Assembly: GCA_964631205.1 (NCBI GenBank)
Contig: CAZVWU010000001.1
Location: 28,346-92,345 of the forward strand
Source of the DNA: an uncultured archaeon
GTDB taxonomy: Archaea; Aenigmatarchaeota; Aenigmatarchaeia; QMZP01; JACQNV01
Reading direction: 5' to 3'
DNA length: 64,000 bases
Positions 1 to 64,000 of the stretch are shown piece by piece. Each line of letters starts with the position of its first letter. The first letter of the stretch is position 1. A model generated the notes under the pieces. The model saw nothing but the letters and a program-made list of their open reading frames with translations. It ran no database searches and was not told the DNA's origin. Made by a program: the position numbers and the translations under genes.

Positions 1-667
1 TGACATAATGGGTTACCCTGTCCTGCTTTCTTACAAGCCTGAGCGATTTGATTTCCCTGACCGAAAACAAACGGTAGCCAAGCGCATTTATTGACCTGTA
101 TTCAGGGTAAAGGTTCGCCCAGAAATCCCCTTCACCCCTTTCTATAAAAATCCAGTCCTGGTAACCGTCTGCATTTTTTGAAATCTCCCTTAACTGGGCT
201 TCTCCCTGCTCCCTGGAAGTATAGCATACAGCAGGCCCAAGTTCAGGGTATGTGCTTACTATGCGCGAAAGATGTATAAAATTTCTCTCTTGATGGTCTT
301 GGGTATGGCCTGAGTGGATTGAACAGCTTCCGAGAATTAAAGGCGCCGCAACTGCAGCAATTGTCTGTCTCCGCATCCAAGTATATAGGAGAATAAAAAT
401 TTAAGCTAATTTTAATCAAATTATTCATCAAAATCAAGAGCGAAAACGTCACCTAGCACTTTCACTGTTTGTTCCCAGTTCATTTTGTCACCTCTATATA
501 TAGGAACCAGTGCAGCTTGAAAATTAGGCGGCAATTTTCTCAAAGCATCAATATTTTTTTCTATCCCAGGTGTCTCATTTGGAATTATCTTGCGAGAACA
601 ATCTTCTTTAAGGATCTACTTCTATTGTTTCAGGGAGGCTTGCAATGAAATCTTCCATAACCTCTTC

Positions 668-1621
668 CTAATTATTCTTCATCCTTCCATTGTTTTCTTC
701 CTCTTCCTTGACAAGCTCTTCGACTTTGTCTTTTATGCCGAGCTTTTCGATTATCTCCTTGTACCTGTTCCTGATTGTGACTTCTGTGACGCCGATTGCG
801 TCTGCGACTTCCCGCTGCGTTTTTTTCTCGCCTTCAAGCACAGCGGCTATGTAAAGCGCTGCTGATGCAACCCCGATCGGGCCCTTTCCAGAGGTGACAT
901 CGAATTCGCTTGCCTCGTCCAATATTTTCACGGCCTTTACCTGGACCCTTTCAGAAAGCCCAAGCAAAGAGCCGAACCTTGGGACATAATCCTGAGCTTT
1001 TGCAGGCAATATCCTGATCGCAAGCTTCCTCGAGATATACCTGTAAGTTTTTCCTATATCCCGCCTGCTTATACCTGAAGATTTTGAAATTTCGTCAAGT
1101 GTCCTTGGAGCCCCATGCTCCCTGCAGGTTGTATACAATAAAGCGGCTATAATGGATTCTGTTGACCTTCCCCTAACCAAGCTATCGTTTGCGGCCCGCT
1201 CATAAAGCTTTGCTACCTTTTCGTGGACTGCAGGCGACAACCCCAACTGTGAAACCAGCCTCTGGAGCTCAGAAAATGCAAAAGATAAATTTCTATCCCT
1301 TGACTTGATTAATCTCTTATGCCACTTGGCAAGCCTGTAATACTGGGCCCTTTTCTTTGAGCTAACCTTGAAAAGCTCGCCCTTTCCTTTGCCAATCTCA
1401 GTTGTAATGCCATGATCGTGTTTTGTAGGAGTCAGAGGCGCGCCTGTCCTCACCCTTTTAGACCGCTGGTTTTCATCAAAGGCACGCCATTCCTGTGTAA
1501 GGTCAATCATGCTCTCTTTCAGGACCAGCCCGCATGAGCCGCAAACGCTTTCGCCGCGTGAAGGGTCATAATTCACTTTTGCTGAGCCGCATTCCGGGCA
1601 TCCAGGTTTTTTTTGTTCCAT
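668..1621 (-). CDS. tfb: Transcription initiation factor IIB (TFB)
   Basis: 317 aa. N-terminal zinc ribbon CPECGS...CGSCG is followed by two cyclin-like repeats, which is the typical archaeal TFB architecture. Confidence 0.9.
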   Translation of the reverse strand: MEQKKPGCPECGSAKVNYDPSRGESVCGSCGLVLKESMIDLTQEWRAFDENQRSKRVRTGAPLTPTKHDHGITTEIGKGKGELFKVSSKKRAQYYRLAKWHKRLIKSRDRNLSFAFSELQRLVSQLGLSPAVHEKVAKLYERAANDSLVRGRSTESIIAALLYTTCREHGAPRTLDEISKSSGISRRDIGKTYRYISRKLAIRILPAKAQDYVPRFGSLLGLSERVQVKAVKILDEASEFDVTSGKGPIGVASAALYIAAVLEGEKKTQREVADAIGVTEVTIRNRYKEIIEKLGIKDKVEELVKEEEENNGRMKNN

Positions 1622-1740
1622 ATCTGATTTTCTAATTTACTCCCTTACGGTGAATATTAATAAAATTCATGATATAATTGCAAAGGTTATATATAAAGGT
1701 TTCGGCAGTTTATAAAGGAGACCGTCCGTTAATAAAGCCC

Positions 1741-3246
1741 TCATGGGTTGGCGTCGAATTCTAGAGTGTACCTTATGCCTTTAGGGACAGCCTTTCTCCC
1801 TGTATCTAGGAGTACGAAATTTTCTCCAACAAGATGGTTTATTTCTGGATCTGTTTTAACATTATTCACTTTTCCTCTCGCAGGAATTATTGGCTCCCTC
1901 TCCAAAGTGCAATCTGACTTAGTTTCCAGCAAGAATTTATAGTGCAAACTCCCATCCCTGTTTTTTCTTCTTATAGTATTTTGAACTAAGTCACGTACAA
2001 CTCCATTATCAGTATCTATCAACGACTCTACAGCAGGATCGCCATAAGCTATAAACCCGTCGCTTAGAAGCAGGTCAATTACTTCTTTTGATTTTATAGG
2101 CTCGCCTCTTGTATAGCCAAGCTTTCCAAGCATATACTGGGTGCTTATCTGGGATTTCCATAAAGATTCCATGAATGGGTTTCCTTCCCTGAATGCATAC
2201 CATTTCCAGCCCTGGCCTGCGTGGTTTGCTAATTCAGTAAGCCCGAAAACAGGCTGTATCCAGCCAAATATTTGGTCAGCTCCGCCGCTCCTTTGAAGAC
2301 CAAGGGCTATAGAATCTTTGCCATGGCCTATCCTTGCAAATTCGCAGTTTGTTGGGGCAGCATAAACCTTTGGGTTGTCAGACTTTAGTTCTTTCAACCT
2401 TTTCCCCTTCTCATCGTAAATATAGACTTTTCCATCAGAAGCATCGAATACAAGTTTCCAGTCTCTGTATCCAGGCTCGTCCTGTGTAGGAAAACCAAGG
2501 TCAACAGCATTGTGCGCTGCATGGCCTTCAAATCCTACAAAATCCGGATTGTTCTTAACAAAATAATCTGCAAATTCAGGCCCTGCTATTTCAACTCCAT
2601 CTTCAGCAAGTTTCTTTCCTAACTCCTTTCTCAGCCTTTTAACTTGCCTTTTGGCTTCTGAAGTTTTACGGTCTTTTGCTGTGCCAAACACAAGCCCCTG
2701 TTTTGCAAGCCTTATCGGCGGTTCCAGGCCTTTTCCAAGAACATTGCCAATTTTTCTTGCCTGTGATTTGGCAATTTTCAGAGCACCGGCAGGATCATAT
2801 CCAGTGATTATTCCGCCAACAGCGGTTGGGTAGCCTTTTTCATCTCTTAGTGCATCGTAAAATTTTACTGCAGATGATCCCCTCAAGATTCTGAAGAAGG
2901 ACTGCAAATTATCTGTTGGGAATGGTTGCGTTTCCAATCTTTCAGGCAGTTCTATATATGCAGCATGTGTTGCGCCTTCCAAATCCGCTTTTACATCTTC
3001 TACTCCATTTTTATATTTCAGAATTCTGGCTCCAGGATATTTCTCAGCCAATGTTCTGGCAACCGTTCCCCAGCCGTTATTTTCGAAAACATCTTTACCA
3101 ATAATAACAGCATGAACTGGCGTATCCTTTTTTGGCTCCCCTGAATAAGCAAAATTTTCAAGACTCCCGGCTGCATAGGTTGCTCCTGTAGCTACAGATA
3201 GCTTCAAAACTTCCCTTCTTGTGAAACCTTCATTTTGCATAGCCAT
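1741..3246 (-). CDS. Tat-signal secreted protein of unknown function
   Basis: 501 aa. The N-terminus has a twin-arginine motif, TRREVLKLSVATGATYAAG. I recognised no catalytic family. A TATA-like ttttatataa sits about 40 nt upstream on the minus strand. Confidence 0.5.
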   Translation of the reverse strand: MAMQNEGFTRREVLKLSVATGATYAAGSLENFAYSGEPKKDTPVHAVIIGKDVFENNGWGTVARTLAEKYPGARILKYKNGVEDVKADLEGATHAAYIELPERLETQPFPTDNLQSFFRILRGSSAVKFYDALRDEKGYPTAVGGIITGYDPAGALKIAKSQARKIGNVLGKGLEPPIRLAKQGLVFGTAKDRKTSEAKRQVKRLRKELGKKLAEDGVEIAGPEFADYFVKNNPDFVGFEGHAAHNAVDLGFPTQDEPGYRDWKLVFDASDGKVYIYDEKGKRLKELKSDNPKVYAAPTNCEFARIGHGKDSIALGLQRSGGADQIFGWIQPVFGLTELANHAGQGWKWYAFREGNPFMESLWKSQISTQYMLGKLGYTRGEPIKSKEVIDLLLSDGFIAYGDPAVESLIDTDNGVVRDLVQNTIRRKNRDGSLHYKFLLETKSDCTLEREPIIPARGKVNNVKTDPEINHLVGENFVLLDTGRKAVPKGIRYTLEFDANP

Positions 3247-3340
3247 AATTGCTTTCCTTCTATTAATAAATTAGAATATAACATTGTTATATAAAATGAG
3301 CCCGAAGGGGTATTCGTAACCTTCTAATTGTTTCTTTCTT

Positions 3341-3352
3341 GGGTTATAAGGC
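3341..3352. promoter_or_regulatory. Motif X (TTCTTTCTT-GGGTTATAAGGC), copy 1 of 4, inside intron 2 of tRNA-Arg(TCG)
   Basis: The 12-mer GGGTTATAAGGC is conserved in all four copies. The other three copies are at 9989-9999 (ends GGT), 20015-20026 and 20071-20082. On the reverse strand it reads as a TATA-like CCTTATAACCC followed by a purine-rich AAGAAAGAA. Confidence 0.4.
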
Positions 3353-3500
3353 TTCTTTCTTTTTTAAAGAAAGAAGGGTATATATCGAACCCTCAACCTC
3401 CCGGTCCGAAGCCGGGCGCTCTATCCAGATGCTCCCCCAAACCTTTATATCTTCACAAACTGCTACAGTTACCTTCTTTTAGGTAGGCTGTAGCCTTAAA

Positions 3501-3549
3501 GGGACGAAACTGATTGCCTATCCAATTGATCTACAATCAGTTTCAACCT
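3501..3549 (-). repeat. Palindromic element family H (GAAACYGAT...ATCRGTTTCGTCC), copy inside intron 1 of tRNA-Arg(TCG)
   Basis: Minus strand reads GAAACTGATT-[19 nt]-AATCAGTTTC-GTCCC-TTTAAGG. 10-bp perfect stem. Confidence 0.6.
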
Positions 3550-3634
3550 TCTTTTTAAAAGGCTCAGAATTGAGCTACGGGCCCATCTTAAGTATATGCT
3601 GAATTAGTTAAATAGGTAAATAAAAAGGTAGTCT

Positions 3635-4786
3635 ATGGAGCAGATATTGGCTTTCATCCTGGGCAAAAATCCTGAGCTTTCAACAGCTGAAATTTTATCC
3701 TACCTTTCTGCAAGAGGGATTGTATCCGAGGTTTTGGCCAAAGAAGAGCAGTTTTTTATTTTAAAAATATCAGACCAAAGTCTGGACATCAAAATAGAAG
3801 ATCTTGGAGGCACAATAAAAATTTGCAGAATATTTCAAGTCTCAGAATCCATAAAGGTTGAAATAGAAAATATTTTCGATTTGAACAAGGGAAAAATAAT
3901 TTTTGGTTTAAGTTTTTATAATATTAAAAACTGGCAAAGCCTTTATACAGAAATCGGCAAACAGCTCAAACAGAAGCTAAGAGAAAAAGGGATAAAATCA
4001 GGCTACTTCCACTTGCCTAAAGGCAGAAGCTATCTAAGCCATGTAGAGGTTATCAAGAAGAATTTAGTAGAAAATGGGGAGGTTGTATTCTGTTTCTCGG
4101 GGGGAAAATACTATATTGGAAAAACAATCCAAGTCCACAATCCCTTTGAATTCCAGAAGAGAGATATAGGCAGGCCTGAACAGAGAGCAATATTCTCAAT
4201 CCCTCCAAGGCTGGCAAAAATAATGGTAAATTTATTAGGTATAAAGTCAGGGATTATATTAGATCCATTCTGCGGTATCGGGACTATCCTGCAGGAAGCT
4301 GTTTTGATGGGGTTTGATGTAAGGGGGGTTGATATAGATAAAAATTGTGCAGTTTCAGCGAGAAAAAATCTTGATTGGTTGAAAAAAGAATATAGTTTAG
4401 AATTGAAAGAATTAGATAAGAAAATAATTTCAGGGGATTCCAGGAAACTCTCTAAATATTTTGGTAAAGAACCAATAGACGGAATAGCCACAGAACCTTA
4501 CCTCGGCCCACCTTTGAAAAAATATACAGAGAGGAAAAAAGCCGAAAAAATCCTTTCGGAGCTGGACGAATTGTATACAAAAGTTTTGTCTGAATGCCAT
4601 AAAATCCTGAAGTCAAGTGGGAGGGTTTGCATAATTTCCCCAAGGATAAAATTAGGCAATTCCACAATAAGCCTGAATATGCCAGAAATCTGTAAAAAAA
4701 CTAATTTCCAATTACTCCACACCTACACAGACTCCGAAGAAAGGCATCGCCTTATCAGGGAGATAAATGTGCTGGAGAAGGTCTAA
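3635..4786 (+). CDS. THUMP-domain tRNA (guanine-N2)-methyltransferase, Trm11/Trm14-like
   Basis: 383 aa. The C-terminal Rossmann domain has the SAM motif LDPFCGIGTILQEA. The N-terminal region resembles THUMP. Confidence 0.55.
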   Translation: MEQILAFILGKNPELSTAEILSYLSARGIVSEVLAKEEQFFILKISDQSLDIKIEDLGGTIKICRIFQVSESIKVEIENIFDLNKGKIIFGLSFYNIKNWQSLYTEIGKQLKQKLREKGIKSGYFHLPKGRSYLSHVEVIKKNLVENGEVVFCFSGGKYYIGKTIQVHNPFEFQKRDIGRPEQRAIFSIPPRLAKIMVNLLGIKSGIILDPFCGIGTILQEAVLMGFDVRGVDIDKNCAVSARKNLDWLKKEYSLELKELDKKIISGDSRKLSKYFGKEPIDGIATEPYLGPPLKKYTERKKAEKILSELDELYTKVLSECHKILKSSGRVCIISPRIKLGNSTISLNMPEICKKTNFQLLHTYTDSEERHRLIREINVLEKV

Positions 4787-6204
4787 TCTAAAGCTCTAAC
4801 CAACTTCTCCCTTATCTCTTTCGCATCCACCTGGCCTTTCGTCTCTTTCATTACCTGCCCAACCAAAAACTCGAGGGCCTTCTTTTCTCCGGATTGGTAA
4901 TCATTTACTGGTTTCTGGTTATTTTCTATTATTTTTTTAATTATATTTTCCAGATCAAGCTTTGTTTTCAGTAAATTGTATTTCTCCACAATCTCTTTTG
5001 CATCCCTTTTCTCCTCCACCATTTTCCTTATAGCGATCTCTGCATTCCTGTCTGTTATTTTTCCCTCTTCAAAAAGTTTCAATAAATTTATTATCCAGTC
5101 TTTTTCAAGGCCGGTCTGCTTAAACCTGAGGTTATTCCAGTTCAGCGTCTTCTTTAAATCGCCTGCAATAAAGCTTCCTGCAATTTTTGGGTCTATTTTT
5201 TTTGAGGCCTCCTCAAACAGTTCAGCAATATCGATTTCAGAAACAAGCGACTCTGCGACAGCTTCAGCCAATTTGTAATCTTTCATGAATCTCTTGTATT
5301 TCTGGTCAGGCAATTCAGGCAATTCCTTCTTCAGCGTCACTGCAAGCTGCTTCTGTACAGTAAATTTAGGCAGGTCAGGCTCCATTATATAACCGTATTC
5401 AGCCTCGGCTTCCTTTCCCCTCATTTCTTGGGTTGTCCCCAAATCAGGGTTCCAGCCCCTAGTCTGCATTTTAACCTGAACACCTCTTGTGAGCAAGCTG
5501 GCCTGCCTAATCATCTCATATTTCAAGGCATCCTCAACCTCTTTCTGGCCTGTAATATTTTTTATCTCAACCCTGTTGCCTGTTATCCCTTCACCATGCA
5601 TCGAAATATTTGCATCGCTTTTCATCACGGCCTGTGAAGTTGTGTCATAGATTCCAATATACTCCAGAATTGTTGTCAGCTTCTGCAAATACAGCCTCGC
5701 CTCCTGTGGGCTTTCAAATTCAGGCTCTGTTACTATTTCAATAAGAGGTATACCTGCCCTGTTGTAATCAACCAGAACATATTTCCCCCCAAGCCCGCCG
5801 ACATGAACTATCTTTGCAGGGTCCTCTTCTATATGTATCCTTCTTATTGTAATTTTCTTTTTCTTCCCATTCACATCTATTTCCAAAAACCCTCCAGAAG
5901 CAAGCGGGATTTCATATTGGGTTATTTGGTAATTCTTCGGCATGTCAGGATAAAAATAAGTTTTCCTTGAAAAATACATCTCATCCGCAATTCTGCAGTT
6001 CAGTGCAACGCCTACCTTTGTGGCCAGCTCGACAACTTTTTTGTTTAAGGCAGGCTTTGAGCCAGGCATCCCAAGGCATATCGGGCATGTAAGGCTGTTC
6101 GGCTCCGGCTCCTCTTTCAGATTCACCGGATTCCTGCAGCCGCAAAAAATCTTTGTAAGGCTGTTCAATTGGACATGGGTCTCAAGGCCTATCTTGACCT
6201 TCAT
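4783..6204 (-). CDS. gatB: Asp/Glu-tRNA amidotransferase subunit B (GatB)
   Basis: 473 aa. The N-terminus MKVKIGLETHVQLNSLTKIFCGC is the GatB/GatE hallmark. The length fits GatB rather than GatE. Confidence 0.8.
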   Translation of the reverse strand: MKVKIGLETHVQLNSLTKIFCGCRNPVNLKEEPEPNSLTCPICLGMPGSKPALNKKVVELATKVGVALNCRIADEMYFSRKTYFYPDMPKNYQITQYEIPLASGGFLEIDVNGKKKKITIRRIHIEEDPAKIVHVGGLGGKYVLVDYNRAGIPLIEIVTEPEFESPQEARLYLQKLTTILEYIGIYDTTSQAVMKSDANISMHGEGITGNRVEIKNITGQKEVEDALKYEMIRQASLLTRGVQVKMQTRGWNPDLGTTQEMRGKEAEAEYGYIMEPDLPKFTVQKQLAVTLKKELPELPDQKYKRFMKDYKLAEAVAESLVSEIDIAELFEEASKKIDPKIAGSFIAGDLKKTLNWNNLRFKQTGLEKDWIINLLKLFEEGKITDRNAEIAIRKMVEEKRDAKEIVEKYNLLKTKLDLENIIKKIIENNQKPVNDYQSGEKKALEFLVGQVMKETKGQVDAKEIREKLVRALD

Positions 6205-6317
6205 ATCAAGAAGTAGAATGTTTAGAAATATATAACTATTTCAGATACTTTACCATAATGATCTCATCAGCATACACTCCTTTTATTTTCCTGCCTTTCT
6301 TGATCCTCCCAATTTCT

Positions 6318-7496
6318 TTAAATCCTGATTTTGTGTAGAGTTTTTGGGCCCTTTTGTTGTTGCTGAAAACGCTTAGTTTTATGATCTCTATTATTAATTA
6401 AGATCCTATTGGTCGGTTTCTGCTTTCTTATTCTATAAATAATATAGAATAGCATTAAGTGCCTAATTATTACAAAGAAAAAGGTCAGGTAAAGAAGCTC
6501 TATGATCTCTTTATGGGCAAACCACCAGAATAGGACGAAGAAAAAGACAAGCATATTGGAGGCTTCTAGCGAATAGAAAACCCTCTTCCTGAAATCCAAT
6601 ATAACAAAGAAGACGAGGGTCCACAAAAGGAACTGCGGGGAGAAAACCTTATTGAAAAAAAGAAAAAGCATGATCGAGAGGGAGCAGAGTTCAAAAAAAT
6701 CGCTATTTCTCCTCAAGACAACTAAAAACATATAGAAAGCTCCAAACATGCCCAAAGAAATTATATTAATCATCGATGAGCTTAGAGAAGGAATAAAAAA
6801 TTGGATAACACCAAAAATAGAGTCGTAGTTTGCTGATCTTGTACTATGAAAATTATAGGTAAACAGCCACCCATTGAAATCGGCAAATATGAAATAGCTG
6901 TTCACAAGCAAAAAAGTTAATGCAAAAATAGCGAGGACCTTAAATCTATCTTCCTTTTTGGTTTTCATCAGGAGAGGGATCAAAAATACTACAGGAAATA
7001 TTTTGGAGCTTAAACCTAAAGACAAGGCTATAGAAGATTGTACAGGCTTATTTTTGATGAAAAAATAAAAAGACATCGAAACAAACATCGTGGCAATTAT
7101 ATCCCAGTTATAAATTACAAAGAAAAGGAATGTCGGGGTTAAAATCCAAAAATATAGCATTTTTTTCTTGTCAATTTTTAAGGCATCCACTATTTTATAT
7201 AAAAATATTGATGTTATTACAGCAAAAAGTGTGAGGAAAATCGAGCTCACAATATAATAATAGTTAGGCCCTGAAAATCCCATCACGTGTATAAATATCC
7301 CGGTTATTACAGGATATTCTATTTCCTTTTCGATGTATGGCAATCTAGAGTCTATGGCTTTTTGCTGAAAGACAGCCACATCGCTGTAGCCTATATAAGG
7401 AGGTATCAGACTGTTAAAGCCAGGATAGCTTACCAAAGAAGATAAAGTCGAGACTACAGAAGCTAGGATTATAAAATAAAGTAATTTATTTTCCAT
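6318..7496 (-). CDS. Polytopic membrane protein, probable GT-C-type glycosyltransferase (DUF2029-like)
   Basis: Very hydrophobic with about 10 predicted TM helices. The likely start is the internal Met, MENKLLYF. The gene is divergent from a GT39 gene and they share a TATATATAT promoter region (7497-7561). Confidence 0.4.
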   Translation of the reverse strand: MENKLLYFIILASVVSTLSSLVSYPGFNSLIPPYIGYSDVAVFQQKAIDSRLPYIEKEIEYPVITGIFIHVMGFSGPNYYYIVSSIFLTLFAVITSIFLYKIVDALKIDKKKMLYFWILTPTFLFFVIYNWDIIATMFVSMSFYFFIKNKPVQSSIALSLGLSSKIFPVVFLIPLLMKTKKEDRFKVLAIFALTFLLVNSYFIFADFNGWLFTYNFHSTRSANYDSIFGVIQFFIPSLSSSMINIISLGMFGAFYMFLVVLRRNSDFFELCSLSIMLFLFFNKVFSPQFLLWTLVFFVILDFRKRVFYSLEASNMLVFFFVLFWWFAHKEIIELLYLTFFFVIIRHLMLFYIIYRIRKQKPTNRILINNRDHKTKRFQQQQKGPKTLHKIRI

Positions 7497-7543
7497 ATTA
7501 CAGATTTTGCAGACTATTTGTATGAATATTATATATATTCTCT

Positions 7544-8959
7544 TTGCAACCAATAAATAACATGATAGAAAAAATACTGTGGAAAAATGCTATATTAATT
7601 CTTCTCATCCTCTCTTTTTTCCTGCATTTCTGGGGACTGGAAAACCCGAACGAAGTTGTTTTTGATGAGGTCCATTTCGGAAAGTTTGCGAGCAGTTACA
7701 TGAATAAGAGCTACCACTTTGATGTGCATCCGCCACTTGGCAAAATGATCATTGCTGCGGGGGGAGCACTCACTGGATTTAAACCAGGATTCAATTTCGA
7801 AACTATAGGGCTTAAGTACCCAAATCCCGCTTATTATGGACTAAGATTTTTCCCGGCTCTTGCAGGCGCACTCATACCCCTCTTAGTTTATCTGATATTA
7901 AGAAATCTCGGCGTCTCAAAAAAAATAGGCATACTCGGGATGTTGATCGTAATCTTCGAGAACTCTTTACTAACAGTATCGAGGTTTATTCTCATAGACA
8001 TCTTCCTTATTTTTTTCGGCCTGGCAGGATTGCTCTTTTATCTGATAAGCAGGAAGCAGAAAGATGGAAAGGGAAAGATTCTTGCGCTTTTGGTTTCTGG
8101 CCTTTTTCTAGGGGCCGCTTTCAGCATAAAATGGACAGGCTTAGTTTTCTGGTTTCTAGTGCTTTTAATGTCCTCGACTAATTTAATAAGGCATTTAATC
8201 AAAAAGCATCCAGAAAAAATCAAACCAATTATAATCTTCTCGGTATCAATAATTCTAGTGCCTTTGATTTTCTACACTTCTGTCTTCGCGCTCCATTTTC
8301 ACCTCCTTCCGTATTCTGGGCCTGGAGACCCTTTCATGACACCTCTATTCCAATCAACGCTTATAAACAATCCAAATTATAATCCAGATAACACAGTAGG
8401 CTTTTTCGAAAAATTTGCAGAGCTTAACCGTGTCATGCTCTCTGCAAATGCAGGCATAACAGTCACCCATCCCTATTCAATAAGCTGGTACTCCATGCCA
8501 ATTATGTACCGCTCCTTGTATTATTGGACGAAAACAGAAAATGGACTGCTGGTTTCTAGAATATATCTTTTAGGCAACCCATTTGTCTGGTGGAGCGTTC
8601 TAGTCTCAATAATATTATTTTGTTGCATGCTCGGACACTATGCAATTAAAAGAAAGTGGAGAAAGTTAAATGAAAAAGAGCTTCCAATCTTTTTATTAAT
8701 TGCATATCTCCTAAATGTATTTACATTTGCATTCATCTCGCGTGTACTATTCATCCACTACTACTTCCCATCTCTTGTCCTAGGAATAATTTTATTTTGC
8801 CTAACAACACAAAAACTTTTCGAAAGAAACCAAAAGCTTTTCTGGGGCTTCATAATTTTGATAATCGCCTCATTTATCTTTTTCAGCCCGCTGACTTATG
8901 GTATTCCACTTGATAATTTTTCTTATAACATAAGGAACTGGCTGCCTAGCTGGATTTAA
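7544..8959 (+). CDS. Dolichyl-phosphate-mannose protein mannosyltransferase family (GT39/PMT-like) glycosyltransferase
   Basis: 471 aa multi-TM protein. The motif FDEVHFGKFA...DVHPPLGKM is the GT39 N-terminal loop signature. The probable true start is at 7562 (MIEKILW). Confidence 0.75.
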   Translation: MQPINNMIEKILWKNAILILLILSFFLHFWGLENPNEVVFDEVHFGKFASSYMNKSYHFDVHPPLGKMIIAAGGALTGFKPGFNFETIGLKYPNPAYYGLRFFPALAGALIPLLVYLILRNLGVSKKIGILGMLIVIFENSLLTVSRFILIDIFLIFFGLAGLLFYLISRKQKDGKGKILALLVSGLFLGAAFSIKWTGLVFWFLVLLMSSTNLIRHLIKKHPEKIKPIIIFSVSIILVPLIFYTSVFALHFHLLPYSGPGDPFMTPLFQSTLINNPNYNPDNTVGFFEKFAELNRVMLSANAGITVTHPYSISWYSMPIMYRSLYYWTKTENGLLVSRIYLLGNPFVWWSVLVSIILFCCMLGHYAIKRKWRKLNEKELPIFLLIAYLLNVFTFAFISRVLFIHYYFPSLVLGIILFCLTTQKLFERNQKLFWGFIILIIASFIFFSPLTYGIPLDNFSYNIRNWLPSWI

Positions 8960-9351
8960 ACAATTATTTTTATATCTTGTGATTTTGTAGGTATGATTTC
9001 TAACGAACCCCTGTAAACTTCCACTATCCCAACAACATCAATCTTTATGCCTTCCTGGATTTTATCGAGTTCAAAGCCTTTCAATTTAAGCTCTTCGAGA
9101 AGGCTGTTCCATAATACAACCTTAACCTGCGTTGTGTTATCCTGCATTGTTAGGATTAAACCATTTTCTAATTTTTGTATTTTTGAAATATTGCCTGTCA
9201 CATCAACATATTTTCCTGCCATTCCTGGCTTAAGACTGGCTATAGGCAAAGCCTCTGATTGCATGTTTTGGGAAACTATGTAAAGGGAAGCAAGCCCGAT
9301 AAAAATGCCTGCAATAGAAATTCTGACCAAATTTTTCTCACTTAAAATCAT
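8956..9351 (-). CDS. Membrane-anchored OB-fold protein
   Basis: 131 aa with an N-terminal TM helix and a C-terminal beta-rich OB-like domain (VVGIVEVYRGSLEIIP). Confidence 0.35.
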   Translation of the reverse strand: MILSEKNLVRISIAGIFIGLASLYIVSQNMQSEALPIASLKPGMAGKYVDVTGNISKIQKLENGLILTMQDNTTQVKVVLWNSLLEELKLKGFELDKIQEGIKIDVVGIVEVYRGSLEIIPTKSQDIKIIV

Positions 9352-9375
9352 ATCAGCCTCATATCAGCCCCTCAG

Positions 9376-9416
9376 CTGGACATGGGTCTCTTGCCATCCA
9401 GATTTGTGTCATCCCT
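9376..9416. repeat. Palindromic element, P-variant (same termini, different core)
   Basis: CTGGACATGGGTCTCTTGCCATCCAG-ATTTG-TGTCATCCCTT. It overlaps the last codons of thpR and lies 25 nt upstream of the start of the 8956 gene. Confidence 0.5.
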
Positions 9417-9969
9417 TAAGGCTAAAACTTTCGATTTCTGTATAAATGGGCCCCTTCCCTGTTAGGGTACTTTTGAAAAGTTTTATCTCGCTGACCCCCA
9501 TCTCCCCGATAACGGATTTTTCAATGGATTTTATTTTTTCCAGGATTCTTCCCTTTTCTTTCACAAATCCAGCCCTTGCAATTGTAAGGTGCGGGTGCTG
9601 ATCATAATCTTCTTCCCTTACATCCCTCAACAAATTATTCAGCTCCTTTTCCATCTCAATTATAACTTCCCTCCCTTTCCCAACATCCAGAAAAATCACC
9701 CGAATAAATTTCGGCGGATTGAAAAAAGATAATTCTTCAAGTGAAAGTGTAAACTGTTTAAACTTCCCTGACACCAATTTTATCCTTTCTGCTATTTCTT
9801 TAACAGTGTTATCTGGAACTTCGCCCAAGAACTTCAGAGTCAGATGCAAATTTTCAGGCTCAACAAGCTTTATTTCTTTTCTGTTAGAGAATTCCTCAAA
9901 ATTTTTCTGCATACAGGCTATTTTTTCTTTTAAGCCTTCAGAAAGTTCTATTGCGACAAACAACCTCAT
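9409..9969 (-). CDS. thpR: RNA 2',3'-cyclic phosphodiesterase / 2'-5' RNA ligase (LigT/ThpR, 2H family)
   Basis: 186 aa with two H-x-T-x motifs, HLTLKFLG and HLTIAR. Confidence 0.8.
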   Translation of the reverse strand: MRLFVAIELSEGLKEKIACMQKNFEEFSNRKEIKLVEPENLHLTLKFLGEVPDNTVKEIAERIKLVSGKFKQFTLSLEELSFFNPPKFIRVIFLDVGKGREVIIEMEKELNNLLRDVREEDYDQHPHLTIARAGFVKEKGRILEKIKSIEKSVIGEMGVSEIKLFKSTLTGKGPIYTEIESFSLKG

Positions 9970-9988
9970 ACCTGATATTTTTTTCTTT

Positions 9989-9999
9989 GGGTTATAAGG
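9989..9999 (-). promoter_or_regulatory. Motif X copy positioned as a TATA box for thpR
   Basis: On the minus strand CCTTATAACCC is centred about 27 nt upstream of the thpR ATG at 9969. This is consistent with a leaderless promoter. Confidence 0.45.
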
Positions 10000-10152
10000 T
10001 TTTTCCTTGTAAATGTTTTCTTTTGGTTATACCTTCTTTTGTAAAAAAAAGGTATACCTTCACGCAACTTCACACCATCAAGATATATAAATCACCAGAC
10101 TATATCTTAGTTTATCACAAATGAACAAATAAGCTTTGCTTGGAGCCAACCT

Positions 10153-11223
10153 ATGAACAACTATTTTGATATCAATGCTGCTTATTTGAGCAATTTTGGT
10201 TGGAGGACGAACCCATTCTCTTTTAGGATAATCCCAGAGCTTTTCACTGGCTACGCCAACGAGATAAGCACAATTCTAAATGGAGTTAACGACGGCTCCA
10301 GGTTCTGCCTTGTTACGGGTCCCACTGGAACAGGAAAAACAACACTAATGAAGCATATAATACAAAAACTTGATCAAGACAAGACTTTGCTTTATATCCC
10401 AAAGCCGCCTGCTGACCCGAAAGATTTTGTTGAAATCTTTACTACAAACCTCAGGCTTAATTTTTTTGAAAAGAGCATAGCAAGAAGGGACATAAACCTG
10501 TACAGTATTGGCGATTTTGTAAACAGCAAAACAAAAGATTCAAAGGTCATATTATTTGTAGATGAATGCCACGAAGCGCCTGCTCAGACATTTGAATGGC
10601 TGCGCTCCCTATCCGACCAGATAGACAATATGTCTGTTGTCTTGGCAGGGCTGCCGGCATTCCAAACCATGCTGACAGCAAGCCTTGATACTTTGCTGAA
10701 GAGGATTAACATAAAAGTCGATATGGGAAACCTGAGCAAGTCAGAAACCCTTAACTTGATAAAAAAAAGGATAGAATTTGCAGGGGGGCAAGATATAAAG
10801 CCCTTTACTTTAGAGAGCGTGGAAGTTATCTACGACAAGACAGCAGGCTACCCAAGGGAAATTTTGAGACTATGTGAGGAAATAATGCAGAAAGCTGCGG
10901 CAAAGAATATCTCAATAGTCGATGCAGACTTCGTTGAGCTCGAACAGGGCTTTAAAGCAATGTCGGAATCTTCTGTGGATGACATGTCCCAAAGGCAAAA
11001 GAATATAATAGATATGCTCAGGATACACAAAACACTTACGCCCACGGAGATAGTGGAAAAAATAGAATGTAAAGAATATAAAACAAAGGACAACGCAATA
11101 AGATCAATCAATAATATCCTAAAAAGGCTCATGGATGAGGGCAAAATTTTAAGGAAGAAAAAAGACAAATCATTTGCATATGAGCTTTCTCCAAAATTGC
11201 AGTCCATGTTAATCAAGTCTTAA
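10153..11223 (+). CDS. AAA+ ATPase with C-terminal winged helix (Orc1/Cdc6-like or ExeA-like)
   Basis: Walker A is GPTGTGKTT and Walker B-like is FVDECHE. The C-terminal segment KILRKKKDKSFAYELSP looks wHTH-like. The family assignment is uncertain. Confidence 0.45.
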   Translation: MNNYFDINAAYLSNFGWRTNPFSFRIIPELFTGYANEISTILNGVNDGSRFCLVTGPTGTGKTTLMKHIIQKLDQDKTLLYIPKPPADPKDFVEIFTTNLRLNFFEKSIARRDINLYSIGDFVNSKTKDSKVILFVDECHEAPAQTFEWLRSLSDQIDNMSVVLAGLPAFQTMLTASLDTLLKRINIKVDMGNLSKSETLNLIKKRIEFAGGQDIKPFTLESVEVIYDKTAGYPREILRLCEEIMQKAAAKNISIVDADFVELEQGFKAMSESSVDDMSQRQKNIIDMLRIHKTLTPTEIVEKIECKEYKTKDNAIRSINNILKRLMDEGKILRKKKDKSFAYELSPKLQSMLIKS

Positions 11224-11304
11224 CCGATTCTGGAAAAGAAATGCTAGAAAGTTAGCTTTTTAAGTATATCTGATATTATATATACAGGAGAAGAATAAGG
11301 AGAT

Positions 11305-11565
11305 ATGGCGGAGAGATTAAGAAGCAGAGAATTAGTAGGCAAGGTGCTTATTTCTGACGAAAGTGGAAAGAAATTCGGGGTTGTGGGAGATCTGGATTAT
11401 ATAACAGAATCAGGTGAGCTGATAAACCTTGTCTTGGTACAGCCAACAAAGCATGCTACAGAACTAAGTCTGCAGCAGGATGATAAAGGAAGGATTCTAG
11501 TCCCCTTTTCAGCAGTAAAGTCAGTAGGGGATTTTGTAATCATTTCTGAGAAAGAGGTTCACTAG
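11305..11565 (+). CDS. PRC-barrel domain protein
   Basis: 86 aa. The pattern LVGKVLISDESGKKFGVVGDLDY...ILVPFSAV fits a PRC barrel. A TATA (tattatatatac) and a GGAG sit upstream. Confidence 0.5.
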   Translation: MAERLRSRELVGKVLISDESGKKFGVVGDLDYITESGELINLVLVQPTKHATELSLQQDDKGRILVPFSAVKSVGDFVIISEKEVH

Positions 11566-11665
11566 CACAAAATCAGTCTTTAATTGGTTATATAACGTTT
11601 TAGCTTTCTCTTTTCATTAAATAGATTCCATGGTTTAATTACATGACCAGAACTCCAAAAACAGC

Positions 11666-12697
11666 CTACTCCTCTGCTTCGTCCTCTTCTATAGAAACTG
11701 CAATCTTTTTCTTCCCGTCGGTTTTTTCCATGGTCTTCAGGAACTCCTCATCATCCCTTATCCCTTCCAAGCCGACCCTGAAAACAGCCTCGCCTTCCGG
11801 AAGGCATGGGGAGTCTATCATCCTTGCTATCCTTTTGTCGCCTTTGCTTTTCCTCAGGTAAATCCTATAAGTTGACTGGTGGCCTAGCACATGCCCGCCT
11901 ATTGGGACTGTGGGGTCTCCAAACATTATGTCAGGCCTTGACATGACCTGGTTTGTCACATATACGGCCAGATTATACACATCCGCAAGCCTTTGGATCT
12001 TGTGCAGATGCCTGTTTAATGTCTGCTGCCTGTCAGCCAGCTGGCCCCTTCCAGTGTAGTCTGACCTAAAATTTGCTGTAAGGGAATCGATAATAAGGAG
12101 CTTGACATTTTGGGCTTTTATCAGCTCCTCTGCCTTTTCTGCAAGCAGGATCTGGTGGTCTGAGTTGTATGCCCTTGCCACAAGGATATTTTCAAGGGTC
12201 TTCTTTGAGTCCAACCCCATATCAGCTGCCATGTCCTGTATCCTCTCTGGCCTGAAGGTCTGCTCAGTGTCTATAAACACAGCCTTTCCCTCCAAGCCGC
12301 CTTGCTGCTTTGGAAGCTGGACAATTACAGCAAGCTGGTGCGCAAGCTGGGATTTCCCTGAACCAAATGCCCCATAAGCCTCTGTTATTGCCTGCGTCTC
12401 TACGCCTCCTCCGAGCAAATTATCGAGGCACTTCGAGCCTGTGGAAATTTTTCCAATAGACTCCCTTCTTTTCAGGACTTCTGTCGCCACTTCAAAGCCC
12501 ATCTTCAGCTTTCCCCTCGCCGCATTGATTATTTTGTTCGCCGTCTCCTCCCCTAAACCGCACTTATCGTTAAGCTCGGCGGCAGAGGCTGCAGCCAAAG
12601 CCAGCATATCAGTATAACCAGCAGCACTAAGCTTCTCGGCAATCTTTTCGCCAACGCCCGGCAGATTTTCAATTTCTTCAGAAGACATAAGCAGCAA
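11666..12697 (-). CDS. radA: DNA repair and recombination protein RadA
   Basis: The N-terminus has an HhH ([12 protein letters not shown]). Walker A is [10 protein letters not shown]. The core is RecA-like. Confidence 0.9.
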
Positions 12698-12793
12698 AAA
12701 TAATTCTATTTCTTATTTAGTAATAAGCTTTAAATAGAAAACCAGGGAGTAGAATTCCGCTATCCCGTTAGAAGTAGATTAAAGAAATAGCTT

Positions 12794-13039
12794 TCAAAAT
12801 TTCCTGAACCCGTTGCTGTCGCCCACTACAAATTCGCCTGTGGTTGAGTTGTAGAAAAGTGGCAATTTAGAGCCCCTATCGTGCAAAAAACCATATGGCT
12901 TAATAAGTTCTGGTGCGCTATTATCTTTTAACGCATAAATCCTGCCGGTGCATTTTTCCCTGACTTGAAACAACATGCCATCTACATGCTTTTCATACAT
13001 CCCTGTTGCTTCCCTGAAATCTTTTATTTTAATTCCCAT
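12794..13039 (-). CDS. Hypothetical small protein
   Basis: The ORF-track start is a TTG; the internal ATG (MGIKIKDF) is more likely. A palindromic element lies about 20 nt upstream. Confidence 0.3.
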   Translation of the reverse strand: MGIKIKDFREATGMYEKHVDGMLFQVREKCTGRIYALKDNSAPELIKPYGFLHDRGSKLPLFYNSTTGEFVVGDSNGFRKF

Positions 13040-13057
13040 ATTTTTCCACCTCCCCAA

Positions 13058-13104
13058 CTGGACATAGGCCTTATCTTGTTGGTCAAGGCCTATGTCATCC
13101 CTTT
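13058..13104. repeat. Palindromic element family P (GACATAGGYCTT-N12-AAGRCCTATGTC, flanked by CTG...ATCCCTT)
   Basis: CTGGACATAGGCCTT-ATCTTGTTGGTC-AAGGCCTATGTCATCCCTT. 12-bp perfect inverted repeat. It lies about 20 nt upstream of the start of the 12794 gene. Confidence 0.6.
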
Positions 13105-13106
13105 GC

Positions 13107-13325
13107 TTAAAATTGCGTAACCGCTTCCAGATCTTGTGACAGGCCAGTTAGCTCTGGCGCAGCTATATCGTTTTGTACTGTATCTGCCGAAGATATGTCC
13201 TTATTCAAATCTTGGGTTGCAGCAGGATCGCCTGTGCTTGCTTGCTGCTCTTTCTGAGTGCAGCCGGCTACGGCAACAATTACAAGAATTGCCGCAACCA
13301 AGACGAAAATTTTTAATGATGGCAT
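13107..13325 (-). CDS. Small secreted lipoprotein (lipobox VAGC)
   Basis: 72 aa with a signal peptide MPSLKIFVLVAAILVIVAVAGC followed by a low-complexity acidic region. Confidence 0.35.
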   Translation of the reverse strand: MPSLKIFVLVAAILVIVAVAGCTQKEQQASTGDPAATQDLNKDISSADTVQNDIAAPELTGLSQDLEAVTQF

Positions 13326-13329
13326 AACG

Positions 13330-13551
13330 CTATCCTATATCTATAATGCAAATTCTCCCCCTTGTAGATATAATCCGGTTTCCCTCAGAGTCTGAGCCAA
13401 GATCTAGAGCTGAGAGTCTTCTATAGACGCCTCTTACACGTCTATAGAACCTTCGCTCTCCTCCAGATTCATAATAAATAGTTGTCCCATCAGACCCTGC
13501 CAATGGGACATATCCTTCTCCATTTCTGTCATTGAAGTTACTTATTCCCAT
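13330..13551 (-). CDS. Hypothetical small protein
   Basis: 73 aa, Gly- and Arg-rich. It lies in the same minus-strand cluster as the secreted proteins. Confidence 0.25.
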   Translation of the reverse strand: MGISNFNDRNGEGYVPLAGSDGTTIYYESGGERRFYRRVRGVYRRLSALDLGSDSEGNRIISTRGRICIIDIG

Positions 13552-13555
13552 ATTT

Positions 13556-15106
13556 TTACCCTCCAGATGTTTGGACTGCAGCCTCTGCAGTGGCTTCTGC
13601 CAAAACCTTTTCTTCGGTTTCCAAAACTGGATCAGCTTTGGTTTCCTCTAAGGCCTTTTCAGATCCCCTATTCTTCAAGCTCCTGACCACTTCTTTCAGC
13701 TGCTTTTGCAGTTCATTCAGCTTGTCTTTCAATTCCTTCAGTGATTTGTGCGCGTCCTTTACAAGCTGGTTCCTTTCTTCTCCTGTTTTGAGTGCTGCTT
13801 GCTTGAACTTTTGCTGCACAACTTCAACCCCATTCTTCACCTCATCTATTTGCTTGTTGAAGCTGTCAACAAAGGCTTCTGTTTCTGCTGTATCTCTTTT
13901 CTCCAGAGACATCTTTTCCAGGGCCCTGTTCAACTTCTCTGACAATTTTGCAGCTTTTACCACTATGCCGCCTATTTTGGATGCTGACACAAAGCCTGCA
14001 GAATGCTCAAGGTCAGTTTTCAATCCAGCAAGCTCCTTGGCTGTTTGTTTTGCCAGATCCTGTATAACGGCCTTATCTGTTTCCTCTGTTATTTCCCCCG
14101 CCTTTTGCTTAAGCTGCCTGATCTGTTCTATGTGCGCGTCTATCTTTTGGATTTCTGTTGCAGATTCAGTTTCTGTTATTGAAGCCTCAGCTTCTATTGC
14201 CAGCTTTGATTTTTCCAGCCTAGCTTCCAGGAAACCCAGCGAGTCCATTAAAAATGCCTTTGCAGACATTTTTATTTCAGTTTTTATTTTTTTGCATTCC
14301 TGGCTCTCTTCTTTGCAACCTTCTGATTTTACCTTTGTTTTTCCAAAACTCTCTTTTGAAGCCTGCATTTTAGTTTTTAATGCTTCAGTTTGGAGTTTTT
14401 CTGTCTTTTCTTTGATTGTTTTCAGCTTGTCTTCTGCGACTTCCCTTGCACCTACATCTGTCCGAGATCTTATTTTAAATTTCTTAAATTCCTCTGACCT
14501 GCCTATATCTTCTGCCTTTTTCCTTGCAGAATCAGTTTTCTGCTTCAGCTTCTTTAATTTCTCAAGCTGCTGGTCTGTCAAGCTGTCAACTTTTTTCTGG
14601 ATTTCCTTTATCTCTTTTTCGCATTCATCCCCTTCGTTTAGCTCTTTACATTTTTCCACAGCTATTTCCAGCTTTTCCTTTTCAAAAACTTTCAAATCAG
14701 CTGCATTCTTAATCAAAGCTTTTATCTCTCTCAACCCCTCAAGCCTTGCCTTATTTATTTCCTTTGTGATTTCAGAACGTTCCTGTGGAGTTGCATTCAA
14801 AAGCCTCTGTTTCAATCCTTCAAATAAGGCCCTTCTTTTTTCTATAGCTTCTTTGATTGTTGCAGATTTTTGTGACCTTATCTTATCCAGCTCTATTTTT
14901 ATCTCAGAACTTAGTTTAGTCTCTGTTTTAATTTCAGTTTCCCCACCACCAGTTGTTTTTACTTCTACTTTCGCCTTACCCTCTGCTCCAACTACATCGC
15001 TCTTTATATCTGTTTTGATATCAGCTGTTAATTCCTGTGCCTGTGCAACAGGTAATACAGAGATTAACAGTGCCATTATAACACCCATTAATATTTTTGT
15101 ATCCAT
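13556..15106 (-). CDS. Secreted K/E-rich coiled-coil protein
   Basis: About 517 aa from the internal Met. The signal peptide is MDTKILMGVIMALLISVLPVAQA, followed by several hundred residues of heptad-like K/E-rich sequence. The antisense ORF 13590..15191 is a low-complexity mirror artefact. Confidence 0.5.
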   Translation of the reverse strand: MDTKILMGVIMALLISVLPVAQAQELTADIKTDIKSDVVGAEGKAKVEVKTTGGGETEIKTETKLSSEIKIELDKIRSQKSATIKEAIEKRRALFEGLKQRLLNATPQERSEITKEINKARLEGLREIKALIKNAADLKVFEKEKLEIAVEKCKELNEGDECEKEIKEIQKKVDSLTDQQLEKLKKLKQKTDSARKKAEDIGRSEEFKKFKIRSRTDVGAREVAEDKLKTIKEKTEKLQTEALKTKMQASKESFGKTKVKSEGCKEESQECKKIKTEIKMSAKAFLMDSLGFLEARLEKSKLAIEAEASITETESATEIQKIDAHIEQIRQLKQKAGEITEETDKAVIQDLAKQTAKELAGLKTDLEHSAGFVSASKIGGIVVKAAKLSEKLNRALEKMSLEKRDTAETEAFVDSFNKQIDEVKNGVEVVQQKFKQAALKTGEERNQLVKDAHKSLKELKDKLNELQKQLKEVVRSLKNRGSEKALEETKADPVLETEEKVLAEATAEAAVQTSGG

Positions 15107-15283
15107 ATTAGACCTCCATGCGGATTCTAGCCCGCATTTTCTTGATCTGAAATGGACTTCCATGGTATATAAACACGCTTTCAGATTGTAAAAAATCTAA
15201 AGTTTATAATAACTCCTTAAACTTTAAATGACCCAAAAATAGCCCAGGAAGCTTTATAAAGCCTAAAATCGACTTTCTAGTAT

Positions 15284-16018
15284 ATGAGAACGGTCTTAAC
15301 ATTCTTGATAGTTTTGTATATCATTCCAATATTGGTAAGCGGGGCGGTTATAAGGGGATCTGTATATGACTTGTCTCTGGAAAAAATAAATGGAACTGTT
15401 GTCTATGTTGACAGCTCTCCAAAACAGCAGATAATTTCAAAAGATGGGTCGTATAACTTTACTCTGCAACAGGGAACATATACCATAACTGCCAACCAAC
15501 TAAAAGATGGCAAGCTGGTTTCAAATTCCTCGGAAAAAATAACAGTCAATCAGGAAGGCGAGTTTAATCTTGACATTATCTTGTTGCCTGTTTTTGAGGA
15601 CATAGGGGCTGGAGACATAGGTCTGAGCCCCAAAGATTTTGAACAACAAGATGGAATACCTATTTTTACTATAATTGGTTTTATTTTAGTCGGGATTATA
15701 TTTCTTATAGTGTTTGTAAAGCTAAGGCAGATAAGGAAAGAAAAGCCTAGAGAAGTTATAAGGGAGGTGCCAAAAATTGAAGTGATAAAAGAAGTTGTCA
15801 AAGAAGTAAGGGAGGTAAAAACAGAAAAACTCCCTGAAGACCTTGAAAAAGCCCTTGATATAATCAAAAGGAATTCAGGAAGGACAACCCAGAAAGAGAT
15901 AAGGAAGGAGATGAACCTCTCAGAAGCAAAAATTTCTTTGATGATGGACGACCTCGAATCCCGCGGCCTGATAAAGAAAATCAAGAAAGGCAGGGGAAAT
16001 TTGATTATTTTGAATTGA
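15284..16018 (+). CDS. Membrane-tethered transcriptional regulator (signal/TM, extracellular beta-sandwich, TM, cytoplasmic wHTH)
   Basis: 244 aa. It has an N-terminal signal or TM segment, a carboxypeptidase-regulatory-like beta domain (GSVYDL...TYTITANQ), a TM helix (IFTIIGFILVGIIFLIVFV), and a C-terminal wHTH (TQKEIRKEMNLSEAKISLMMDDLESRGLI). Confidence 0.5.
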   Translation: MRTVLTFLIVLYIIPILVSGAVIRGSVYDLSLEKINGTVVYVDSSPKQQIISKDGSYNFTLQQGTYTITANQLKDGKLVSNSSEKITVNQEGEFNLDIILLPVFEDIGAGDIGLSPKDFEQQDGIPIFTIIGFILVGIIFLIVFVKLRQIRKEKPREVIREVPKIEVIKEVVKEVREVKTEKLPEDLEKALDIIKRNSGRTTQKEIRKEMNLSEAKISLMMDDLESRGLIKKIKKGRGNLIILN

Positions 16019-16922
16019 TGCTCGGGCTTTTTTTCCAAGCAGCGACTTTAGCCTTGAGGTAATCTGGGAGTTCTATTGGAGCGTAAAAAGTATTAATTAT
16101 TCTCATATCAGCTGATATTACAGGATATACTCCTTGTTTAGTTTCTACCTCAGAATCTGCAAGCGATTTGGTAAAAAACATTTCCCTGAACTTTCTTAAT
16201 TTCGACTCGTCTTTAAGTCTGCCTTCTCTCGTAGGGTGTACGAGATCAGAATAATAATACCAATACATCTGCATCGACGATCTTTTTATTTCGTTGCTCA
16301 CAGATCTTTCTTTGGCTGCCTTTTCAATTTGTACTTTAAAAGCATGTAATTCATTTACATCTTTAAGTATTACTGGAATAATAATATCTGGACCATCTAC
16401 AGATAAGAAATCTTCATATAGAAAACCGCTTGCTCCGTAATGCCATGATTTGGCATGCCCTTCTATTTCATGATCAACAACTATATTGAGGAAATCATCC
16501 TCGCACTTCGAATCTGCAAAAGCATGATTGTAAATATCTATAGAATACTTTTTTCTCTTTCCTATATCATCCGCGTAAGCATTTCTTATTTCAGCTCTTA
16601 TTATATCGACTAGGTCAGTTTTAGGAGAAATCTGTCTATAGACTAATGGCTTTCCTCCTGAATAATTCATGCCCTCGACATAAGGCAGCTTATCCAACCC
16701 GAACCTTCTTACAACAGATTTTACATAAGCAGCTCTTTTAGTTTTGTCTTTCTTTGCCTCCTCAAAAGTTGGGTCTTTTTCCTGGAGCAGGTTATACCCT
16801 GTATATCCCAAAACTCCTGCGGCCGCCGCACCTAATCCTGCCTTTAGAAAATTTCGCCTGGTATAGGAATTTTCAGAAGCCTCGATTCGCCTTTTTCTTT
16901 CTTCCCTTCTTTTTTGGCTCAT
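16005..16922 (-). CDS. Tat-signal secreted protein, HExxH-like, paralog 1
   Basis: Tat motif YTRRNFLKAGLGAAAAGVLG. It has an HEIEGH motif. It shares blocks with 18008..18940 (DKLPYVE, YWYYYS/YWFYYS, FREMFF/FREFFF). Confidence 0.5.
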   Translation of the reverse strand: MSQKRREERKRRIEASENSYTRRNFLKAGLGAAAAGVLGYTGYNLLQEKDPTFEEAKKDKTKRAAYVKSVVRRFGLDKLPYVEGMNYSGGKPLVYRQISPKTDLVDIIRAEIRNAYADDIGKRKKYSIDIYNHAFADSKCEDDFLNIVVDHEIEGHAKSWHYGASGFLYEDFLSVDGPDIIIPVILKDVNELHAFKVQIEKAAKERSVSNEIKRSSMQMYWYYYSDLVHPTREGRLKDESKLRKFREMFFTKSLADSEVETKQGVYPVISADMRIINTFYAPIELPDYLKAKVAAWKKSPSINSK

Positions 16923-16971
16923 GTTACTAGAAATAATCCGCTTATTTATAAACCTTATCCAATCTCAGAAA

Positions 16972-18036
16972 TCAAAGGTTAAGCTCCTTCAGCAAAATCT
17001 GGCACTCCTGTTTCGGGTCTGCGGCTTCGATTTTATTTCCAAGCAGCTCGATCTCCCCGGAAAAATTATTTTTCTTCACGCGCCCACCTATAATAAACTC
17101 TTTGCCCAGAACACCAAGGCTGCCATAAAATTTATTTATGTCAGACAAATCCATATATTCAGCTTTCATTCCGTACAATTTCTCTGCAAGATCCCTGAAA
17201 AAAATAACCCTTACATTGGCTGTCCCATCATCCACAACCCCGGAGAAAATAAGGTTTTTCTGTGGCTGCGCAATAAGCCCGTGGGATTTACATGAGCTTG
17301 ATTTATCCAAAGAAGATCCGCACATAGGGCAAACCAGATAAACCGGATTCCTTCTGAAAATATGCACAAGGCAACCCCTGAATTCAGCATACATATTTTC
17401 CTGCAGGTCCTTTATTTCAACTCTGTTTTTTTGCTCTGCAAAATCAGCATAACCATTTTTATCTGCCTCAGGAATCGCCTCAATTTTCTGATAAACTTTC
17501 TCTATAAGGCCTCTTTTATTCAGGCTTATCTCAACATCCCTATAAATGCTGTTTGACTTTTTCGAATAAGCCTGCGAAACCCTCACAACATCACCTTCCT
17601 GCAGGCCTGCAGCTTTTTCAATATCCTCTCCCCACAAAACCAGCATTACGTTTCCAGTCTCATCGCCAAGCAGAATATTTTTGACAGAACCTTTTTTACC
17701 ATTCTTCTCAAAACTTCTCACATCAAAAATTCTCAAAACTTTTGCTGCCAAATCAATAAACCTCAAATCAGAAATAATGTTTTTGATCTTGAATTCCCGC
17801 CTTCCCTCTTTTATGAGATTTACCCCCAGCTCCCTGCCAACAATATAAGCAGCGCCCTCCTTCGAGACAAGGCCTGAAAGTTCCTCCTGTTTTTCAAGAA
17901 CCAATCTTTCTATTTCCTTTGTTTCATTCCCGGATTCCTTGCTGATTTTGGAAAGCAGCTCTTCAAAAGGCATCATATCTAAAATAATTGTTTCTGGATT
18001 TTTAAGCTTATTTTTTCTTATTTCTCCATTGTGCAA
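16972..18036 (-). CDS. rpa: Replication protein A-like ssDNA-binding protein (OB folds plus C4 zinc finger)
   Basis: There are two OB-fold blocks (LLGDETGNVMLVLWGEDI...GDVVRVSQAY and another) and a zinc finger, CPMCGSS...CKSHG. Confidence 0.65.
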   Translation of the reverse strand: MHNGEIRKNKLKNPETIILDMMPFEELLSKISKESGNETKEIERLVLEKQEELSGLVSKEGAAYIVGRELGVNLIKEGRREFKIKNIISDLRFIDLAAKVLRIFDVRSFEKNGKKGSVKNILLGDETGNVMLVLWGEDIEKAAGLQEGDVVRVSQAYSKKSNSIYRDVEISLNKRGLIEKVYQKIEAIPEADKNGYADFAEQKNRVEIKDLQENMYAEFRGCLVHIFRRNPVYLVCPMCGSSLDKSSSCKSHGLIAQPQKNLIFSGVVDDGTANVRVIFFRDLAEKLYGMKAEYMDLSDINKFYGSLGVLGKEFIIGGRVKKNNFSGEIELLGNKIEAADPKQECQILLKELNL

Positions 18037-18940
18037 CTTTTCCCTTCAGATAAATGGGGAGTTCCAGAGGGCCATTGTATGTCATCATCCTGTCATCGGG
18101 CATAATTACTGGCCCCTGATATCCAATTTCTTTATGGGTTATTTCCATGCGCAGGAAAAATGGTGCAAAGAAAAATTCCCTGAACCTTTTTATTGCTTCA
18201 GGGTTTTTCAAAAGATTATCCTCTTCGGATGGACAAATTAAATTAGAATAATAAAACCAATATGCTCTCAATGAACTCAGGAAATGTTCTCTGCTTACAT
18301 TCCTTTTGGGGGCTTCATTGATTTCGTTTCTATAAGCATATAATTCTGTAATAGAGTCGACTAAAATGCTGGCGAATTTTTCTTTATGATCTTTATGTGA
18401 AAAATCGTCTGTATTAAATTCAATATCATGGAAGCCCTCAGACTGCATTTTGGCATGAATAACTTCATGGTCTCCAAGCCCGTTTATAAAATCGTTCTCA
18501 TTCAAATAATTGGGAGCTTCGAATGCAGGGGAATAAACCAGGATTTTGAACTTCCCCCCATTCCCAATCTCTCTACTCCTGCTTTGAGTGGTCATCGCAA
18601 ACTTTGCATTGGGTCCATGTATCTCTTTTGGCGCAGTATAGGAGGCAATTTCTGCATACTCGATGCTTTCAACATAAGGCAGCTTATCGAGCTCAAACCT
18701 TCTTACTATATCGTTCACATACTGAGCCCTTTTCTCAGGCCTGTTTTTGGCGTCTTCGAAAGAAACATAATTTTCCCCAAAGATGCTTTTGGCTGCTTTT
18801 CTTATTCCGCCGAAAAAATATTCTTCTGCAGCTGCGAAAGCACCGGCCGCACCTAAAGCCAAAAATCCTCTTCTGGAAATGTATGGCTGCTTTGCTGCTT
18901 CCTCCAATCTCCTCTTTTCACGCCTTCTTTCCTGCGACAT
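18008..18940 (-). CDS. Tat-signal secreted protein, HExxH motif, paralog 2
   Basis: Tat motif ISRRGFLALGAAGAFAAA. It has a canonical HEVIH zinc-metalloprotease-like motif. It is paralogous to 16005..16922. Confidence 0.5.
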   Translation of the reverse strand: MSQERRREKRRLEEAAKQPYISRRGFLALGAAGAFAAAEEYFFGGIRKAAKSIFGENYVSFEDAKNRPEKRAQYVNDIVRRFELDKLPYVESIEYAEIASYTAPKEIHGPNAKFAMTTQSRSREIGNGGKFKILVYSPAFEAPNYLNENDFINGLGDHEVIHAKMQSEGFHDIEFNTDDFSHKDHKEKFASILVDSITELYAYRNEINEAPKRNVSREHFLSSLRAYWFYYSNLICPSEEDNLLKNPEAIKRFREFFFAPFFLRMEITHKEIGYQGPVIMPDDRMMTYNGPLELPIYLKGKVAQWRNKKK

Positions 18941-18999
18941 GAACTAAAAATAGGACTAAGATTTATAAACATTCTCTAGAAGAAAGTGCAGAAAATCAG

Positions 19000-19266
19000 C
19001 TAACCCCTGTTCCTGTTTTTAATGACTATGCTCCTGTGCCTTGCACAAGACGGGCATGCATAGATCTTGCTTGTTAGAAAGGGTAATTCGTTGCCTATCT
19101 CTTTCCTTAGGGCAGGGTCCCTTATGCTAAAGCCCCTTACAACAGGGAATGTCCTGAATTTCGGGACTATCCTTCCACAGAACCCGCAGTTCACATTTGT
19201 TTCGTGTCCCCTTCTTTTTGTATGGCTCCATCCTCTCTTGTAAAACTGCCTTCTTTTATCGCTCAT
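19000..19266 (-). CDS. rps26e: Ribosomal protein S26e (eS26)
   Basis: The zinc motifs CGFCGRIVPK...CPSCARHRSIV and the basic N-terminus are typical of eS26. Confidence 0.8.
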   Translation of the reverse strand: MSDKRRQFYKRGWSHTKRRGHETNVNCGFCGRIVPKFRTFPVVRGFSIRDPALRKEIGNELPFLTSKIYACPSCARHRSIVIKNRNRG

Positions 19267-19314
19267 AAACCAATTATACTTGGGCTTGCGGATTAAATAC
19301 TTTTACCAATAAAA

Positions 19315-19698
19315 TTAGCTTTTCAGGAGGATCCTGTTTCCGAACTTCCAATAGGTTATTTCAGCGCCGGGCTGAACCTTGGCTTTCATATCGTCCGGCA
19401 CAGCCGTCTCGAAAGTAGTGTAATCTGTAAGGTCCATTATCTGCGCAGAATTCCCGGAAACTGAGATTACTTGGCCGCCCCTTTTTTCTATTATTGGGAC
19501 AGAAACATCCGAATCTGCAGGCTTCATAAGGGTCCTTTTCCTGTCATCAAAGATGCCAACAGCCTCAACCCTTGCCTTTGCAGAACCATGCTTCCCTGGC
19601 TTTGAAAGCTCAACTTTCGTGACCTTGCATGGCTCGCCATCAACCATCAGATAGCCGCCTTCCTTTACTTCTTTCAGGCTTGCGGCTCTTTCCTCCAT
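19315..19698 (-). CDS. eif5a: Translation initiation factor 5A (aIF-5A)
   Basis: The hypusination loop SKPGKHGSAKA is present. 127 aa. Confidence 0.85.
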   Translation of the reverse strand: MEERAASLKEVKEGGYLMVDGEPCKVTKVELSKPGKHGSAKARVEAVGIFDDRKRTLMKPADSDVSVPIIEKRGGQVISVSGNSAQIMDLTDYTTFETAVPDDMKAKVQPGAEITYWKFGNRILLKS

Positions 19699-19703
19699 AA
19701 TAG

Positions 19704-19748
19704 TTGGAAATAGACTTCCGTGTTATCCAGTGTCTATTTCATCCCCTT
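19704..19748 (-). repeat. Hairpin element in the aIF5A 5' leader (related architecture)
   Basis: Minus strand reads AAGGGGATGAAATAGAC-[16 nt]-GTCTATTTCCAAC-TATT-ATG. 9-bp stem. Confidence 0.45.
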
Positions 19749-19801
19749 CAACTCCTTAAAAACAAATATAGTATATACTCTTATAATATTAAATAGCTTA
19801 A

Positions 19802-19938
19802 CGGGCCCGCAGAGATTCGAACTCTGATCACAACCTCCGCAAAGTTGCATCCTATCCATTATCTGTAAACTCTTTCTTTTCCCGATAAGGGCTTTTCTTT
19901 CTTTAGAAAGAAAAGGGCTTACATTAGACGACGGGTCC
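19802..19938 (-). tRNA. tRNA-Arg (anticodon GCG) with an intron of about 65 nt in the D-loop
   Basis: The 3' exon (19802-19856) is GATAGGATG-CAACT-TTGCGGA-GGTTG-TGAT-CAGAG-TTCGAAT-CTCTG-CGGGCCC-G. The 5' exon (19922-19938) is GGACCCGTCGTCTAATG. The acceptor stem has one A3:C70 mismatch. TAATG occurs at both junctions, so the exact boundary is ambiguous. A TATA (tttataaatat) lies about 27 nt upstream. Confidence 0.5.
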
Positions 19939-20096
19939 TTGCCGATTTATTGTATATTTATAAATATCTTATGTAAATAAGGTATACTTATGAAAAGTGT
20001 AAATCCCTTCTTCTGGGTTATAAGGCTTTTCAAGATTGAATCAACTGCAGAAAGAAAATGTTTTCTTTCTGGGTTATAAGGCTCTTTCGTCTTCAG

Positions 20097-20127
20097 CTGG
20101 AAACCGATTCGAAAATCGGTTTCGTCC
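20097..20127 (+). repeat. Palindromic element family H, minimal copy
   Basis: CTGGAAACCGATT-CGAA-AATCGGTTTC-GTCC, about 20 nt upstream of the zinc-ribbon/EF-1beta operon. Confidence 0.6.
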
Positions 20128-20131
20128 GTTT

Positions 20132-20150
20132 AAAGAAAGAGGGTATATAT
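20132..20150 (+). promoter_or_regulatory. Motif Y (AAAGAAAGARGGGTATATAT)
   Basis: There are two copies: 3366-3385 (inside tRNA intron 2) and 20132-20150 (overlapping the zinc-ribbon ATG). A purine-rich BRE-like run is followed by a TATA-like run. Confidence 0.35.
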
Positions 20151-20307
20151 GAAATGCACAAGCTGCGGGGTCAGCGTTGATGTTGACAAGATATGGGTGG
20201 AATTCCTCTGCCCTTCATGCGAGAAGGAGAAGATTGTCCGGTGCAGCAAATGCAAGAGGCTTGTGAACAAGTATAAATGCCCCGGATGCGGATTCAGCGG
20301 TCCATGA
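20149..20307 (+). CDS. Zinc-ribbon protein, the conserved partner of aEF-1beta (COG2888-like)
   Basis: 52 aa with four CxxC pairs (MKCTSCG...CPSC...CSKC...CPGCG). Its stop overlaps the start of the EF-1beta gene (ATGA). This gene is not in the ORF track because it is under 60 aa. Confidence 0.6.
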   Translation: MKCTSCGVSVDVDKIWVEFLCPSCEKEKIVRCSKCKRLVNKYKCPGCGFSGP

Positions 20308-20570
20308 GGTCATATATGGTTGGCGCAGTAATTGTTGTTTTTAAAATAATTCCAGATGGAATAGAGACCTTTGAATCTGTAAAAAAAGATGTGGAAAAAT
20401 TCGGCCCCAAAAGGGTTGAAGAAGAGGAAGTCGCTTTCGGATTAAAGGCAGTAAAAGCAACCTTCCTTGTCCCAGAGATAGATGGAAAAATGGACGAGCT
20501 GGAACAAAACCTTAATTCAATAGAACACGTCGGCGGGGTTGAAGTTGTCGCGATGTCACGGAGCTTGTGA
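20304..20570 (+). CDS. ef1b: Elongation factor 1-beta (aEF-1beta)
   Basis: MRSYMVGAVIVVFKIIPDG...VGGVEVVAMS is the typical aEF-1beta fold sequence. Confidence 0.8.
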   Translation: MRSYMVGAVIVVFKIIPDGIETFESVKKDVEKFGPKRVEEEEVAFGLKAVKATFLVPEIDGKMDELEQNLNSIEHVGGVEVVAMSRSL

Positions 20571-21074
20571 ATCTAAATTAACTTCTGGAATACTGCCTGA
20601 TAATATTCCTAACATAAGATTACCGCTATAGATTTCTCTATTGTACCTTATTGTCTTACCCAAAATATCATCTAATGTGCAATTTTTCATATATGGATCA
20701 GTGAGTTTTTTAAACTCTCTGAGAAACTTATTCCACTTATCTAGTGGAAAATCATCATTCATACCACCGCCTACCAGGCAGGTATAAGGGTCATCCCGAT
20801 CGAAAGCATATATTACGAAAGCTGCATCATCAGTGTTCCTATCATTAAAATCGCCCTCTTGCCCTTTTTCAAGGTCGTACTGGAAAAAAATTCCGTGACC
20901 TCTGGATTTCACTTCTTCATATCTCTGTAATACCGATGTTGAAAAAGCTTTAACAGAATATCCTTCACGTACTGCCCGAAAAACAGTCACCATACTTCTT
21001 GGCAATCTAAACGATACCTGGCCTCTCTGGTCATCGTCAAGATCATCACGAAGATCGTCAATGTGTATTCCCAT
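20556..21074 (-). CDS. Hypothetical protein
   Basis: 172 aa, acidic, with no recognisable motifs. Confidence 0.3.
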   Translation of the reverse strand: MGIHIDDLRDDLDDDQRGQVSFRLPRSMVTVFRAVREGYSVKAFSTSVLQRYEEVKSRGHGIFFQYDLEKGQEGDFNDRNTDDAAFVIYAFDRDDPYTCLVGGGMNDDFPLDKWNKFLREFKKLTDPYMKNCTLDDILGKTIRYNREIYSGNLMLGILSGSIPEVNLDSQAP

Positions 21075-21162
21075 ATCACAATTAATTAAGAAATTAAAGC
21101 TTATTTTTCTTCAGGCTCTTCAGGTATTCCCATATTAGAACTAGTCTGGAAAACTTTAAATA

Positions 21163-21696
21163 TTACTTTTTCTTCTCTTTGGATTCTTTTTTCTTTGCAG
21201 GTTCCAGTTTTTTTGTTTCAATTGTCATATCGCTTAGCGAAATTGGCTTTTTCTCCTTTTCCTGCTCAAGCAATTTCGCTTTTTCTGCAGCAAGGTCGCT
21301 TATTGTGACAGGCTTTTCTTTCTTCGGCTGCTCTTTTGGCTTTTCAGCTTCAGCCCTCTTTTTTATTTCATCTTTTTTATATGCCTTTTCAGTTTTCTGC
21401 TCATTCATCTTTTTTATCTCTTCATCTGACGGGATTTTCAATTTGAATTTCTCCAGAACTTCGGCTTCCTTTTTCAGGAGTTCGAGTATCTCCTCGTCCC
21501 CCGAATCAGCTTTTATTTTTATTTTTGCCTGAAGCGGTTCAAGGTGCTCTATATTGCATTTGCGTTTCCTTACTCCAGTCAGGATTTTCGGGCCTGTGAC
21601 AAAAACAAAATCTTTCCCAGATTTGTCCAGAACTACGCAAAGCTTCCCTGCTTCCCTGCCTGCTGTTTTCAAGCACAACCTTCCTGTTTCAAACAT
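21163..21696 (-). CDS. rpl14e: Ribosomal protein L14e (eL14) with a long K/E-rich C-terminal tail
   Basis: KOW-like N-terminus GRLCLKTAGREAGKLCVVLD. Confidence 0.65.
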   Translation of the reverse strand: MFETGRLCLKTAGREAGKLCVVLDKSGKDFVFVTGPKILTGVRKRKCNIEHLEPLQAKIKIKADSGDEEILELLKKEAEVLEKFKLKIPSDEEIKKMNEQKTEKAYKKDEIKKRAEAEKPKEQPKKEKPVTISDLAAEKAKLLEQEKEKKPISLSDMTIETKKLEPAKKKESKEKKK

Positions 21697-21763
21697 ATAG
21701 GTAACCTAAAGAAGAATGAAAATAGGTTCTCATTCAATTTTTTCAAGAACCTATTTCTATCCT

Positions 21764-22051
21764 CTAGTCCTCTAACCCTCCCTTAATTTTCAAGAACCTG
21801 CTTTTTACTTCAAGCCTCATGCAGGATGAGCACAAATTCCCGCCATAAGGCCTGTCAGGCCTGTATTTAGACCCTGCCAGCTTATGTAGCTTTGCCTGCC
21901 TTAGCCTCGGGATCCCAGACAGCTCTGATTTGCATGCAGCACAGCTGGCCTTCTCCGGCCTTCTCCTCTCATAGTGCACAACATTTTTCCCACTGGGCCT
22001 GACCCTTTTTATTTTTCTCAGCTTTGTTGACCTCAATGCTCTTCTTACCAT
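21764..22051 (-). CDS. rpl34e: Ribosomal protein L34e (eL34)
   Basis: C4 motif CAACKSEL...CSSCMRL, very basic. Confidence 0.8.
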   Translation of the reverse strand: MVRRALRSTKLRKIKRVRPSGKNVVHYERRRPEKASCAACKSELSGIPRLRQAKLHKLAGSKYRPDRPYGGNLCSSCMRLEVKSRFLKIKGGLED

Positions 22052-22064
22052 AGATCATATAATT

Positions 22065-22232
22065 CTATAATTTCCTTTCAGACAATTCATTCCTGCACTT
22101 GGGGCATTTGCTTGTGATTGTCACACCGCCAATTATAAATGCTGTCTCATTGTACCGTTGGCTGTTGGCATCCTTTGAGTCCCCAAACACCACATGCTTA
22201 CTGCAGGCATTGCAGTACATCAACGTCACCAT
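22065..22232 (-). CDS. Small zinc-ribbon protein sitting where cmk is in the usual cluster
   Basis: About 55 aa with CNACSKH...CPKCRNEL. It may be S27e-like, but this is uncertain. Confidence 0.3.
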   Translation of the reverse strand: MVTLMYCNACSKHVVFGDSKDANSQRYNETAFIIGGVTITSKCPKCRNELSERKL

Positions 22233-22262
22233 AATAATCTCCAAATACATTTTTTATGCAAA

Positions 22263-22919
22263 CTATTGCACATCCAATAATTTTCTGACTATTAATGTTG
22301 TTGGGATAGTTATAAATATATATAACCAAAACCATGTGAGGTTAGGGCCTGCAAAAGGCGCATTGAAAGGGGCCTTTGCAACTATAAGCTCCGCGGTTAT
22401 TTTGTTTGCTGAAGGCTCCCCAAATTTTAGGTAGCCCCCGTTGTAAGGCACAAGTTCTGCTTTGCTGTATTTTTCTGAATCTGCAATTACGCCATCTTTG
22501 TCTGAATCAAACCCTATTAAGGAACCTGCGCTGTAAACAACTAATTTTTGTTTCCCTTCCGCGAGATATCCTACCATATCAGCCTTTTCTCCACCTTCTC
22601 CATGGTCTATAGTTACAGAAAGCTGGCCGTACTGCGCCCCAAGCCAACCAAAGGCAACAACCACAACAAGCATTGAAACCATCATTGACCTTGTTGAATA
22701 TTTCATCTGGCCATAGCTTAATTTCAGCCTTTTATCGGTATACTGCTTTACAGCCTGCTCGTCCTTGTCTTTCTGCGCCTGCTTTATTTTTTGGCCGTAT
22801 TCTTCCATCTCTTTTTTTGTCTTTTTTATCTCTGTCTGCTTTGTCAGGAATTTCGAAAGCAACACCAGTAAAAAAGCCAGCGCCGATGAAAGCAAAACAA
22901 CTTCAATCAGGAGGGACAT
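22263..22919 (-). CDS. DUF106-family membrane protein (archaeal YidC/Oxa1/EMC3-like)
   Basis: It has an N-terminal TM, a coiled region, and C-terminal TM helices. Its position between adk and L34e matches the conserved archaeal cluster. Confidence 0.45.
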   Translation of the reverse strand: MSLLIEVVLLSSALAFLLVLLSKFLTKQTEIKKTKKEMEEYGQKIKQAQKDKDEQAVKQYTDKRLKLSYGQMKYSTRSMMVSMLVVVVAFGWLGAQYGQLSVTIDHGEGGEKADMVGYLAEGKQKLVVYSAGSLIGFDSDKDGVIADSEKYSKAELVPYNGGYLKFGEPSANKITAELIVAKAPFNAPFAGPNLTWFWLYIFITIPTTLIVRKLLDVQ

Positions 22920-22955
22920 ATCAATAAATGTTTGGCTGGTTTAAAAGCCTGAACC

Positions 22956-23498
22956 TTATGCCTTTGCAACAGAAGAAAGGTAGTCCTGCATTTCTTTTAC
23001 AGTCGCTTTTATTTCCGACTTATTGACTTTTATTATTTTCATTGGGATCCCAAACTCAGACGCGAATTTTATGCAATAGGCGCGGTTTATCTCCTGCTGC
23101 TCCTTTATTGTATGGAACTCCCTTGGTATGTCCTTGAAATCCTCCAGCCTGTTTTCAATCAGCATTATTACATCAGGCCTGAAAAGGCTAAGGAAACGGT
23201 CTGTTATCAATGGCACATATCCATAACCTTTATTTATTGTGAATGAAGCGTCGAGGACTATGTTGAATGCATTCCTTTTCGAGCTGCTGAAAACCCTTTC
23301 CAGATCCTCGTACATTGAAATATAAGAGTTCTTGACATCCGAGAGCCTTGCAAACCCGTTTTTGACAGAATTCATCCCGCTGAAATCTATATGGTAAAAA
23401 TCCTTGTAGCCTGTCCCATTGTTCAATGTGCTTATCGCCATTCCAAGAAGCTTGTTTTTGTCCGTCTGCTCAATCCCGCTGACTAGTATCAGTTTCAT
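22956..23498 (-). CDS. Archaeal-type adenylate kinase (AdkA)-like protein with a degenerate P-loop
   Basis: The core aligns with AdkA (NIVLDASFTINKGYGYVPL...DVIMLIEN). The P-loop position reads VSGIEQTDKNK instead of GxPGVGKTT. Confidence 0.5.
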   Translation of the reverse strand: MKLILVSGIEQTDKNKLLGMAISTLNNGTGYKDFYHIDFSGMNSVKNGFARLSDVKNSYISMYEDLERVFSSSKRNAFNIVLDASFTINKGYGYVPLITDRFLSLFRPDVIMLIENRLEDFKDIPREFHTIKEQQEINRAYCIKFASEFGIPMKIIKVNKSEIKATVKEMQDYLSSVAKA

Positions 23499-23646
23499 AT
23501 CAGCCCTTTTCCGCGCAAAATATAACTATTACCCCTGCGGAAGTTTATAAAGGTTTGGAAAGCCAACCAGATTCCGGCTGGTATTGCTCAACAGAAGCAT
23601 ATAAGGCCATGCTGGAGAAGCTGAAAGAGATTTAAAAAGCCGTTGC

Positions 23647-24276
23647 TTACAGAAGCAGCATTATCATCCCAAGCAAAGCCATCCCAAAATCCTCGGCAAG
23701 GGTTATTTTTGTCAATGGGACTTTTAGGAATGTCCCCAAGCAGACGCACTGGAACTTTTCTTTCTTTGCCAGTTTTATTCCAACGCCAAGTCCGCTAAAT
23801 GACATTACAAAAATTTCTGTGATTAGAAGCGGGCGGGATGCAGGAGCCAATATCATCGCTAATCCAAAAAATAGTTCTATGAACGGATAGATATATCCAT
23901 ATGCATAGGCCCTTTTCGCCAGAAGGTCGTAAGTGGAATAGCCTTCAGCAAATCCTTTCAGGTCGATGAGCTTGAGGCCAGAGAATGTAAGGAAGAACCC
24001 TATCATGAAGTAGGATATTGTTTTCTGGGCAGAATAATTGCCAAGCTGGTAATAATCCCTGAATGCCAGAACGCTTGTAGCAAGGAGTATCAATCCTATT
24101 ATCGTCGCCAAAGGCATGTAGCTTTTCCATGTCACTTTTCCAAGGCCCATGTCTTTATTTTGTCTTATGCTGGTTTCCAAAGAATTTACAGGCACGAGCT
24201 TCATCCCGCCGCACTTAGGGCATTTTCCAGGCTTTTTTTGTTTTATCTCAGGATGCATCGGGCATGTGTATTCCAT
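23647..24276 (-). CDS. Membrane protein with an N-terminal heavy-metal-binding domain (YTCPMHPE...CPKCGM) and a DoxX/MauE-like TM domain
   Basis: It has a CPxH-type HMBD motif and 4-5 TM helices. Confidence 0.45.
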   Translation of the reverse strand: MEYTCPMHPEIKQKKPGKCPKCGGMKLVPVNSLETSIRQNKDMGLGKVTWKSYMPLATIIGLILLATSVLAFRDYYQLGNYSAQKTISYFMIGFFLTFSGLKLIDLKGFAEGYSTYDLLAKRAYAYGYIYPFIELFFGLAMILAPASRPLLITEIFVMSFSGLGVGIKLAKKEKFQCVCLGTFLKVPLTKITLAEDFGMALLGMIMLLL

Positions 24277-24284
24277 ATTTTAAA

Positions 24285-25844
24285 TTACCCTTCCCCCATA
24301 AATTTCTTTATCCTTGGCGGTATATCATCCCCATGCTGGTTGACTATTTGCTCGTACATCTGGTGAGCAATCATTGTGGCCAGCAAGATGCCTGTGCCAG
24401 TCCCTATGGCAAAAGTGAAGTCTGCAAAAGCGGCAAGTGCGCCTATCGCCGCGCCCCCCAGAACAGTTAGGTGGGGTATATACCGGTTGAGAACGCCTTC
24501 TATTATCCTTGGATCCCTCCTATGGCCTGCCACATACATTCCAACAGAGTCAATCTGATCGGCCACAGATTTGGAATCCATGCCAGATGTTTGTACCCAG
24601 AAGATCGCGAAAACTACTGAGCCCCCTATAAGGAAAAGTGAATACGTGACCATCCTTGCAAGATCATCTATGGTTATTGCAGTTAAGGATGTCACCCCGG
24701 AGGAAACAGAGAGCCCATACCAGACTAGGATGCCAAGAACAGCGAATGCTCCAATGTATTTCAAACCCTGCTTTTTTGAAAAATGAAGGAATAATGCCCC
24801 GATTATTGCAAAGAGGCCTATGAAAACCATAAGGCTGGAAAGTGGAATTGATTGTGGAGGGAAAAGGTAGTAAATTATCCCGCCTGTGGGGTTCCCCTGG
24901 GTATCAAACGTCCCCAGTATGGAAGAGCCGCCCCTTTGGCCAAGCATCCTTGCAACAAGCTGGACGTTCGCCAGTAGAGCCGAGACTAATATCACAGGCA
25001 TGTTTGATGTGTAGAAAAATTTCAGCGGCCATCTCCTTCCAAAACCGCTAAGCGCGCCAAAAGCAAGAGGCACCTCGACCCTGATAAGCTGGGAATATAT
25101 TGCTATTACTATAACAAGCAACGTAGCTATCACCGGCAGGAACCCCTGCAATAAAGCCTCCACAGGGCTTGAGCCAAGGGCTAATATTCCGTAAGGCAGG
25201 CGCCCTGCTGGCGGGTTTGCCGCATCTGGAAGGCAGGTATCTATCTGGCCTGGAGTACAGCCAATTGTAAGCGGATTGAAAATGCCTATAATCATCCCCT
25301 TTGCAACGCCCGCTAGTATGAAAAGCCCTACTCCAGACCCAAAGCCCCATTTTGTGACAACCTCATCCATGAATAAAATAATTATCCCGCCTAAAGCGAG
25401 CTGCATCATTACTAAAGGAGCCTGGCCGGGAATACTGGGTACAGCCCCGAATCCGACAAATATGTAAGCCTCCAAAAATGAGAATGCTATTGCCAGTAAT
25501 TTTTGTGTCCCTTGGAATCGCTTTTTCCCTGTCTCTGATTTCAGGTCCCATGGAATTATTTTAGATCCTACCAAAAGCTGCAAGATTATTGATGCCGTAA
25601 CTATAGGACCTATACCTAATGTAACCAAACTCCCAAAACTGGAGCCGAGGACTATTTCCAAAAACTGCAGCCTTGGAACATTTGCCTTGTCAACCCCATA
25701 AACAACCACCTGTGTCATGAGCAGGTAGATGAACAGTATAAGTGATGTCCATTTCAGCTTTTCTGAGAACGAAAGTTTCTTGATAGGGCTAGCAACTCCT
25801 GGCAGCTTTTTTAAAATCCTGTCGTATTTTTCTGCAAATGCCAT
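24285..25844 (-). CDS. secY: Protein translocase subunit SecY
   Basis: 519 aa, 10 TM. It is the canonical gene downstream of L15. Confidence 0.9.
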   Translation of the reverse strand: MAFAEKYDRILKKLPGVASPIKKLSFSEKLKWTSLILFIYLLMTQVVVYGVDKANVPRLQFLEIVLGSSFGSLVTLGIGPIVTASIILQLLVGSKIIPWDLKSETGKKRFQGTQKLLAIAFSFLEAYIFVGFGAVPSIPGQAPLVMMQLALGGIIILFMDEVVTKWGFGSGVGLFILAGVAKGMIIGIFNPLTIGCTPGQIDTCLPDAANPPAGRLPYGILALGSSPVEALLQGFLPVIATLLVIVIAIYSQLIRVEVPLAFGALSGFGRRWPLKFFYTSNMPVILVSALLANVQLVARMLGQRGGSSILGTFDTQGNPTGGIIYYLFPPQSIPLSSLMVFIGLFAIIGALFLHFSKKQGLKYIGAFAVLGILVWYGLSVSSGVTSLTAITIDDLARMVTYSLFLIGGSVVFAIFWVQTSGMDSKSVADQIDSVGMYVAGHRRDPRIIEGVLNRYIPHLTVLGGAAIGALAAFADFTFAIGTGTGILLATMIAHQMYEQIVNQHGDDIPPRIKKFMGEG

Positions 25845-25898
25845 ACCAATCTAACAAATTAAAGTATTATAATTGTTCTGTTTAAATAAAGGGGTAGC

Positions 25899-26861
25899 TT
25901 ATTTTTCAACATCCCTGCAGTCATATTTTTCTGTCTCCAATATTTTTATCGGCGGATAAGTGTAAAGCTTTAGCCCGTTTGTGAGCCATTCAAATTGGTA
26001 GACTGCAACAGAGGGGTTTTCGAAGATCCCGAATATTGTTATTTGGTTTATATCTGGATCTGTCTTGAGCGCAGCAGGCAGGTTTGCAGATGCCAGGAGG
26101 TCTTGATTGCCATAATAATAAATCCTTGACTTGAGGTTTGCCTGCTGGCCTTGGGGGCCTATTGAAAGGACGACAGCAGAGTTTTTTACAAGCTCCCTTA
26201 TGTTAGAAGCGGTCTCGTCATTTATTTGTATAAGTATCGAATAGCCCCCCAACCCATTCGGGTCTGGAAAAACTTTTGTAAGTTCCGGGTCGTCTATTAC
26301 AGCAACAACATCCTTTCCCTCAAAGCCAAAAACCTGGAATATTGGGGAATTGTCCTTGAAATCATAATATTTTAAGTTTATGCCATCCAGATTTACGCTC
26401 TCGCTTATTTTCAAAGCCTTTCCTGCAACCTCCATATCATTAGCGCTGGTATATTTTACTGGGTATTTTTTATCTTTTATAGCCAGCACAGTATCCCCGT
26501 TTCCATCCTGCTCAGCATGGAGGCCTATGTATGCTTTGAAATCCACATTCCCGAAGATCTTCTTTTCTGTTGCGTTATCTGCATTAAGGGCATACAATTT
26601 GAATTTCTTGGATTCCTCTTCTATATCCAGATCGCATCTTGTGAATAAATTGCATTTTGAGTTGAGTGCCAGTGTCGCCTCAGCCTTTTGAAGAAGAGTC
26701 CCATCAAGGTCAACTGTGTAAGCCTTGGCTTCACCAGTGCCTTTGCATATTGAGGCAAGCGCACTGTTTACTCCTGGAGTTTTAACTGCTGTTTTTCCTC
26801 CTGACGTGCAGCCGCTGATTATGATTATTCCAATCAAAAAAACTGCCAGGAAAATTCTCAT
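25899..26861 (-). CDS. Secreted lipoprotein of unknown function (lipobox IISGC)
   Basis: 320 aa with signal peptide MRIFLAVFLIGIIIISGC. Its start overlaps the L15 stop (ATGA). Confidence 0.45.
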   Translation of the reverse strand: MRIFLAVFLIGIIIISGCTSGGKTAVKTPGVNSALASICKGTGEAKAYTVDLDGTLLQKAEATLALNSKCNLFTRCDLDIEEESKKFKLYALNADNATEKKIFGNVDFKAYIGLHAEQDGNGDTVLAIKDKKYPVKYTSANDMEVAGKALKISESVNLDGINLKYYDFKDNSPIFQVFGFEGKDVVAVIDDPELTKVFPDPNGLGGYSILIQINDETASNIRELVKNSAVVLSIGPQGQQANLKSRIYYYGNQDLLASANLPAALKTDPDINQITIFGIFENPSVAVYQFEWLTNGLKLYTYPPIKILETEKYDCRDVEK

Positions 26862-27292
26862 ACTTTTACTGCCTTTCCGCCTGACTTTGCTATCTTTTCT
26901 TCTGCCTTTTGCGAGAAATATTTTGCTTTTATTTCGATAGGCTTTTTCAGGTTTCCGGCTGAAAGGATTTTATCATACCCGTAACTAATAGCATCAAAAG
27001 CCCCCGCAACATTGTTTTTGTCGGCAAGCTTTTGTATGTCCCTCAAGTTTATTGCCATATAACTTGCTTTTATTTCCTTTTCCTTTAGGGACTTGAACCC
27101 CTTGGCCTTTCCCAGGTGCTCCCTGTCAAACCTGAAGAACCATGATTTTTTCTGCTTGAAAGAACCTGCATTGCCCTTGCCACCCTTGGAGCCTTTTCCC
27201 CTGTGCCTTGCTTTGTAGCCGTAGCCATGGCTGTTAGAGCCTCTCATCTTCACAACTTTTTTTGTTTTTCTGGAATTAAGCATATCATGCAC
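26858..27292 (-). CDS. rpl15: Ribosomal protein L15 (uL15)
   Basis: GRGxGSGxGK-like basic N-terminus (GKGSKGGKGNAGS). Confidence 0.85.
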   Translation of the reverse strand: MHDMLNSRKTKKVVKMRGSNSHGYGYKARHRGKGSKGGKGNAGSFKQKKSWFFRFDREHLGKAKGFKSLKEKEIKASYMAINLRDIQKLADKNNVAGAFDAISYGYDKILSAGNLKKPIEIKAKYFSQKAEEKIAKSGGKAVKV

Positions 27293-27333
27293 ACTTTGCT
27301 AAAATGGATTGACATAGATTCTTAGCCTGTTCA

Positions 27334-27771
27334 TTATATCATCCTATCTATCAATTCATTAATTTTCTCCTTCCTGTACCCGTAATCCCCTTTTGGATAA
27401 GCCTGTTTTACTGAGCTGTAGCCTTTTGAAGGCGGGGAAAGCCTTAGAGGCAGTTTTATTTCCAAATTTTTATGTGATTTCTCTTTTAGAAGTTTTTCTA
27501 ATTCCTCTTTCGCTTTCTTATCATCTAATTTTTTATTCCCAGCGAGCCTGCCCCGTTTTAACAATAAATCCAGAAGTGCCTTTTCACTAATTTCCCCCCA
27601 AGTTAGGTAAGTTCTTGCTTTTTTGAGCATCCCGCCTATAATAGGGTTTTTTGGGTACAACATGCAATTATTAACCTTTTTTAATTTCAGCATCTCCATT
27701 GTATCCTCTATTTCTTTTCTCGCATTCACGCTTCCCCTTATCCGGATAATTGCATAAAGATCTGTGCTCAT
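27334..27771 (-). CDS. rpl30: Ribosomal protein L30 (uL30)
   Basis: Starts YAIIRIRGSVN, the archaeal L30P form. Confidence 0.85.
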   Translation of the reverse strand: MSTDLYAIIRIRGSVNARKEIEDTMEMLKLKKVNNCMLYPKNPIIGGMLKKARTYLTWGEISEKALLDLLLKRGRLAGNKKLDDKKAKEELEKLLKEKSHKNLEIKLPLRLSPPSKGYSSVKQAYPKGDYGYRKEKINELIDRMI

Positions 27772-28580
27772 ATGTCCCCTTTAACTTTACTCAAATTTTT
27801 TAGCGCATTGAAAACAGCAAATGCAAGGTTGATTCTTGATGCTGTCTGGCCTTCTGAGTTTACCCATACGTCTGTTATGCCTGCGAGCTTAAGGATTTTT
27901 TTGGTCTCTTCGCTTGCAACTATCCCTATCCCTTTTGGCCCTGGATTTAAGGTCACTGTAACAGAACCGTGCTTTGCTGAAACTTTGAAAGGTATTGAGT
28001 GCGTTGTCCCGCAAAAGCATTCCCAGCTTCCACAACCCCTTTTGACTTTTATCACATTCAATTTTGCCTGGTTGACAGACTTCTCTATTGCCTGCCTATG
28101 CTCTTTTGAGGAGGCTTTCCCTATCCCCACAACACCATCCTGGTTACCTATAACAACAAGGGAAGATGAGTTATACCTTCTTCCAGACTTATGCATCCTT
28201 GCAGTTATTCTTGTCGCAGTCCTTTTTATTCCGCCGCCTTTTCCCGGAGTCCCGCCGATGTAAATTATTTCCTGCTTGACTGAAGGTATAAGATAATCTA
28301 TTATTTCCGGCTCGAGGATTAGACGCCCGCTGTCCAGAACCTGCATTATATCAGTATATTTTCCAGCAACTATGTCCTTGCCTAATTGCGTTTTTGGTAT
28401 CCACGTGGTTTCCTTGCCTTTTTCTGATTTTATAATGCCTTTTACACCTTCATCCTTCTTAATCTCCTCCACAGCTGCCGGTATTTCTGCTGCAACCTCC
28501 TCAACCACGTCAGCTGGACGCTGACCGTCGTCCCTTTCCTCATTTTCGAGTTTTTCGTCTGCCATAAAATATGATCGCAA
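27768..28580 (-). CDS. rps5: Ribosomal protein S5 (uS5)
   Basis: The C-terminal domain (KRGCGSWECFCG...GPKGIGIVA) is typical. The N-terminus has an acidic extension. Confidence 0.85.
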   Translation of the reverse strand: MRSYFMADEKLENEERDDGQRPADVVEEVAAEIPAAVEEIKKDEGVKGIIKSEKGKETTWIPKTQLGKDIVAGKYTDIMQVLDSGRLILEPEIIDYLIPSVKQEIIYIGGTPGKGGGIKRTATRITARMHKSGRRYNSSSLVVIGNQDGVVGIGKASSKEHRQAIEKSVNQAKLNVIKVKRGCGSWECFCGTTHSIPFKVSAKHGSVTVTLNPGPKGIGIVASEETKKILKLAGITDVWVNSEGQTASRINLAFAVFNALKNLSKVKGDI

Positions 28581-28670
28581 TTCTCAGTATTAGTATATGT
28601 AATATAAATATAAACCTATGGGGCAAAGGGGAAGAAAGTTTTCCTTTTAGTTTAACAATGATAGCTAAAA

Positions 28671-29279
28671 TCAACTATCAGTCTTATACCGCCTTCTTTT
28701 TGAAATCTCATCCAGCCTTTTCAACACTTCCGGGCTTTTTTCAAAATCTTTCTTATACCCATCAATAATATTTTTCCAGCAAACATCAAGAATTTTTGAA
28801 TGTGTTGAGTTCAATGCCTCATACAAAAGGTACAGGTCTGTTGCATAATCCTCAACTCTTTTTGTAAATTTTCCCAAGCCAAAATCTATAATATACAGCT
28901 GGTTTTCTTTAAGAATAAAATTGGAAGTTGTAAGGTCCCCGTGCATTATCCCGGCTGAATGGACATGGGCAATTATTTCTCCAATTTCTGTTGACAGGTT
29001 TACAAGCTCTTCTTTTTCCAGATCATTGAGAACATCTTTGAGTTTCTTCCCTTCTATATATTCCAGTTTTAAAATAGAGGCTTGTTGTTCTAAAACCAAA
29101 GGGACAGGCAGCCCCGTCCTTCTTGCCTTGTCAAACAAGCTGGCTTCTATTGAAGTCCTTTGTTTCCTTATCGAATTGTCTAGCTCAGGAATCCTGTAGG
29201 ATTTTTTAATCCGTTCTTTAATTACAGAATTTCCTTCAAGGCCGATCACTGCCTCCGCTCCCTTAGCAAGGATTTCCAT
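28671..29279 (-). CDS. bud32: KEOPS kinase Bud32 (RIO-type small Ser/Thr kinase)
   Basis: Contains HGDLTTSNF and IIDFGLG. About 200 aa. Confidence 0.75.
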   Translation of the reverse strand: MEILAKGAEAVIGLEGNSVIKERIKKSYRIPELDNSIRKQRTSIEASLFDKARRTGLPVPLVLEQQASILKLEYIEGKKLKDVLNDLEKEELVNLSTEIGEIIAHVHSAGIMHGDLTTSNFILKENQLYIIDFGLGKFTKRVEDYATDLYLLYEALNSTHSKILDVCWKNIIDGYKKDFEKSPEVLKRLDEISKRRRYKTDS

Positions 29280-29308
29280 AGACTCTATTTAAGAATCAGC
29301 TTAAAAAA

Positions 29309-29914
29309 CTAATACTCAACACCCCTTCTTCCCAAAACCTTGTTCCTTTTCTTATTGAAGGGGTGTTTTATTGAGACGATCTCATTCACATAATCAGCAG
29401 CATCCATTATCTCTTCAGGGCATCCCCTGCCTGTCAAAACAAGCTCAATATTTTTCGGCTTCCCCATCATCAGTTCCAAAACATCATCCACATCCAGATG
29501 CTTCATGCTAAGGACAACATTTATTTCATCGAGTATGACAAAATCAAATCTTCCTGAAGCCATCACCTTTTTTGCAAACTCCAGCCCCTTTTTGTAAAGC
29601 TCTTTCTCATCTTCAAACTCGTAAAAGATCGCTTTTGAAGGCTTTACAATCCCTTTTTTTATCTGGTCCGCATAAGGTGTTGATTGCCCGAACTCAAAAA
29701 ATTTCATCCTCCTCTTCAGGTATTTTTCAGCTGCAAGGATCTCCCCAAAATAATACCCGCCTTTCATGAACTGGATGACGCACACACGGAACCCCTGGCC
29801 GATTGCCCTAAAAGCAAGCCCAAGAGAAGCAGTTGTCTTGCCTTTTCCATTTCCTGTATAGACATGTATCAGGCCAAGCTCGTTTTTAAACTGGGCGTTT
29901 TCTTTTCTGGGCAT
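29309..29914 (-). CDS. cobO: Cob(I)alamin adenosyltransferase (CobA/CobO/BtuR family)
   Basis: P-loop YTGNGKGKTTA. The start is the internal Met MPRKENAQF. The upstream extension in the ORF track is the reverse complement of a palindromic element. Confidence 0.7.
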   Translation of the reverse strand: MPRKENAQFKNELGLIHVYTGNGKGKTTASLGLAFRAIGQGFRVCVIQFMKGGYYFGEILAAEKYLKRRMKFFEFGQSTPYADQIKKGIVKPSKAIFYEFEDEKELYKKGLEFAKKVMASGRFDFVILDEINVVLSMKHLDVDDVLELMMGKPKNIELVLTGRGCPEEIMDAADYVNEIVSIKHPFNKKRNKVLGRRGVEY

Positions 29915-29920
29915 AAACAG

Positions 29921-29966
29921 CTGGAAACCGATCTTATATGATTTGTTAAAGATCGGTTTCGTCCCT
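29921..29966 (+). repeat. Palindromic element family H
   Basis: CTGGAAACCGATC-[17 nt]-GATCGGTTTC-GTCCC. On the minus strand it ends TTTCCAG, 6 nt before the cobO ATG. Confidence 0.6.
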
Positions 29967-30024
29967 CTAAAAAACAAAATATATTTGTTTTCAGGCTAAA
30001 TAAAGATTTTCAAAAAAACCCGGC

Positions 30025-31155
30025 TCACCTTGTGATCTTCAGCCTTTCTATTTCTTCTTTCATTTTTTTTATCCTGGGCTTTTCAAAATGCTTCCTGGCA
30101 GGCTCAAGCAATTTTATTATTGATTCTGCGGCTGCCTTTTTCAGGTCCAGCGGATGCAGCTTCCCTTCTCGAAAAGATTTTTCCAGATCTGAAAAAGACC
30201 AGAAAGTTATGTCGCCGCCGAATTTGGGTGGCCTCTCGACCCTTAAAGAATATTTTTCCCTGGAAAACAAAAGATGCTTGCACCAGTCAAGAACAGGGTT
30301 GAAATCCGTCTCTTTTTCAGGGCAGAATGCGTTTTGCAGCTTTTGCCTGATCTCTTCTGGCGAATCGTGAATGAACACTGCCGATCCGGGAATGCTTTTG
30401 CTCATTTTCATTGATGTCCATATTTCTCGTATGCTTTCCTTTGGGATTGGCCAGACAGGAGGTTTTTGCAACCCCAGAATAAGGTGGTGGTGTATTGCGA
30501 CAGGCTTGTATCTCTCCCCTTCTTTAGCTAACGGGTTTATCTTTAATTTTTCTGCGACCTCCCTTGCAATAACATGGGCTTTCCTTTGGTCTGTCCCTGC
30601 ATGAGCAAGATTAATCCCCATTGCAAAAATGTCAGCGACCTGCATTGGCGGATAAATAAGCTTGGCGAAATCAATTGATTCCTCCTGCTTTCTGGCCATG
30701 ATATCTATGCTTCTGAGGTTTCTGTTAAGGGTGATATTTTTTGAGACATCTATGACGGTAGCCCAGTAGTCATCATTATTGTGGTACAAATCTGTGCCGA
30801 GAACAAATTTCACTTTCTCCTGATCCCCTCCCATAATTTCCAGGCTAATCTTCATGCCTTCCTTGAAGTAAGCCCCTGCTATATTTTTTATTACTTCCCT
30901 GTTCCCACCAAGTTTGTCATTTATCCAGGAATGCCAGTCCGCAAGGAAGATCCTTGCAGTGGCCCCTGCTTTTTGAAAATCAGCTATTTTTTTGCCATTC
31001 ATCAGGCCAGTCCCCAAATGTATCAGGCCAGATATCTCAAATCCTACATAATGCTCTAGTTTTATCGCTGTTTCAAGCATCCATTTGAGATCCTGCTCTG
31101 TTAAAACTTCTTCAGTATTTCTGATTATCAGGTCAAGCTTTTTCTCAGAATCCAT
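30025..31155 (-). CDS. tyrS: Tyrosyl-tRNA synthetase (archaeal type)
   Basis: Blocks match archaeal TyrRS: IRNTEEVLTEQDL, GFEISGLIHLG, YPPMQVADI, KMSKS, and RPPKFGGDITF...KLHPLDLK. The start is the internal Met MDSEKK. Confidence 0.85.
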   Translation of the reverse strand: MDSEKKLDLIIRNTEEVLTEQDLKWMLETAIKLEHYVGFEISGLIHLGTGLMNGKKIADFQKAGATARIFLADWHSWINDKLGGNREVIKNIAGAYFKEGMKISLEIMGGDQEKVKFVLGTDLYHNNDDYWATVIDVSKNITLNRNLRSIDIMARKQEESIDFAKLIYPPMQVADIFAMGINLAHAGTDQRKAHVIAREVAEKLKINPLAKEGERYKPVAIHHHLILGLQKPPVWPIPKESIREIWTSMKMSKSIPGSAVFIHDSPEEIRQKLQNAFCPEKETDFNPVLDWCKHLLFSREKYSLRVERPPKFGGDITFWSFSDLEKSFREGKLHPLDLKKAAAESIIKLLEPARKHFEKPRIKKMKEEIERLKITR

Positions 31156-31204
31156 ATATACTCTTTCTTTTAAGATATTAAAATACGCGTCCCGAATATT
31201 ACCA

Positions 31205-32452
31205 ATGATCGAAATCACAACATTAGGGGCTGGGCACGAAATAGGGCGTTCAGCTTTCTTTGTTGACACCGGAGTTGAGAAATTCCTTTTGGATTACGGG
31301 CTCAACAGCCAGACATTCCAAGCTCCATTACAACCTCCTTTAAATCTGGATGCTGTTTTTATTTCCCATGCGCACCTTGACCATTGCGGGATGGCGCCTC
31401 AGCTTTACAAACAAGGCTACCTGAAAAAAGTTTTTGCAACCAAAACAACCATCGAATTGTCTGGTTTATTGCTGAAGGATTCCTTAAAAATCCAGAACAG
31501 GAGAGGACTTGAGCCTTTTTATCTGGGGCATGATATTGAAAAGATGGGTCATAACTCCGAGCCTGTCGAATTTGATGAGCAGCTTTTGTTCAGCAAGACT
31601 TCTGTGACTTTCAAGGATGCCGGCCACATACCAGGGTCTGCTGCAATATTGATGGATTCTGGAAAAACAAGGCTCCTTTACACAGGCGACATAAAGTATA
31701 TAGAGACAGCCCTCATGAACGCGGCTTACAAAAATTATAAGGATGTGGATGCGATGATAGTTGAGTCTACATATTCCTACCAGAACCATCCTGATAGGGC
31801 CAAGCTGGTTGAAAACTTAAGGGAGAAGGTGAAGGAGACCGTTGAAAAGGACGGAATTGTGCTGCTTCCGAGTTTTGCGATTGGCAGGACCCAGGAGATG
31901 CTGCTGCTTTTGCATGATTTGAATATACCTATTTATCTGGATGGGATGGGGATAGATGCAACAAGGATAATTCTGGACAACCCAGATTCCATAAGGGAGC
32001 CGGAAAAATTAAAGAAAGCCTTCGGAAAAGCGCACAAAGTCGAGTCTTTCCGTGATAGGAAAAAAATACTGAATGAAAACTGCATAGTCATTGCTTCTGC
32101 AGGCATGCTTCAGGGCGGGCCTATGCATTATTACCTGAAAAAGCTTTACAAAAAGGAAAACTGCGTTTTGATTTTTAATGGCTTCCAGCCACAAGGGACT
32201 ACTGGAAGAAGCCTGCTAGAGAAGCACAGGATAATTTCTGATGGGTCGGAAGTTGAAGTGAAAATGGAGCTCCAGTTCATGGATTTTTCAGCGCATATAG
32301 GCCGCGACAATTTATTCAAATTCATAGAGCACGCAAATCCCAAAAAAGTCATTCCAGTTCATGGGGAATTTGTGCCTGAATTTGCCGCAGAGCTAAAGGA
32401 CAAAGGGTTTGATGCTGTAGGGCCGAAGAACGGGGACGTAATAAAGATTTAA
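31205..32452 (+). CDS. Metallo-beta-lactamase / beta-CASP ribonuclease (aCPSF2/RNase J-like)
   Basis: HxHxDH motif (SHAHLDHCG) with a beta-CASP region. It starts at MIEITTLGAGHEIGRS. Confidence 0.7.
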   Translation: MIEITTLGAGHEIGRSAFFVDTGVEKFLLDYGLNSQTFQAPLQPPLNLDAVFISHAHLDHCGMAPQLYKQGYLKKVFATKTTIELSGLLLKDSLKIQNRRGLEPFYLGHDIEKMGHNSEPVEFDEQLLFSKTSVTFKDAGHIPGSAAILMDSGKTRLLYTGDIKYIETALMNAAYKNYKDVDAMIVESTYSYQNHPDRAKLVENLREKVKETVEKDGIVLLPSFAIGRTQEMLLLLHDLNIPIYLDGMGIDATRIILDNPDSIREPEKLKKAFGKAHKVESFRDRKKILNENCIVIASAGMLQGGPMHYYLKKLYKKENCVLIFNGFQPQGTTGRSLLEKHRIISDGSEVEVKMELQFMDFSAHIGRDNLFKFIEHANPKKVIPVHGEFVPEFAAELKDKGFDAVGPKNGDVIKI

Positions 32453-32880
32453 TCCGATGATCTCAGTTTTTTAACAAGGTTTTCTATTTCTTCCTCTCCT
32501 ATCTGTTTCCTATCCGCTGAGTCTAATAATATTTTTTTGTAAAATTCCTTGTCATCAATATCATATTTTATTCGTGGTGAAACATGCAGATGCAAATGGC
32601 CAATACTCTGGCCGGCTTCTCTTCCGTCTTGAATAATCAAATTAAAGGCAGTTGACTTAAAGGCGTTTGTTAGAATATTGTACACGTTTTTCACAGAATT
32701 GAACATATCTACTATCTCTTCTTCTGTCAGCTCGACAAATTTCTCAACATGCCTTTTTGGAATGATTAAAACATGCCCTGGAACAACGGGCTTTATATCG
32801 ATCATAGCGATGCTCTTCTCATTTTGATAAAAAGATTCTTTCTTCCTGACGTCCGGATCGCAGAAAACACATGCTTTCAT
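32449..32880 (-). CDS. HIT-family hydrolase
   Basis: Histidine triad GHLHLHV. Confidence 0.75.
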   Translation of the reverse strand: MKACVFCDPDVRKKESFYQNEKSIAMIDIKPVVPGHVLIIPKRHVEKFVELTEEEIVDMFNSVKNVYNILTNAFKSTAFNLIIQDGREAGQSIGHLHLHVSPRIKYDIDDKEFYKKILLDSADRKQIGEEEIENLVKKLRSSD

Positions 32881-32907
32881 ATAGCTGATATTGTTTAATA
32901 CTTATTT

Positions 32908-33921
32908 ATGATCGAAATCGACGGTTCCCAAGGCGAAGGCGGCGGCCAGATTTTAAGGACGGCCATAGGGTTGTCTGCTGTAACAGGCAAGCATGTGAAA
33001 ATTTTCAACATCAGAAAAGGCAGGCCTAATCCAGGGCTCCAGGCACAGCATTTGGTTGGGATAAAGGCTGTTTCTGAAATCTGCGATGGAAAATTAAATG
33101 GAGCAGATCTCAGATCAACTGAAGTTGAGTTTACTCCGGGAAAAATTAAAGGCGGGGATTATAAATTTGATGTCGGGACAGCGGGTGCTGTTACTCTTGT
33201 TCTGCAGAGCCTCACTATTCCTGCAATCCATGCGGACAAAGAAATTAATTTTGAGATAATTGGAGGCACGCATGTGAGCTGGTCTCCTACTTTTGATTAT
33301 TTCCAGCATATTTTTTGCGGATGGCTTAAAACTTTAGGTATCCAGATAGAAGCGGGAATTTTAAAATATGGGTTTTATCCTAAAGGCGGTGGAAGAGTAA
33401 AAGTTTCTATTCAGCCAGCAGCACCAAAAAATTTACAGTTAACTGAAAGAGGAGATTATTTGAGAACTGATATTTTTTCAAATGCTTCAAGGGAACTTCA
33501 AAAAAATAAAGTTGTGGAGAGGCAGATAGAAGGGGCTGAAAAAATAATAAAAACAACTAATAAAATGGAAGCATATGTCGACTCTCTGTCAACTGGAACA
33601 GCTGTCCATATGCACTCACATTATAAAAATTGCCAATTAGGCTCTTCTGTAATTGGCGAAAGAAATAAATCCGCAGAAAAAGTTGGGGAGGAAGCAGCAG
33701 AGAAATTAAAAAAGCAGATGGATTCCGGAGCGACCATGGACGAATGGATGTCCGACCAAATCCTCCCTTTTCTGGCTCTTGCAAAAGGAAAGTCTGAATT
33801 TATAACCTCTGTGCTGACGAAGCACGCAGAAACAAATATCTGGGTAATAAAGAAATTTTTGGATGTGGAGTTCAACGTGGACTGCTTGGAGAAAGGGGTA
33901 AAGATAAGTTGTCGAAGTTAA
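32908..33921 (+). CDS. rtcA: RNA 3'-terminal phosphate cyclase (RtcA)
   Basis: N-terminus IDGSQGEGGGQILRTAIGLSAV, about 340 aa. Confidence 0.85.
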   Translation: MIEIDGSQGEGGGQILRTAIGLSAVTGKHVKIFNIRKGRPNPGLQAQHLVGIKAVSEICDGKLNGADLRSTEVEFTPGKIKGGDYKFDVGTAGAVTLVLQSLTIPAIHADKEINFEIIGGTHVSWSPTFDYFQHIFCGWLKTLGIQIEAGILKYGFYPKGGGRVKVSIQPAAPKNLQLTERGDYLRTDIFSNASRELQKNKVVERQIEGAEKIIKTTNKMEAYVDSLSTGTAVHMHSHYKNCQLGSSVIGERNKSAEKVGEEAAEKLKKQMDSGATMDEWMSDQILPFLALAKGKSEFITSVLTKHAETNIWVIKKFLDVEFNVDCLEKGVKISCRS

Positions 33922-33959
33922 AAAGATTAGCTTTATAAATAATATTGCGAATTAATTTT

Positions 33960-34481
33960 ATGGAACAAGTAATATTAGTTGACGAGAGAGATAATGAAAT
34001 CGGATTAGGCGAGAAGATGCAGACCCATAAGGAAGGAAAACTCCACAGGGCTTTTTCTGTATTTGTTTTCAATTCAAAGGGTGAGACACTGCTCCAGAAA
34101 AGGGCAGCCACTAAATATCATGGCGGTGGTCTTTGGTCTAACACTTGCTGCTCACATCCTAGAAAAGGCGAAACTCCAGAAGTAGCTGCAAAGAGGAGGC
34201 TTCAGGAAGAGATGGGCTTTGTTTGTGATTTAAAGACGCTTTATTGGTTTATTTACAAAACAGACGTGAGCAATGATCTGATAGAGCATGAATTAGATCA
34301 TGTAATTGTAGGCAAGTTTGATGAACAACCAAAAATAAATTCCGAAGAAGTAGCTGACTGGAAATGGGTTAGTTTAGAAGAGCTTAAAAAAGATATGGAA
34401 AATAAACCAGAACAATATACATTCTGGTTCAAAAAGGTCATGGAAAGGGTAGGATTTGATATTAAAAAGCTACAAGCCTAA
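33960..34481 (+). CDS. idi: Isopentenyl-diphosphate delta-isomerase, type 1 (Nudix)
   Basis: Motifs LHRAFSVFVFN...LLQKRA...WSNTCCSHP...EMGF. Confidence 0.7.
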   Translation: MEQVILVDERDNEIGLGEKMQTHKEGKLHRAFSVFVFNSKGETLLQKRAATKYHGGGLWSNTCCSHPRKGETPEVAAKRRLQEEMGFVCDLKTLYWFIYKTDVSNDLIEHELDHVIVGKFDEQPKINSEEVADWKWVSLEELKKDMENKPEQYTFWFKKVMERVGFDIKKLQA

Positions 34482-34889
34482 GTTATTTAAAACTTTTTCC
34501 TTCTCTTGGTCTGTCACCCACTTGAAAATATCTTTTTCAAAAACCTGCACTTTTTTATAGAGTTCGTCTTCCAGACCCCTTGGTAGCAAGTGTACATGCA
34601 GGTGGTTCACTTTCAAATCACTTTCCTCCAAAAATGACCTATGGTGTTGTTTTATATCGCAGCCTCGGGAAATTCTAGACAATATTTTTTCTTCAAACTC
34701 TATTATTGTATCGAACAATTCCTTTTTCTCGTCTTCTTTTAATTCAGACAATTTTTCAACATGCCGCCTTGGGATGACCAGCAAGTGGCCTGCCATTAAT
34801 CTGGGATTGCTGAGCATGACAAAAACTTTTTGTTTTTCCTTTAAAATTATATTCCTTTTAGGGTCAAGATTGCAAAAAGCACAACTCAT
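34470..34889 (-). CDS. HIT-family hydrolase (second paralog)
   Basis: HVHLLP triad. It is related to 32449..32880. Confidence 0.7.
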   Translation of the reverse strand: MSCAFCNLDPKRNIILKEKQKVFVMLSNPRLMAGHLLVIPRRHVEKLSELKEDEKKELFDTIIEFEEKILSRISRGCDIKQHHRSFLEESDLKVNHLHVHLLPRGLEDELYKKVQVFEKDIFKWVTDQEKEKVLNNLGL

Positions 34890-35989
34890 AAGTGTATTTC
34901 AACTATGTCCTTATCCTTTAATTTATAACCACTTCCCAAATTTTGGCCGGAAAACTTTGCAGAACCCCACACCCTTGCATACTTCAAATCCCCATCCCAG
35001 CCCCTGATGATTTTGTTGGCAACATCAGCCACTGTAGCTTCTTTCTTCATTATGAACGGCTGCTTTAAATCTGGCTCTTTGCCTATTTGTTTTGTGTAAA
35101 CCCTTATCAGGCCGAGTTTTTTCCAAATTTTTTCTTTCATTTCCTCTAAACCTGTTTTTTGCTGAGCTGATATTAAAACAGAATCTTTTATCGATTTTTT
35201 TATTTCTTCTAATCTTTTTTTATCAACAGTATCAGATTTTGTAATTACAGGGAGAGAAGGCACATAAACCCTGTTGGTTTTGATCGAGTCTATAAACCTG
35301 TCTATGTCAGGATCCTCTTTTAGAAGAACATCTGCATTAAGAATCTTGGACTCTTGAAGGATCGATTTGATAATATTTTCATTTATGTTTTTTAATTTGA
35401 CAGTTGAGCCTACACTTATCCCGCCAAAAGATTTTTTTGTTATTTTTATTTCCGGGGGCTCCTTGTCCAGCCTGAAATTTGAATCATATAATTCCTTTTT
35501 TATTATTTCCAATTCCTTCTCGGCTCTTGCTGCAGAGGCTACAAGAAGCACCAAGTCTGCGTTCCTTGCGACTGCCAAAACTTCTTTGCCCCTGCCGGCG
35601 CCGGAACTGGCGCCTTCTATTACCCCAGGAAGATCCAAAACCTGTATGTGCGCATTATTATATTCCAGCACTCCCGGGATGACAGTCAATGTTGTAAAAT
35701 CGTAAGCCGCAACCTTCGAATTCGCATTTGTTATGGAATTAAGAAGCGTGCTTTTGCCGACAGAAGGAAACCCAACCATAAGGACGGTTGAGTCGCCGGA
35801 TTTTTTCAGTCCATAACCATAGCCTTGTGCGCCACTGGAAGACTGCTGTTTCTCCCTTAGGGTTGCAAGCTTAGCTTTCAATTTCCCTATATGGCCCTGA
35901 GTATGCTTGTTGTATTTTGTTTTGGAAAGCTCTTCCTCAATTCTTTTGATTTCCGAAGCAGGACCACTAACCTTTTCTTCTACGGGCAT
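34886..35989 (-). CDS. Developmentally regulated GTP-binding protein (DRG/Rbg1-like, Obg family plus TGS)
   Basis: Contains GFPSVGKSTLLN and DLPG, with a C-terminal TGS domain. Confidence 0.8.
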   Translation of the reverse strand: MPVEEKVSGPASEIKRIEEELSKTKYNKHTQGHIGKLKAKLATLREKQQSSSGAQGYGYGLKKSGDSTVLMVGFPSVGKSTLLNSITNANSKVAAYDFTTLTVIPGVLEYNNAHIQVLDLPGVIEGASSGAGRGKEVLAVARNADLVLLVASAARAEKELEIIKKELYDSNFRLDKEPPEIKITKKSFGGISVGSTVKLKNINENIIKSILQESKILNADVLLKEDPDIDRFIDSIKTNRVYVPSLPVITKSDTVDKKRLEEIKKSIKDSVLISAQQKTGLEEMKEKIWKKLGLIRVYTKQIGKEPDLKQPFIMKKEATVADVANKIIRGWDGDLKYARVWGSAKFSGQNLGSGYKLKDKDIVEIHL

Positions 35990-36413
35990 ATTAGAAATTA
36001 GTTTTTTAAGTATTAATTAAAACAAAAAAGAAGCTTCAGGAAAAAATTTACCAAGTTTCTATATCCTCTTCCCCATCTTCCGATTCTCCTGTTTCAAAAT
36101 CCTCTTCTTCCTCAACTTCAGATCTTTTCTTTGGCATATCAACAATTTGTACCAAAACTTATAATCTTTCTTGGTTATTACTTCTCTTTTTAAGAAAAGT
36201 GTATGCTATTCTTCGCTCTCTTCTTCGTCGCCTTCCTCTTCGTTGTCCTCTGCCGTGTCATCCTCCTCTTCTTCAAACTTCAGGAATTCTTCTTGCATAT
36301 GCACCTCCAATTTTCAGCCAATTGGCTGCCATCAAAACTGTTTATTAGATAGAGTAACATCTTTAAATACTTTTCTATATCACCTTTTATTGTAAATAAA
36401 AAACCAAAGATTT

Positions 36414-37400
36414 ATGAAAAAAATATCCGCCGATGCTAAACAAAGCATTTTTAAAAAATCAGACGAAATTGCCGGGACAGAAATAAATGGGCATGATTTT
36501 AATGCCGGAACTGATTTGAAAAAAATTCTGGAAAGTTACAAAACATCCGGATTTCAGGCAACCCATTTGCATAAGGCAATCGGGATAATAAAAAAAATGA
36601 GAAAAGAAAATGTGCGGATTTTTCTTGGGTACACGTCAAATATGGTGAGCTCTGGTGTCAGGGAATCAATAAGATATTTGGTTGAGCACAAGCTTGTTGA
36701 TGTTCTGGTGACAACAGCTGGCGGAGTAGAAGAAGATATAATAAAGACTTTCAAGCCCTTTTTGCTTGGAGATTTTAGGGCAGACGGCGCCGAACTGAGG
36801 GAAAAAGGGATAAACAGGATAGGGAACATTTTTGTCCCTAATGACAGATACATCGAATTTGAAAAATTCTTCCAGCCTATTTTAAAGGAACTCCTACAAA
36901 AGCAAAAAAGAAGCGGTGAAATTATATCGCCTTCAGAAATTATAGATATTCTAGGAAGCAAGACAAGCGATAAAAATTCGATCTATTACTGGGCTCATCA
37001 AAAGAAAATCCCTGTTTTCTGTCCGGCATTAATGGACGGTGCTATAGGCGATAATGTTTATTTTTTCAACTTTGAAAAAAACCAGGAATTGAAAATTGAT
37101 ATGGCAAAAGATCACCATAAACTGATAGAATTGGTAATGGAAGCTGAGGATACCGGAATAATCATATTAGGTTCAGGCGTAGTAAAACATACGATCTGCA
37201 ATGCTAATATGTTCAGGGAGGGTGCAAAATACGCAGTTTATATTAACACAGCGCCTGAATATGACGGCTCAGATTCTGGTGCAGAACCAGACGAAGCTAA
37301 ATCCTGGGGAAAAATACAGGCAAGAGGGGAGACTGTAAAAGTTTTCGGCGACGCAACAATAATTTTCCCTCTTGTTGTTGCCGGTAGTTTTGTAGATTAA
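36414..37400 (+). CDS. dys: Deoxyhypusine synthase
   Basis: 328 aa with the DHS core (VDVLVTTAGGVEEDIIK, GSGVVKH). Confidence 0.85.
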   Translation: MKKISADAKQSIFKKSDEIAGTEINGHDFNAGTDLKKILESYKTSGFQATHLHKAIGIIKKMRKENVRIFLGYTSNMVSSGVRESIRYLVEHKLVDVLVTTAGGVEEDIIKTFKPFLLGDFRADGAELREKGINRIGNIFVPNDRYIEFEKFFQPILKELLQKQKRSGEIISPSEIIDILGSKTSDKNSIYYWAHQKKIPVFCPALMDGAIGDNVYFFNFEKNQELKIDMAKDHHKLIELVMEAEDTGIIILGSGVVKHTICNANMFREGAKYAVYINTAPEYDGSDSGAEPDEAKSWGKIQARGETVKVFGDATIIFPLVVAGSFVD

Positions 37401-37406
37401 ATTGAT

Positions 37407-37732
37407 ATGAATGATGTTATCATAAGAAAAGGAAAAATGTTCGGAAAAGGGTTTTTGCCGATAGGGATTTCCAAAAAGGCGAAATTGTGATAAAATATAA
37501 TCTCAAACCTTTGGCAAAAGAAGAATTTGATAATCTCCCTGAAAAAGAAAAGAATTTTACCCATACACATTGGGGTGTAATTTATCTTTATTCTTCTCCT
37601 GAAAGATATGTAAATCACTCTTCTAATCCAAATACAAAACAGGACTTAAAAAATAAATGTGATATTGCAATAAGAGATATAAAAAAAGCAGAAGAAATAA
37701 CAACAGATGCGACAAAAGATGACACCGCCTGA
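37407..37732 (+). pseudogene. SET-domain protein gene interrupted by a frameshift at a G3/T5 homopolymer run
   Basis: Frame A reads MNDVIIRKGKMFGKG and stops soon after. Frame B then continues VFADRDFQKGEIVIKYN...ERYVNHSSNPNT..., which carries the SET hallmarks (GxG, NHS.NPN). Frame B has no start codon upstream. Confidence 0.5.
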
Positions 37733-37778
37733 CTACAATCATTTGTTTAGAAATTCAAGAATTAAAAATAATTTTGAT

Positions 37779-39074
37779 ATGAAAATCGCAATTATCGGCG
37801 GGACTGGTTATGTAGGTCTGTGCACAGGGCTGGGATTTGCAGTAAAAGGGCACCATGTTATTTGCGTTGGAAGAAATAAAGAGAAAATAGAGAAACTTAA
37901 ATCAGGGAAATCAATTATCTATGAACCTTTGGTTGGCACATATCTGGCAACTGTTCTTGAAAAGAAAAATTTTGAGCCGACAACTGACATGGATTATGCT
38001 ATAAAGAATTCTGATGTGATTTTTATTTCTGTTGGCACGCCGAGCAAGGCAGACGGGAGCATAGACACAGGCGATATAGAAGCTGTTTCAATGGAGATAG
38101 GCAGGCTGATGGCCTCAAGGGACTCTTATTTTGTTGTGGTTGTCAAATCGACTGTTGTCCCGGAAACAACAGAAAAGGTTGTAATACCAGAACTTGAAAA
38201 ACTTTCTTCCAAAAAAGCCGGTGAGGGTTTTGGCGTTTGCATGAATCCTGAATTTCTTAGGGAGGGGAAGGCATTGGACGATTTTCTAAATCCAGACAGG
38301 ATTGTAATAGGCGAATTGGATAAAAAATCAGGCGATATTGTGCAGGACCTGTATAAAAACTTTGATTCCCCTATAATCAGGACAAACCTGAAAACAGCTG
38401 AGATGATAAAGTATGCATCAAACGCATTCCTGGCGACAAAAATTTCTTTTGCAAACGAGGTTGGGAACATCTGTAAGATTCTTGGAATAGACAGTTATGA
38501 AGTGATGAATGGAGTTGGTCTTGATAAAAGAATAGGGAGGCATTTTTTGGATTCTGGAATTGGGTGGGGCGGGAGCTGCTTCCCAAAAGATATAGCGGCA
38601 ATTATAGCCAAGGCAAAGGAAATGGCCTATAACCCTGAAATATTGGATACGATAACAAAAACAAATGACCAGCAGCCGCTGAAATTAGTTGAAATTCTGC
38701 AGGGAAGGCTTCATTATTTAAGAGGGAAAAGGATAGCTGTTCTTGGGCTCGCATTTAAAGCCGATACAGATGACATCAGGGACACCAAATCAGCTCCAGT
38801 CATCGAAAAACTCCTGGAACTCGGAGCGGAGGTTGTAGCCTATGATCCAAAGGCAATCCAAAATTTCAGGGTCATGTTCCCTAAAATAAACTATGCTGAA
38901 TCATGTAAGGCCGCATTGGAAGGCGCAGATGCCTGCCTGATACTTACAGATTGGCAGGAATTCAGGAAGCTTGAAAATAATGATTTTGATTTGATGAAAA
39001 ACAGAGTAATAGTGGAAGGGAGAAGGGTTCTGGATAAGAAAAATGTTTCGGGTTTCGAGGGGATATGCTGGTAA
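37779..39074 (+). CDS. ugd: UDP-glucose/GDP-mannose 6-dehydrogenase family
   Basis: N-terminal Rossmann IAIIGGTGYVGL and catalytic GGSCFPKD. Confidence 0.8.
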   Translation: MKIAIIGGTGYVGLCTGLGFAVKGHHVICVGRNKEKIEKLKSGKSIIYEPLVGTYLATVLEKKNFEPTTDMDYAIKNSDVIFISVGTPSKADGSIDTGDIEAVSMEIGRLMASRDSYFVVVVKSTVVPETTEKVVIPELEKLSSKKAGEGFGVCMNPEFLREGKALDDFLNPDRIVIGELDKKSGDIVQDLYKNFDSPIIRTNLKTAEMIKYASNAFLATKISFANEVGNICKILGIDSYEVMNGVGLDKRIGRHFLDSGIGWGGSCFPKDIAAIIAKAKEMAYNPEILDTITKTNDQQPLKLVEILQGRLHYLRGKRIAVLGLAFKADTDDIRDTKSAPVIEKLLELGAEVVAYDPKAIQNFRVMFPKINYAESCKAALEGADACLILTDWQEFRKLENNDFDLMKNRVIVEGRRVLDKKNVSGFEGICW

Positions 39075-39179
39075 TTTTTAGTGGCGGGTAGTTTAGATTT
39101 ATTGATGATGCATCAAAGTTTGTTTATAAATACTGATACACTATATATACTAAAATATTTGAAAGGGGAGTGAAAACTA

Positions 39180-39224
39180 GGATGAAATTGATCTCAAAAA
39201 TCAGATAAGAGATTAATTTCCAAC
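39180..39224 (+). repeat. Degenerate H-like hairpin in the psmA 5' leader
   Basis: GAAATTGATC...GATTAATTTCCAAC-CGATAT-ATG. The TTTCCAAC-N6-ATG tail is shared with the aIF5A leader. Confidence 0.4.
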
Positions 39225-39230
39225 CGATAT

Positions 39231-39932
39231 ATGCAACCAGTACCTCCAAGCTACATGGCTTACGACAGGGCAATAACTGTTTTTTCGCCTGACGGAAGGC
39301 TTTTGCAAGTAGAGTATGCAAGGCAGGCGGTGAAGAAAGGTCCCACATCTCTTGGCATAAGGGTTCAAGATGCAGTTATATTAGGCGCAATCAAAACCAG
39401 TGCGCCGCTTCTTGCAGAAGACTCTCACAAGAAAATATATGAGGTAGACGATCACATCGGCGTCGCGATGTCAGGCCTGATAGCGGATGCAAGGGACCTT
39501 GTTGAACTTGCAAGGGTGAAGTCCCAGATAAGCAAAATAACCTTCGGGACTCCAATATCAGTCAGCACACTCACGAAATACGTAGCAGACAGGAAGCATA
39601 TCGTCACCCAGTATGCAGGCGTGAGGCCCTTCGGGGTCGGCTTCCTGATAGGCGGCGTTGACGAGACAGGAGCCAAGCTTTTTGAGACAGACCCTTCTGG
39701 CACAGTCATAGAATGGGTTGCCCAAGCAATAGGCAGGGGAGCTGAAAAGGCAAAGAAGGCGCTTGAAAAAGATTACAAACCAAAGATGTCTGCTGAAGAT
39801 GCTGTAAAGCTTGCGTGGGATGCCCTGAAAACTGCAGAGAAAGAAGCAGGTGCGAAAGATTTGGAAATTGCAGTTATAAAAAACAATGAGTTCAAAAGAC
39901 TTTCAGACAGCGAGATGGCCAGAATGGTTTAA
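39231..39932 (+). CDS. psmA: Proteasome subunit alpha
   Basis: YDRAITVFSPDGRLLQVEYA, the classic alpha-subunit N-terminus. Confidence 0.9.
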   Translation: MQPVPPSYMAYDRAITVFSPDGRLLQVEYARQAVKKGPTSLGIRVQDAVILGAIKTSAPLLAEDSHKKIYEVDDHIGVAMSGLIADARDLVELARVKSQISKITFGTPISVSTLTKYVADRKHIVTQYAGVRPFGVGFLIGGVDETGAKLFETDPSGTVIEWVAQAIGRGAEKAKKALEKDYKPKMSAEDAVKLAWDALKTAEKEAGAKDLEIAVIKNNEFKRLSDSEMARMV

Positions 39933-39935
39933 GGG

Positions 39936-40040
39936 TTTAGGTTGCACTATGCAATATGGTTTCTGTTAACATTCGGACTGGATATCACCAGAAGGCAGGA
40001 ACTTGCTGTTTAGGTTGCACTATGCAATATGGTTTCTGTT
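39936..40040 (+). repeat. 32-bp perfect direct repeat (TTTAGGTTGCACTATGCAATATGGTTTCTGTT) x2 with a 41-nt spacer
   Basis: Copies are at 39936-39967 and 40009-40040. The second copy contains the sdo1 start codon (ATGGTTTCTGTT). Confidence 0.7.
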
Positions 40041-40733
40041 GACCAGGCCGTTATAGCAAGAATAGTAAAACAAGGCATTACTTTTGAAATACTAGTCGAC
40101 CCTGAAAAGGCTCTAGAGTTCAGGAAAGGAAAGCCTTATTCTATAGAGAATATCTTAGCAATCAACCAGGTTTTCAAGGATTCCAAAAAAGGCGAAAGAG
40201 TTTCAAACCAGGAGCTGAAAAAAGGTTTCGAGACAACTGACATATTAAAGGTTGCAGAAATTATTATCAAGGAAGGCGAAGTCCAGCTTACCACAGAGCA
40301 GAGAAGGAAGATGGTGGAGGAGAAGAGGATTGAAATAGCCGGCATAATCTCAAGGCAAGGCGTTGACCCGAAAACACATGCCCCCCACCCTCAGCAAAGG
40401 ATACTAAATGCGATGGAACAAGCCCATGTTGATATAGACCCTTTCAGGCAGGCAAAAGACCAGGTACCGCAAATTATTAATAGGTTGCAACCAATAATAC
40501 CCATAGCTTTTGAAAAGGTCACTCTGGCTATAAAAATCCCAGTCGAGAATGCCGGAAAAGCTGGTTATGCTATAAGGGAATTTGGCGAAGTAGAAAAAGA
40601 GGAATGGACTTCTGCTTCTTGGATTGCAATGCTCACAATCCCTGCAGGCATGCAGACAGCTTTGTACGATAAAATAAATGGCCTGACAGCAGGCAGGGCA
40701 GAGGTCAAAATTTTGAAGAGGGAGAGCGTGTGA
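40029..40733 (+). CDS. sdo1: Ribosome maturation protein SDO1/SBDS
   Basis: 234 aa. It is in the conserved position between psmA and rrp4. Confidence 0.8.
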   Translation: MVSVDQAVIARIVKQGITFEILVDPEKALEFRKGKPYSIENILAINQVFKDSKKGERVSNQELKKGFETTDILKVAEIIIKEGEVQLTTEQRRKMVEEKRIEIAGIISRQGVDPKTHAPHPQQRILNAMEQAHVDIDPFRQAKDQVPQIINRLQPIIPIAFEKVTLAIKIPVENAGKAGYAIREFGEVEKEEWTSASWIAMLTIPAGMQTALYDKINGLTAGRAEVKILKRESV

Positions 40734-40772
40734 AATTTTTATATATATGAGAAACTGAAGGAGGAAGATAAT

Positions 40773-41564
40773 ATGGCAGAAATAGAAGAAATTAAAGAGG
40801 AAACAAAAAATGGCTTGATAAAAGCCGAAAGGGAGTTTGTGGTTCCGGGAGACAAAATAGTGAGCTCGATGGAGTTTTTGCCTGGAAAAAATTGTTTTAG
40901 GGATGGCGAATCTATTTTTTCAAAAAGGCTTGGTGTGGTGCACCTTGAAAACCATGTGATATCTGTTGTCCCTCTTTCTGGGGGCTACATGCCTCAGATT
41001 GGAGACATGGTTATAGGAGAAATTGAGGATGTTCAGGCAAATGGATGGTTTGTAAGCCTTGAAGCGCCTTACAGCTCTTATCTGTCTCTATCCGGCGTAA
41101 GGGGATATATAAGGCAAGGAACAGACCTCACAAAAATTTACAATGTGGGCGACCTTATTTATGTAAAAATTGTTTCTGTAAGCAAGCAAGGAGTTGGCCT
41201 CTCAATGCAAGATGACCGTGCAAGGAAATTAAACGGAGGGAAGGTGATATTAGTTGAGCCTGTGAAGGTTCCGCGAGTTATAGGAAAACAGGGTTCGATG
41301 ATAAGCCTTATAAAAAGAAAGACAGGAAGCAACATAATAGTCGGCCAGAATGGCATTATTTGGCTCCAGGGAGGGGATGAAACACTTGCAACTACAGTAA
41401 TAAAAATGGTTGAAAGGGAATCGCACAAGGAAGGATTGACAGATACAATTGAAAAGTTCCTTAATGAAAATGCGCCAACAAACCTTGTGCAGCCAGCAAT
41501 AAGCAATGGCGTTGAGCCGAAAGCTGAAACTGAATACCAGACGAATATCGAACAGAAGGAGTGA
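40773..41564 (+). CDS. rrp4: Exosome subunit Rrp4 (S1 plus KH)
   Basis: S1 domain (GDMVIGEIEDVQANGWFV) and KH (VIGKQGSMISLI). A GGAGG lies 10 nt upstream. Confidence 0.85.
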   Translation: MAEIEEIKEETKNGLIKAEREFVVPGDKIVSSMEFLPGKNCFRDGESIFSKRLGVVHLENHVISVVPLSGGYMPQIGDMVIGEIEDVQANGWFVSLEAPYSSYLSLSGVRGYIRQGTDLTKIYNVGDLIYVKIVSVSKQGVGLSMQDDRARKLNGGKVILVEPVKVPRVIGKQGSMISLIKRKTGSNIIVGQNGIIWLQGGDETLATTVIKMVERESHKEGLTDTIEKFLNENAPTNLVQPAISNGVEPKAETEYQTNIEQKE

Positions 41565-41568
41565 TAAT

Positions 41569-42282
41569 ATGGCTATAAAAAGAATAGATGGAAGAAAGCA
41601 TGAAGATATAAGGCCCATTGTAATGCAGGCAGGGATTCTTGAAAGGGCGCCAGGATCTGGCTTTGTAAAAATGGGCAGGACAACAGCATTGGCAGCAGTC
41701 TATGGGCCAAAAAAGTTGTTTTCAAAGCATCAGCAGGACGCTAACAAAGCGGTTTTGGAATGCCAATACCTGATGGCCCCATTTTCAACAGACGAAAGGG
41801 TCAGGCCCGGCCCAAACAGAAGGAGCACAGAAATATCAAAGGTCATGAGACAGGCACTGGAACCGGCAATATATCTGGAAGAATTCCCGCGGGCAATAAT
41901 AGACATCCATGTAGTGATTTTGCAGGCAGAGGCAGGCACAAGGACAGCAGCAATAAATGCAGCTTCAATAGCTCTTGCAGATGCAGGGATTCCGATGAGG
42001 GATCTTGTTGCGAGCGTCTCTGCAGGGAAAATTGAAGGGCAATACGTGCTTGACCTTGTTGGAAAGGAGGAAGATATGACCGAATGCGATTTGCCAATAG
42101 CTTACATGCCAAGGGAAAAGAAATTCTCTCTATTGCAGATGGACGGCGATATGCCATTAAAGGATGTGAAGAATGTCATTAACCTTGCAACCAAAGGGTG
42201 TGAACTGCTTTATGAGAAGCAGAAAGAAGCGTTGAAGGAGAGATGGGTAGGGCCTGCGAAGGCAGTCTCACTTGTTGTTTGA
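41569..42282 (+). CDS. rrp41: Exosome subunit Rrp41 (RNase PH)
   Basis: Starts RIDGRKHEDIRPI. RNase PH fold. Confidence 0.85.
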   Translation: MAIKRIDGRKHEDIRPIVMQAGILERAPGSGFVKMGRTTALAAVYGPKKLFSKHQQDANKAVLECQYLMAPFSTDERVRPGPNRRSTEISKVMRQALEPAIYLEEFPRAIIDIHVVILQAEAGTRTAAINAASIALADAGIPMRDLVASVSAGKIEGQYVLDLVGKEEDMTECDLPIAYMPREKKFSLLQMDGDMPLKDVKNVINLATKGCELLYEKQKEALKERWVGPAKAVSLVV

Positions 42283-42293
42283 ATGGAGGGATT

Positions 42294-43058
42294 ATGGGTA
42301 AAACAGACTACTTGATTGATCTGGCAAAACTGTCTAGCCGAGTTGACGGCAGAAAACCTGATGAATTCAGGAAAATAGAAATCCAGAGAGGCGTCATAGA
42401 AAAAGCAGAAGGTTCTGCCCTTGTAAAACTTGGCTCTACGCAAGTAATTGCCGGCGTAAAAATGGAAGTTAAGGAACCCTTCTCCGACACACCGAATGAA
42501 GGCGTCCTTATGGTAGGCGCAGAGTTTTCGCCTATAGCATCCCCAGAGTTCAGCCCAGGCCCCCCAGGCGAGAATGCAATAGAATTGGCAAGGATAGTGG
42601 ACCGTGGAATAAGAGAAAGCCATGCGATTGATGTCGAGAAACTGTGCATTGTTGAAAAGGAAAAGGTCTGGATAGTAAACATAGATATCCACATATTAGA
42701 CGACAGCGGAAACCTTATAGACGCAAGCGCCGTTGCAGCGATATCAGCCTTGCTGGACACAAAGTTCCCTAAGTATCAGGAAGAGAAAGTCATATATGAG
42801 GAAAAGACCAAAAAACAGCTTCCCCTGACATGCAAGCCTATTGCAGTCACTCATGTGAAGATTGGAGAAAGCCTTTTTATAGACCCTATGGCAGACGAGG
42901 AATCGGCGTCAACTGCAAGGCTTACAGTAGGCACAAAAGACAATGGAAATATCTGTGCATTGCAAAAAGGGGGGGTTGAAGGGCTTACAATGAAACAGAT
43001 AGAAGAAATATTTGAAAAGTCCATAGAAGCAGGGAAACAGTTAAGAAAGCTGCTCTAA
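42294..43058 (+). CDS. rrp42: Exosome subunit Rrp42 (RNase PH-like, inactive)
   Basis: Starts RVDGRKPDEFRKIEI. It follows rrp41. Confidence 0.8.
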   Translation: MGKTDYLIDLAKLSSRVDGRKPDEFRKIEIQRGVIEKAEGSALVKLGSTQVIAGVKMEVKEPFSDTPNEGVLMVGAEFSPIASPEFSPGPPGENAIELARIVDRGIRESHAIDVEKLCIVEKEKVWIVNIDIHILDDSGNLIDASAVAAISALLDTKFPKYQEEKVIYEEKTKKQLPLTCKPIAVTHVKIGESLFIDPMADEESASTARLTVGTKDNGNICALQKGGVEGLTMKQIEEIFEKSIEAGKQLRKLL

Positions 43059-43115
43059 GCGGATGAAGTCATGGCATATGACCATTTATACCATTAGGAT
43101 AAGATAAAGAAGATT

Positions 43116-43331
43116 ATGGTAAAAACAAGAAAAGTTGGCTCGACAGGAAGGTTTGGGGTGAGGTATGGCCTGAAAATAAGGAAAAATATCCTTGCAATAG
43201 ACAACCTTAGAAAAAGCCAGAAAAAATGCCCTAGCTGCCTAAAGCTAACAGTGAAAAGGCAATCGCCGGGAATATGGAGTTGCAGATCATGCGGCTTGAA
43301 GGTCGCTGGGAGGGCTTACCAGATATCATAA
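43116..43331 (+). CDS. rpl37ae: Ribosomal protein L37Ae (eL43)
   Basis: Contains GRFGVRYG and the zinc ribbon CPSC...CRSCG. Confidence 0.9.
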   Translation: MVKTRKVGSTGRFGVRYGLKIRKNILAIDNLRKSQKKCPSCLKLTVKRQSPGIWSCRSCGLKVAGRAYQIS

Positions 43332-43352
43332 GTATAGCAAGTTTCGTATGTT

Positions 43353-43499
43353 ATGTTAGAGTACAAGTGCGTCGCCTGCGGAAAGATAATATCAATGGAC
43401 CTGAAAACAGCAAAAAAAGTTATCTGTCCGTATTGCGGCTATAGGATAATAGAAAAAGTCAGGGGGAAGGGGATTAAGAAGATTTCAACAGGAACCTAG
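43353..43499 (+). CDS. rpoP: DNA-directed RNA polymerase subunit P (Rpo12/RpoP)
   Basis: 48 aa, MLEYKCVACGKIISMD...CPYCGYRI. It is under 60 aa and so absent from the ORF track. Confidence 0.7.
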   Translation: MLEYKCVACGKIISMDLKTAKKVICPYCGYRIIEKVRGKGIKKISTGT

Positions 43500-43561
43500 A
43501 ATGCGCAGAATAGATTTTCTACCTATCAACTCTTTTAACCCACTTAATATTTGCACAGTTT

Positions 43562-43897
43562 ATGGCTACAGAAAATAAGCCTCAACAGGCCCAGCAGCTT
43601 TTGGAGCAGGCGCAGATGCATCAGCAGCAGCTTCAAAGCCTCGTTGCACAGAAAGAAGCCCTGAACATGCAGACAACAGAGATCCAGAAGGCGCTAACAG
43701 AGCTTAGCACAACAAAAGATGATGTCTACAAAGTTGCAGGCCCAATACTGATAAAAACTGATCTTGAGTCGGTGAAAAAAGAACTGGGCGATAAACTCGA
43801 TTTTATTAGCCTCAGGATTAAAACACTTGAAAAGAGTGAAAAAAGGCTGAAAGAGCAGTTTGAGGAAATAAGCCAAAAGCTCTCAAAAATGGCCTGA
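43562..43897 (+). CDS. pfdB: Prefoldin beta subunit
   Basis: Coiled-coil, beta-hairpin, coiled-coil, about 110 aa. It is in the conserved position after rpoP. Confidence 0.75.
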   Translation: MATENKPQQAQQLLEQAQMHQQQLQSLVAQKEALNMQTTEIQKALTELSTTKDDVYKVAGPILIKTDLESVKKELGDKLDFISLRIKTLEKSEKRLKEQFEEISQKLSKMA

Positions 43898-43969
43898 CGA
43901 TTTTTTAAACTATGGGCTAAAATATTTCAACAAGTATATAAACATCTTGCACTATTAATATAATCAAAG

Positions 43970-44329
43970 GTGTGGAGGAGTATAGTGTTACAAAAATTAT
44001 TCCCTAAAGCTGAAGCTGATTTGATTGCTCCAGACGACTATGTTGAAGTGGATGTCAGTGACACAGTTGCACCAAGTAGAATGGGTAAAGTCGGCATAAA
44101 AATTGACAAACTAACAGACTTCTCTGACACAGAAAGGATACTCAAAGACCTCAGAGATGGCTCTGTAGTTTTCCTAAAGATAAAGGCACTTAAAGACAAA
44201 GATATGGGAGAACTAAAGAGGTCAATAGAAAGGCTTAAGAGAACTGTCCTGGCGCAAAACGGAGACATAGTTGGAATAGAGCAGGACTGGCTAATACTTA
44301 CACCGGAATTTGCAATTGTCCACAAATAG
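43970..44329 (+). CDS. sepF: SepF-like cell-division protein
   Basis: 119 aa. The sequence GSVVFLKIKALKDKDMGELKRSIERLKRTVLAQNGDIVGIEQDWLILTP fits the SepF domain pattern. ftsZ is also in this window. Confidence 0.5.
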   Translation: MWRSIVLQKLFPKAEADLIAPDDYVEVDVSDTVAPSRMGKVGIKIDKLTDFSDTERILKDLRDGSVVFLKIKALKDKDMGELKRSIERLKRTVLAQNGDIVGIEQDWLILTPEFAIVHK

Positions 44330-44416
44330 TGCCAAATGCCGGTTGGAACTGATTGCAGATCAATTGGACAGGCAATCAGTTTGTGATCTCTTTAAGCCAA
44401 CAGCTTACTCTAATTT

Positions 44417-44617
44417 ATGACTTCAGCCAAACTTGTAGCAGTCTGGATATCAGGCGGCATCCTTTTTCTGTTAGGCTCTTGGATAATAAACAATTTAAAA
44501 TTAGGCCCAGGCGTTTCTGATATACAATATGCCTTTGCATTGCTCCTAGCACTTGCTTTTTACTTAGTCGGAGGCCTTGCATGGATTTCTGTGGCTGCAG
44601 CTGCAAGGCACGGGTAA
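44417..44617 (+). CDS. Small membrane protein (2 TM)
   Basis: 66 aa, hydrophobic. Confidence 0.3.
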   Translation: MTSAKLVAVWISGGILFLLGSWIINNLKLGPGVSDIQYAFALLLALAFYLVGGLAWISVAAAARHG

Positions 44618-44630
44618 TCTGTTAAACAAA

Positions 44631-45317
44631 TTAACTGATAGGGATTCCAGCAGTTTTCATTACCTCTATTTTTCCTATTTCCAAAAACCTGACAGGGTAA
44701 ATGCTGGACACATCTTTCTTCAATTTTTTTTGGTAGGTGCCTGCAACAATATTTTTAACAAACTCATCTATTGTTGATTTTGATGCCTCATTTTTCAAAA
44801 AATTAATCACAAAAGCCCTGGATTTTTTCTGGATGTTGGATTCCGATTTCCTGTTCAGAATCATGGATGTGGTGATCTGGAGCTTCCATCCGTCCTTTGT
44901 GTCAGCCATATCTATCGCCTCAAGCTTCTGCAGGCCACTCCTAACACTTCTCGCTATATATTCAGGGCTGCATTCAAGCCCCCAGAAATATGTAGAAACC
45001 ACCTTCTCTTTCACATCGTCCACTTTAAAAATAAGTTTTAGGTGGCTTTTTGTCTTATCATTTGTGAGTTGGGGCACTCTTACCTTGATTGTCCTGCCAA
45101 AAAGATGGGACTGGTCTGTTGCAGGTGTTTCGTATAGGAATGTCTCGCCGAACATCTTAGGAGACAAAATACTGAACCAATCCTTTCCCTTCCACTTTTT
45201 TAGAGACTCTGATTTTGTTACCTGTGGTTTCTCCACTTCCTTCTGCTGCTTTTCCTGATCCTGCTTCTGCCTGTCCTTGTCTTTCTGCTCCAATCTTTTC
45301 AGATCCTGCTTTGCCAT
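44631..45317 (-). CDS. rps3ae: Ribosomal protein S3Ae (eS1)
   Basis: KKWKGKDWFSILSPKMFGE block. The K/E-rich N-terminus overlaps the 3' end of the DHH-family gene. Confidence 0.8.
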   Translation of the reverse strand: MAKQDLKRLEQKDKDRQKQDQEKQQKEVEKPQVTKSESLKKWKGKDWFSILSPKMFGETFLYETPATDQSHLFGRTIKVRVPQLTNDKTKSHLKLIFKVDDVKEKVVSTYFWGLECSPEYIARSVRSGLQKLEAIDMADTKDGWKLQITTSMILNRKSESNIQKKSRAFVINFLKNEASKSTIDEFVKNIVAGTYQKKLKKDVSSIYPVRFLEIGKIEVMKTAGIPIS

Positions 45318-46794
45318 AATTATCAATCCTAACCTCTTTATTATCTGCCTTTATATTTATATTCTTAATAGAAGCCTCCTTCAACAAGGCATCTACCCTA
45401 TTTATAAAAATTTCAACAGCATCTGCAGGTATGGATGCTCCAGCTGCGCCAGCATGGCCGCCGCCTTCGCCGCCAACTTCTTTGGATGCTATCTCCATCA
45501 CCTCTTTCAGGTTTATACCATTTGATACTTCTTTGTCTGTTGCCCTTGCAGAGATTTTAAACCCCTCCTCTGACTGGGAAATTCCTATAAGCGGCTTGCT
45601 TATCCCATTGTTTTTATGCAGAATTGAAATCACATTTGAAATTATGTGCTCTGATATTCTGCTGCCGGCAAGGAGGTAAAGCCCGTTTTCGGTCTCCCTT
45701 TTTACTTTTTCCCTGTTCTGCTCAAGCCAGCTGAGTGCAGAACCTATTGTTCTTCTGTAATCATTAAGAATATTTTTTATTTTCTCTTCAGTTTTTTTAT
45801 CCCCAAGGCAAAGTTGCAGCCCTAAATGCGCATTACCCATTTTCCCGCATGCATTTATCATTGTCGCAAATTCTGCAGCATCCCTGAGGTCTTCTGGTCT
45901 GTCGACAAGATCATACACATCCCCGAAAATCCACTCAGGGTTTTCATGGTTCGCATGTACCCTCTGGATTATTATTCCAGAGGCAAGCTTCCTCTGCTCC
46001 TCAACCGAAAGGTCAGAAAGCGTCCTCCATGAGCCGTCCTCCCTTTTCATCTCTATCCCAATCTGCTGCAGAAAAGCAACAGCCCCCATCTGGGACCCAG
46101 AAACTCCAGGTATGAACGGGTTAATTGAATATTCAAGGGCCTTGTAGATTGGTCTTGTTGTCCTTCCCCAGACCCTCAACCCTTTTCTTGAGCTGACTTT
46201 ATTAGCATCTATAGCATCTTTCAAAATAATTTTATTGATCCCGTCCAGGCCCCAGCCGTCGCCTGAGGAGTCTGCCTGAGAATCTCCTATTGCGCCGATT
46301 ATTGCCAGCTCGGCCATATCCATATTCGAATTGTCAACAGCCTTCGAAACCAGATAGCTTGTCCCTGAGCTCGAGATGCTGCCCATAATTCTAAAATCTA
46401 TTGGGTTCACCTGAATGATATGACTTTCGGGGATTCCCTGCGGCTGGTGGTGGTCAATTATGATTATTTTTTTGTCCTTCATGGAATTCAAAAATCCCAG
46501 CTGGCCTGACCCAAAATCCAAAAAAACAAGAAGCCCTTCCTTGCTCTCCCCTACTTTCAACTGGTTTGCCCTTGTCAGCTGTTTGTAAATGCTCACATGG
46601 AAAGGCTTTCCCTCCCTCAGCAAAGTTTTCACAAAAATTGAAGTCGCGGTTATTCCGTCGGCATCATACTGACCGAAAACCCTTATAGTATCGGAATAAG
46701 ATTTCACAAGCCCCGCTGCTTTTTTTGCCTGGCTGACCAAAGAATCCAGACCTTCAATCATAGAATACTTATATAAGAAGAAGTTTATATTCAA
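45157..46794 (-). CDS. DHH-family phosphoesterase (archaeal RecJ/Cdc45/GAN-like)
   Basis: Contains DADGITATSI, DHH (IIIDHHQP) and a DHHA1-like GGGH region. The C-terminal tail is Gly/Ala/Glu-rich. Confidence 0.7.
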   Translation of the reverse strand: MNINFFLYKYSMIEGLDSLVSQAKKAAGLVKSYSDTIRVFGQYDADGITATSIFVKTLLREGKPFHVSIYKQLTRANQLKVGESKEGLLVFLDFGSGQLGFLNSMKDKKIIIIDHHQPQGIPESHIIQVNPIDFRIMGSISSSGTSYLVSKAVDNSNMDMAELAIIGAIGDSQADSSGDGWGLDGINKIILKDAIDANKVSSRKGLRVWGRTTRPIYKALEYSINPFIPGVSGSQMGAVAFLQQIGIEMKREDGSWRTLSDLSVEEQRKLASGIIIQRVHANHENPEWIFGDVYDLVDRPEDLRDAAEFATMINACGKMGNAHLGLQLCLGDKKTEEKIKNILNDYRRTIGSALSWLEQNREKVKRETENGLYLLAGSRISEHIISNVISILHKNNGISKPLIGISQSEEGFKISARATDKEVSNGINLKEVMEIASKEVGGEGGGHAGAAGASIPADAVEIFINRVDALLKEASIKNINIKADNKEVRIDNYGKAGSEKIGAERQGQAEAGSGKAAEGSGETTGNKIRVSKKVEGKGLVQYFVS

Positions 46795-46816
46795 ATTCTG
46801 AAAATAATTTGGAAAT

Positions 46817-47269
46817 TTATTTCACTAACAGCACAGCCCTTTCCGGATCGTACTTCCAGCCTGATGGAAGGGTTTTTGTCCTAATGTAGTATTTTGCGAG
46901 CCTCCTGATTTTTGATTCTGTCAGCTCCAAACCCCTGTATGAGGTGTAATCCTTCTTGTTTTTTTGGAGATGGAATCGAAGGTTGACTGCCTTTTTCAGA
47001 AGATTAATCATGTCTTCAGGAAGTTCTGGGTAGGTTTTGTTATCCTTCAGTATTGTTGTGACAGGCTTGGATTTTACAGCCTTTACTGAAGGGACTCCGT
47101 ACTGGTCCCTTAAAACCAAGCCTATCTTTGCCGACTGCATGCCCTGCCTTGAAAGTTTCAAAACAATCTCCTCAACTTCCTTTGGCGAATATGTGACCCA
47201 AGGGGCTATTTTTTGTAGCGGCTTTTTGCTTCCATGCTTCCCCTTTTTCCTTGAATGCATCCGTGCCAT
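46817..47269 (-). CDS. rps15: Ribosomal protein S15 (uS15, S13e type)
   Basis: 150 aa, starts MARMHSRKKGKHGS. Confidence 0.85.
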   Translation of the reverse strand: MARMHSRKKGKHGSKKPLQKIAPWVTYSPKEVEEIVLKLSRQGMQSAKIGLVLRDQYGVPSVKAVKSKPVTTILKDNKTYPELPEDMINLLKKAVNLRFHLQKNKKDYTSYRGLELTESKIRRLAKYYIRTKTLPSGWKYDPERAVLLVK

Positions 47270-47313
47270 AAGTTAAAATATAGTTATATAATAATCAGCT
47301 ATTTAAATGATGC

Positions 47314-49182
47314 TTAAGATTCTTCTTCCCTATCCCCGTCTTCTTCCCCTAAATCCTCCTCTTCAAATTCTTCATTCCCAAATATGTCCTCCTCCTTTTC
47401 CGGCTCTTTTTTCTTTTTAATTTTGAGGAAATAGAATGCAGCCCCGCCTGCAATAACGAGAATAATTAAAAATATTGTCAGGATGCCAGGCCCGCCGCCT
47501 TCATCAGTTTTGGATTTTTCCGAGGTTGTTTCTTGATCATCAATTAACGTCACTCCATTCCCCGACTCTGGGCTTGTTTCAACAACTTGCGCACATCCCC
47601 TGCCCTCCTTATACTTGCAGCGAGCAGTATTGTTGCATGCCCTTGTCTGGAACTCATCGGAAGCGCAGTTTTCAGGCCTCCATTGACCGCAGTCAGCAGA
47701 CTCATCACATGTGATAGCGGAGGAGCTGACCCTGAATGACTGGTTCTTGGACGCAAATGCTGTTATCCCATTATATTGGGCCTCGCAATTCCATTTGTAA
47801 TCTCCGTCAGCAACATACTCTTCCTTAAAATTCACCCTATAAGGAGATTTGGAGCCTTTCACAGAAATAGAGGCCGTGGGCTTCCATTCGCCTGATGTAT
47901 CAGTATAAAGGCTTAGGATACCAGGTTTTTTGCCTGCTGCTTCGCAGACGAAATTCACGTATTTCGTTTTAACAGTTGCAGCAGGCTCCAATAAAACAAC
48001 GTTAAAAAATTCAAAGATTATTTCAGCTTCCCTTGTCTGCTGCTGTTGCGGGTATTGCACATGGCTGCAGGAAACAGTGTATGAAACTTTTGCCGGTTCT
48101 TCGAATTTTCTTGAATATTCATATCCAATATCCTGCACAAATGCCATAGGGTGGAAAGACTGGCTGTCGCTGAAGGAAATTTTGCATGTCCCATCGTTAA
48201 TAAGCTTTAAAAGGCCTGTAGAATTCTGGGAATATGCAGCAAAAAATTTGACAGTCTTGTTGTCAGCAGTTTCAGGCGCATGCCAAATCTCTATGAAATT
48301 AGAGGTTTGGGATTGCTGGGTTGGGGTAGGAGTTGGTGAAGCTGATGTTGTGGGTGATGGGGATCCAGAAGCTGAAGGGCTGGGTGTAGCAGTCTGGGTT
48401 GGTGTAGGAGTTGTTGGTGGAGCAGTAGGTATCAATGAATTTATATCAGCAGCAGAAAGCGCAGTATTGTAAAACCTTACATCATCTATTATTCCCCTAA
48501 ATGCAGTTGATGATGGGTTTTCAGCGCCTATATAGAGATCCCCTGTGTTTGTAGTGGTTGTCCCAGGAGGGTAACATGTATTTTTCAATTGGCCATTAAC
48601 ATAAATTTGAACTGTTGGACCATCATAGGTTACTGCTGCATGGTACCATGTATTTGGAGAAATTGTAACCCCAGAATCACAAGTGACTCCATTAGCCGTG
48701 CTTATGCTATACTTTAAAGTGCTTTGGACATACAGAGATAATTGCACAGGATTTCCTTGCGCATCTAACACATTGTCTCTTTTACTCATTAATGTTTGCG
48801 ATCCAGTAGAAGTCTGTTTAAACCATATACCCATTGTGAAGCTGTTGAGGTTGTTTATCCTTGCTGAATTTTGGACTTTTATATGATAGAATTTAGTTGA
48901 AAGATCCAACCCGCCCCGAATCCTTCCATTGGCAGTCCATGGGGCATCTGTCACTGGATTTCCGGCATCATTGTTCACTTTGCCTATATCATCACCGCCT
49001 GCTGAATCAGATGCTGTTGGCAAGGTTGTTTCATCAAGGGTCCAGTGGGCTACAAGGGATTGTGCGACCTGGTTGCCAGACAATTGCAAATTCGCAAAAT
49101 TAGCCACTGCAACAACAGCGACAACCACTGCGAGAATCCCTGCAGCTACACCTGCCTGACCTTTCAGCCCTTTTTTAAGCAT
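47314..49182 (-). CDS. Cell-surface protein with a pilin-like class III signal peptide, LamG/ConA-like domain, Pro/Thr-rich linker, Cys-rich domains, C-terminal TM and an acidic tail
   Basis: N-terminus MLKKGLKG-QAGVAAGILAVVVAVVAV. LamG motifs (GIWFKQ..., GIIDDVRFYNTALSAADINSL). PT-rich linker. C-terminal TM ILTIFLIILVIAGGAAFYFL followed by an E/D tail. Confidence 0.55.
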   Translation of the reverse strand: MLKKGLKGQAGVAAGILAVVVAVVAVANFANLQLSGNQVAQSLVAHWTLDETTLPTASDSAGGDDIGKVNNDAGNPVTDAPWTANGRIRGGLDLSTKFYHIKVQNSARINNLNSFTMGIWFKQTSTGSQTLMSKRDNVLDAQGNPVQLSLYVQSTLKYSISTANGVTCDSGVTISPNTWYHAAVTYDGPTVQIYVNGQLKNTCYPPGTTTTNTGDLYIGAENPSSTAFRGIIDDVRFYNTALSAADINSLIPTAPPTTPTPTQTATPSPSASGSPSPTTSASPTPTPTQQSQTSNFIEIWHAPETADNKTVKFFAAYSQNSTGLLKLINDGTCKISFSDSQSFHPMAFVQDIGYEYSRKFEEPAKVSYTVSCSHVQYPQQQQTREAEIIFEFFNVVLLEPAATVKTKYVNFVCEAAGKKPGILSLYTDTSGEWKPTASISVKGSKSPYRVNFKEEYVADGDYKWNCEAQYNGITAFASKNQSFRVSSSAITCDESADCGQWRPENCASDEFQTRACNNTARCKYKEGRGCAQVVETSPESGNGVTLIDDQETTSEKSKTDEGGGPGILTIFLIILVIAGGAAFYFLKIKKKKEPEKEEDIFGNEEFEEEDLGEEDGDREEES

Positions 49183-49200
49183 TAATAGTATTAGATTGAC

Positions 49201-49232
49201 TTCAATAAAAAACAAAAAGGGGGTTTATCCCC
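49201..49232 (-). terminator. GC hairpin plus T-tract downstream of ftsZ
   Basis: The minus strand reads GGGGGATAAACCCCC followed by TTTTTGTTTTTTATT. Confidence 0.45.
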
Positions 49233-49236
49233 CGGA

Positions 49237-49283
49237 AAAGGGATGACATAGGTCTTCTTCAATTGGTCAAGACCTATGTCCGC
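49237..49283. repeat. Palindromic element family P
   Basis: AAGGGATGACATAGGTCTT-CTTCAATTGGTC-AAGACCTATGTCCGCC. It lies between the ftsZ stop and the terminator hairpin. Confidence 0.6.
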
Positions 49284-49292
49284 CTGAATCGG

Positions 49293-50420
49293 CTACCCCT
49301 CAACAAAAACTTTTATTCCAAATTCCTCAGACAGGTTATGGGTCGTGGCCTCGGTTTTGATCTTTGCCTGCTTTTGGCCAAATGGGCCGATTATGTAAGG
49401 CGAGTTCACACCTGTTATTATTGTTATAACCCTTACTTTGCCGCCAAAATTCGGGTCTATTCTTGATCCCCAGATAACCTGCGCATCTGGGTCAAGCTGC
49501 TTTGAGACGTATTCGCCGATCAGGTTAACTTCCTCAAGTTTTAGGTCTGGCCCACCTGTTATGTGAAGTAAAGCTCCTGACCCTCCTGTATAGTCAACAT
49601 CAAGCAACGGATTTGTTAAAGCCTTAACAACAGCATCCTCTGCCCGGTTGTCTGTATCAGATTCCCCAAATCCAACTGTGGCAACCCCTCCTGAATGCAT
49701 GATTGTTTTCACATCTGCATAATCCAGGTTTACAAGAGACGGCATTGAAATCGTTTCTGTGACCCCCTTTATCATCGTGGCGATAATATTGTCAGAAACT
49801 GCAAAAGCCTGTTCAATCGGCAGGTCTCCTGCAACTCTTAGCAGCCTGTCGTTTTCGATCACAATTGCAGTGTCACAGTATTGCCTTAATTGGAACAACC
49901 CATCTTCTGCCTTTGCCATCCTTGCGCCTTCTATTTTGAAGGGCATTGTCACAGCTCCGATAACTATAGAGCCGAGCTCCTTTGCAATCCTTGCAACTTC
50001 AGGAGCTGAACCTGTTCCTGTACCGCCGCCCAAGCCTGCAACAACATAAACCATGTCGGCATCTGCTAAAACTTTTTTTATGTCCTTTTCATTTTCAAGC
50101 GCAGCCTTTTTGCCAACTTCCGGATACCCTCCTGCGCCAAGCCCCCTTGTAAGCTCTTTTCCGATCAAAATTTTATTGTGCGCGTTTGTCCTTGTCAGGT
50201 GCTTGACATCTGTGTTTAAGGCAAGCGTCTTTGCGCCTTCGACACCCATTGTTGTCAGCCTGTTTATTGTATTTGAGCCGCCGCCTCCGCAGCCGGCAAC
50301 AACTATCCTTGCATCCTTCAAATCTATCCCAAACTGCTCCTGGATGGATTTCCTCTGCAGTTCACGGTCCATAGGCTCCTTGAATGTATTGTCAAAGACC
50401 TTTTCGACTATTGAATTCAT
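49293..50420 (-). CDS. ftsZ: Cell division GTPase FtsZ
   Basis: GGGTGTG-type motifs ([14 protein letters not shown]). The start is the internal Met MNSIVEK. Confidence 0.9.
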
Positions 50421-50440
50421 ATTACCTCCCTTACTAGGAT

Positions 50441-50520
50441 GGAAACTGATCAACAAATGGTTGACATCGATCTTATCCAATTGTTTAGGATCGCGTCTCG
50501 CAGAGTATATGATCAGTTTC
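50441..50520 (+). repeat. Palindromic element family H, long-loop copy upstream of ftsZ
   Basis: GGAAACTGATC-[59 nt]-GATCAGTTTC-GGCTCC. Its loop shares ATCCAATTG with the copy at 3501..3549. Confidence 0.5.
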
Positions 50521-50851
50521 GGCTCCCTATTTTATTAGCATCAATACACGCGAACATGTATGTCCGAGTATACAAACACTTTTTAAACCTACATCTAATC
50601 TTTATACATTAGAGTAAGTAGACCAGACAATCCCCAATTGTCTGCTTCAATTTTCCAAACTGGATTACCAATCGAAAACAACTTTCCCCAAAGTTGTTCA
50701 AACTCGATTAAACTTAAATCGTTCCCAAAACGATTTCTGGCTTCTTATTTTGTTATACGTGAGTTCAAACCAAAAAAATCACTAGTGTATATTTCGATCC
50801 AGGATTTATAAAGATTACAGTGTTATATTTGTAAGATGCCATATTATACCT

Positions 50852-51550
50852 ATGTTACTTGAAAGAGAGATTATCCTCGGCTCTAAAGAGAATCCCCTGA
50901 TGGTTTTGGAAAAGCATAAAATAAAACCCAATTCTTTCAAGTTTGAAAAAGCCTATAAGGAGCTTCTCCAGCACGAGCAGAAAAGGTCTGAGACAAAATC
51001 CCAGTGGGGCTATTTCCCTGGTTTTGAAAAGGAAGAGGAAAAGTTGTACCCTAATTGTATACAACTGTCCAAGCACCTACAGAAAAAAATTATTTCAAAG
51101 TTGCAGCATCATGTAGATAGAAAGTTAAAACTGGCTTTTATCAAGATGTCCAGCAAAGAAATTTCAGATGCCTTCGGTGGCCTGCACATCGATGTTGATT
51201 CAGGAATAAAAATAGTAAAAGATGCGCCCGATACCCATGGGATAGAAATTCTCAGGCTCCTGCTGAATCCACACAAAAATCCCAGAAAAATAAAATACTC
51301 GCTTCTAGACAGGCACAGGCTAAGGGAATTGGGCATTGAAATTTCAGAGGAGCAGTACAAGCCGATAAATTTGCCAGAGACTATTCCGACAGAGACAGTT
51401 GACATCCCTTCAATAGAAAAGGATGCAATCTATGGATTGAAGTTCTGGTCCAGCCTTATTCCACATGTCGGGGTCACAGACAGCAAAGGCCACTTCCTGA
51501 TTTCTTACGGGGCTTATGTTAACAGGAAGGATGTGAATTACAAGCTTTAA
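50852..51550 (+). CDS. Hypothetical protein
   Basis: 232 aa with no recognised motif. Confidence 0.3.
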   Translation: MLLEREIILGSKENPLMVLEKHKIKPNSFKFEKAYKELLQHEQKRSETKSQWGYFPGFEKEEEKLYPNCIQLSKHLQKKIISKLQHHVDRKLKLAFIKMSSKEISDAFGGLHIDVDSGIKIVKDAPDTHGIEILRLLLNPHKNPRKIKYSLLDRHRLRELGIEISEEQYKPINLPETIPTETVDIPSIEKDAIYGLKFWSSLIPHVGVTDSKGHFLISYGAYVNRKDVNYKL

Positions 51551-51573
51551 AACCATCCTGACAATATAGGAAT

Positions 51574-51990
51574 ATGCAATCCTACGAACAAATGCTGGAT
51601 AATCTGTACGAGAAGGCGCCAAAGAAGACCGACACAGGCGAGAGGTTTGTGATGCCGAAATCGCAGACGCAGCCTGACGGACTGAAAACAATAATTGTAA
51701 ACTTCTCTGAGATGGCTGCGGCTTTGCACAGGCCTGAATCCCATATGCTGAAATTTCTTTTAAAAGAGCTTGCAACTTCAGGCAGGATAAATAACAAGCG
51801 CGCAACAGTCCTTGGGAGGTTCAACAACATAGCAGTGGATAAGAAATTGGAGTTATATGTTGGCCAGTTTGTTATCTGCAAAGAATGCGGCAGGCCTGAC
51901 ACGCAATTTGTGAAAGAAGGTAGGATGAATTTTGTCAAATGCGATGCCTGCGGCGCAAAGTATTTTGTGAAGGCTATACAGGAGAGCTGA
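51574..51990 (+). CDS. eif2b: Translation initiation factor 2 subunit beta (aIF2-beta)
   Basis: C-terminal C2-C2 zinc ribbon CKECG...CDACG, with the preceding conserved core. Confidence 0.85.
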   Translation: MQSYEQMLDNLYEKAPKKTDTGERFVMPKSQTQPDGLKTIIVNFSEMAAALHRPESHMLKFLLKELATSGRINNKRATVLGRFNNIAVDKKLELYVGQFVICKECGRPDTQFVKEGRMNFVKCDACGAKYFVKAIQES

Positions 51991-52028
51991 TTTCTAGTGC
52001 AGGTCTTTTGCATCGGTAAAAGAAGTGC

Positions 52029-53324
52029 CTATACAGGAGAGCTGAAATTTTTTAAGGTTTTAATTATTTCTTCCAGGCCGCTTACCTTCTCCTCCCCGCA
52101 GACCATATCCCTTAATTTGAATTTTTTATCTTTCAATTCCTTTTCGCCCACAAACAAAACAAAAGGGATCGAGCAGGAGTTTGCATATTTTAATTGGGCT
52201 GACAAATTTTTTCCTGTCAAATCAAAATCTGCGGATATACCTTCGCGCCTGAATCTTTGGCATATTTTCAAAGCGTCTGGCCTGACATTATCGCTAACAG
52301 AAACAACAAAAAGCTTTACAGGGGCCTCCAGTTTAAACATTTTATTGTCTTCCATCGCATCAACTATCCTTTCAAAACCCAATCCTATGCCAACAGCAGG
52401 AATATCTTTTCCGCCAAACTGTTTTATCATATTGTCATATCTGCCACCACCTGCCAGACTTAATTTCCCGCCAACACCGACCTCAAAAACAGCCCCTGTG
52501 TAATATTCCAAACCCCTAACTAAACTGAAATCTATTTTCACACTTTTCTCATAACCAAAAGCTTTCACAAATCCTATTATATCCCTCAATTCTGTTATTG
52601 CATTTTTCCCAAGTTGGTTATCTACTAATTTCCCAGCCTTATCCAAAATCTCCGAGCCACCTTTTATTTTAATAAATTCAAGAATCTTCCCAATCTTCCT
52701 ATCGTCGTTTAATTTTTCCTTGAGTTCTTTTCGTACACCTTCTTCACCTATCTTATCCAATTTATCTATTGATCTGAAAACGCCAACAACATCTTTTATT
52801 CCAACAAAATCAACGAAAGCCTCTATCAGTTTTCTATTGTTCAGCCTTATGATAAAATCCTCAAAGCCAAGGGCATCAAAAATATCGCAAGTTGCTGCAA
52901 CTATCTCAGCGTCTGCTTCTGGCTTGCCTGAACCAAAAATGTCCAGATCAAACTGCTGGAACTCTCTATACCTGCCAGCTTGCGGATTGTCATACCTCCA
53001 AACTTTTCCAGTTGCGTATCTTTTGAAAGGCAAGGGAAGGTCAAGTTTAGAGGCAACAAGCCTTGCAGTAGGGACAGTCAAGTCAAATCTTAACCCAAGT
53101 TCCCTATTTCCCTGATCCTTAAAATAATAAATTTCTTTCTTGATTTCCTCGCCTCCGCCGCCTTTTGCAGCCAGTAACCCAAAGCTTTCCAGAGCAGGCG
53201 TATCTGTAGGCAAGAACCCCCAGCGCTGCGCAACATCAGACATGATCTGCTGGACAAACTGCCTCCTGAGCATTTCAGCTGGCCAAAAGTCGCGCATGCC
53301 TTTGACGACTTGGAATTTGTTCAT
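52029..53324 (-). CDS. hisS: Histidyl-tRNA synthetase
   Basis: Motif 1 region VKGMRDFWP and a class II core. The start is at MNKFQ. Confidence 0.85.
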   Translation of the reverse strand: MNKFQVVKGMRDFWPAEMLRRQFVQQIMSDVAQRWGFLPTDTPALESFGLLAAKGGGGEEIKKEIYYFKDQGNRELGLRFDLTVPTARLVASKLDLPLPFKRYATGKVWRYDNPQAGRYREFQQFDLDIFGSGKPEADAEIVAATCDIFDALGFEDFIIRLNNRKLIEAFVDFVGIKDVVGVFRSIDKLDKIGEEGVRKELKEKLNDDRKIGKILEFIKIKGGSEILDKAGKLVDNQLGKNAITELRDIIGFVKAFGYEKSVKIDFSLVRGLEYYTGAVFEVGVGGKLSLAGGGRYDNMIKQFGGKDIPAVGIGLGFERIVDAMEDNKMFKLEAPVKLFVVSVSDNVRPDALKICQRFRREGISADFDLTGKNLSAQLKYANSCSIPFVLFVGEKELKDKKFKLRDMVCGEEKVSGLEEIIKTLKNFSSPV

Positions 53325-53531
53325 GATCATATATTGGCTACAATCTTCTTTAATAACTGCACAAAATCTTCTGCTACTGTTTCCAGCATCGCTATCTCCC
53401 TGCATATTTCTCTATATCCAAATTTTAGATCCCCATACATTCCCCTCCCCTGATAATAGTCTCCCATGTTTGTTCTATTTCTTTGTCCAACTCATACAGC
53501 CTTCTCTGATAAAAGTCCAGCTTTTCCAAAT

Positions 53532-53735
53532 TCATAAAACCACCTCCGTTTTTGCCCCTATGAGGAGGAAGTTTTTCTTCAGATCAAAAAACAAAGTAAC
53601 AGAATCCCCTTTTTTTAAATCAAAATTCTTCCTCAAGAAAGCTGGTATAGAAATGCGACCTTTACTATCGACTTTTACAAAAACAGACTTTACACTAGGC
53701 TTATCCCTCTCGCTTCCTTGTGTGAAGATACTCAC
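53532..53735 (-). CDS. AbrB/SpoVT-family DNA-binding protein (possibly antitoxin-like)
   Basis: Swapped-hairpin motif VKVDSKGRISIPAFLRKNFDLKKGDSVTL. Confidence 0.5.
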   Translation of the reverse strand: MSIFTQGSERDKPSVKSVFVKVDSKGRISIPAFLRKNFDLKKGDSVTLFFDLKKNFLLIGAKTEVVL

Positions 53736-53819
53736 CTAGTTTTGACATATTAGCACTTTTCACCAATAAGTAGTTAGTTTAACTAATATATAAAGCTTTT
53801 GTGGGACAGCGCGCGCCTT

Positions 53820-54953
53820 TTATTTAGAAGTTTCAAACAATTGCTTATAAACACCATGTCCATATTTGGCAAAATTTTCAAAATATCCAGTATACCATTG
53901 ATTGAGTGAAATCCCTGCTCTTTCTGAATCTTGAATATCGTCCCAAGTTTCAATTCCGCCAGTTCTTTTAACATGAAATTCCTGTTGTGGAGGTCCAGCT
54001 CTTAAATATTCAACTGCACGGCCAGAAAGTTCTAAAGAAGATTCTCTAAGTGGTCCCCCGCTTACACTGCCTCCAAATGTTTGGGTGTAGAAATCAAAAA
54101 GTTTTCTTTCGTTTGGCTCAATTTTCTCTCTTCTTCTATCATAAGCAGTTGAAGTATTACCAAGATTCACACCATCATAGCCTAACTCAAAGAGTATATC
54201 CAAAAGAGCTGACAATTGTTCAGCTTCAGTATCATTAGAGAATTTCACAACAACAGGGAGTCTTCTTGTTCTTTGATCTAAGAAATGCTCTTTCACATAT
54301 TTCAACCTGTTAGCCATATCATCATCTTGCGGTCTACAATGATTTGTATTTGGACAAGATTCATTAATTTCTAAGAAATCAACTCCTGCCTGCTCATATA
54401 ATTTCATTCCCTCAATAAGATATCTTAATTTTTCTTCCCCCTGAAAATCTGGGGATCCCATGATGCTCCAGCCAACAGGAGTATCTGCGATTCTTCCAAG
54501 CTGTTTAGCTCTTTGAGAATTTACTTCGTCGCCGTCGTTTGGCAAACCTAACCAATTGGAAGCTGAGTGTGATTTTGGATAAGGCACAAATGGCAAATAA
54601 ATCCCAGCTTTTTCATTTCCTTTTCTTGGATTCCATGTCCCTGTTCCGCCAAGATAAGCTCCCGTGCCCTGACGTGCAACCATTTCATAACATTCTCCGT
54701 TTTTGAACATCCCAGCAGAATTCATTACTGGGGCGCGGAATCTGATACCCCAAAGTTCTCTTGATAAATCTTCTGGGGGAACATAAGTTTCAGAAGGAAC
54801 TTCTTCTTTTAATTTTGCCAAAAAATCCAATCGTCCAGAAGAATATATTGAAACTACAGTTTGAGGAGGTAATTGTGTTACAAGAGGACGAAGTTTACTT
54901 TCCCAGTTTGCTAAAGTTGTTGCTTTCATACTATCATATAGTATATTCAACAA
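53820..54953 (-). CDS. pyrD: Dihydroorotate dehydrogenase-like flavoprotein (PyrD family, class 2-like)
   Basis: Blocks align to class-2 DHODH: PVMNSAG, LEINESCPNT, GGSVSGGPL, RTGGIETWDD, LNQWYTGYF. Confidence 0.6.
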   Translation of the reverse strand: MLNILYDSMKATTLANWESKLRPLVTQLPPQTVVSIYSSGRLDFLAKLKEEVPSETYVPPEDLSRELWGIRFRAPVMNSAGMFKNGECYEMVARQGTGAYLGGTGTWNPRKGNEKAGIYLPFVPYPKSHSASNWLGLPNDGDEVNSQRAKQLGRIADTPVGWSIMGSPDFQGEEKLRYLIEGMKLYEQAGVDFLEINESCPNTNHCRPQDDDMANRLKYVKEHFLDQRTRRLPVVVKFSNDTEAEQLSALLDILFELGYDGVNLGNTSTAYDRRREKIEPNERKLFDFYTQTFGGSVSGGPLRESSLELSGRAVEYLRAGPPQQEFHVKRTGGIETWDDIQDSERAGISLNQWYTGYFENFAKYGHGVYKQLFETSK

Positions 54954-54985
54954 TCCTTATATATCTCTGAAATACTATTTATCAC

Positions 54986-55291
54986 ATGGCAATTCTTAGA
55001 GCTAAAGAGATCAGGAAAACAGAGGGGCCTGAGCTGGACAAAAGGCTGAATGAACTAAGGCTCGAGCTTGCAAAGGAACGTGGGAACATCCATATAGGCG
55101 GGACAGTTACTTCTCCAGGAAGGATCAGGGAGATCAGGAAGACTATTGCAAGGATCCATACGATTAGAGGCGAAAAAGCTAGGGGGATGAAACAGGCTTT
55201 GCCTGTTTCCGCCAGAAACTCTGCTTTAAATACAACTAAAACAAAAATAAATTATCCAACATCGGCAGAGGAGGAAAAGCTAAAAAAATAA
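54986..55291 (+). CDS. rpl29: Ribosomal protein L29 (uL29) with a C-terminal extension
   Basis: Contains LRAKEIRKTEGPELDKRLNELRLELAKER...IRKTIARI. Confidence 0.6.
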   Translation: MAILRAKEIRKTEGPELDKRLNELRLELAKERGNIHIGGTVTSPGRIREIRKTIARIHTIRGEKARGMKQALPVSARNSALNTTKTKINYPTSAEEEKLKK

Positions 55292-55597
55292 ATGGCAGAA
55301 GTTTGCCCTAATTGCGGTTTGCCAAAAGACATCTGCGTCTGCGAAACAATAGCAATGGAGGAGCAGAAAATAAAAGTTTCGACAGTAGCAAAAAGGTATG
55401 GAAAGTTAGTTACAATAATAAAAGGCCTCAGCAAAGATGTTGATTCTAAAAATATTTTGAAGGAAATGAAAACCCGCCTAGCCTGCGGCGGCACAATCAA
55501 AGACAGTGAGATAGAATTGCAGGGAAACCATAAAGAAAGGGTTTTGCAAATACTTGTGAAACTCGGCTTCAAGAAAGAGCAGATTGAGGTTGGCTAG
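55292..55597 (+). CDS. sui1: Translation factor SUI1 (aIF1)
   Basis: 101 aa, CPNCGLPKDICVC...GKLVTIIKG...CGGT. Confidence 0.8.
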   Translation: MAEVCPNCGLPKDICVCETIAMEEQKIKVSTVAKRYGKLVTIIKGLSKDVDSKNILKEMKTRLACGGTIKDSEIELQGNHKERVLQILVKLGFKKEQIEVG

Positions 55598-55619
55598 TCT
55601 ACCTTTTTGAGAAGTAATT

Positions 55620-56078
55620 TCAAGCCTCAGCTTTTGCCGCAGCTTTTTGCGTGCTCGCAAGAAAAAGCTGCCTCCCAGAAACAACCTGGGAGATTCTGCC
55701 TAAAGTTGTGAATTTGAAATCCAGGTTATTTTCAGCCTCTTTAATTTTTTCGAATTTCTTGCCTTTAAATTCTCCTGGAACAGAGAGAAAGACTTTCAGC
55801 CTTTTCAGGGCTTCCCTTCCCCTTGGATTTTTTGGAAGCATGCCCCTTACAGACCTTTTGAGCACCCTGTCAGGCACATTTGGATAGAAAGGCCCGTTGT
55901 AAGGGTCACCCCTGCTTATCTTCTGCCTAAAGGCTTCGAATATAGCCTGCTGTCTGCCGCTGACAACAGCCTTCTCAGCATTCACTATAAAAACTGTGTC
56001 TCCTTTCAGTAGCCTTTTCGCTATGACTGAACACATCCTTCCTACAATCTGGTCATCTGCATCTAAATAAATTTCCAT
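55620..56078 (-). CDS. rpl13: Ribosomal protein L13 (uL13)
   Basis: Contains GRMCSVIAKRLLKGDTVFIVNAEK. Confidence 0.85.
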   Translation of the reverse strand: MEIYLDADDQIVGRMCSVIAKRLLKGDTVFIVNAEKAVVSGRQQAIFEAFRQKISRGDPYNGPFYPNVPDRVLKRSVRGMLPKNPRGREALKRLKVFLSVPGEFKGKKFEKIKEAENNLDFKFTTLGRISQVVSGRQLFLASTQKAAAKAEA

Positions 56079-56079
56079 A

Positions 56080-56439
56080 TCAGGCCAATATTCTAATTCC
56101 TTTTCCGTCTGGATTTTCTTTTAACAGACGATCAAGTTCCCAGCATTTTCCGCCAGCCTTTTCTATTTTTTGTTTTGCTGATCCTGAAAATTTTAGGGCG
56201 GCAACATTAAGTTTTTTTGTGACTTCTCCAGTCCCCAAAACAATCCCTGGGACAACAACAGTTTCCTTTCCTCCAGCAATTTTATCCAGCCTGTAGAGGT
56301 TTATCTTGTGGCCAACCCTTTTTGGCCTGTTCAAGCCTTTTGCAATTGCCTTCCACACAGGTTTTTCCCTGCTTTCCAGCTCAATTATCAGGTGCTGCAG
56401 TTGCTGGTGCTTGCTCCTAAGTTTTAATGCCATAACCAA
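56080..56439 (-). CDS. rpl18e: Ribosomal protein L18e (eL18)
   Basis: 119 aa. It has the archaeal L18e pattern and the conserved position next to L13. Confidence 0.8.
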   Translation of the reverse strand: MVMALKLRSKHQQLQHLIIELESREKPVWKAIAKGLNRPKRVGHKINLYRLDKIAGGKETVVVPGIVLGTGEVTKKLNVAALKFSGSAKQKIEKAGGKCWELDRLLKENPDGKGIRILA

Positions 56440-56489
56440 ATTCTTATACTAATAAGTACCTTATATTTATAAATAGTCGCAGGAGAGCT

Positions 56490-56942
56490 ATGCTCAAAGA
56501 AGGGGATAAAGCGCCTGATTTCGAACTGGCGGATTCTGAAGGAAAGGCCCATAAACTTTCTGATTACGTCGGCAAAAAAATTGTTCTGTATTTTTATCCA
56601 AGGGACAATACTCCTGGATGCACAAAAGAAGCATGCAGCTTCCGCGATAATTATAATTTGCTCCAGAATAGCGGGCTTGTTATCATCGGGATAAGCACAG
56701 ATTCCGAAGAATCGCACAAAAGATTCCAGCAAAAATACAAACTGCCTTTCATCTTGCTTGCAGACAAGGAAAAGGAAGTTGTGAAAAAATACAGGGTCTG
56801 GCAGGAAAAGAATTTCATGGGCAGGAAATTTATGGGGACAGTAAGGACAACATTTATTATAGACCAGAAAGGTAACATATCCAAAATCTTCTCAAGAGTA
56901 AAGCCTGACAAGCACGCAGAAGAGGTTTTGGCCTCCCCCTAA
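56490..56942 (+). CDS. bcp: Peroxiredoxin Bcp (AhpC/TSA family)
   Basis: Contains DNTPGCTKEAC. Confidence 0.85.
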   Translation: MLKEGDKAPDFELADSEGKAHKLSDYVGKKIVLYFYPRDNTPGCTKEACSFRDNYNLLQNSGLVIIGISTDSEESHKRFQQKYKLPFILLADKEKEVVKKYRVWQEKNFMGRKFMGTVRTTFIIDQKGNISKIFSRVKPDKHAEEVLASP

Positions 56943-57200
56943 TCTTTAATGCAAACAGTCAGCCTATCACAATTTTTAAGGTAAAGGGAAATATCCATTT
57001 TATGCTTTCTATCGCCTCCCCCCCCTTTCGATATAAAAATCTCCGTCTTCCTCTATTAACCTGCCGACAAGATATAACCCAAAATATTCGCTGCCACCTG
57101 AAATTTCAACAATTCGCCCAATGTGGCCTTTTAATGTTTGGGTTTTAGAATCAAGATGATCCACAAGTTCCATAGAATAATTTGAACCCAGAATTTAAAA

Positions 57201-58391
57201 ATGCGGGAGATGGGCAAAGGCTCTTCGCAATTGGTCTCAGGTTTTGAGTTCAGGGTGTTGAGTGGTGTCTACAGGAAGGCCTTAATTGGTATCTTGAATA
57301 ATGTATCGGAAGAGAATAAAAGCATTATCTACAGGTTTCTGGAAGAGGAATGCGTTAAAAAAGGCTTGACTGAAAGACGGAGGGAAAAGTATATACGGAT
57401 TATATCAAAAGTTGTATCCTCAATTGGAACCAGAATTTTAAATGAAATAAACAAACCGGACATAGACAACTTCTTTTTCTATCTGAAATCAAGCAACCTC
57501 AGTGACCCGACAAAGGAAGACTACTGGAATATGTTCAGGATATTTTCTGAATACTTGAACCCAAATCTCGGAGTCAGGACTTACAGGCTCAAAACCAAGA
57601 AGAAGCATAAACTGCCAGAAGAAATCTTCAAAGAGGATGAGATCAAAATGGTGATAGAAGCCGCTTATTCTATTCGGGACAAAGCTCTCCTCAGCCTTCT
57701 ATATCACGGAGCTTTGAGGCCTTTGGAACTTACAAGCGCCAGAATAATGGATTTAACCTTTGACCAGTATGGGGCTGTCCTGATGGTGAGGGAGATCAAC
57801 AAGACAGGCTCCAGAAGGTTAAGATTGATAGAACCTGTCCCTTTGCTAGCCCAGTATTTACAAGAGCACAGATACAGGGAAGATCCGCATGCGCCTTTAT
57901 TTTACAGGCAGGACAGATATACAAAGACACATCTTAACCCTCAGCAATTAAGCAGACTTGTAAAGGAATGCTCAAAGCGGGCAGGAATAAACAAAGGAAG
58001 GATGTACGCATATCTGTTCAGGCACAGCAGACTCACACACCTATCAAAACATCTCACAAGCCAAGAGGTAATGGTTTTCGCTGGCCACACTCAATTAGCA
58101 ACAACACAGATCTATGTGCATCTGTCGGGCACAGATGTTGAGAACAAATTGCTAAAGATAAACGGGATTGTAAAGCAGGAGGAAAATACTGCTGTTTTAA
58201 AAACACAGATTTGTGTAAGGTGCAATACGCAAGCAGACGCCTCTTCCAAATACTGCCCAAAATGTGGGATGGTTCTTGATCAAAAAGAGGCTTTTTATTT
58301 GAAAGACAAAACTGAAAATGATTTCCAACAGTTTATGATGGAGATGTTCAGGAAGTGGAAAAATAGTACAGAACATGAAAGAAAGCTTTAA
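57201..58391 (+). CDS. Tyrosine recombinase / integrase (phage-integrase family) with a C-terminal zinc ribbon
   Basis: Catalytic residues in RPLEL, LFRHSRLTHL and GHTQLATTQIYVHL. C-terminal CVRCN...CPKCG. Confidence 0.8.
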   Translation: MREMGKGSSQLVSGFEFRVLSGVYRKALIGILNNVSEENKSIIYRFLEEECVKKGLTERRREKYIRIISKVVSSIGTRILNEINKPDIDNFFFYLKSSNLSDPTKEDYWNMFRIFSEYLNPNLGVRTYRLKTKKKHKLPEEIFKEDEIKMVIEAAYSIRDKALLSLLYHGALRPLELTSARIMDLTFDQYGAVLMVREINKTGSRRLRLIEPVPLLAQYLQEHRYREDPHAPLFYRQDRYTKTHLNPQQLSRLVKECSKRAGINKGRMYAYLFRHSRLTHLSKHLTSQEVMVFAGHTQLATTQIYVHLSGTDVENKLLKINGIVKQEENTAVLKTQICVRCNTQADASSKYCPKCGMVLDQKEAFYLKDKTENDFQQFMMEMFRKWKNSTEHERKL

Positions 58392-58417
58392 ATATCCAAG
58401 TATTCTATATTACACTA

Positions 58418-58813
58418 TTGCATTATTGCAATATGAGGATATTTATGGCGAAAGCAAATATCGATACTAAATCTGGCACAAAAATTACAATAGAAGGCAC
58501 AAGCGAAGAAATATCAGAAATTATATCAGTTGTTCAACGAAGGGAAGAAAGTGGTAGAATCAGAGCTCAATCAACAAAAGAAATCACAAAAAACAAAGGG
58601 ACTAAACTTTCTGATCTCCTACTGGAAATGCGAGAGGAGGGCTATTTTGATAAGCCACAGGGATTAGTTGAGGTGAAAAAAATACTAGAAGAAAAGGGGC
58701 ATATATATCCAGTAACAACCCTCTCAGGAGTTCTATTGGCGGCCGTCAAAAAAAGAACACTTCGTAGGCTACCAGAAGGTAAACGCTGGGTATATGTCAA
58801 AGGAAGCATATGA
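58418..58813 (+). CDS. Hypothetical protein
   Basis: 131 aa. Its stop is 6 nt from the GNAT start. Confidence 0.3.
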   Translation: MHYCNMRIFMAKANIDTKSGTKITIEGTSEEISEIISVVQRREESGRIRAQSTKEITKNKGTKLSDLLLEMREEGYFDKPQGLVEVKKILEEKGHIYPVTTLSGVLLAAVKKRTLRRLPEGKRWVYVKGSI

Positions 58814-58819
58814 TTTCTT

Positions 58820-59374
58820 ATGGGAGAAAAAGTAAAATCAGAAGACATCAGAACAGAGAAACTGGAAGAAAGACATGCAAAGCTTCTGGCTACCTTTTCA
58901 ACGGAAAATAAGGAACTGAAAGCCTTTCTTGTTGAAGATGCCCTCAAAAACCAACAGCTTTCAATATCAACAACATATCTCTGGTTTTACAACCCAACAA
59001 GCGAACTGGTTGCCTACATATCCTTGTTAAACGACTCCCTAAGGATAAGGGAAACAGAGCTGGAAAAACTGTTTGTTGAAAAAGGCATTTTGTACAAAAG
59101 TTTGCCTGCGCTAAAAATAGGAAGGCTTTGTGTGGACAATAGGTTTGCAGGAAGAGGTATAGGCACATTCCTCACTAAATTTGCAATGATAAAAGCCTCA
59201 AAAATAGGCGAAGATGTTGGATGCAGGTTTCTTGTTTTGGATTCCAAGAAAGAGGCTGTCGAATTTTACAAGAAAATGGGCTTCTGGGTTTTAAGGGAGA
59301 ACGAGAAAGAAACATTTCCAATGTACTACGATTTATTGAATGTGGCTCCCATGTACAAAGAAACTAAGCATTAA
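58820..59374 (+). CDS. GNAT-family N-acetyltransferase
   Basis: Motif A RFAGRGIGTFL and an acetyl-CoA site. Confidence 0.75.
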   Translation: MGEKVKSEDIRTEKLEERHAKLLATFSTENKELKAFLVEDALKNQQLSISTTYLWFYNPTSELVAYISLLNDSLRIRETELEKLFVEKGILYKSLPALKIGRLCVDNRFAGRGIGTFLTKFAMIKASKIGEDVGCRFLVLDSKKEAVEFYKKMGFWVLRENEKETFPMYYDLLNVAPMYKETKH

Positions 59375-59559
59375 AAACCTTTGCTAATTTCTGCAGTTCT
59401 TTGGCTAGCTCAATCTCTTTCTGTGTAGGAGGAGAGTTTTGCTTTTCTATCATCCTCTGAACAAATCTCCTTGCATCTTCACCTCTCAATTCAGGTGTTG
59501 GTTCTATTGGCTTTGCCATATAATTATAGTCAATTTCAGGGCTTATAAACGCCTTTCCT

Positions 59560-59916
59560 CTAATCTTCCCTGCCTTTCACAGAATCCCTCAGGTTGAACA
59601 ACATCTTCCTAATCTCTACCAATCTGTTAAGGAGTTTCTCCGCTTTAGCTTTGTCTATAAGTTCCAAGTCTTTGCATATGTTGAGCCAGTATTCTGCTTC
59701 AAAAGCTTCACCAATGCAAACCCTCAGTTTTTCAGATTGTTGAGCTGGTTTATTCATCGAACAAAACTCCATAAGGTTTGCTGGTATGCTCGTTATTGCA
59801 CCAAGAAGCTGTTCTTGCAGTCTGTATTTTCCTTTGAAGTTTTCAATTTCCTTTATCACATCTTTTGACAGCTCATAAGCTATCTTGTAGACTTCAAGAT
59901 TATATGGATTGTTCAT
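59560..59916 (-). CDS. Four-helix-bundle protein (23S rRNA intervening-sequence protein family)
   Basis: 118 aa, helical, with the family-typical EAEYWL block. Confidence 0.55.
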   Translation of the reverse strand: MNNPYNLEVYKIAYELSKDVIKEIENFKGKYRLQEQLLGAITSIPANLMEFCSMNKPAQQSEKLRVCIGEAFEAEYWLNICKDLELIDKAKAEKLLNRLVEIRKMLFNLRDSVKGRED

Positions 59917-59942
59917 ATTTTCACACTCCTTACTATTTGGAT

Positions 59943-60149
59943 TTACTCATCTAAAAACTCCCTTGCTATCCAGATTTCACGGTCTGTGAGTTCCTCTTCA
60001 TCCTCGAATTCGAGAACATGTTTAACCCTTTTTATTTCGCTTGATGTTGGCTTTTGAATTTCCATAAATTCCTCCCTTGAGCAGTCGGCAACACTCAAAA
60101 CCCTGAACTCAGAACTTTGGTTGCCCGCCCTATGTTTTTGAGATACCAT
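59943..60149 (-). CDS. Hypothetical small acidic protein
   Basis: 68 aa, possibly shorter if it starts at MEIQK. A GC-rich structured region lies immediately 5' of it. Confidence 0.25.
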   Translation of the reverse strand: MVSQKHRAGNQSSEFRVLSVADCSREEFMEIQKPTSSEIKRVKHVLEFEDEEELTDREIWIAREFLDE

Positions 60150-60154
60150 TTTTC

Positions 60155-60250
60155 TTAGGGGCTACAGGGGACGAGTAAGCGGGAGCTACCGTGTCCCCCT
60201 CCCAAGTGGAAGCGGAGGTTGAGCTGACCAACCAGAAAAAGCGAAACCCA
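60155..60250. ncRNA. GC-rich structured element, candidate ncRNA or att-like remnant
   Basis: About 60% GC in a 35% GC background. It has three consecutive hairpins: GGGGAC...GTCCCC, CCTCC...GGAGG, and GGTTG-AGCTGAC-CAACC. Confidence 0.3.
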
Positions 60251-60329
60251 AAACCATTAAATGCCTAGCTGAGTGAAAACGAAGCGGCTTTTATGGTTTT
60301 GATACGAGAACAAGTAAAATCGGCTAAAG

Positions 60330-61121
60330 TTAAACAATTATCGTACTTTTCTGATAAAGCAAAGGGAGACAATCTTGTCTTAATCTAAATTTCGTTCCAT
60401 GATTATGTCCTGTGCGAGCATCGAAATCTATCAATATTTTTCCAGAGTCTATTGCTTTCAAAAAACCTTCAAAATTAAATTTTTCCAACATCATAACTTT
60501 TGAATATTTGTAGAATTCTAGGTTACCTTCCTTTTTGACTTCTGCTTGAACATAAAAACAGTTTAGAAGCTTGGTACCAGCTTTATGTTCTAGATCATCG
60601 AAACCCCAATAAGGTTGCGGTTCTAATTCTTTCAAACCTACGCGTTCTTTAACAGATTTAAGCCAGTTCGTGTGTCGTACATCAACTGCCTTATAATCAA
60701 AAGATATAATTATCTTCCTTTCTTTTCTATTGATTATAACCATGAAACCGCGATCACTTCTTGATAAACCATGAATAGTCTGTCTAAAACTCATTTCATC
60801 TTTTGGGTAGTCTAATCCAGCCTCTTCGTGAGGCCAACCATACTTTGGCAAAAGTATTTGTGGTACAAATCGGAAGGCTCTTGGTGATGGCTCAATGTGA
60901 AATAATGTTGTTAAAGATGAGGAATTAAGACGCTGTGCTTTCAATTCCCATTCAGCGGCATTAGGTATTGGTAAATTATTTTCTTTTATACCAAGTAAAT
61001 CCTCAAGAGTATTACCAATTCCACCATGATTACCACTACGACTATTGAGTATCCAGCCTTTCTCTGATATCTCTTTCAACTTTTCAATCAATATTTGTTT
61101 TGTATAAATTATCGTTCCCAT
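60330..61121 (-). CDS. Type II restriction endonuclease, MvaI/BcnI family
   Basis: The N-terminal block SGNHGGIGNTLEDLLGIKENNLPIP is the MvaI/BcnI hallmark. The start is the internal Met MGTIIY. Confidence 0.65.
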   Translation of the reverse strand: MGTIIYTKQILIEKLKEISEKGWILNSRSGNHGGIGNTLEDLLGIKENNLPIPNAAEWELKAQRLNSSSLTTLFHIEPSPRAFRFVPQILLPKYGWPHEEAGLDYPKDEMSFRQTIHGLSRSDRGFMVIINRKERKIIISFDYKAVDVRHTNWLKSVKERVGLKELEPQPYWGFDDLEHKAGTKLLNCFYVQAEVKKEGNLEFYKYSKVMMLEKFNFEGFLKAIDSGKILIDFDARTGHNHGTKFRLRQDCLPLLYQKSTIIV

Positions 61122-61122
61122 A

Positions 61123-61869
61123 TTATAGCAATTTAGATTGAGATAATTGTTTTTTAATTCGCTCTTGGGCCATTTTACAATATTCTGGCGAAATATCAAT
61201 ACCTATATAGTTTCTTTTGAAATTAATAGCCGATATCGCAGTTGTTCCAGATCCCATGAATGGATCAAGTATAATTTTTGAACAGGTTGATGAAACAACC
61301 CTGTCAATTAAATTAACTGGAAATGCGGCAGGATGATCATTTTTCATCTCTTGGGTAAATTCCCAAACATCGCCATGGGAATTTGCTTTTGGTGCAAGCT
61401 TAAAATTCTTTTTTGCTATTAAATAGATTACTTCATATGTTGGAAGAAAATATCCAGGGTTAAAATTAAGTCCACCTTTTCTTTTCCAAATTATAATTTG
61501 CCTAACAGGAAATCCAATAAGTATATCTTGCCTATCTTGTAGAACTCCATCCTGAACACGCCATTTGTGATTGTAAAAAATTGCACCATTATCAGAAACT
61601 AGCCTCATCATTTCTGTAAGACAGTCTCTCTGCCACTTAACATATTTTTCATGCGGCATACAATCATCATGATTTGTATAGCCGTTTTGCAAGGCTGCGT
61701 TTGCCCATTTACCACCTCGCCCATCTTTCATACCGTTACCAGTGGAGTTTTTTAGGTTGTATGGGGGAGAAGTAATAATCAAGTCTATGGTTTCGTTGGG
61801 TATTTTTTTCATTACCTCTATAGCATCTCCACAAATGATCTTATTTAGGAAATCTTCTGGGAATTTCAT
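61123..61869 (-). CDS. DNA methyltransferase (N4-cytosine/N6-adenine, beta class), cognate of the MvaI/BcnI-like restriction endonuclease
   Basis: Motif IV IITSPPYN comes first and motif I DPFMGSGTT follows. Its stop abuts the endonuclease start. Confidence 0.8.
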   Translation of the reverse strand: MKFPEDFLNKIICGDAIEVMKKIPNETIDLIITSPPYNLKNSTGNGMKDGRGGKWANAALQNGYTNHDDCMPHEKYVKWQRDCLTEMMRLVSDNGAIFYNHKWRVQDGVLQDRQDILIGFPVRQIIIWKRKGGLNFNPGYFLPTYEVIYLIAKKNFKLAPKANSHGDVWEFTQEMKNDHPAAFPVNLIDRVVSSTCSKIILDPFMGSGTTAISAINFKRNYIGIDISPEYCKMAQERIKKQLSQSKLL

Positions 61870-61884
61870 AATTTACTAATCGAA

Positions 61885-62805
61885 TTATACTTCCTTTGAC
61901 ATCTTAATTAATTCTAAAATCTCAGGCAGATTAGAACCCTCTTCCACCTGCACCTCAAAACAATGTCCATTATAAAACCTTTGGACACCATCAGATAAAG
62001 GGCTTATTTTGTTATATTTGACCATTTGTTCCCCTTTTTCGTATGGTAACATAATAACTATTTTCATCTTCGACTTGCTAAAACTGATGAAGGCAAAATT
62101 GCGATCTTTCCTCAGAGAAACATAGTATTTTTGTGGATTAAAAATTATTTTGTCATCAACGGACAATATCTCTTGTTTGATTTTATTGTATATTTCTCTG
62201 ATAGAGTCACCAACTCTTTCTAAATGATCTTCTTCTGTATAAACCTTGACCTCTCTGCTCACTTCTTCAACAACTTTGCTTTTCTTACTTATCGTTTTTA
62301 TAGACTCTGAAGAATCTGGGGTTTCCAATTTCAAATATTGGACTAGATCACTGGTGTATTTTGAAACTTGCCATAGCTCTATTGGAAGGTCTCTAAAGTT
62401 AATGGCTTGCTGCTGATATTTTGAAAATTGTGGTGATACAAAAATAACTTTTGATTGTGTCCAATCGATATCCTCCTTTTTGATATTTTTATTGCCACAT
62501 TGATTGTATTCTAAAATAAATTCGGCTTTATTATTTAACATTAAAGACAAATATGCAAAACCCTGATCTATTACACTAAAGCTTCTATCATTTTTAAATT
62601 CTATGATTACAAAACTCTTTGACCGTTCATCGTAGGCTAAAGTGTCTATTCTGAGATTGTTCAGCGAAAATTCAGATTTTATAAATTTGAGATTAAAAAC
62701 AGCTTCTAAATTTTCTTCTGTTAATGTTTGGATATCCCTCTCTAATCCAAAATCCACTTCCTTCACCATTTGTAGCTTTTTAGCCTTTATAGAAAATAAT
62801 GGCAT
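61885..62805 (-). CDS. PD-(D/E)xK nuclease-superfamily protein (NucS/DUF91-like core) with a C-terminal domain of unknown function
   Basis: Contains RIDTLAYDERSKSFVIIEFKNDRSF...QGFAYLS. The start is probably MPLFSIK. Confidence 0.45.
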   Translation of the reverse strand: MPLFSIKAKKLQMVKEVDFGLERDIQTLTEENLEAVFNLKFIKSEFSLNNLRIDTLAYDERSKSFVIIEFKNDRSFSVIDQGFAYLSLMLNNKAEFILEYNQCGNKNIKKEDIDWTQSKVIFVSPQFSKYQQQAINFRDLPIELWQVSKYTSDLVQYLKLETPDSSESIKTISKKSKVVEEVSREVKVYTEEDHLERVGDSIREIYNKIKQEILSVDDKIIFNPQKYYVSLRKDRNFAFISFSKSKMKIVIMLPYEKGEQMVKYNKISPLSDGVQRFYNGHCFEVQVEEGSNLPEILELIKMSKEV

Positions 62806-62863
62806 AACTATACTTGTTTTTATTATATAAACGATATATATCTTTCCGTTCCAAATACCTCTA

Positions 62864-64000
62864 TGCAATCATTAGACCAAGAGAAGCTGGACATAATAAA
62901 CTCACCGGAAAATATCATTGTTGTCTCCAATCCGGGCACAGGAAAGACGACAACTTTAGCCCACAAGGTTCTTCATCTTTTGAAAAACGGCGCAAAACCA
63001 GAAGATATACTCTGTATTACTTTCACTGAAAAGGCCAAAAAGGAGATGTTTGATAAAATATGGGAAATTTCAGATGGAAGCATTAACGGCTCAGAATTGA
63101 TGAAGCTGAACATACACACCTTCCACAGCTTCGCTTTAGAGTACCTTACTGACAGAGGCTTGACAACAGGCGAAATAGCAGGAAACAATTTTCTAAGGTT
63201 TTCAATATTGAAGAGCTTTGAAAACAACAAAGCTTTCAATTACATAAAGGCCTACATCCTTTCGGAAATGGTTCCAAAGACAGAAAATGCAATAAGGTAC
63301 ATAAAGAGTTTTGGGATAACTCCTGAGAAAATAGACCTGCCAAAAACAGAAAAAGAAATTGAAAAGCTCTACGCAATAGCTAAAAAGTCAACTTACACTT
63401 TAGACGAGCTGAAAACATTTCTCAAATATTTTATAGAGGCATACAAAGAATACGAACTTTCCAAGAAGGATACAATAGATTATTCTGACATGCTGTTAAG
63501 GTTCCTTGAAAAGTTTGACGGGGTAAAATACAATTATGTGCTGGTTGACGAAATGCAGGACATGAATGAAATAGAGGCTGAGATTGTCCAAAAAGTAGGG
63601 AAAACCCTTTTTCTTGTAGGGGATTCCAAACAGGCAATATTCGGCTTCCAAGGTGGATCAATTAAAAACTTTGAGAAGTTCATGACAACCTGCAAACCCT
63701 TTCTCCTCGGCAAAAATAGAAGGAGCTGCCAGCAGGTTCTTGACTATTCAAAGACCCACTTTCTCAGCAAGACTTTGAAGAAGGAAATTTTCATCAAAGA
63801 ACTCGAATGCCTTCAGTCTGAAATAAGCGGGCCGAAGCCGAAAATAATATCGGCAAAATCGCCGTTCAAGAGGATTGTCGATATAATCAATTCCAACCCG
63901 GAAAAAAGCATAGGGATAATCACCAGAACGAACAAACAGCTTATAGAGATTTCTCAACACCTGCAGAAATGCAATATACCGTTTTCTTCAACGTCTTCCC
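62864..64000 (+). CDS. UvrD/Rep-like superfamily-1 DNA helicase (5' part, continues past the window end)
   Basis: Walker A SNPGTGKTTTLAHK, motif Ia CITFTEKA, motif II YVLVDEMQD, motif III FLVGDSKQAIFGFQGG. The frame is open to the window end. Confidence 0.75.

Follow-up and report, generated by a model that had tools for sequence, protein, structure and literature searches.

Do the PD-(D/E)xK nuclease gene and the divergent UvrD-type helicase gene at the right edge of this archaeal sequence form an anti-virus system, or are they neighbours within a mobile element? In the window, i.e., the whole 64,000-nt stretch of DNA analyzed, the genes of the preliminary description were all found where it had placed them, and its integrase-linked island with an MvaI-type restriction-modification (R-M) pair was borne out. 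We consider it rather likely that positions 57198-64000 are the left ~two-thirds of a ~9-10 kb integrated archaeal mobile element with a conserved backbone and swappable restriction cargo, in which the adjacency of nuclease and helicase is positional, without dedicated pairing. The backbone would start with a tyrosine integrase, followed by a four-helix-bundle protein, by a small ORF and by a ~145-nt structured non-coding element, and would close on the far side with a fusion of UvrD helicase and RecB-type nuclease; the interval from the structured element to the helicase would be the cargo slot. All functions named here are predictions from sequence and a model.

The integrase (396 aa; 57201..58391, + strand) matched Pfam Phage_integrase (4.2e-19) and carries a C-terminal zinc ribbon (Zn_Ribbon_1); its matches to NCBIfam XerA/XerD-like models were all far under the cut-offs. 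Its two closest homologues share 86% and 80% identity, and those at 45-63% are named Aenigmarchaeota. The other backbone genes lie on the minus strand: i) the four-helix-bundle protein (118 aa; 59560..59916; Pfam 23S_rRNA_IVP, 2.1e-22; TIGR02436, 5e-22), with 88-92% amino-acid identity in both modules of the relative L087, and ii) the small ORF (68 aa, 40-92 aa in relatives; 59943..60149), which had no family match, is conserved in its C-terminal 40 residues and is 67-85% identical to the L087 modules in tblastn. The integrase directly abuts the four-helix-bundle gene in L087, L173 and L174; the two genes also adjoin in L175 and lie near each other in L172. Here the interval between them contains a 122-aa ORF (58445..58813, +), found only in the same-strain contigs L001 and L091 and without a Pfam, NCBIfam or PADLOC match, and a 738-bp block (58793..59530) with a GNAT (58820-59374, +; Acetyltransf_10, 1.6e-11) and a convergent 51-aa ORF (59364-59519, -). 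This block shares 89% nucleotide identity with L087 18857-19593, lies elsewhere and inverted in that relative, and would represent a second, separate insertion. The idea of the GNAT as a possible toxin with a linked upstream ORF found no support: the 122-aa ORF is not kept beside the GNAT in L087, but the convergent 51-aa ORF is. The ORFs at 59364-59519 and 59943-60149, both conserved in relatives, are additions to the earlier gene list.

Where the backbone gives way to cargo, the suspected GC-rich RNA-like patch proved to be a real and conserved structured non-coding element with stem-loops (~60158-60302; 60158..60302, +). Over its 3' 95 nt it shares 94.7% identity with L174, against 67-71% for the genes on either side. 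The MFE z-score was -2.7 to -3.8, the consensus fold had 95% of cells paired versus 38-52% when slid, and 10 pairs carried compensatory changes on both sides, a number reached by none of 500 shuffles. Searching Rfam returned no family. In four of five copies, the first cargo gene begins 43-56 nt past this element.

The order of four-helix-bundle gene, small ORF, conserved non-coding element, cargo and helicase is common to four relatives, three of which also show the integrase, while the cargo differs by copy: an MvaI-type R-M pair and a PDC-S18 gene here, MmeI-type and Mrr, C5-methyltransferase/Vsr/NmeDI-like, or type III and Mrr. Module 1 of L087 runs from integrase, four-helix bundle, small ORF and non-coding element through an MmeI-type IIG enzyme, three ORFs and Mrr to a helicase with ~95% amino-acid identity (93% in nucleotides) to that of the window. 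The P0122 contig has four-helix bundle, small ORF, C5-methyltransferase, a 341-aa ORF, Vsr, a 149-aa ORF and an NmeDI_C protein before a helicase 85% identical to the present one. L174 has integrase, four-helix bundle, small ORF, non-coding element, type III Mod and Res and Mrr, after which comes a UvrD-PDDEXK helicase encoded on the other strand; L173 opens in the same order with a different methyltransferase. This integrase-to-helicase frame occupies different genomic sites. The left flanks differ among copies (this copy, rpL18e/peroxiredoxin; L172, rpL13-rpL18e; L087, a PolB-exonuclease-like gene; L173, DHH; L174, AHSA1), which argues that the element is mobile. An IMG/VR search found no relative of either helicase or integrase.

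The boundaries were most evident in L087, where perfect 35-bp direct repeats (2003-2037 and 12676-12710) bound a 10.7-kb element from the integrase through the helicase and a 148-aa ORF, and a 28-nt inverted motif lies immediately inward of each repeat. Three independent assemblies contain this repeat pair, and a fourth, short contig (L090) has one copy, cut by the contig end. By blastn this repeat matched the window at 17/17 positions (57198-57214), a left junction that shares only 17 of the 35 bases and overlaps the integrase start codon. Homology to L087 starts at 57198, and the flank upstream is unlike L087, L173 and L174. A candidate integrase-binding motif, GTTTTGAGTTCAGGGTGTTGAGTGGTG (27-nt; 57240..57267, +), has an inverted partner at 60092-60115; it matched twice in the 64 kb versus 0 expected, and also occurs just inside both L087 35-bp repeats. 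The window has a partial left copy of the att-like repeat and ends before the right end of the element, which by comparison with L087 would lie ~2 kb past the window edge.

The cargo slot here (~60303-62862) has a G+C of 0.31-0.37 versus ~0.40 outside, and would hold two independent defence units, the MvaI-type type II R-M pair and a stand-alone PDC-S18 nuclease. The predicted endonuclease (60330..61121, -; Pfam MvaI_BcnI, 1.5e-66; PADLOC REase_II, 4e-88) contains SGNHGGIGNTLEDLLG and most likely starts at ATG 61121 (263 aa, as in the L001 gene call) rather than at TTG 61199; among solved structures its sequence comes closest to R.MvaI (2oa9, 7e-17), and it also matched R.BcnI (1.8e-6). The beta-class methyltransferase (61123..61869, -; Pfam N6_N4_Mtase, 7e-40) has its SPPY motif N-terminal to FMGSG, gave an N4-cytosine methyltransferase as best PDB match (8s9n, 2.9e-34), and probably modifies N4-cytosine. 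The pair resembles the MvaI (CCWGG) and BcnI (CCSGG) systems in the endonuclease family with its SGNHGGIGNTLEDLLG region and in the adjoining small beta-class SPPY methyltransferase; on the other hand, the endonuclease is only distantly similar to the solved enzymes, and its target site is not readable from sequence.

The nuclease (61885..62805, -) combines a NucS-like PD-(D/E)xK domain with a C-terminal DUF5655, and the PADLOC PDC-S18 model matched it over its full length (5.8e-105). The NucS-like N-terminus had been recognized before; what had been called an unclear family and an unknown C-terminal domain are PDC-S18 and DUF5655. It is a member of a stand-alone family that PADLOC already lists as a phage-defence candidate, identified through 'guilt by embedding' (Payne et al. 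2024 preprint, 10.1101/2024.01.29.577857), and the present gene shows no known difference from that family: it is a single gene of a kind often adjoining methyltransferases, and here it adjoins the R-M pair. The nuclease-domain residues are E22, D54, E69-x-K71 and Q81xxxY85; the protein would cut DNA via the NucS-like domain, with DUF5655 as a putative DNA-binding or targeting domain. Its 5601 homologues are spread over Bacteria and Archaea, and the neighbours are hypervariable (234 clusters out of 265 in 80 genomes): N6_Mtase, the top family, accounted for 5 of 140 immediate neighbours, and the UvrD Pfam family was absent from the 25 most frequent families listed for these 140.

The helicase (UvrD-type SF1; 62863..64000, +; Pfam UvrD-helicase, 5e-44) is separated by 57 bp from the divergent nuclease gene and runs off the window after the first 379 of 898 residues. 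The full-length protein, P0121 (898 aa), has UvrD-helicase, UvrD_C and PDDEXK_1 (665-860) domains, with RecB-type nuclease motifs intact (GKTD, VDFK and QLALY). The divergent arrangement had led to the idea of a dedicated two-gene anti-virus system of Gabija or Nhi type, which also draws on helicase matches to GajB models (1e-31 to 1e-38) and on one more adjacency, a PDC-S18-like gene directly upstream of a helicase homologue on the marine contig L121. As in Gabija (GajA + GajB), a UvrD-like helicase adjoins a nuclease in a defence context. However, the nuclease had no GajA or OLD match in PADLOC, as its unlikeness to GajA had suggested, and no OLD/TOPRIM GajA is present; true GajB is ~490-500 aa without a nuclease domain (PDB chains), whereas this 898-aa helicase has its own; and tblastn found a UvrD-type helicase no more than 10 kb from PDC-S18 in only 1 of 80 loci. 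The linkage is missing in the other 79 and in the closest relatives of the element, which have Mrr, NmeDI-like or other genes at that position. The neighbourhood data largely refute a dedicated pair, which we regard as very improbable, and an undescribed nuclease-helicase pairing was not upheld. Under the mobile-element reading, the nuclease would adjoin the helicase because it comes last in the cargo slot. Some recurrent proximity of PDC-S18-like or DUF5655 proteins to the helicase does exist (L121, and a GmrSD-DUF5655 fusion adjoining the helicase in L150) and counts against this reading.

From the helicase side the association was broader: it is a recurrent companion of integrase modules, often flanked by restriction genes, and in Aenigmarchaeota and Nitrososphaerota roughly one in three of the genes directly beside it is a restriction or defence gene. 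Among 90 immediate neighbours at 46 non-redundant loci, ~30-35 were restriction/defence proteins (GmrSD_N 7, N6_Mtase 5, N6_N4_Mtase 4, HNH 4, Mrr 3, Vsr 2, DUF5655 2, McrBC, TdeIII and others), an approximate figure summed over 25 listed Pfam families, some of them overlapping; PADLOC matches in the same set included HEC-05 (6), PDC-S34 (5) and methyltransferases of types I and II. Immediately 5' of the helicase there is often a nuclease that lacks a methyltransferase of its own, namely Mrr (L087), NmeDI_C (P0122 contig), PDC-S18 (here and L121) or GmrSD (a cluster of 10); the helicase of L174 is inverted, with Mrr beside its 3' end. These neighbours, the intact RecB-type motifs and a restriction association that persists without an integrase (L176) are consistent with a modular two-part defence, which we hold to be unlikely: the part that senses or cuts would vary (PDC-S18 in this copy; in others Mrr, GmrSD, HNH or an NmeDI-like protein), and a conserved UvrD-RecB motor, a generic partner or processing enzyme, would unwind the foreign DNA once cut and digest it, in the way that bacterial RecBCD/AddAB acts behind restriction. 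Yet neighbour orientation and spacing vary (same strand, divergent, 0-900 bp), leaving no conserved operon; the partner families are unrelated, and a defence-island hotspot fits equally; the linkage seen from the PDC-S18 side is the single locus above; and PADLOC has no model for the architecture beyond generic GajB/UvrD similarity.

Alternatively, the helicase might be a host chromosomal repair gene beside which the island inserted, with a boundary that leaves it out. Its family occurs at 44-60% identity in many Nitrososphaerota and Aenigmarchaeota genomes; one member, L176, has a type III R-M system and no integrase within 10 kb. This spread and L176 imply that the helicase need not always be mobile-element backbone. 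Its architecture also resembles AddA/RecB repair enzymes, an SF1A UvrD-type motor followed by a C-terminal RecB-family nuclease (D...(D/E)xK...QxxxY), but it scored 64-68 bits against NCBIfam AddA and RecB cut-offs of 696-861, is shorter, has no AddB/RecC/RecD partner genes nearby, and sits among restriction rather than repair genes. Against a host gene stand several lines of evidence: i) the L087 repeats enclose the helicase; ii) the frame recurs at different genomic sites; iii) one Nitrosotalea okcheonensis genome has two copies (P0136 and P0141); iv) close relatives have unrelated sequences directly 5' of the helicase start codon; v) UvrD-like SF1 helicases have been reported from thaumarchaeal integrative-conjugative elements, one of them from N. 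okcheonensis (PMC6563490). We therefore think a host gene improbable, and by analogy with L087 the helicase would belong to the element. Nuclease and helicase are indeed of separate families, as the preliminary description had allowed, but neither is housekeeping, and the boundary inferred from L087 takes in both; its fallback, a mobile-element module, came close to the picture given by the relatives.

Such an element is like the defence hotspots of integrative elements (P2/P4 prophages and satellites, ICE and Tn7 cargo regions, and thaumarchaeal integrated elements, with UvrD-like SF1 helicases reported from their ICEs; Krupovic et al. 2019, PMC6563490): it is integrase-bounded with conserved backbone genes, and one slot differs in restriction/defence content between close relatives. 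Differences are that its host lineage is probably DPANN (Aenigmarchaeota), as judged only from the names of integrase and helicase homologues; that its backbone is unusual, the slot being bordered by the four-helix-bundle protein, small ORF and structured element on one side and the UvrD-RecB fusion on the other; and that the 10.7-kb element of L087 showed no genes for conjugation, capsids or replication initiators. With integrons (IntI, attI and cassettes, including archaeal ones) it shares a tyrosine recombinase adjoining a fixed hairpin-forming site past which gene content varies; however, the integrase scored 60 bits with the integron-integrase model, whose cut-off is 265, attC-like repeated sites between cargo genes were looked for and none found, and the cargo units are whole multi-gene systems.

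Overall we take this for an ordinary kind of defence-carrying element in which two things are under-described: the structured element at the cargo junction, and the helicase-nuclease in its association with restriction genes. For PDC-S18 the new detail is its predicted fold, a NucS-like nuclease with a YdhG/YjbR-like DUF5655. Aenigmarchaeota-like archaea are not otherwise known to have a RecBCD/AddAB-type enzyme; the helicase-nuclease may serve the element in replication or recombination, or may process DNA ends left by the neighbouring restriction enzymes.

The region at 57198-64000 is probably the left two-thirds or so of an integrated mobile element. Integrative elements that carry defence genes in a cargo hotspot are an already known kind of object. 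The new detail lies in its probable DPANN setting, in a restriction-associated UvrD-RecB gene and in a structured element at the cargo junction. Every gene named in the preliminary description was present (ORF listing and translation; Pfam, PADLOC and NCBIfam scans), and comparison with relatives showed its fallback reading, a mobile-element module, to be essentially right. Genes for ribosomal proteins L29, L13 and L18e, SUI1 and peroxiredoxin lie upstream of the island and thus mark the host as an archaeon; close homologues of the integrase and the helicase bear the name Aenigmarchaeota.

The tyrosine integrase (57201-58391, plus strand; Phage_integrase, 4e-19) has a C-terminal zinc ribbon. 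Its residues 144-309 matched positions 4-169 of the 172 in the Pfam Phage_integrase profile, i.e. the tyrosine-recombinase catalytic domain, and the RHSR box and QIYVH were visible in the translation. The island also holds an unassigned ORF (58445-58813, plus) and two small minus-strand ORFs kept in relatives (59364-59519 and 59943-60149); the small ORFs of 51, 122, 68/92 and 54 aa had no family match, even at E<=5. The 54-aa ORF (57009-57173, minus), which is putative, has the peroxiredoxin gene on one side and the integrase on the other. In the Aenigmarchaeota contig L172, a same-family integrase adjoins rpL13-rpL18e as in the window, which suggests a common insertion region.

The boundaries were clearest in L087, the contig of the closest relative, where two identical direct repeats of 35 bp (2003-2037 and 12676-12710, 10,673 bp apart) enclose the integrase through the helicase plus a 148-aa ORF. 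The repeat pair was recovered in three independent assemblies, and a fourth, short contig (L090) carried one copy, cut by the contig end. Inverted 28-nt motifs lie just within both repeat copies; the L087 motif was also found in the window at 57240-57267 and as an inverted copy at 60092-60115 (chance expectation, 0). Moreover, the window shares 17 bases of the 35-bp repeat at its left junction, its right end being beyond the window. A tRNA gene as integration target was rejected: ARAGORN scans of the whole 64 kb and of contigs L087, L086 and L083 came back without a tRNA, and Rfam had no family in the 64-kb window at gathering thresholds and none in L087 at E<=0.1. Two inverted copies resembling a tRNA 3' end (12777-12801 and 13121-13145; also 13040-13135), reading GGGTTCRAAT..AGCC and then TTTCTTTT, were seen in L087 between the first element's right repeat and a second integrase. 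Neither ARAGORN nor Rfam called a tRNA there, and the copies were set aside because they lacked canonical T-arm folding by eye; possible identities are tRNA genes that are split or contain introns, or remnants of att sites. A viral origin was also discarded, as the helicase, the integrase and two structured-element patterns had no match in IMG/VR.

Four other loci share one order: the four-helix-bundle gene (minus), a small ORF (minus), the structured element, variable genes and the helicase, with the integrase (plus) at the left in all of these relatives but the contig of P0122, a helicase 85% identical to that of the window. What fills the slot between structured element and helicase differs each time: i) in the window, an MvaI-type restriction-modification (R-M) pair and a PDC-S18 nuclease; ii) in the first L087 module, an MmeI-type enzyme, three ORFs and Mrr, followed by a helicase of 93% nucleotide identity; iii) in the P0122 contig, a C5-methyltransferase, a 341-aa ORF, Vsr, a 149-aa ORF and an NmeDI_C protein; iv) in L174, type III Mod/Res, three ORFs and Mrr, then an inverted UvrD-PDDEXK helicase; v) in L173, a different methyltransferase, the contig ending early. 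The G+C content of the window cargo is lower (0.31-0.37). The left flanks are unlike between loci; therefore the unit moves. No conserved site was seen among the relatives directly upstream of the helicase start. L087 carries a second integrase/four-helix-bundle/small-ORF/structured-element module in tandem (13257-15254), which begins about 550 bp past the right repeat of the first element and whose cargo comprises an HTH-CBS regulator, a PDDEXK_1 protein of 402 aa and the GNAT block described below.

The GNAT (58820-59374, plus) had been taken as possibly toxin-like, with a tightly linked upstream ORF. That suggestion found no support: the ORF matched no family and does not accompany the GNAT in L087. 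TacT/AtaT toxin-antitoxin systems have an upstream, co-oriented RHH/DUF1778 antitoxin, whereas none is conserved with the window GNAT, its retained companion being the convergent 51-aa ORF without a family. Together these two form a separate 738-bp block, found inverted and elsewhere in L087 at 89% identity, where the PDDEXK_1 protein with an integrase-like tail precedes it. The last ~10 residues of the window integrase (KWKNSTEHERKL; 58340-58391) resemble the C-terminal tail of that protein (L087 19600-19640), a likeness possibly left behind by the recombination event through which the block was moved. The four-helix-bundle protein (59560-59916, minus) matched 23S_rRNA_IVP at 2e-22. A role as the Avd protein of a diversity-generating retroelement was rejected (DivGenRetAVD, 18.5 bits versus a cut-off of 80), and none of the region's ORFs gave a Pfam match to an RT domain.

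The R-M pair was correctly recognized as MvaI/BcnI-type, both the endonuclease family and the adjoining methyltransferase being found, an arrangement shared with the type II systems MvaI (CCWGG) and BcnI (CCSGG). The endonuclease (60330-61121, minus) matched the Pfam family over the whole domain (1.5e-66), with R.MvaI its nearest solved structure by sequence (7e-17). The beta-class methyltransferase (61123-61869, minus; N6_N4_Mtase, 7e-40) lies on the same strand, with 1 nt separating it from the start of the endonuclease; its SPPY motif and its top PDB match, an N4-cytosine methyltransferase (3e-34), are indirect pointers to N4-cytosine methylation. In the 513-position PADLOC model PDLC03305, the first half matched the methyltransferase and the second half the endonuclease (60330-61869); therefore fused MvaI-type methyltransferase-endonuclease proteins exist elsewhere.

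The PD-(D/E)xK protein (61885-62805, minus) belongs to PDC-S18, a PADLOC candidate defence family: residues 1-302 matched positions 1-299 of the 302 in PDLC04945 at E 5.8e-105. Its fold is NucS-like, as proposed earlier for its core, and the C-terminal domain left without a name at that time is DUF5655 (Pfam). E22, D54, E69-x-K71 and Q81xxxY85 are invariant in an alignment. The likeness to GajA doubted at first sight was indeed lacking, the only PADLOC models matched being PDC-S18 and PDC-S11. Homologues are widespread (5601 matches across Bacteria and Archaea); a sequence search found no solved structure, and a literature search found no activity test or paper on PDC-S18, DUF5655 being mentioned only incidentally. 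The PDCs of PADLOC are described as candidates.

The same description had raised an undescribed pairing of this nuclease with the UvrD helicase. Among 80 genome loci encoding PDC-S18 homologues of 46-55% identity, a helicase of the window type was detectable within 10 kb in only one, and the flanking genes fell into 234 clusters out of 265. The commonest Pfam family among the 140 immediate neighbours was N6_Mtase (five), and no UvrD family was among the 25 Pfam families listed for them. With linkage so rare and neighbours so variable, the two genes do not form a conserved system, and the tempting but wrong call of a new nuclease-helicase system is removed.

The helicase itself starts at 62863 (plus), divergent from the nuclease and 57 bp away. 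Its full-length form (P0121, 898 aa) combines UvrD helicase domains with a C-terminal PDDEXK_1 domain at 665-860, and the RecB-type motifs GKTD, VDFK and QLALY are intact. It differs from AddAB/RecBCD, since it reached 64-68 bits against AddA/RecB model cut-offs of 696-861 (scored on the N-terminal 379 aa only) and no AddB or RecC/RecD partner lies upstream in the window or downstream in L087 or L083. It differs from Gabija as well: GajB is ~500-600 aa without a nuclease domain, GajB model matches cover the helicase core alone, and GajA (an OLD-family ATPase plus TOPRIM nuclease) is absent beside the window helicase. UvrD-like helicases on thaumarchaeal ICEs were interpreted as serving replication (PMC6563490).

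Many Nitrososphaerota and Aenigmarchaeota genomes encode homologues of this archaeal helicase at 44-60% identity. About one in three of the genes directly beside it (roughly 30-35 of 90 immediate neighbours at 46 non-redundant loci, an approximate sum of listed Pfam families, some of them overlapping) were restriction or defence genes: GmrSD_N (7), N6_Mtase (5), N6_N4_Mtase (4), HNH (4), Mrr (3), Vsr (2), DUF5655 (2), McrBC, TdeIII and others by Pfam, and HEC-05 (6), PDC-S34 (5) and methyltransferases by PADLOC. One cluster of ten upstream neighbours is largely GmrSD (three of four representatives scanned), and a PDC-S18-like protein from contig L121 falls into it. In L176 (Aenigmarchaeota), a DUF559 protein flanks the helicase on one side and a type III system on the other; an integrase is absent from the surrounding 10 kb. 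These neighbours support a looser association in which the helicase would be a general partner of adjoining restriction nucleases, a role we consider unlikely, whereas the survey gave no support to a specific partnership with PDC-S18. Directly upstream of one homologue, in L150 (7736-9799, minus), is a GmrSD type IV restriction protein with a C-terminal DUF5655; thus DUF5655 is a module common to NucS-like and GmrSD nucleases, and PDC-S18 can now be described at the fold level as a NucS-like nuclease plus DUF5655, the latter also GmrSD-fused. A fusion of an HNH endonuclease to HIT (a nucleotide hydrolase) was observed directly upstream of helicase homologues in the marine contigs L096 and L127 (1614-2591, minus).

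The GC-rich, RNA-like patch flagged earlier (60158-60302) proved real and conserved. Both L087 modules, L173 and L174 align with it at the equivalent position; compared with L174, nucleotide identity is 94.7% over its 3' 95 nt, versus 67% for the integrase and 71% for the four-helix-bundle gene. Its predicted fold is more stable than those of shuffled sequences (z -2.7 to -3.8). The consensus fold, drawn from the same alignment of five sequences only, has four helices, with 95% of cells paired versus 38-52% in slid controls and ten pairs changed on both sides, values reached by 0 of 500 shuffles. Several G-U pairs point to the plus strand, on which a cargo gene begins 43-56 nt downstream in four of the five copies. 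Homology to the window halts right after GGTTTTGA (60295-60302), the cargo junction, and the four other copies go on with GCTCC. This structured non-coding element, without a match in Rfam, marks the cargo junction; blastn found no further copies in the window or the compared contigs. Extra perfect hairpins with 10-12-bp stems occur inside it in L174 (3290-3340) and L087 (3825-3870), and the inserted L087 hairpin sequence recurs just upstream of the second integrase (13151-13196).

The terminal GGTTTTGA is the first eight bases of a 9-mer core, GGTTTTGAG, of which the 64-kb window holds three copies, confined to 57.2-60.1 kb; in relatives it recurs at the 5' and 3' ends of the integrase, at the patch end and beside the right repeat. 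To read this pattern as a mark of integrase-mediated cassette exchange is speculation. More broadly, the integrase, four-helix-bundle gene, small ORF and structured element might form an integron-like DPANN capture platform with a role for the helicase, an idea we regard as quite improbable. Whole restriction or defence cassettes would then be exchanged at the patch, which would be the site of recombination or else act as RNA, either guiding or regulating, and the UvrD-RecB helicase-nuclease would degrade DNA cut by whichever restriction nuclease is captured. The likeness to integrons is limited: i) the integrase scored 60.2 bits against the IntI model TIGR02249 (cut-off, 265); ii) neither in the window nor in L087 does a repeated attC-like site separate the cargo genes; iii) the short GGTTTTGAG-motif copies sit at backbone positions only, unlike the attC of integron cassettes. 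That the small ORF is a relic of an integrase N-terminus was rejected, the two having a 27-nt motif in common but not its flanks.

DPANN archaea have small genomes that are reportedly poor in R-M and CRISPR systems (PMC12988326). An element family with interchangeable restriction systems is one way in which DPANN cells gain and swap immunity. The analysis raises two testable items, the restriction-associated helicase-nuclease family and the structured junction element; the former, a UvrD-RecB family, could supply the missing enzyme that processes DNA ends after restriction in these lineages.
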